Shown piece by piece: positions 1-64,000 of a DNA stretch of 64,000 nt. The notes below the pieces were generated by a model. It ran no database searches. It was not told the DNA's origin and was given only the letters and a program-made list of their open reading frames with translations. The first letter of the stretch is position 1; every line of letters starts with the position of its first letter. Made by a program: the position numbers and the translations under genes. This stretch comes from Glycera tridactyla (lineage: Eukaryota), in NCBI GenBank assembly GCA_965644265.1, contig OZ286459.1, positions 74,958,001-75,022,000 on the forward strand, read 5' to 3'.

Positions 1-13610: not shown

Positions 13611-16600
13611 CGAGCAAAGCCAAATTACAAAAAGATTTCTTAATTGCAAAAACATATCAGGTCAAAGTAGAAAATGTTGCCTCTCAACTAAATCCTGGAG
13701 CTTGCTCAAAAAGTTTTCAAATGATATATTGGTCAAAAGTCATGCTTTTTTAAAATGAAATGATCACATGACATGAGAATCACCACAGTTGAATATCATC
13801 CATAATTTCCAGATTCCACACCATGTACAGATGGAATGCATTGCCATACAACAGAGATCAGCACATGAAATATGATGACTGAGTAAAACCCATGGTGAGA
13901 TACCGGTACTAACCAGAAGGACAATGAAAGTGATCTCCTGACTGAATGTGGTGCTAAAGTTTACCTTGCTGGTTCTCAGTGATATGAGTTGTACACCAAA
14001 ATAACCAGTCATTATTCAGTGATCGGATTGGTCATTGAAGAAAAAACACCAAAAGCAAGAATTTTGTTGAGTATCTGATCTAGTCAAAGAGGAAAAAATT
14101 CAAGATGAAAAATTCTGCAAAGTATTCAGACAGGAGGGAATATACATTGCATTTGTCTTGGGCAGTGGAATTAATAATTGGAAGATGGGGATATTCAGTA
14201 GATTGGTACTAAGAATTCAGGTGGCAAATACTTCCAATGAATCAAGGAAGGTATTAGGATTTGGGAGGTAAAAATTACACCTGTGGTCTGAATCTAGGGG
14301 TAGCAGATCTTCAAAAATCTAGAATTGGGGGTAATAGCATAGATATTAGCAGTCATTAATTGGGTTTGCCTACTGGGAAAGTAACACAGTGGAAATAACA
14401 TTGTGATTATCATGGTAATATTGAGATGTTCATAGTAGAGATACAAACAGGAAGTGGAAGTCAGCTCACTGCATATGTCACCTTGTGTCAATACTGTACA
14501 TTGAAATACACTGGTGGCAATCTTAGGAACCAAATTGTGTTATCCTATAATTGAAAATCGGTGGTAGAGGGTCAGAATTGTCTCCAGTCAACCACCCCCC
14601 TATTAATGGGATAGCCCCAAGCACCAAGACCCATTCCATCAACATCTGATAGGTCCAATGGATACTGCATATATGTTATATGCAGGGGCTAAGCAGGAGT
14701 TCTATAGTCTCACAGCTCTGGCAATTTCCTAGGCCCAGTCTCATTAAATCCCATCAGTGTTGATGCCAATGGGATGAAGCTGAATTTTCGGAAATATAGG
14801 AATATTTCCTGAAACTACCCCATCATATCATCAAAAGTATTTATTTTGAATCTCCCAAGCAGATGATAGCAATTTCGGAAACTATCATTTTTCACCAAAT
14901 TTTCGGATTTCCGAAAATTTTCGGGAAATTGGCACCACTGTATGATACATGGAACAAAAAAAGGATTTAATTCGGGACAAGTGGTCCAATATCATGAGTC
15001 CTCCTGTAATGAGATCATTATATTTGAGGAAGAAGACATCCTGTTCAATTGATTGATTTCCGCCACTCATTCCCGCCACTTCACCAGCTAGCCAATGAAT
15101 ACATACAGGTAGGACAGTGGAACATGAGCATGACACTCACGACACTATGCAACCCTGCCATAAAGGATCACCAACAAATATTGTTGACCTGCTGCTGATA
15201 TCAGTGTCAGGGCTTCCTCATCACCCCTTTGTCCTCTTCTGGAAACCCGGTGTGTAGCGACTCACCAGCCATTAGGGTGGTGGGATCAAGAGGCAGAAAT
15301 CAAGCGATAAACAGCAGTCAAACCACTGTGTTTTGACAAATCAAATGTTTCGATTCCTAACTGATCCAACACTCACTGAAGTCTTCTATTCAAAATTCAC
15401 ATCAAAGTACTTTCACCATTACTCACAATAATATGCAACAAAATTAAAAGCAGCAAATTATCAAGGAAAGGTATTTCACACAGCAAGTTGCAAAAAACTC
15501 CTGGATAGCACATGCATACCTTCACTGATGGAAAAACCTGTTCCCTCTGTAGCATACAACATACATGCATGTGTGGCAAATGGCAAGTCAGCATAAATAC
15601 CAACCAACCAAACATTGTTGAAAAAACTCCAATATTTAATTTGGAACTCATAATTCAACTCAGTCCTATCTTAATCCATGAAAATTATGACATTCATCCC
15701 TAAAGTCTTTGGTTATAGGACAGGTCAATTGGGGAGTGACATGACTAGTCAGACCATGGATGACAGCTGTGGTTTTACTGGACCAACAGCAAATCTGATA
15801 TCACTGGATTCAATATAAAGAAAGAAATCAAACTGTTAGCTTCAATTTTAAAAAGAGAAGCTCTGATACACCAATGAATACTGGTTTCATCACAATATTT
15901 TTTTCAGTCTTGTGAAATCAGAGATAAACTAACAAAGAAAATACGACTATGATGATCAAACTGATCGAACCCAATACAATGAAAGAAATCATCAACTCTT
16001 GCTAGAATTCACTCCAACTGACTAGGTATCATCTGGGAGACTGCAGTAGCTGATACCCTCTCAGAAACTTGACCAGGTTACCATTATGACTGAGAAATGA
16101 TTTACAGTTAGCAACGATTGGAATGCCTGGTTTGATATGTTTGCCATGACATGTATGGTGTATGCTGCATTTCAGGGAAGCCACTCATACGCCTATGTAC
16201 TCAGAACGGCAATTCCATCACTCTTACTTGTCTACAAATAATCGCAGACTACTGAATCAACTCTAATGTAGTGATAAATTAGACACTGTTTCTCAGAAAA
16301 AGACTATAAAGAGAAGGGTGAAATGGAGGAATAGGCAAAAGTATTGATGGACCACATGCTGAGAGCAGCAAATACCTCATTTAAATGGCATAGTTTCTCT
16401 CTTGCTATGACTCTTCGCTCATTCCATTCCATCAACATGGTAACAGTAGTTATGATTTTCAATACTTGCTAGCTAATTTAGAGTACAATACCACCTTATG
16501 GTAGACAGAGGGTAGTAAATGGCATAAAATGTGAATGCAATTGTGCAATATTCTCGATCAAGTACCTCACCAAGTGACAGATATCATTCTTTCTGCATCA

Positions 16601-19600
16601 CAGTTAGGTTGGCATTTGATCATGCAGTGATGTTTGTGACCTTCCAGTGAAGTAGCTCACTAGACTTGCAGGAACATACATGTCACAACAAACATACAAT
16701 ACAACCCAACAAACCCGAGGAAATATCACATTTTCATCTTCGGTACCAACATACAATGGTTATGCTTCTGTTTCCAAATACAGAAAGGAGTGACATTACA
16801 GCAACTGATAGTATTTGCTGAGTCTGTCTCCAAATGTAATAACCCCGGAGTGCTGTAAACATAGCTCAGTAAGAACAGCAGCCTGTATGTTGTTATTCAT
16901 ATTGGTGAATTTATCATGGGTGTAACTGATCACATCTGAAATACCTGCCACCAGTACAGATCCAGATTGATACAAGAATCAATGCTTCAATCAGAGGACC
17001 CTAACTTGCGCCTAAACAAAAATGATGTGTTCCACTTAAAGTTTGCTTCTCATGTAAGTGAAGATTCAGTTTATATTCTCATAGTCTATAACTGCCTATA
17101 TTAGTGCAGTGACATGATTGACTCACACGCTGGTACCTAGAAAACTTGCTTGGAGGCATCCTTGACCTAATTGTTCTGAATTATACAGACCCCAAACTGG
17201 CCAACTGAAGGCTAAGACATGCAGAATGGCACACCTGTTAGAACACCTGCATAATCTGTGCTCAAATGCCACTAATTAATGATCTAACTACCAAAAATTC
17301 TCACATACATGTAGTTTGTTGAGATGGAGATTTATCAATTATGATGTAGTTATATTTAGTTTTCACCACATCAATGCTGCTGAAATGTTTGGGGTTAGCT
17401 AGGCGACCACCTGTCAATTAAAGAATCATGGCAAAACATCTACTGCCAATGGACCTTGTGGCTGCAATATGAAAGCTTTGATCAGGATTCAGTCATCAAT
17501 TATATGTCTCAATCAAGCAAATTCTTAGAATGTAGTGATACATTCCATTGACATCATGAAAGAAGACATACAAGAATCTTATACTCACGCTAATTGCAGT
17601 GTATCCTCGTACAAAGACGCGATATGACTTCCCTCGTTGTAGTGGTCGATTTGTGAACTCTCCTGTACCAACTTTCAAGCCATCGCCAAGACGGAATTCT
17701 TTCGGAAGATCGATAAATTTGGCTGCTATCCAAGCCCTCTCAGCTCCGCCCGGTCCTCCAACTTTGGAATCTTCAAGCTGAAGACAAACCCACAAAAATA
17801 AAATCTAGTATCTTCTGGCTCAATCGTTAAGGATGAAAAGAATGAAATTGCCTGGGTACATGTTTGCAGAAAATTGAGAATTTGCAATGGAGATGCAGAG
17901 ATTATGATCACAGTAGAAAATACACGAATGATTAAAGAATATCATGGGAACATATAGGTATAGATAAGATACATGAAACCTGAAATGCAGTATCAAATTT
18001 AATCGCTAGAACATTGATACAAATGACTGTAACAATACAAATAAATGTACTTTGGAAAATCAGTGATCAAATGTACTGAAATGTGTAACTGTGGAATTCT
18101 TACCTCTTTGATCTGGAATGCCGGATCTGAAGGCATCTTGTGCCGGGCGATCTCTTCAGGTACAACAATGATGTAGTAGCTAATGACAGGTCCATGCTTC
18201 TCTGAGGCCTTATACAGACGCAGTGTCAACATGGTGTCAGAGATTGAGTCATGGAACTCTGGTGCCTGAATATTTGGTGGAGCTACATGAAAAATAAGCA
18301 CATATTACATGAGGAATATAGAGTGTGGCTGATTGGCTGATGTTCAGGACATGAGCCTAAACCATGTGACATGTATACACCACCACTTGCGAGGCTTACA
18401 TCACCAAAAACACATGGAGCACAATTTTGTAGCAAAGTGGGAGGCATCATCTCAACACATGACTACTCAAAATTAATTAGAGATGCAACACAGATATACA
18501 GGGCTTAGAAAGCATATATATGCGTAATATATAGAGACAGTTCCTAAACACACAAACTAATTTGCATTTTTCAATCAAATTATCTTGAAAAATAGACAAA
18601 CTACAAATTAATTGAAGGCACACATGGAATGATGAGGCTAAATTCAATCTAGGGGGTTGCATAGATCGGGAAAGGGTGTTTGAACAATATCACATTGGAA
18701 TATCGAGATATACATAATCTCAATTCTTAGCTAATGTAGAAAAAACAAATCACGCAAATTTGGCCAAGCGTAGCATGCCTAATCATGTATTGAACATATA
18801 TTTTGAACAGAAAAGTAATAAGTAACACGGATTTTGATAATTAAAGTATATAAAGTATCAAACTACTAGCTTTTCAATGGAAATAGTAAAGCACAGATTG
18901 AAAACAGGGTTTGACATTTAACCTAGTCTTTTGAGCCAGTCATTTTTTGTTTTCCACCTGATATCATTAATACTAACAACATTAACATGCACCACACTAT
19001 GTTCTCCTAAAACTGTTTAATTTCCAAACTGAAAGACAGCAACTGAGGAAACAGAGAAGGGGAGATGTGGTTCAGTGGAGAAAAAAGGAGGAGGAGGATG
19101 AGGAGGAGGATGCAGATGAACCCTTCGAGCCTGAGAATCTGGAGGATGGCAAATGGAAATCAGTGATGATGATGACGATGATGATGATGATGATATGGAT
19201 GATGACATGCGTTGATGGAAATTAGAAAGGGTGCAGATCTCATGCTCACTGCCATGTGAGCAATTCAGCCTGTTAGTGAAGAGTGCTCAATGTGTGAAGA
19301 AGAGCGAGTGCTGTGGGGGATAAAGCTAATGTGAGCCAATACAAGTGTGACACTGACGAGACTGCGCCGACTCTACAATGATGACGAGAGTGCCAGCTGC
19401 CGTGGGTGTGAAGTGCGCAATTGTCTCAATCACAGCAGGCAGGCAAACAGCCACAAGATAAAAACAAGAGTCTGTGACAGAGGCAAGGTGAGCAATAAAA
19501 AGGCACGTGCCAAGGAGGCAATGGACTAACCGTCTATACTGGTCTCCACACGGAGTGGATAGTCTGGTCCCCATGTGCCATCCATAAATTTGGCACTGAT

Positions 19601-22600
19601 ATTAAAGCTGTAGACAGTCTTGGGGACCAGACCATCAATATATAAAGTGCGCTCCTCCTTTGGAACAAATCGATCTTTCTTCTCATCAATAAAGATACGT
19701 TCTTGGCCACGTTCATCTCGATATTTCTTGTATCCTTCATAGATAATCTACAACAGTATCGATGATTAGCATAACTGAATATACGGAATACATGTCACCA
19801 AATAAATAGCACCCTGCCGTACTTTCTCGGCCTGACTGGACCCAGCACATCAGTCCAAGCCAAGTATATTTTGTACAGAATCTGAAATAGAAGTTGGGTA
19901 CAATTATTCATCTAGATAAAGAGACCTAAGAAGTCCAGCAAGAAGTCCAGCTCATATAACTCAGTCATCACCGTATGCCAGGATATCAATACCTACCATC
20001 ATCATGCTATTTAAAATTCCAACCATTTCTTCAAACACATATAACATACCAATGATGAGGCATCTCTCAGCCCACTCAACAAAAATGTTGCTCTTATCCA
20101 CATTATCCGGTAAGTCGTGTGGACAGTTTGTCTCATGATCTTACATATTGACATACTTACTTAGTACACATATGTAAGATCAAACTTCGCGTTTGGGGAA
20201 GGATGAACCCACCTACCCTGTATTTCTTATCACTTATTACATCTAATCGGTGGTAGATAGTCCTCACATTTGTTCACAATATGATATAAACAGCAGTGTC
20301 AATGCATGGTAAAAGTATAAGCAACTTGTTGTCTACTCATGTATCTTGTATTGAGTATTCAATTACAGTACAATTTGTCCTAAGCAAGACTTGTAGTAAG
20401 CAAGAACTTGCTCTAAGCAACACAAATTTGCTCATCCCACCAGAGCATTTTTAACTATGTTTGACTTGTACTAAGCATGACGTTACTCTGAGCACACATT
20501 CTTTTCACATCCCTTGGCTTCATGCTTTGGACAAGTATCCTTGATATGTATTATTTACTAATTATATGTGTTCGAAATTGTTACATGATGGGACAGATGA
20601 CTCATCACATCTCCCGAAGAGAAAAAGATTCTGAGTCTTTAATGGTGCCTTATGAAGCCTTTATGAACCAATCAGTTTAGTGTCCTTCTGTAACTATTAG
20701 GCATGTATGTCTTACTCACCCTGTAACGTGTCACACCCGGTTTACGTGGGGGCTTCCATTCCAACATCACTGAGCGTGGATTCTGTGTACGTGCATGGAA
20801 TTCTTGAACCATATCTGGCCCACCTAGAAGCAGAATTAGAAACCCGTTTACCAAGAGGGTAGAAACTAATTGAGCAACAAATTCAAGAAAATATAAAATG
20901 TTTTCGTTTAATAAATCATTCAGGATTAGGATACTCAGACAACAAAGAGATCCAGGTAAATGCCATTTTCACAAGTTGGGAAATCTAGAATTGTGCATCA
21001 GTGGTTCATATATAGCAGTATATGGCAAATTCAAAGGTGACAGCGCCTCCTCCAATGAATAGCCCTCTTTGAGAGGAAAAGACACCAATAGCAGGGAAAA
21101 TGAATCCTAATACAAACCTGGTTCAAGACTGTTTGTGGCTACAATTTCTGAGAAGTTGCCATAACGGCCATCAATGGATTTTGCTCGGACACGAACAGCA
21201 TACACGGTATGTGGCTCAAGTCCATTGATGTCCGTCACTGCGTATGGTCCGATCTCAACACTCTGCCACTTGTCCATATTGGGGATGGCAAACATGTTAT
21301 AGTAGACGCGGTATCCAGCGATGCCGGGGAATGTTGGTGGATCCCACATCACTTCAATCGCAGTCGGGGAGATGCGCCTCAGCTTCAAATTGGTTGGTGC
21401 TGGTGGTACTGAAATAAGTAATAACACTGCATCTAGCAAACACTGACCCTACGCTGCTGAGGACTGGTGTATGGAAAAGTTGTGTAGTAGCTCAGGCTGA
21501 TGGTCACTCATTTGGTACAGGGCCTATTGTCCAAAAGCAGGCTATACCAAGCACAAAGCCTGAGCAGGCAAACGAATCGGTTTTAGACTATGAGGTTCAT
21601 GTACATACCAAATAAAGATGGGGCAGAGAAATCTGATATTACTTGGGCAGTGAACTGAGGACTCTTTATATTGCTCGGGTTGCCTGCTGAGTAATCTGAT
21701 ATTGCATGGGTTAAGGGCTCCACAAACTTTCCATACACAAGGATTCTCATTTCAAAATCTGCAACAAGGAAATCATTTCGGAGAAAAAAAAACTGTAAGT
21801 GCATGTTTAGAAGTCCATAAGTATCCTAGAGAAACATCTCATCCAGCTATAAGCAAGAAAGGTCACCATGTGACAAGCGTTAGATAGCTATCAATCAATC
21901 AAGACCCTTCCATTCCTATCACATTTTCTATATATAGCAGCTGTGAAAGAAGAACATGTATGTTGGGATATTGTCGATGAGATATGGACCTATTACAGTT
22001 ATAGCTCAGGAATAATTAGGACAACCATCATATATACTCACATATAAGTCACCAGAATATGAGCCAATAACAAGGGGGTTGACTCATTTGACAATTATGT
22101 TGATAATGATGAAAGTCACAGATTCCAGCTAATCTCAATGGAAAGCACCGAAAATATATGTGAAGGTCAAAAGCTACAAATATATGCACATATATCGGCT
22201 CAACCCACATATTTGATGGTTGTATTTGCCATGAACATGAGGAATTTGCTTCATAGTATAACAAGCTGGCTGGACAATCCTGAGCTCCATCTGACAATGG
22301 GGTAAATCAGCAATGAAATTGATTGTGGTACTTCCGTGGTCTGCAGTAGGTGTGGTACTTCTGTAGTCTGCATTAGGTGATGTGGAGGGGCTAATCAAGC
22401 CATGACAATGGCACTTGAATCACCATCAAAGATGATGGCCTTATCTCTTTAACAAGAAATCTAGGATAATTGGGATGCAATATGCGTTTCCTGTGGAGGA
22501 GATTACCCCATCTTGGACTCCCCACTGTAAGTCGGCTTGCCCCGGTCAGGCATGGATTGGCTGCTCTGAATGCTTGTCCCATGAATTTGAACTGAGATGT

Positions 22601-23914
22601 TTCAGACAAATTTGGGGAGTCAACTGATGTGCTAGATCAACCTATATGCAACGATTTACCCTAGTATTATCAGGTTCCTGATCACAGTGCCAATCTGCAT
22701 ATGTGCTGAAGAGGGAATGAAACTGGTTTTTACAGCTCAATCAAGGAAACCCTAGTTCAAAGGAGCACCTTGTTATCTGGTAATACAACATAGACTCCAT
22801 GATGAATAATACACCTCAATTATTGTGACCAATCAAAGTTATTTTTTCATGAGTCAAGATGATGCCCTAGAATGTCCAACATTCTGCTTTGCATATACAG
22901 TCAAACTTGTCCTAAGCGGGAGGTCACAGGATGGACCAAAACCTGTCGCTTAGGACAAGTTCTCGCTTAGTACATGAAGACTGATGCTCATGACAATGAT
23001 CTTTCACAAACTCTGATCTCTTTTGAAATGGCCCCGTCAGACCTCGAGGAAAACAACAACGGAGAAAGCCAATTCGCATAAATTATGTTAAGTAGGTACT
23101 TCCGGTAACTTCACAACAATCTGAAAATGGTGCCAGGTTTGCAATTAAAGATGCCAGCCTCTTGTTTTCAGTGGGAAATACATGATTATTTGGCTTCAAC
23201 ACGTGTTTTCAGTATCAGGAACCACCGCATCATGGATTGAACCCGTGAATCATTGAAGTGTGGAGAGCGAACGACCTAACAATAGCCGGGGTAAGGCGTG
23301 AATTGGCTTGTCTAGCTACTCACTGAGCACCGAGAACAACTGGCTATTGTTTCTGTGCATGCTACCATGTCGTCTTTGTATACGATAGTGACTCACCTGT
23401 ACTGAAGGGTCACATTCAATACAAGTTGAGTGGCTTGACGGGAAGCCAAATCATCGTTTGCTATTTGCGTAAGGCAGGTTCACGCTTGGTACAGGTGATT
23501 TATAGTGAAAATGTGGTCGGGGGGGAATCTGAAGTGTTCGCTGAGGACAAGATCCCGCTTAGAGGAGGTTCACGTTGAGGCAAGTTTGACTGTATATCTA
23601 TTGGGGTGTTCTCATGGAGATGGGAACAAAATCTTGTTGGTATTTTAGTGGCAAAGATATCGACTAATCTCTCTCTTTGTGTCAGAAGTATTTAAAGAAA
23701 TCCCTGGTCATATACTCAGTGTAATTACATGGATCCATGGAGGGAGAGGCACAATGGTGCCCATAAACATCATCAATTTCAGAGATTCTTATTCACAACT
23801 AGTATTTTGTCACTCTGTGGGAAACCTGAGTAAGTCCATAGCAATCATTACATTCAATACACTCAATCAAATTAGGGGTGAGTGAATCCTCTCGCACATA
23901 CATGCATGCATGCC

Positions 23915-23967
<53 letters not shown>

Positions 23968-26900
23968 TCAGTTTACTCAACGATAGGAAAGGGTACCATA
24001 CAGAAAAGACTACTATGAGATGATGTAGGCAATCGTCAATAACTTAGTTCCTTTCAAATTAGGCCAAAGTGGACAACCTTTCCAAACAGGCAGTGAGTCC
24101 TGAGACAATCTGTATCCAACTTCCTTCAGTCCCACGCCCTCAATTATGGAATCAGGTTTTCTCAATAAAGTGATTGATCCTTACCGTCTCTTGCCAATTT
24201 TCGTGAGATTCATGGTGGAAAAGGATCTTATGTACATGAGACAGTAAAACCTGTCTTGAGAGACCGCCCCAAATGCCAACAAAAAGCGGTCTCTCATGAC
24301 AGGTGGTCTCTCATTGGAGGTATATTTGACTATGTCAAATAGAGAAGAGCCGATAAAGAGCGGTCTCCCATTAGAGGGTGGTCTCCCAAAAGAGGGGTCT
24401 CTCAAGACAGGTTTCACTGTAGTACACAATCTTGATGTGTCATGAAAAGTAATTTTATTGCACATAAGACATGTTGAAAAATATTTCTGAGCACTAGTAA
24501 GTATACAGAACAATGCAGAACCTCTCAGTCACACTGCGACAGTTCACTTGGACATGGATGAGTACTACGCAATCTTCTTATTGGTGTACTCAGAAAGAGG
24601 ATGTGAATGACCAGAGTCTGGACAGACCAGAATGTGTCATAACCTTTTGGACTTCTCACTGTGAGATCATAATGTTTGGATATGAATTGCCAAGTCTTGC
24701 AGATTCCATCATATCCAATTTCTATCTCTGATAAATCTCTTTTCCAAGGTAGCTACCCTTCTTGATACAGTCAAAAATTTGCCAGTTAGAACGCTATTTC
24801 ATCACAGCCTTCTCCGTACTGCCATATACATATACAGTAAAACCTGCTACAGTGAAATCCTGTCTACAATGAAATCCTGTCTACAGTGAAAAGAAAAATC
24901 TGGCCAGAACGTATTTTTTTCACTATAATTGACCTGTTTATAGTGAAATCCTATCTACAGTGAAAAGAAGAATCTGGCCCGTGACTTTTCACTATAGACA
25001 GGTTTTACTGTATAAATGGACTTTTTCATTGCAAAATATCAATCTTGGTTAGAGAGTTGACAAAGGGTAATGTACATGTATAGGAAAGTTAAATGACTGG
25101 TCTGTTGATCATCCTGCATGGGGAAGTGAAGAAATCCAACTTAGAATTGTTGAGAAACTATTGCACTATGAATGTTCAAATTGAGAAAATTCATCATTCA
25201 TGATTGGAGATAGTATTTCAAAACAGCAACAAAATTTTATTTTGAGTAAACGTATGCACTCTGACTGTAAATGATGATGGATTTGTGTTATTTAGTTAGT
25301 AAAAAGTTCTTCTAACTTTATAAAGTTCATTTTGGATGGATACAATGGCATCAAAATTATCAATGACGATGAATCATCCTTATGTATGTTGAAAAATATG
25401 TTCAGTTGTGGGGTTGCAGATGGCAGAACACTCTTCAATGCATACTTCTGCAAACTGTTTTCGTCATATTCATGGCAAAAACGTTATCTACTCATAGTGA
25501 TCATCGAGCACTCTGTGCATTTGGTACTACAGTCAAACTTCTGATAATATGAACCACCTCTAAGCGGGATCCTGGGGGAATACTTTCAATTCCCCCAACC
25601 AAATTTCACTATAAATCACCTGCCTCACGTAAATAGCAAATAAGAATTTTGTTTCCCACTGAGCCCCTTGACCTGTCCTAAACATGACCTGTCAGCAGAC
25701 TGATCAGTACCGGTGAGTTGGCAGGCAGTTGATCCAGCTCCCCATATTTTTCACACCTCTATTGTTCTGAGTGAGTTCAATAAAGAATCGTTGCCTGCGC
25801 AGGTTTTAATGCTACTACAGTCAAACCTGTCCTGAGCAGCCACCCTCAGGGAAGGCAAAAAGTGGCTGCTTAGGGCAGGTGGCTGCTTAGTACAGTGGCT
25901 GCCTAGGACAGGTTAGACTGTATATCACCAGTTCATTGGTTTGTTTGACCCTATAGCCCTTAAAGCGGAACAAAACGGAATTCAATGGCATGTATCAACC
26001 CTAAGGTTATGTATGTTGAGTGTTCCTGATTGATGAAAGATGTTCTCTCCCTTGCAGACATCACTCTCACAAACCCTGAACACAATATGATGGGAATCTG
26101 AAAAGTGGTCGAGTGGAAGTAGCTGACAGTTCAGACACACCAGCTTGTGAGCAGTCTTTATTGAGGCAAGAGTCAAACCAGATTTCAGATTGTATACATG
26201 TTTTTCACACCTCATGTTCACACCTCACCGGGGCTACTGTTCAGCCTCTCGCGCCTGCATATGTCAATGATTCACAGTGTTCACTTACCGATGAGGCGAT
26301 TTCCAGTAAAGCTGATTTTGTCCTAATCTGGTTCATTCTGCAGCCTCCCACTTAAGTCATGTTTGACTGTATTTATTTACCCTCACCATTATTTTCAGTG
26401 TTCTGAGAGTGATCATGTTCTGTGAAAATTGCACTTCACTCAGTGAGTACCAGCTGAATTAAGATTCACATACAAGTTGACCCCCTCGTTTCTGGCTCAT
26501 AGTATGGTGCAATCATCATAAACATGGGTATATATATATGCAAGTATATATGGTGACTATATGATCCTCTTGACATGACAGAGACCAGGCATAGCTTTCT
26601 ATCTCATCTCCACTTCTCCTGCTTCTGGTCTTTCATAGACACATGGGAAAAATAAGATCCCAAATAGCAAACACAATCAGGGACCAACAAAAATGCTTCG
26701 AGCCACAGTGTATTCAAGTGATCACTGTGCAAATAAGTAACCGACAATTGCTAAAATAAATGATGAAGAGAACTGACTTGACAACCAATGGGCATCATTT
26801 TTGTGATTCATGAAGTCTTAGAACCGAGAATTGAGTTGGTATGAACCTATGAGAACAGTGGGTTACCATACCATCTATATTCTGAGATAGATCAATACAG

Positions 26901-29900
26901 GTTCGGAGGACTGGGGGGGCACTCCTCCATCATTTTTCCTCATCAGAATGAGAGTAAAAAATGCTTATATTAGGTTAGTAGAAAAACTCTATGTTCCCTC
27001 ACAGTGAACAGCCATCCAAACATCTGGCCCATCTTCATTAACAAACAAGAAGCTTGAAATCCATGTTTGTTTAGTTTCTGAAACGAGCATACCATCCAGA
27101 ATTGCGAAATGGCAGGACAGACTGGATGAACATACCCAATTTGATAGGCAACACAATCTTATTCACATGTGTTCAATTCCAGAACTAGGGCCATTTAATC
27201 TCTGATTGAAGAAGAGGCCAAGATGTGATTATTTGGCAGCCCAACTGAGTGACAACATGAGACCGTTTCAAGGGCCACCACTTACACTGGCCAAATGTGC
27301 GGAATGACAAACGATTGCTCCAGGGTCCGGCACCTTTATTGGTATAAGCCTTGATTTGAAAGATATAGTCTTGATTCATTTCAAGGCCTTCAATAACGAG
27401 CTGTGTATCAGTGGTGTTGACATCGAAGACCTCAATGGGATCAGTACGTTTGTGATACATCACTTCATACATGATGATTTCACCATTACGCAGGCTACGC
27501 TCAGGCTGATCCCATGTGAGTTTTACACTAGTCGAACTCATACCTGTAGCACTAAAATTGCGGGGCGCACCACCAGGAACTGAAGAGAGAGAAGAGCAGA
27601 CAAAAGCATATTATAAGATAATACCAAGGCACTGATTCACATAGCAATTACGCGGTCTACATGCTGCAACCGGGTAAGTATGACATGTGCACTCTCTAAT
27701 TGCTATGTGCATCATGTGCCGCATGCCTCATGACAGTAAGTACTGCTTAGCCGTTGTGTTGTTTTATTCGCGACTGAAGTGCCAATAACACAGAGCCAGC
27801 TAACTAAATTTACAGATATGGCAGGCACTTCAGTGATGGTTGTGAGAAAATCGGCATAAGCAGTGCACAACCATCTGATTGAGTATTCATTAATAAAGTG
27901 TTTCGCTATATGTAAGATATTTGACTGCTGTCTTTAACCCCGTTAAGTGTGTATTCTAGTCAGCCCACCCCCACCCCGCGGCAGAGCCATATCTTCTTGC
28001 AATATGGCGGCTGCCGATCCTACTGTCGATGAGGTGCAATACATATGGGGTGCAATTATAATTCATACATAGCCCACTTAAAGGCCCACATTGATAACTG
28101 AAGAAAACGAGAACATAATGAAAGGAAGGATGGCAGGGAGGGATGATGTGGGAAGGACATATGACAACTAGGTAGTATTTAGTGTAGTTGTAGCTTTAGT
28201 GGCTGTGGTGTGCTCGCTCCTGCTGCAGTCTGATTTATCCCGCACTGAACTACCATCGCACGGGCAGCGTGCAACGCCACTCACTTCCGTCAGGCGTCCG
28301 AATCGTCTTCACCATCTGCTCGCCATAAGCAACGGCATTCTTTGCTGCGATTCTGAACTCATATTCTGCTCCTCTTTCTACAACAAAATACATAATATTC
28401 ACTGAAATAACTTCCACTTCTTAGTTGAACCTAATGTTCTATGAAGTAATAAATATGCAATCTATTACTCAAACCTTGCTAACTGTCAAAATTGAACAGG
28501 ATTATCAGCAAAACGAGACATACAAGTACGTAGAAACTCCCAACAAAAATTCCAACACATCAATGGTACACATGAATGAATAAACTGACAATATGCATTC
28601 ATGAGAAAATGCATTATTATCATACATTAGAGAAGCATGCAAATGAATGAAAATTTAGGGTGTTAATTAGATATGATTCATTTTGGTAGTAACAACATTT
28701 ACATTCGTTCATTAGACAGTTATAATTGTATTTATAAATGGGTCACATACTGCTGAGCTAGCAGTCCTCATGGCAACATTGAGGGATGCCATTTTGTTCG
28801 ACATGAGGACAGAGAATAAATGCATACATCATTAAATATAAGTAATCATTGTTCACAACAGCCAGACCTGTGGAAATTACATAGTACATCTTGCTATCAG
28901 TGAGTGTTTAGGCAACCTCCTTTCTCCTCTGTTTTCTTTATTTCCAATCAATGTTCAATGTGGTTATTGATTCAATGCACAAGTGTGATGTACCATACCC
29001 AGTTGCATAACCTAGACTGTAAGGACTCAACACAGTGAGTGTTACTCTTAAAATAAACTTCATTATGTGGGTAAAATTGCAAAATCAACGAATTTAGCCA
29101 AGCTCTATTCTCCTCTGTTTTCTTTATTTCCAATCAATATTCGATTCATATGAGGGTGTGTTAGATGGGGTGATTGATTCAATGCACAAGTGGGATGTAC
29201 CATACTCAGTTGCATATCCTAGACTGTAAGGACTCAACACAGTTATCAATTGAGCAACTTCCACATGAGGGACACTCCGCATCAAATCGTCCATATCCTC
29301 ACTGCTTTCCTCAAACCAGATGTGACTTGCTATTTTGCTGCAGGCGATTCTGAAGTCTTCAGCCCATGCATGAAATAATTGGTTTGGGCTGTGTATTCCC
29401 AGGGCAGTTAGGAAAACTCTATGGTCTCATGTTTTATTTGATTTCACTGATACCTGAACACAGCTCAAACCTCCCTTGCTAATGACACCTGAATGCCCTC
29501 ATCCTGTGCATGCTGTGGGTCCCAACAAACAGGAAAAAATACACCAAGAGCATGACAAATCAAGTTAGACAAATGAAAATGGAAATTCAATTTTTAAATA
29601 GACCACACATGTCTGAGTATATGATATCAGGAAGTCTCCCAGTTGCCTCGAAAATGCTGAAGTTCATATGAGGAGGAGATGTAATATCGAAATTCTAGTA
29701 AATTCTCTGATAATATAGCATTATGGTGAAGAGAGATTAAAGTTGGTCCAAATCACCATGTAATAAAATTGCAGGTGTCACTGGAGTAACAAAAGAACAG
29801 TGATACATCACTTGAAAGCCTGATAGGAATGCTCTTGATGACTGATGGAATATGATGAAACTTTGAGGTCATATTCTCTTCAAGGGCCACATATGATCCA

Positions 29901-32900
29901 ATTTCATACAGTGATTCACAATCGGGAAAATACTGCTGCTGATGACTTGGGGAAAACACATACTTTCTTGCAAATTCAAATCTCTGTTTGAAAACCTGAC
30001 TACAACCATGAGGATAAATTACCCAAGAAGCTTGTCTCGTGCCGATATCTTTCTCCATCATATACTGTTGCCACATTGTTGGGATCGCCCTTGATTCCAA
30101 ACGAGAGTTTGTAGCCGAGGAGATCGCCGTAGGTTTGCCGAGGAGCCTGCCAGGTGACGAGGACCGTTGGAGGATCTTCGGACTGCAGCTGGAGCATCAG
30201 GCCACGCGGAGCACTCGGAACTGTCAACATGAAAAACAGTATCTCATTAGGAATCGCCTCACATGAAAACTGGTGAGTTGAGTTTTCAATCTACCTCAAA
30301 TCACTCAAATCCCAAGTACTGATCTGTACCTGCGTTTTGCTTCTAGGAGATGGAATAAGTTCCTGAACTTGACCATCAAATAAGAACATCCATGACTTGG
30401 AATGCATTCAGCTGCAGAGTTCAAAACTATCATCATTCAAACTAGGAATAGGTGTCAAAAATATTTCCGCAATGCCATTTAGTGGTTGTAAAAGGGGACC
30501 ATTGTAACTTCAGTAAGTCAAACAATGAGTGGAAACCTGATGGCTCAAAATACGTTATCTGAAATCCTAAAATCTAATATCAATAAATCTGGCAGAAATC
30601 GATAATTTGGTTGAGTATCCATTCATTCTGGGTCAGAAATAAGAACCAAAATTTCTTACTTAAGGCAAGAGGGGAGTACCATAAGGCTGTTTCACAAACA
30701 GGTACCCTACACTGACAAATAACTACAAAACCCTAAAAATAATCCAGATTATGTCAATATCAGGAAAAATATTGGAAGATTAATCCCTAAATGTATCTAT
30801 TCAACTGCATGTATCATACGTCAGGGATGTTGGATGCTGATCAAGGAATTCTTGCAAATCATCTTTCTGATGCAGAACCACTAATTGGGAGTTTGATGAA
30901 ATAAATATGATTAAATTTGCCTGAGAAATTGTAGTTCAGGAAATGCACATCATTGAATACAGATGAACTCTTCCCATATGAAAATAAGTGTCCAGAAACT
31001 TGCGATGGGATGTCAGTTGAAAATCAAACTGAATGTGTTTCCACGAAAATATAACAAATTGAAACAAACAAAATAACAAATGTGTTCAACTCATCCTTTT
31101 TAAAGACATGATATAACCATGCATGAATACCCTACAACGAGGCTGAATTCAGATTCCTGAAAATTCTCAGGGCATTGAAATCCCTGATCCTAGCAACATA
31201 GATGCTCCTTATTTGCTGATAAGAGAATTATTCAGTCTATAAGAAAACATTTGATGGCCTGCAATGGTGAGATTACATGAAACCAATACAGTCTTTTCCA
31301 TATTTCTGTTGTGATTGAATTATTGAGAGCATCTATACAGCCACACCATGATAAACCTGAGACCGATGCAGGTTTGTAGGATTCTTTCTGATCATTCCGG
31401 TCTTACATGGCGAAAAATTGAGAATCGCTCATCCTTAGTGGTAATTGGGATGATTCCCCATCATTAGGAATGTAGGTCAAGCAATATCTTACAAAGTTTA
31501 TAACTTCTCCTAGATATTACACATGACATGATATTCAAAAATATGTAGCATCATAATGGAGATTAGCGTGTTCAACATGTCAAGTTGAGCCTTGAAATGA
31601 AATGAAACAAGAGCCTGTAGTGATAAACTAGTGAAGAGGACCAACAAAGCAACAAATTATGTCATGTCATCAAATCAAGCTTGAAGGTCAACACAATCCT
31701 TAAGTATACTTTTCTGAAAATGGTTGGGAACTTGTTCTTGGAATCAAAAATATATCCAGGTTAAATAGCCTTGATGAATATGCATGAGTGAAAATATCAA
31801 ATCATCATATGAATATACTTATTGTGTTTTGTTCTGAAGTATAGTGAAACCTCTCACGGGAGACCGCCCCAAATGCCAATCGAAGGCGATCTCTCAAGAG
31901 AGGTGGCCTCTCATTGGAGGTATATTTGACTATGCCAAAAAGAAATGAACCAATGAAGAGCAGTCTCTCAAAAGAGGGTGGTCTCTTAAAAGAGGTTTCA
32001 CTGTACTATGGATGTTTGTATTATGGATGGTCATAGGTGATGAATCTCATACTGTTTTTCAGCACTCGAGATTAGACTTCCTGAGTAAATGTTACTTAAC
32101 ACTTGATGATAGACACGAGCTTGTTATAGGGGTGATGGTAAAATACTTGAATGATCCAGCCTCAGTCAATCAATCCTGTCCCGGTATTCAATAATGTAAG
32201 CAACAAACTCCAATGATTGGAATGAATAGCATTCTTCCTTCTCACCCTCACTTTCTTAGCAGTCCTGAACGGAACCATGGTAGAAAGACTTTCTGTTGTA
32301 TTGTGGAAAAAGTTGTAGTGACTATTCCAATGGCACTCAAGTCTTTCTTACCTTTTACAAGGTTAGGTTTATAGAAATTATCTGAGTCAGAGTGGAAAGT
32401 GATATGGGATTAAAGTAGGTGTTGACTGCAATAGTGCATAAATGAATTGATTTGATCAGCTCTCCGATCACATTTTTCGATGCTGATCAGGGTAGTACCT
32501 TTTATATTGTCTACTCATTGAATACATTCATGGTAGGATGTAATGGTAGAAATGTTGAGAAGCATGAATTTGCAGACTTTCAATGGAGACGGAATACATG
32601 CTGAATTGATTATGCAGTAAGTTGGTTTTGGAAGGAGAATTCATGATGCAAAAATGCTCACTTTGAATCATATGGACATTGATTCAGAAATTTATCTTGC
32701 AGTAGATGTTATTGTCCATGTCCAACCCCTTTGTAAAACTGATTAGTATGGGATCAAAAACCTGATGTTTATACCCTTAAATGATACCAATAACCTGTCT
32801 TATCAAGGGCGAAATTATCTAAGTGCAACAAATATGATACCATGATCATCATGTTTACATAAAATATCTCCCAACCTCAATAACCTTCAAGCAAAGAGAC

Positions 32901-35900
32901 CCAGATCTCCACAAGTCATTCTCAGACTCTCATACCCGCATGTTGACCATGGCTAATCAAACCAAAACATAACAAGCATCTTTTTGCATTTTACAATTAT
33001 CCTCATCAATAGCAGTATTCTACATGTGATCCTTCATTTCACTGAAGTATCTGCATTTCCTTTGTGACAATCAAATACCTCGGAGAAATCATCATATAGA
33101 TATGAATAATGTTTAGCTAACAGAAACCTGGGTTTTCTTTTCAATTCCACATCAGCTTCATGATTGACTTTCCGAGGGGGGGGGGGGGGGTGCGGGATAG
33201 GAACTTGTTATCATATTCATAACTCTTATCATAAGTTTCATAGTAGCGTTTCAGTTGATGTCAAAAACTAAGTACTTATATAGCTATCATCCCAAGTCTA
33301 TCTCAACTTCTGCATTCAATGAATGACTGAAATGACATTCAATACTTGCATACATGAATACGGTAGAATCTGCTTGACAGACCATCTCTCTATAAAGACC
33401 ACCTGCTTACAGAGGCCACCCTGAGCTGCAGCTGTTATAGTATTTTTGACAGTAAATGACCTATCTATGAAGATCACCTGCCTGGAAAGCCCAATTTCTG
33501 ATATGACTGTAAGTCATGTTGTTCTCATCTTCTTTTAAAGCAATCTTTATCTGCTATCAAGAATAAGGAGCAGATTCAATGACAACACTACTGTCAAGAT
33601 GGTTACTCGCATTCAGCTTCAAAGATGGCATATGATATTAGGGTGAGTTGAACCGTTTGTTGTTCAGAAAAAAGTATGCAGAGGAAGTAATCTTAGTGAA
33701 CAGGCTTCAATCCATGCAAACCGCAGTTCAGTCCAATTTCACTGTGATGATTCGGTTCTCACATTTGTGGCAACAATGATGGCATTATGAAAATTGCCAG
33801 ACGAAGATGGATTGCACTCCACATCTACATTTCATTCTGACCAATCATTTTCCTCTACTCAGTTGAATATGTGTCTCATGAGATAATTATAGTAACCAAC
33901 ATGAGAGTTGATACTGAGAAGATGAAGTGATTCGGACCTGGCTCTGGGATATTCACTTGAGATGAGGCTTAATTTCATGCTGCAATTTTCATCATCTTCA
34001 CACACACACGCGTGTANNNNNNNNNNNNNNNNNNNNNNNNNNNNNNNNNNNNNNNNNNNNNNNNNNNNNNNNNNNNNNNNNNNNNNNNNNNNNNNNNNNN
34101 NNNNNNNNNNNNNNNNNNNNNNNNNNNNNNNNNNNNNNNNNNNNNNNNNNNNNNNNNNNNNNNNNNNNNNNNNNNNNNNNNNTTCTAAGATTCAGGAAAC
34201 TTTGCAGGATTTTGAGTCTGACAAAAAGTATTGACTGACAAAATGACAAAAACTTTAAATAAATTGGCGAAAGGATGCATATAGCATATATCAAGTACAG
34301 GAAAAATGAGCAAGATACATCAGATTATTCTGATCCTGATAAATTCAACTAGTATGTTTTCTGTAGAGCAGGAGGGCAGGAAGAGCCTAGTCAAGCATTG
34401 ATCACAGGCCACATGCACACTTATCCATTTGGAACATAACAGCTGTTTCAAGGAGAAATGATTTAATTCACTTTCATGAGCATGAGCATTCCTTTAGGGT
34501 CCACGATTGACCTTCAAGAGAAATAATGCAGTCCTAAATCCCATCTTGGTACATGTATACACACATACAATATGTACTTCCCTTTATATGATGTCAATCT
34601 ACTGTCCAGCCATTTTATCACACTGTTTTGTGTCAAGTATTTGTACATGAATGTCCAGTATGAAACTGTACTGCTGCCAGATGAAGGCACAGATGAAACA
34701 CCAAGGTGTGAAACAATCATCACAATCTTCAACAATAACAACTGAAATTAATATCAACTTCAACATGTGATTAAGATTAACTTCAACATTGATTTATACT
34801 ATTCCCGTAACAATCCCATTAATTGTGAAGCAAACATCTTGAGTATAACGATGGGGATCACAGATCATATGCAGTCCAGGAGAGATGCAGCATTGTATGC
34901 AGTACAGAGAAATGCAGTACTGTATTCATAAGTGCAACAAACACTATGCAAATACAGCCAAACCTGCTTGAGACCACCTCTATACAAAGACCACCCACCT
35001 ACAAATAACACTCAAATAGATAACAGCAATGGTATATTATCGCATGAAATACTTCTTCCTAGAGGCTATCAGATTACGAGGTTTTTTTTTCATACCAGAA
35101 ATCGGAAATCATGAGATGATCCCTCATTCCAGGTATGTTCGACGACATCAAGTAAAAGAAGGTGGTCTCCCCACCTGAGATTTCTCGTTGTACGAGATCT
35201 ATGCATGTGCACATGCAAGTTCATTACCCTGTTTGACATATGCGAATATACCTCCGATGAGAGACCACCTTTTTGGTGGCATTTAGGGTGATCTCACATT
35301 TACTGTGTGACCAGACCACCCTCAATATCACAAAAATTGGTCTTTCCTTAGAGGTGGTGTTTCATTTGAGGTAGTTCAACTATGATCAAATAAAAAACCT
35401 GTCCTGAAAAAGTGGTTTCCCATTTGAGTTGACCTCTACTGGGTTCTTTCTCAATATAGGTTTCACTGTATCACAGATATGACGTTATCAGTGTATGAAA
35501 GAGGTATGGAGGTATGATTATAATATCTCACACTCTCTAATCTGCATATCTTACATCTGCTGTATGAGAATGAGATGCCAAATCCATGGAGGATACAAAT
35601 TATATCTCACTTGATTTGTGTGGAAATCTCACATTTCCAATTCCATCAGGTCATCGATAATGTGTATCCCACCATGGATTTGTGGTTTTAATCATCTGAT
35701 TGAATAATGGTCTGTTCACAGCTGCATTCAGTTTGTGTGCACCTCCATGGAAAGCACATGGATTTAAGAGGCTGGTAGTGCAACATGTAACAAGTGGCTT
35801 CAGATCATGCCCAGACTTGACAAGTATTCATCCGTAGCCCATGTCATTCGATGACCTACTCACTTCGACGACCATACCGACTCCGTGGTGGCTCTCTTCT

Positions 35901-38900
35901 CCCACCATCTGCTCCTGCAAGAGCATTCCTATCTCTGGTACAAGTGTCAAATAAATCTGGAGTATATACATGGATATTATTCTGTATATCCAGATTGACT
36001 AGAATCATTTCTGCAAATAGATTGTTCTTGGTTCCGAGTTGATTCATGGTAGAATGATATCAACTCACTTTGGAACAATACTGTTGAAACCGTTACACTA
36101 TTTCAACCACTCCCAAGTGAATGAAATGTATTAGATCAAAAGCATTTCTATGCTTATCTAGCTGTGTTTATACCCAACACAGATGAAAATATGTACCACA
36201 TAGAGTTCTGATGGGAGATTTTCTTTACATAATACCTTAAATGAATTGCTATTCTCCTAATGCAGGATCCTAGGATGGCAAAGAACTTCCTGACAGTGAC
36301 TGGGCATAAAAGACGATTTCAGGACTGCTTTAAATCTCACAATGAAACAAATTTGACTGGGAGACATATATTCAAATAAGGTAACTGGTAATATTCATGA
36401 GAGAAGGCAGGTGGATGATGGATTCGGGATTGTTCAGGGTGAGGGGGGGGGGGGGGGGGGGGAGGTGGCAGCTGGAATTCCGCAAGGTCATTTGGGAGTG
36501 AATATGCATACCAGAGTCACTTGGGAGTGAATATGCATACCAGAGTCACTTGGGAGTGAAAATGCATACCATAGTCATTTGGGAGTGAATATGCATACCA
36601 TAGTCATTTGGGAGTGAATATGCATGTACTAGAGTCATTTGGGAGTTGTGCAGTGACTCCGCCATATCACCGTGGCTCTATTGTCCATATTTGGAGTTTG
36701 TCAAGTACACGTAGACGTGCATGTAAATGGGAGTGAATATGCATACCAGAGTCATTTGGGAGGAAATATGCATATTGCCTGAAGGCAGGGAGGAGCATTC
36801 TGCACAATATTGCACACCAAGATCAGCTCAATACCTGGGAAAATTCTACTGGAACTCAGGACCATTCTCATGTGAACTCAGGATTTAATTTTCAAAGTTC
36901 AAATCTAATTTCATAAAGAGTATCCAATAGTGATTGTTCTTTGATGTGATTGAGAAACCTTCACTGATCCCTGGTTCTGCTCAATGTACCTTATACTACA
37001 AGACAAATGTATCTTATACTACAAGACATGCTTTGGTCCAACTATTTGAATATAGAGTGCCATCTATGGAACCGTACTCTGTATTTGTTGCCTGATTAAG
37101 GGAGGATTAAGTATACTGATTTGTCTCACAAATATTCTGAGTCTGTACCACATGATTAGCCTCTACGACTTCTGCATTCTATTCTTCTCTTATCATTTCT
37201 TGCATATCGACAATATGTAATCGTATCCACATATGAAACAGTATGTGTCTATGTAAAATTCATGGTAAATGATATCATCTCTACAGTGATATCCATACAG
37301 GTGCATTTTTCATGGAATGTCACATGTCAACTCATTAATTGCTGCTGAAAAAAAAATGCAGGAAGATTTTATATACTTCTTGTGTATGTAACATATATAT
37401 ATATATATGAGATTGTACACATATGTCTGCATATTCACATCTCGGAATGCATGTAGGATCTGCAGCTAGCCCATTTCACACAGAGCAAAACAAATTGTAT
37501 CTGAATGAAACATAAAAATATCATCCAAAACAATAAACAGCAATGCCAATGATACAATGTAAACTTTTCAGAGATAAGATTGAATTTTTGGAACAATACC
37601 CAAATAATAATTGAGCAAAATTGCTTAAAAAATCATGAATCAATTTCCTTAAAAATACCCTCACATATCATCAAAAGTATCAGTTCTGAAACTTGCAGCA
37701 AGAGTGCAGTGTCTCCTTCATTTCAATTTCTTGCACATTTCTTAAAAGTTCTGAATATCTTTGGAAAATATAGCATCACTGTATAGTGGAATCAACAGTT
37801 CAACACTTCATGAATCATGATCTTAATTCTTTTCGAAGAGCCCATCCGAGGTGCAAAAAGCAGCCTTTGGCAGAATCGGGTACATGGTATCTAGTAATCG
37901 TTTTTTCCGTGTGGGATAAACAGCAGGCTCATGATTGGCAGCTTGGAGGGTCTTCATCGACTATCACAAGGTGCGTTGGACTCTGAAAACTCTCCATCAC
38001 AAATTGCAGCTCTTGTTTTATGCTTAAATTTCTAACAAATGAATTATTCATTGACAGAACACACATCTCATTTTGATTTATTATGGTCCTCAATCAAGTC
38101 AATCTTCATAGTTACAACCCATACGGAACTTTGAATTCAACTTCATATGTTTGAAGTTAGAATTCTAACTTATACATTGCCCGAATATTATAACTCTTTG
38201 AGTATGAAAAGGACAAATTATGAACCAAAACAGATAAACCTTTTTAGGGCTTTCAGTAATATGAAAGAAAAATAATGCAATCATATCAAGCTAATCATAT
38301 CAAGTGGATGTTTGCAATAAGCTATTGGGCCTACTGCACGTTATACTGGGTATACTGGAATATAGGTCCTATTTTCTGCACCAAAATAAGGCCTGACACA
38401 CAGAAAATTTTCATCATTTGGCAAGATCGATTTCACCGAGACAAAAGTAATGTTGACAAGAATGAAGTATGTTCTTGGTGGATCCTGTTACTCAAAGAGT
38501 GTGGGAGATTCAGGTGAAGGTCGAAGAATATTACCGAATACATGTATATCCTGTTCTGGCATGATTGATAGTTTCTTTGTGGAAAAGTATGGTGTCACCA
38601 CAATAAATGGGAGAAACTGACTTGACAATCATAACCATCGTTTGGTCATTTCGAGCCATTTCTGCCGACTAGGACAACATATGAAAATACTGTCGGCACT
38701 CCTCCCGATTGCATGGAGTACAGAGCAGCCTGAGAGAGGCTATCTCAGGACTCATATGTATAATCGTGCTCAAAACTTTTCATGTTCATTCACAAATCGA
38801 ATTATGGACTAATATGAAATCTCTCTGATTGTACCCACTGGTGATAAGTGAGTAGGGTCATGAATACTGTTCTCAAAATTGTATTGCTGATCAAGCTTAA

Positions 38901-41900
38901 TAAATGCACATACCTTAACTAGACAACACTATTCAAATCTATCTAGTTTCTAAGTGATAAGCAGTCAATGACAATGATGCAGGTCACTTGGGGAATTTTC
39001 AGAGGAGTTCTATTATCTACCTCGAAGTGTTTCGATCTATATAGCTGTAATTTTCAACTTCCTCATACCAATTTAAAGATGATAATTGTTTTAAATTGAC
39101 AATTGTGCTAGGTCAATGATTTATGTGATAATATCAATGTGATACTGCACAAAAAATATAATTCAAAAACAATGTGTGCAGTGACCGTTAAAAGTCAAAA
39201 TGCATTGGCAGCAAAAACATCACCCATATTTACTATGAAATTGCATTCGGAAAAAATATTCATATTTTCTGTAGAAGAAAAGCAGCAATGATAAAAGAGG
39301 GAAATGGAGCAAAATAGGCACACAGCACAACAGTGTGCATCAAAGAGGGGTGGGGTGTTTGTGGAGAACTGATGAGGGCAGCTGCTAGAGAGGGCAGGGT
39401 TGCTGAATATTACCATTGAGAGGGGATTTGGCCTTATCAGACGCTGAAATTGAAACACAAATCAGACCGGCTACAATCTGCCCCATATACCAATCATTTT
39501 CAAATATCGTAACAGAGCAATGGAGTGATCAACCACCATCGTAACAGGTCACTGAATGGTCAATGCTACCTGTGAAAACATGGACACGAATGAAGATGCT
39601 GCATGCCGAGCCTTGTTACAACTAAAATAATGTAGTAAATGCCAGCTAATCATGTTTTTGGCAGCGTCTTTGATAATCAGATTGAAGTCAGATTGGGAGG
39701 ACTGGCTTGAACTGACCATCTAGTGATCATTGTATTTGACTTGGAGTGGTTCATGGGGTATTGCATTAACATAGTGATACTGATGGGATGAAGCCTAATC
39801 TCCGAGGATATGACTCAATTTTCGAAACAAGACCTCGCAGATTTTCTAAGGCATATGTTCTTAAACTTTCAGCCAGATGAAAGCAAATCTTTTTCAAGTG
39901 ATGTTTTGTGTGAATTTTGGGCCCCAAGAGAGTGATCAATACTTCCAAATCTTAATCTTGGACATCTTAGCAGCACACACTGATGTGATACATGATAGGT
40001 CACTGTAACGGTAATGTCAATTCACCCTCAGCTTCATGATTAGCACTATATAGAATTTATGACAACAGATTCACACAAGTAATAAGTCTTCTAGTTTGTT
40101 CACTGGTACCACCAGACAAAAATCAGAGACCTAAAATTGTATAAATTTGCTCATGAATGCTAAGAATTTCTGAGGATGGGATCATTTTTGGACGCTAGCA
40201 AAAAACAATTTAGCCTTACAATGTCTTAATATACATCTATTGTTCACACCTGACCTGATTAATGGCATGAAGCTGACGATACTCGATAGTTCTGACTACC
40301 CCATCACAGATGAAGAATACCTAACTTGATTTTCAATGCAGCTATTGCTGCCTCCAGTCAAAAAGCACTCTAGGACTTCCCCTACCCTTATCTATCAGAA
40401 CAACTGTACACCGTCTTGGTCTCATGACGAGTTGATTGAAAATGCAAGTACTGTGCAGATGAAGGTATAAGGACCGCAGTTACATACATAAAAAAACATC
40501 GGTCCAGATATTGCTTCAACTTGGACAAAAAATCCAAAATGGTCAGAAACATCATTGATGTCTAGGACAGAGGCACCTGTCACAATATGTACACTGACAG
40601 AGTGGGGGAGTACAACAACATACATAGATTTGTAGAGATGGAATTAAGACAAGATGAGGAAGACTCACCAGCTCCACGTGTGCGAACTGTCCTGGCTTTA
40701 CTCCGATCTCCGTCTCCTCGTCGAGTATAACCTGCTACTGTAACCTCATACGTTGTATCCGGCTTCAATTGGCTGATCGCAACTTCATAAACATCTTGTT
40801 CTTCCTCTATCCTTAAATCGTATCCCTTTTGTTCACCGATGGCATCTCCATTAGACACAGGGAAGTAATGAATTTGGTAACCACGGATTTTACCGTTCTG
40901 TTCTCGGGTTCTTGGAGCACGCCACTGTACCCTGATGGCAGTTGAGTTGATAGGATCCAGGTTCACATTTCGAGGTGGCCCAGGCACTATTCAAAGATAA
41001 AGCAAATAATGATTTTCAGCTTTGTTGTAATATTTGAGTTATGAAATTAACATCAAGTGCACCCTTGCTTTCTGAGCAATGTCTAATGAAATGAAGTTAG
41101 TAAAACCTTATTCCTGAGCAATAACACATCTTCAGGTCAGAATGATATTGTGAAATCGTGTTGAACAGGAACCATTGAGTTATCTGTAACCCTTGCTTTC
41201 TGAGCAATGTCTGATGAAATGAAGTTAGTAAAACCTTATTCCTGAGCAATAACACATCTTCAGGTTAGAATGATATTGTGAAATCGTGTTGAACAGGAAC
41301 CATTGAGTTATCTGTAACCCTTGAAGGTGGTCGTATATTAGGGGTGCTGAAGAAAGTGTACATGGATCCACTGATTCAGTCTACAGTCACCAGCACTATC
41401 ATATATCAAATTGATAACATTATGTAGCCATAATTTGCATCCCCATCCCTGTGAAATAATGGTTTGCTGGAAATCATGAAAAATTAAAATCAACAATTTG
41501 AAAATGTACAAGCACATTCTATCCTTAATGTAATAAATTCAAGTCAGGAATTGCTTAGCAATGTATCTCAATCCACCTGTTCAGGACAAGAAACCCAGAC
41601 AAGAAATCTCAGTGTAGATTGTAAACAAGTGAGAGTTTGTGTCAAAATAAAACAGATTTGGTGAGACTGCTGTGCACACATGCTTGACTTCAGCTATCAT
41701 CTACTCATCATACTCCGAAACATGAAATAATCAAGGACAGCTATGGTGGCCCATACATGCCACTATCATTACCGTGGTGGTAATCAATTTCCACCATGGT
41801 TGAAACATTTCCACCATGGTAGAAATTTGTCATAAAGTGGATGTAGAAATTATCAGCTTTCCACATCAACTCATTTCCTCCAGACATTCTTTCCCCACAA

Positions 41901-44900
41901 ATATAGCTATTAATTCCTGCAACGTTCCCTCCCCTGGAATTTGATCAAATTCCTTTCACATTCTTCGAGTTCATGTATTGCTCAAAAGACCATCAGTTAA
42001 GGGAAGTTCATCTATGTATTGTGACCCAGCTCATAATTCATGAAATCTGCCAATCCTAACTGACTGAAACATGATATGAACCACCATTAAATACTTTTAA
42101 GTTATAAGGTGGACTACATGTCTGATATACTTTAATCTTAATGCAGTGCATAAGGATGGACTTTGGTTGTATGCTACTCCTAAGAAGGGTGTAGCGGCAG
42201 AGGGGAAAAGATGGGGGTAAGTGGTCAGAGGGGATGAGCTAGGCAGAATGGTTGACTGACTGAGAGTTTGGGATCCCGCAGCAAGCTAAACACGCTCACA
42301 TCTGAATATGTGCANNNNNNNNNNNNNNNNNNNNNNNNNNNNNNNNNNNNNNNNNNNNNNNNNNNNNNNNNNNNNNNNNNNNNNNNNNNNNNNNNNNNNN
42401 NNNNNNNNNNNNNNNNNNNNNNNNNNNNNNNNNNNNNNNNNNNNNNNNNNNNNNNNNCATTTGCAGGGACCCCAATTTCTGAATGATTTCAATTAGGAAG
42501 CAATATTAACAGTATTCAACAGCCAAGTTGAGTTTAGTTACTTATGATGATGAACATTTTGTTTATCCAAGAAAGGTGAATCATCGATCCAAAATTGTGA
42601 TTCCACTGTACTATTTGCCCCAAGTATTTTTGTTAGAACAAACTGAATGTGGATGGATGAGCACATTATTTTCCGCCAATCAGTGATGGGTACAAGAGAT
42701 GAGGCTTTCCCATGATGCTCCAGCTCTGTAAGGATGAGAGGCATCATTGGTATACAAAATATTGTACACATACAAATATAACACAACGACCTCACATCCA
42801 TGATGTAGTCCATGAAAATATCAGTGGCTTATAAAAGGTGTAGGTTATGAATTATTGAGGCAATGAGAAATAACAAGCATATGCATTTAAAGGACTGATT
42901 AGTCTTAATTACTTGGACCAGTGTTATGCATTTTATGATTCAAGTATGTGATGGTTGTCCTTACAAGACAATATCCAAGCATTGGTTGATCTCCTCTTAG
43001 ATAATCCACACAGAACAAAAGGCACAAGTGATGGAACCATAGGGACAATGAACAGTTACACAAATAGAAGAAATATATTACTAGGAGCATCTTCAACATT
43101 CATCATAAACAAACAAAAAACAGGCTGTAAATAAACTTGAGCAAGATGGAACTATTCTTCAATGAAAGATTGTGCCCAGAGTTGACGGTATTATCTTCAC
43201 ATCAGCAAATGATAATCAGTAAAATGGATTGCTGCATGTGCATTGGTGGCGTAAATCAGGATGTCTGCTTATAGACCATGAATGAGTTATGAATATCAAT
43301 TGAATGGTTGTATACTTTCTGTGGAAGGCATACATGTCCACTAGCTATCATACACTATGATACAGTGAAATCTGTGATGAAAGTATGCCCTGAATGTCCA
43401 CCAAAAAGTATCCTTAGAAATATATTTGACTATGTCAAAAAGAGAGGCTGCCCTTATATTGTGATCCCCAGATGCTCAATGCTCGGGGTACCAAAAAATA
43501 TACAGTTCACACACACACATCAGAAGCATGTCAATAATGAACCAGAAACAAACGACAGCATGCTGCCAGACCTGCATGATACTCAAACTGTACTTTATGC
43601 TTGGGATATATGTTTTGCAGAGAGGAAAAAGCAGTCAGAGGAGTGGGATTTCCCAGTGTCTTGTAGAGGTCTGTTGACTGTCTTAAGTCAAATCTGATAC
43701 TAACGAACAATTGTCCATTTTGTTATGATCTATAGAAGCACCAAATATGAACAGATCTCCACACATTCCGAAAACAGCAATGCCGATGAACAGAATTCCC
43801 TCAAATTTGCTAGAGTACCAAGAAAATCCAGATTAATTCCCTCAGAAATAGCTGACTGCAAACTCCAGCAAGCAATTTAGGGATTTTGATCTTCTAACAA
43901 ATTCAGGAAATTTCCAGCAGTGCGGTATCTTTGAGATGATTAAACATCAAAGCCAAACAATAATCTGCATGCATGGTCAATGTTAACATCACTACCAGAA
44001 GTCATCTACCCATTAATGAACGATGTTGTTGGAATTCGAATAAGACACATGAATTTACTTTATCTTGCCAACAACATTGCTTTTGTGTATGCCTGTATGT
44101 TTGATTCTAATCCTCTAGGTTCATTACCAGCATTTCCAATCTAACGCACTGTATATGATGAGGGAAATACATGCTCCTTTGTAGAAATCGATGCCCGAAC
44201 TTATACCTGAATGATGGTTTGCCATTCAGAAAAATGTGATGACCAATGTCCTGTGGTTCACCTTCTGCCATGTGATATCAATCACATTATATTACCCAGA
44301 ATTTGGTGATTCAATTTGAGATCCATTAAATGTCTGGAGTATCCTCATTCCTTGAAGCCAACAACAATAAATATGAATAATATATGTGTCCCTATATCTT
44401 GTCTGAAGATCAATTCCTAACACATTCACATTGTATTGCCCAAATATCAGTCATCAGATATGCAGGTCGAAAACTGAGAATTGTCGTCCAAAATTACATG
44501 TGCTCAAGTGATATTTGGTCACCTGACATGTATATTTGGCAGGATAATAGAGAAGATGTAGTCTCTGGTATAAGAAAAAATCACCAGAAAAAGGGTCTTC
44601 ATAAACCATGCCTCCAAAGTATTGAGCCCATGTAATATGAAGGGTTGATTAAAATTATTTGTTAGTCATAAACTTTGGGTGAATGATAACTATTATCATT
44701 TCATCAGGCTGATACTTTATCATCATATCAAGGACAGGAAAGTACCAGAGGATAACCAAATGTGACAAAATATGTTTTTGTAACTAGGCACAGATGTCAA
44801 GGCTTGATATTCAATTCTGACATGATACCTCAATTGGAAATCAATAATACAAGTCAATCAAGTATCAAGCCACAGGTGACGTTCTGAGCAAAGTAACATT

Positions 44901-47900
44901 CCGACCGGTGTCATTGTAGAGCTCAGAAGTTTGGAATGGCACCCAGATATGGGATCTACACTAGATAAAAACATTAAAACAATATTCCCTTCGATGTGAT
45001 CATGGATTTTTCTTCCCAAATTGATTATTATCATACACCCACAAAAAAGTTTGACATGAATCGGTATTTGCAGGTATTGCAAAGGCATTGATCAAAGCCT
45101 GAAACCTGGAAATACCTTGAGGAGATTGATGCACATGATTCAACAATCTCGTATGACTCGTGAAGACTATTCACTATCATTCCATTTCACTGATTGGATC
45201 AATGTTCTCTGAGATCTACTGACAAATGTCTAATCAACTTCGACAAGCCGAGCCAATGAACAAAAGAATATGCATTAGAATGATTTATACATCAGAATGT
45301 GTTCGCATACGAGATGTATAATATGAAGAGGATTGCTGATACAGATCAGTGATTGACACTTAACTCCATGTGGCTTAGTAAAATGATATGAAATTCCTTG
45401 TGTACAGCTGAAGGCATCCTAATGATGACTTTCAGTGACATTTCTGCGACATTTGAATAAATTCTCCAGGCAAATTCCCAAAATATCTCAATGTTTCCCT
45501 GAATTACAAGTAATCATATACATTATGATGTAGTTTCCTCAAAAGAGATGACACCAAGAGAGTTTCCGAGGTAGTGCGATATGTTTCAGATCTTTGTCAA
45601 TTGCTGATGACAGGGGAAAAATGTTGCAGGTACTGGTAAGCGGCTTGGATTTCACACGATGCAATAGAACTACTGCCGTATTTACCGAGCATGAGTCAGA
45701 GTTAACTTGAACATAACTGGCCATGCAAACAGACACACTCAATCCTACTAGATCTAAGCATCAGACAACTCAAAGATCATGTCTCATTTCACGTTTTGTG
45801 GTAACTAGTACCGAGAAATTAACAAAAGAAATGCTATTCACCATAAAGCTATGATATTTGTGTTGTATCAACTTGATGTGGTGTTCGGAGTGAGATGGCA
45901 TAAGTATATCTGGGTTCCCTCTAGGAAGAAAAACCTCTCAGTGAATGATTTTAGTAAAATGAAATAAGTTTAGCAATTCAGAAAGCACTATATCCGAATC
46001 AGGAAGTATTTCATTGAATCAGTTTGCCCACATGGAAAATTAATGGCATTCTTATATCAAATCAATGTCTATAGCATTTCTTTCACCAAAACAAATGCAA
46101 TAAGGCAAAAATTCATCTACAATAAATCTGCACCACCACGTTTCTGCAATCAGGATTGAGAATTACTTGAGCAAATTTTTTTAGCAAATCAAAGTTTTCT
46201 TTAGCATTTGACTTGACTGATTAGCTATAGCTAAAGTGCTACGGTAATCTATAGAGGGAACCCTGTATATGAATGATTGAAAACACGTAGCAGAGGTTAT
46301 GGATTCATATTCAAATTTGACTATCCATCAGCTTGCTGAGCAATGAGATACAAAGCTTCTTCAAGAGACCCTAACCAAAATTGGGAAAATATATTATCAT
46401 TGATTGATTGATGGAGTAGGATGTCATTTGTCCTCCACAGCTCAGTCATGGGAATATGAATCAAACTAATAGCAAGATACAGCAGGTTCATGTTGCAAAA
46501 TATTTCATGCATCAGAATTGGTTCTGTAAGACACTAGTAACATTGAGAAGAGAGCGATTTGGTCATTGGAAATGCCAGCCAGCATGAGGAAATTCAGGCT
46601 GTAATAACTCATGAAGTCTCTGTGCTGAGAGCCATGCATAGACATAGATCAGAGCACATATTTCCAAACAGTTGAATGACCATGAATATTCCAAACGTTT
46701 CTCCCTATATTGTCTCCATGATGTATATCACAGAATTTCGCAAGAGTCTGTATGATTGTCACATATTCACCATCAGTTGAACTTCTTGTAAGCTGACAGT
46801 CAGCTCTGTCTGTATCAACGATGTCCAAACTCAGCTTGATTCATGATTGACCATGCAAAAATTAAACTTTCTGTTCAGTTACATGAGATAATTTGACAAA
46901 ACACAGAAAGAAGCATATCCAGTGATGCAATGAGATGATGCAAAACTTTTGGAAAAAAGATTAAATATTCCAAAAACACTACTAAATTCTGTCACAATCA
47001 TCAGATTTGAAAGTAACAGACAGCTTACTGCAATCACTGAGCTAAAGTGTCTCATAATTAGTAGAATTCAGAATATTTAAGAGACTCTGGCATCACTGAT
47101 AAATGGTCAATCATAACTTCTGAAGTCATTTGAGTGAGATGCATAGATGAGATAGCACCAGGGAAAGACAATTTTGTTAAAAGATAGCACAAGTCTCATG
47201 CATCTTGTCTTTCCATGCATTTTTCAAAATCAGTTAATTCAAGTTTAGGGATGAGTTAAAAGCACCACCACCAAAGCTATTAGTAGACATCATCCACCAC
47301 CAGAGGTGTAAATTAGTTCTGAATCACACTGCTAGGTGATCAAAACTACCTACCATCCTCACTCGTCTGTGCGATTATGACATCGGAAAATGGACCTGCA
47401 CCTACTCTCGTGAAGGCAGCCACCCATATTTGATACTGAGTCCAAATATTAAGGTTTTGAAGGTCAACAGTCAAGGTGTCAGCATCGACTATAATCTCTT
47501 GGGCATCATCTAAGCCCGTGAAACCATCTGCTTCAGCATAGCGGATCTTATAGCCGCGCAGTTCTCCGTTGATGGCATCTATGGCTGGTGGATCCCACCA
47601 CACCCTGATTGAGCGGGAGGACAGAGCCTCAGCCAGAATGTCCACGGGTGCAGCTTCGGGAACTGTTTGTTTTACAGGAGCGAACACCACAAAATAAAGC
47701 AAAAGACAAAAAAATATATAGTCAAACTGCCACTCAGAAGCACAGACATGCGATATGTTGGCAAAAAATGCTGTAGAGACTGCATCACCCTTTGAAATGG
47801 ATTTGGCACAATTATATATACTCACACTGATCAATTGTTGCGAAATATTTCATGATTCCGACATCCGACACATGGAAAGTGACATGTGTCACCCTATTTT

Positions 47901-50900
47901 ATTTCAACCTATTATATTGATAGAAATTAGGCATCACGGATTCATTCATATTGAATTTTTTGGGTGAAAATCAATTAATCTGCCACCTGCAACATATGCT
48001 GTCAAAATTATGGCACCATGATGAAATAGCCAATGGAAAATTGAAGCAAACCCTTCTTTATGATCCAAATGTAAATGAAACGCTCCAACCACAATATGAG
48101 AGAATCTCACACCCCTTCCGCATGCACATACACTACACAGGATCAAAATATATACGTTTATATGGACAAGCAGAGCAAAACACCACACCATTTGTTGAGA
48201 TCAGTTCACTCCAGTGTATGTTAAGCCAGCCACTCTCAAAGCAGGTTCTACCCACACACACTCTTCTAGAAGCCACTAATAATAGGGCTCAAAATCTGTT
48301 CATTAGCCTTGTTTTGCGTTGCAGTATGTCCAAGAAGCCGTCATTTGCGTCAGGAACTGCATATAACATAACTCCTTGTGTTGTCTTCAGTCAAAGATAA
48401 AAGGGACCGGTGTCATGGGTTTGTACTGAAAAATGACCTCATATCACCCAGTAGGTAATCAATGATCATTTTTTGGGAATGCCTTATTTGTACAGACAGC
48501 GATAGCATATATTGTTACATGTCACATGTGGACTGCCATAATTTTCATGCCATCATAGCTACTTGACTAGGAATAGCATTTGTATTTCAAACAGAGGAGA
48601 TCTCGGCAGAATGTCCGTCTAGGGATAGCATTTTCAAGTTGAAACAACATGGACATATCAGAGGGATGGTCGAACCTGTCTCCAATGACCACCTTTGGTT
48701 GGACACCAAAGAGAGGATGGATCTCCCAGCTAATGGAAAACACACTAATTTGATGGGACTTCAAGTGACTACCAATCAAACATTAAACATTGGTGTCCAT
48801 GATTCTGACCACTACAAAAATACAAAAAATACAGCCTAAAAATATATTGCGAAATTAATATATGTGGCATATACCTTTTTATGATACAGCCAGTTTGGGA
48901 GGTATATTAACATTCTCATGAATAAATTGTTGTCAACTTGAGAAAACACCACACATTATGCTTGAAATTGGTGGTGATTGGCTTGATAATGAACTATAGA
49001 GAACATAATAGTCGTCAACTTGAGAATTCTTTCTAGGCAGATAATTTCCATACAGAGGTCATTGCAAGAGCAGGTAGGTCAATTTTTGGAGAAGTATTTT
49101 GGCTGAAAATAAATTTGCCAACTTCTGAAAAACAAAAATAGTAATGATGCTTTTTTGGGAGAGATGGTGTCAGTGGTTGCAATTACGTGAGGGGAAAAAT
49201 AAGAATTTCTTGGATTAATAATAATAATGATGATAATAATAATAATGTAAAGCATTATGTACCCACATTCTAATGGAAAGGAGTGATCATTAGTCCAAAA
49301 TGGTTGGTATCTCTGCTGAACATTGAACTCTCATGGTGCAATCAAAGCAGTAACCACGAAGTGAGAGCTCTAGTAATTAAGTGAAACTCCGTGTTGTGAC
49401 ACATGTTGGTTCAAAGTTTCGACACCGCTCTTTCATTCCTCCCCATACTTATATGCTTAATTATATGAAGAAACAATAATGTTCTTCATTAGTTTGATGA
49501 GCCAAATGCATTTCAAAAGTGATCAACCTTCATACAGCAAAAACAGAACAACAAAAGATGTGTATAAATACATATATGAATATATAGATGTGTAGGTGCA
49601 TCGAACAGATACACAGACAGGAACTTAACTGAATATTTGATGATATTTAGTACATTAAGTTCGACAATTATAGAAACGCTACAAATAAAATGTGCCAATA
49701 GATACTAGCATCAGCACCTAATCACTAGGGTAATGAAATCTCAGATGAGCAAGTTAGAAAAAACCTTGCTTCTCATGTCTAAATATACTCATAAGTCCAT
49801 ACGATACAACATATAGTTATGTAATCCTATTTGATGGTCTTCCATGCATCAAACATCAAATATAGAGGGTAGATTGTGAGAATGTTCCTAGCATGAAATC
49901 CACAACTGGCTCGCAATCCGCCATAGGACAAATGGTATTTCACCTTTGATTATACTTTTAGCATCCCGGATAATAATGGATGAGACTTTGGCTGACTAAA
50001 GCAAAATAGTAGTGCAAGCCCTTGAAATACGCCTATATTGTACGCATATTCAATAAGGCAATTGTTCATCAATTTGACAGATAAGTGTTTCATCAGAAAT
50101 AAAACTCATGCATTCATACTGCTTCACAGGTGATTTGCAAAGCACTTGGAGTGCAAATTATCAAAGTCATAGAGACTGACATCTCTGGATGCACAATATC
50201 AGTACATAACGAAGTCATGTAATATGCTTGAATGATGTCACATTTTGTTTGGGCCATCTTGGTGTTCACACTCTGAATGCGAGTGGGATCAGACCAAATG
50301 CCGATACTGATTTCTGCAGAATATAACAATGTTTAGATCTACCACAGAAATTTGCGATGAGCGATTGAGCCAGCCATTGTGAAAACTGGCATGATGTTCA
50401 AGGGCGATCAGAAGAGAGTTATGAAAATTTCTCAGAGCTTGTACCTTTACCACAAAGTTAATTTCACTGAGTTCTGATCCTTCATATATACAACTTCTTG
50501 TCATGATCTAATAGATGTGTCTAGTCTAACATGCTCATTGAGGCAATTCACAGCACAATTATACATAAATCTTTGCAGTGACACTTGGGGAGTTCTAGAC
50601 ATATGAATTTGATGTGAATTTAATGGGTCATACACAGAGAAAATGGACAGTTAATCTACCACCAGAACAACAGAACAAACATGTTGATATTGAATCATTC
50701 TTTCACAAGGGAGAGATTGGAATTGACAGCACATAAAAAATCATATAAACATACCAAACTCAAAGGTACGGATTTGTAGTGTCGGTGTGAGTGCACCCTG
50801 TCCACGCGACGACCTGGCAGCAACCTGGATGTGATACACAGTGTTGGCCGTGAGATCTTCGAGAAGATACGTATTACGGGGTGGTGAGATGGTGATACGA

Positions 50901-64000: not shown

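Follow-up and report, generated by a model that had tools for sequence, protein, structure and literature searches.

Host gene and site of the candidate exon

The stretch of DNA analysed here (the window, 64 kb at its full length) carries on its minus strand a LAR-type receptor phosphatase gene whose product has successive FN3 domains, then a stalk, a single TM helix and the PTP domains D1 and D2 in tandem. The Ig exons of the gene lie beyond the window's end. Matches obtained by tblastn (P0051, P0187 and others) were colinear with LAR orthologues through FN3 (51043), FN4-FN8, the stalk, TM, D1 and the start of D2, with the TM exon matched at 9987-9820 and D1 83-89% identical to the orthologues. 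The top match of the gene was the LAR of Ridgeia piscesae.

The FN5 and FN6 exons are separated by a 10.4-kb intron (10,448 nt), inside which lies a 51-nt segment that may act as a cassette mini-exon (Table 1). The acceptor of this 51-nt form reads aatgctcttgcag/GAGCAG (a slash marks an exon boundary or a cleavage point throughout), base 1 of the exon being 35914 on the minus strand; a second possible acceptor, atactccag/ATTT, would place the exon start at 35956 and give a 93-nt form; and the donor, CGAA/gtgagt, follows the final exon base at 35864. At the other end of the intron, the acceptor side of the FN6 exon reads /TTCCGAGT... from 30220. The segment has the generic marks of a cassette exon, namely an AG acceptor and a GT donor, a length that is a multiple of 3 and a reading frame that stays open in the host phase, and its terminal residues (first and last) are split with the flanking exons. 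The phase 1-1 frame is open in the 45-, 51-, 93-, 135- and 147-nt forms alike. The acceptor, alternative acceptor and donor positions given in the first-pass annotation of this DNA were borne out by the sequence, its description of the 51- and 93-nt forms as phase 1-1 and stop-free was correct, and retranslation of the spliced product returned the reading that it had reported. If intronic, the 42 nt upstream of the segment would comprise a branch region, a weak polypyrimidine tract and two UGC motifs; their GC content is intron-like (0.30-0.47).

Table 1. Positions in the window of the candidate exon, its signals and the host exons discussed in the text.
Feature	Position	Strand	Remarks
Constitutive FN5 exon	40669..40986	minus	Ends ...VRTRGA + G, G/gtgagt, phase 1; tblastn P0051, P0187
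Upstream 42 nt	35915..35956	minus	Intron 3' end, or coding if the 93-nt form is used
Candidate cassette mini-exon, 51 nt	35864..35914	minus	Phase 1-1, stop-free
Consensus 5' splice site GTGAGT	35858..35863	minus	Donor of the candidate exon
GCAUG (RBFOX-type core)	35806..35810	minus	54 nt downstream of the donor
Constitutive exon, first half of FN6	30023..30220	minus	Starts (G)TT CCG AGT = V-P-S-A-P-R-G, phase 1
Two stalk exons	17598..18282	minus	18282-18125 and 17777-about 17598; cover the canonical LAR furin-site position

Splice signals

Only three GTRAGT hexamers occur in the 10.4-kb intron, and one of them is the donor of the candidate exon. Py(-20..-4) was 0.41 at the 51-nt acceptor and 0.65 at the 93-nt acceptor, compared with a mean of 0.71 and a minimum of 0.53 for the real acceptors (n=15), all of which are stronger than the 51-nt acceptor. 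Three AGs lie between this acceptor and the sole good branch-point candidate. UGC motifs are found at -12 and -6 of the 51-nt acceptor, and of the YAG sites in the intron, 1.7% have at least two UGC within the final 16 nt. A UGC between branch point and AG characterizes 74-79% of SRRM3/4-dependent microexons (bioRxiv 10.1101/2024.09.17.613571), and the candidate displays the sequence features of this SRRM3/4 (eMIC) class, i.e. UGC before the AG, a Py of 0.41 and the donor GTGAGT. At a density of 0.86 per kb across the intron, a GCAUG at +54 would, taken alone, be a weak regulatory sign. First-order Markov simulations of the intron yielded a mean of 1.35 open YAG...GTRAGT pairs in phase 1-1; with about one such pair expected per intron of this size, the splice sites and open frame alone are not beyond chance.

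Composition and codon usage

The composition of the 51-nt segment is a real outlier. Its GC content is 59%, against 37% across the 10,448-nt intron, and its CpG observed/expected ratio is 1.08, against 0.33 in the intron and 0.6-0.9 in the real exons; the count of 4 CpGs in a CpG-poor intron agrees with that of the first-pass annotation. Only a single other spot in the intron, a copy of a SINE-like repeat, contains at least 4 CpGs per 51 nt. The GC maximum coincides with the segment, and the GC/CpG richness runs about 40 nt beyond the donor.

The codon log-likelihood (LLR) of the candidate was 11.27, exceeding the maximum of 10.0 among 21,162 stop-free intronic 48-nt windows taken from the minus strand of the whole window and placing the candidate among the highest 6.5% of windows from real exons. 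The frame required by the host was the best of the three sense frames (LLR 11.3 vs 7.2 and 6.5). When the exon's own bases were shuffled, the codon score was matched in 2.8% of trials (p=0.028). Much of the codon score is GC/CpG richness, which lifts both off-frames too, and a GC-rich non-genic patch at 11.9-12.35 kb had an LLR of up to 10. The scan of codon windows also picked up the TM exon, a real exon that had been left unmasked.

Origins of the segment other than a cassette exon

Several other origins were rejected. No copy of the 51-nt segment was found elsewhere in the 64-kb window, so that the match to a repeat family named by the first-pass annotation as grounds for refutation did not materialize. 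Duplication of the FN5 3' end with its donor left no trace beyond a best local alignment of just 11 nt. A snoRNA, miRNA or other structured RNA was dismissed, there being no Rfam match and nothing unusual in the fold of the segment, and a recursive splice site was ruled out because no GT follows the candidate acceptor. The open frame upstream has neither a signal peptide nor a Pfam match, which speaks against an alternative first exon or nested gene and upholds the earlier judgement that a nested neuropeptide gene was the less likely option. The anatomy of the site, the exon-like composition and codon usage of the segment, its lack of repeat or RNA-gene identity and its position in the protein are directly established.

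Orthologues and relatives

No cassette was present at the FN5/FN6 junction in any of the LAR-like proteins that span the conserved GA/VP junction (0 of 256, plus 0 of a further 17). Inserts at this junction in P0084, P0125 and P0149 proved to be introns retained in the ORF calls. The cassette was equally absent from the intron at this junction in Ridgeia (about 430 nt) and in the L002 relative (66 nt), which indicates that the candidate exon is not old. Conservation of frame or splice sites was not found in the relatives compared (2 introns and 270-plus proteins), all of which are distant, with about 50% identity or less over FN5-6. Searches of the region with P0009 (Sinanodonta) and P0187 (Ridgeia) returned orthologues only, whose identity did not exceed about 64% and 52% to the respective queries and about 51% to the host FN5-FN6. 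No protein from the species itself or a close relative turned up in the databases, the lengths covered being those outside 185-754 aa; the FN5-exon query, run against candidates of 58-184 aa, gave no match. In the exhaustive representative search multi-FN3 proteins came out on top, and orthologous fragments had at best about 50% identity.

Comparison with known mini-exons

Mini-exons in the ectodomain are a known feature of LAR-family genes (PMC8711739). Vertebrate meC (9 residues within FN5; WETDDTAEY in PTPRS, P0266) resembles the candidate in its small size, in being optional and frame-preserving and in belonging to the FN5 region (PMC8711739). It precedes the end of FN5 by about 45 residues, however, whereas the candidate lies at the FN5/FN6 border, and the host has no intron at the meC position because its FN5 is a single exon. 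Moreover, meC is acidic and the candidate strongly basic, without similarity of sequence; with position and sequence both different, homology of the two was rejected. The closest functional analogy for a cassette that would lengthen a linker is meB (ELRE/DQRE, between Ig2 and Ig3), a linker insert that alters flexibility and hence the choice of ligand (PMC8711739), although meB has 4 residues, is conserved in vertebrates and has a proven function, whereas the candidate has 17 residues, is unconserved and is putative. RefSeq isoforms of LAR from the oyster Ostrea edulis, also a lophotrochozoan, contain mini-inserts at domain borders, as the candidate would (AKGVDS at Ig3/FN1 and NFEV at FN1/FN2); unlike the candidate, these mollusc inserts are annotated isoforms, with other junctions and sequences, and none is at FN5/FN6. 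With the neuronal microexons dependent on SRRM3/4 (eMIC) the candidate shares a short, frame-preserving form, a strong 5' splice site and weak Py, and its host is a synaptic adhesion gene, but its 51 nt is at or above their usual upper size.

A cassette exon or a chance pseudo-exon

We put at about even the chance that the segment, as its sequence suggests, is a cassette mini-exon of a LAR-type (type IIa) receptor phosphatase, specific to this lineage and subject to alternative splicing, that codes for a basic flexible linker. Its exon-like composition and codon statistics lend support to this reading, and on the same grounds the overall proposal of the first-pass annotation stands as far as a plausible alternative exon is concerned; the convertase and amidated-peptide function that it attached to the exon does not (see below). 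Inclusion would insert 17 residues, among which Arg, Gly and Pro abound and whose net charge is about +4, precisely where FN5 and FN6 meet at a deeply conserved phase-1 junction (...TRGA/VPSAPR...), making the interdomain linker longer and more charged and disturbing neither FN fold. The consensus donor, weak Py tract, two UGC motifs and GCAUG at +54 would point to a regulated optional exon, probably neuronal, and not a constitutive one. That the segment is spliced in at all, that its inclusion is regulated and that it affects linker geometry, charge or ligand binding is what we infer. Sequencing runs searched with a 5.3-kb, mostly intronic stretch, a query ill suited to RNA data, included no RNA run, which counts against this reading.

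The main rival, with a considerable though somewhat smaller chance of being right, is that the segment is a pseudo-exon, i.e. a GC/CpG-rich intronic patch that by luck has an open frame of the right phase and lies between an AG and a GTGAGT, and that is never or negligibly spliced. Simulated introns supply open pairs at the mean of 1.35 given above, the acceptor falls below all 15 real ones, the off-frame codon scores are high and the CpG patch continues past the donor; furthermore, a non-genic GC-rich patch (11.9-12.35 kb) also reaches an LLR of 10, and the cassette occurs in no orthologue and is missing from the introns of two relatives. Luck accounts less readily for the segment being the top coding-like window against 21,162 others in the very frame that the host requires, for this top window stopping exactly at one of the 3 consensus donors in 10.4 kb, and for a retention of CpG that is not explained by any repeat.

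Proposed proteolytic processing and peptide release

The host stalk reads ...FQIKE/... and R-X-K/R-R is absent across both stalk exons, in agreement with the earlier description of a receptor lacking the usual furin site; the stretch immediately preceding the conserved YIAA motif is HRVKR in Ridgeia and RKRR/RLRR in vertebrate PTPRD/PTPRF. Owenia and molluscs likewise miss the stalk furin site, yet have no such cassette. Across the cassette and its junctions R-X-[KR]-R is also absent, RYGR being the only match to the minimal R-X-X-R. With 6 Arg in 16 residues, RxxR arises in 90% of shuffles of the cassette residues, so RYGR carries almost no information. The cassette also has the layout RR-X7-G-RR (dibasic-X-Gly-dibasic), which the same shuffles show in 7.3% of cases and which is therefore weak post hoc evidence. 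The canonical LAR-RPTP furin site (penta-arginine, RKRR, RLRR) is, as in the candidate, an exposed basic motif of the ectodomain (PMC8711739), but it is constitutive, has the optimal R-X-K/R-R and sits in the membrane-proximal stalk before YIAA, whereas that of the candidate would be spliced, offers R-X-X-R only and lies at FN5/FN6.

It is improbable that the segment is a real exon serving as a splice-switchable convertase site, with RSRYGR/R cut in the secretory pathway by furin, PACE4 or a PC5-type enzyme. Such a cut would split off or shed Ig1-3 and FN1-5, standing in for the absent stalk furin site, and it would suit a stalk without R-X-K/R-R where Ridgeia and vertebrates carry HRVKR and RKRR/RLRR, a minimal R-X-X-R joined by a further Arg at P6, and a position that would be an exposed interdomain linker. 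The near-uninformative RxxR tells against it, as do the absence of an optimal R-X-K/R-R, though 41% of shuffles have one, and the lack of both stalk site and cassette in Owenia and molluscs; it also presupposes the use of an exon that is itself a candidate. With no R-X-K/R-R, an RxxR that composition supplies in 90% of shuffles and a cassette in no orthologue, the cleavage site proposed in the first-pass annotation found no backing. A shade more doubtful still is the wider idea that neurons would choose by splicing whether LAR stays intact or sheds or splits off Ig1-3 and FN1-5, replacing the constitutive stalk site lost in this lineage.

The release of EPPRSRY-NH2, which the same annotation had suggested, fared worse. 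Here a real exon would be a neuropeptide-precursor module, cut at RR/E and after G-RR, with a carboxypeptidase trimming after dibasic cleavage and the Gly supplying the amide, to yield EPPRSRY-amide; we consider this extremely improbable. NPY-type and RYamide peptides typically end in RY-amide. The layout, in only 7.3% of shuffles, favours this module, but it is a pattern chosen post hoc. The module is present in one copy and conserved in no relative compared, and to our knowledge no RPTP has been described that gives off a peptide from an interdomain linker. A nested gene would find no signal peptide in the upstream frame, and that of the receptor itself, on which the module would have to draw, falls outside the window. 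In addition, prohormone processing by PC1/PC2 is limited to neuroendocrine cells and their regulated secretory pathway (PMC9296861). Type I adhesion receptors do not usually take this route. It would be unusual for a receptor phosphatase to undergo splice-controlled proteolytic shedding or to give off an amidated peptide; at present the only ground for either claim is a motif that residue composition largely explains.

Significance

In LAR-family receptors, tiny optional exons form a 'splice code' for the choice of synaptic partners. If the segment is indeed a cassette mini-exon, it would bring the FN5/FN6 linker into this code as an insertion point not reported before, here in a lophotrochozoan, and would mean that LAR splice codes keep evolving lineage by lineage.

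Host gene and splice frame

A LAR-type receptor tyrosine phosphatase lies on the minus strand, where tblastn matches with LAR orthologues are colinear across the whole window (listed in the table), the closest protein being the LAR of the annelid Ridgeia piscesae (50.6% identity across FN5-FN6). This colinear map places the candidate within the 10,448-nt intron that separates FN5 from FN6. The segment that the first-pass annotation had proposed as an alternative exon was confirmed in sequence, coordinates and open phase 1-1 frame, all of its positional and sequence statements being correct on a minus-strand reading. Conceptual splicing that skips the 51 nt gives ...VRTRGA-VPSAPRG..., while inclusion keeps the frame open between the flanking exons; a second acceptor at 35956 yields a 93-nt form that is likewise open. 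Long (GT)n/(CA)n microsatellites also occur in introns of this gene (1400-1590, 23880-24000 and 10600-10700).

Features of the LAR-type gene and its introns (window positions)
Feature	Positions	Strand	Basis or remarks
FN3	51043-50756	minus	tblastn with LAR orthologues
FN4	47687-47355	minus	tblastn with LAR orthologues
FN5	40986-40669	minus	tblastn with LAR orthologues
Upstream exon end	40669	minus	...CGT GGA GCT G, then gtgagt; phase 1
Candidate exon	35914-35864	minus	GAGCAG...CGTCGAA; aatgctcttgcag directly before, gtgagtag directly after
Downstream exon start	30220	minus	ttgacag, then TT CCG AGT...; phase 1
FN6	30220-30023 + about 28381-28286	minus	tblastn with LAR orthologues
FN7	27579-27218	minus	tblastn with LAR orthologues
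FN8 + stalk	21408-17598	minus	tblastn with LAR orthologues
Stalk without furin site	18282-17598	minus	comparison with Ridgeia and vertebrates
TM helix	9987-9820	minus	tblastn with LAR orthologues
D1 + start of D2		minus	tblastn with LAR orthologues; D1 identity 83-89%
SINE-like repeat copies	24243-24395, 31843-31995, 12354-12459, 35229-35470, 51777-51888		plus weaker copies

Mini-exon or pseudo-exon

From its sequence, it is plausible, and in our judgement an even call, that the candidate is an optional mini-exon, specific to this lineage, that codes for a flexible basic linker; the main rival, a compositionally odd pseudo-exon, we consider quite possible though short of probable. Splice sites and an open frame are not enough against chance, because first-order Markov simulations of the host intron give a mean of 1.35 open phase 1-1 YAG...GTRAGT pairs, as the pseudo-exon would have it. 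The host intron has a GC content of 37% and a CpG o/e of 0.33, and the candidate 59% and 1.08, the latter resembling real exons (0.6-0.9). The GC peak (0.57-0.60) coincides with the candidate, which ends at one of the three GTRAGT hexamers in the host intron, and at least four CpGs per 51 nt are reached at one other site of this intron only, a SINE-like repeat copy at 31.9 kb. In codon log-likelihood (this gene's own exons vs intronic trinucleotides), the 16 full codons score 11.27 bits, which tells against a pseudo-exon: none of the minus strand's 21,162 stop-free intronic windows of 48 nt goes above 10.0, their maximum, and the candidate's score falls in the top 6.5% of real-exon windows and is highest in the required frame; shuffling the candidate's own bases reached that score in 2.8% of trials. 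The pseudo-exon is nevertheless favoured by off-frame scores of 7.2 and 6.5, because of which the codon score must partly reflect plain GC richness, and by the CpG-rich patch continuing about 40 nt past the donor.

The acceptor of the 51-nt form also speaks for a pseudo-exon, its pyrimidine fraction over -20 to -4 being 0.41 when this gene's 15 real acceptors average 0.71 and go no lower than 0.53, and AG dinucleotides intervene between it and the sole good branch-point candidate. The 93-nt acceptor scores 0.65, its additional 42 nt being intron-like in composition. Neuronal microexons dependent on SRRM3/4 combine a weak pyrimidine tract, a UGC adjoining the AG and a strong donor, and 74-79% carry a UGC after the branch point and before the AG (bioRxiv 10.1101/2024.09.17.613571). 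The candidate is similar in all three respects, with two UGCs at -12 and -6 (a pattern found at 1.7% of the host intron's YAG sites) and a GCAUG at +54 of the donor; these features, picked post hoc, are suggestive of a regulated microexon.

Other origins were rejected: the segment has no further copies within the window, did not arise from the 3' end of FN5, matches no Rfam family and is no more stably folded than its shuffles (z +0.43). The SINE-like interspersed repeat (about 150 nt, at least five copies in introns of this gene, mutual identity 70-83%) has no copy in the window overlapping the candidate. Another GC/CpG-rich patch (11770-12350), between the stalk and TM exons, has no Pfam match, reaches a minus-strand codon score of 10 (second best of the whole window), is open for about 100 aa on both strands and contains a 10-nt tandem repeat and a perfect 17-nt inverted repeat (11772-11822).

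Comparison across orthologues

The motif T-[KR]-G-A|V-P-x-x-P-R at the FN5/FN6 junction is kept from annelids to vertebrates. An exhaustive representative search and two region searches gave 283 FN3/LAR proteins, and none of the 256 that span the junction, nor of 17 newly fetched or re-checked proteins that likewise span it, carries a cassette there. Inserts in P0084, P0125 and P0149 were rejected as retained introns, that of P0084 being 66 nt long, starting GTAGGT and finishing TTTCGCAG. Several database 'proteins' of this sort, taken from Logan contigs, translate a short in-frame intron at this junction (5018-5083 in L002, DNA of a relative) and may pass for cassette inserts. The homologous Ridgeia intron (about 430 nt) holds no open basic segment; the exon, if real, is by these comparisons young or lineage-specific. 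No protein of Glycera tridactyla or a close relative was found with the FN5 exon as query (candidates of 58-184 aa), and a search for sequencing runs with a 5.3-kb, largely intronic query brought up no RNA data set.

Proposed convertase site and peptide

As the first-pass annotation held, the usual furin site is missing from this receptor, the stalk reading ...FQIKE at the position of HRVKR in Ridgeia and of RKRR/RLRR in vertebrate PTPRD/PTPRF, just before the conserved YIAA motif; in these vertebrate proteins the site lies in the membrane-proximal stalk (PMC8711739). It is also absent in molluscs, Owenia and Anopheles, so protostome LARs may not all undergo constitutive cleavage into E and P subunits. 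Molluscs and Owenia lack the stalk site, yet have no cassette.

The further proposal, that the cassette holds a furin site and a neuropeptide, found no support other than residue composition: R-X-K/R-R is absent, only RYGR being present, and among shuffles of the cassette residues (six Arg in 16) RxxR arises in 90% and the RR-X7-G-RR layout in 7.3%. Cleavage is possible, because furin can cut R-X-X-R and PACE4 even RR, and a convertase switch would be an improbable extension. Release of a peptide would be far less probable still, to the point of being scarcely credible; PC1/PC2 act on prohormones only within the regulated secretory pathway, in neuroendocrine cells (PMC9296861).

Relation to known LAR mini-exons

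The mini-exon meC is located inside FN5 (PMC8711739), as WETDDTAEY about 45 residues ahead of the domain end in one PTPRS isoform; the candidate was rejected as meC, this gene having no intron at that position. In function, the closest parallel is meB, which inserts into the linker joining Ig2 and Ig3. Among annotated mollusc isoforms (P0177/P0188 from Ostrea edulis, P0160-P0167 from Ruditapes and P0155-P0182 from Pecten), some gain a meA-like stretch within Ig2 (e.g. EGHNPDWKLVYK), entire FN domains can be skipped (FN1, FN4, FN7), and mini-inserts occur in the stalk and at the Ig3/FN1 and FN1/FN2 borders, the oyster isoforms having small inserts at these two borders; the candidate lies at FN5/FN6. 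These differences indicate a rich LAR splice code in lophotrochozoans, and a linker cassette at FN5/FN6 would extend the known set of LAR mini-exons.
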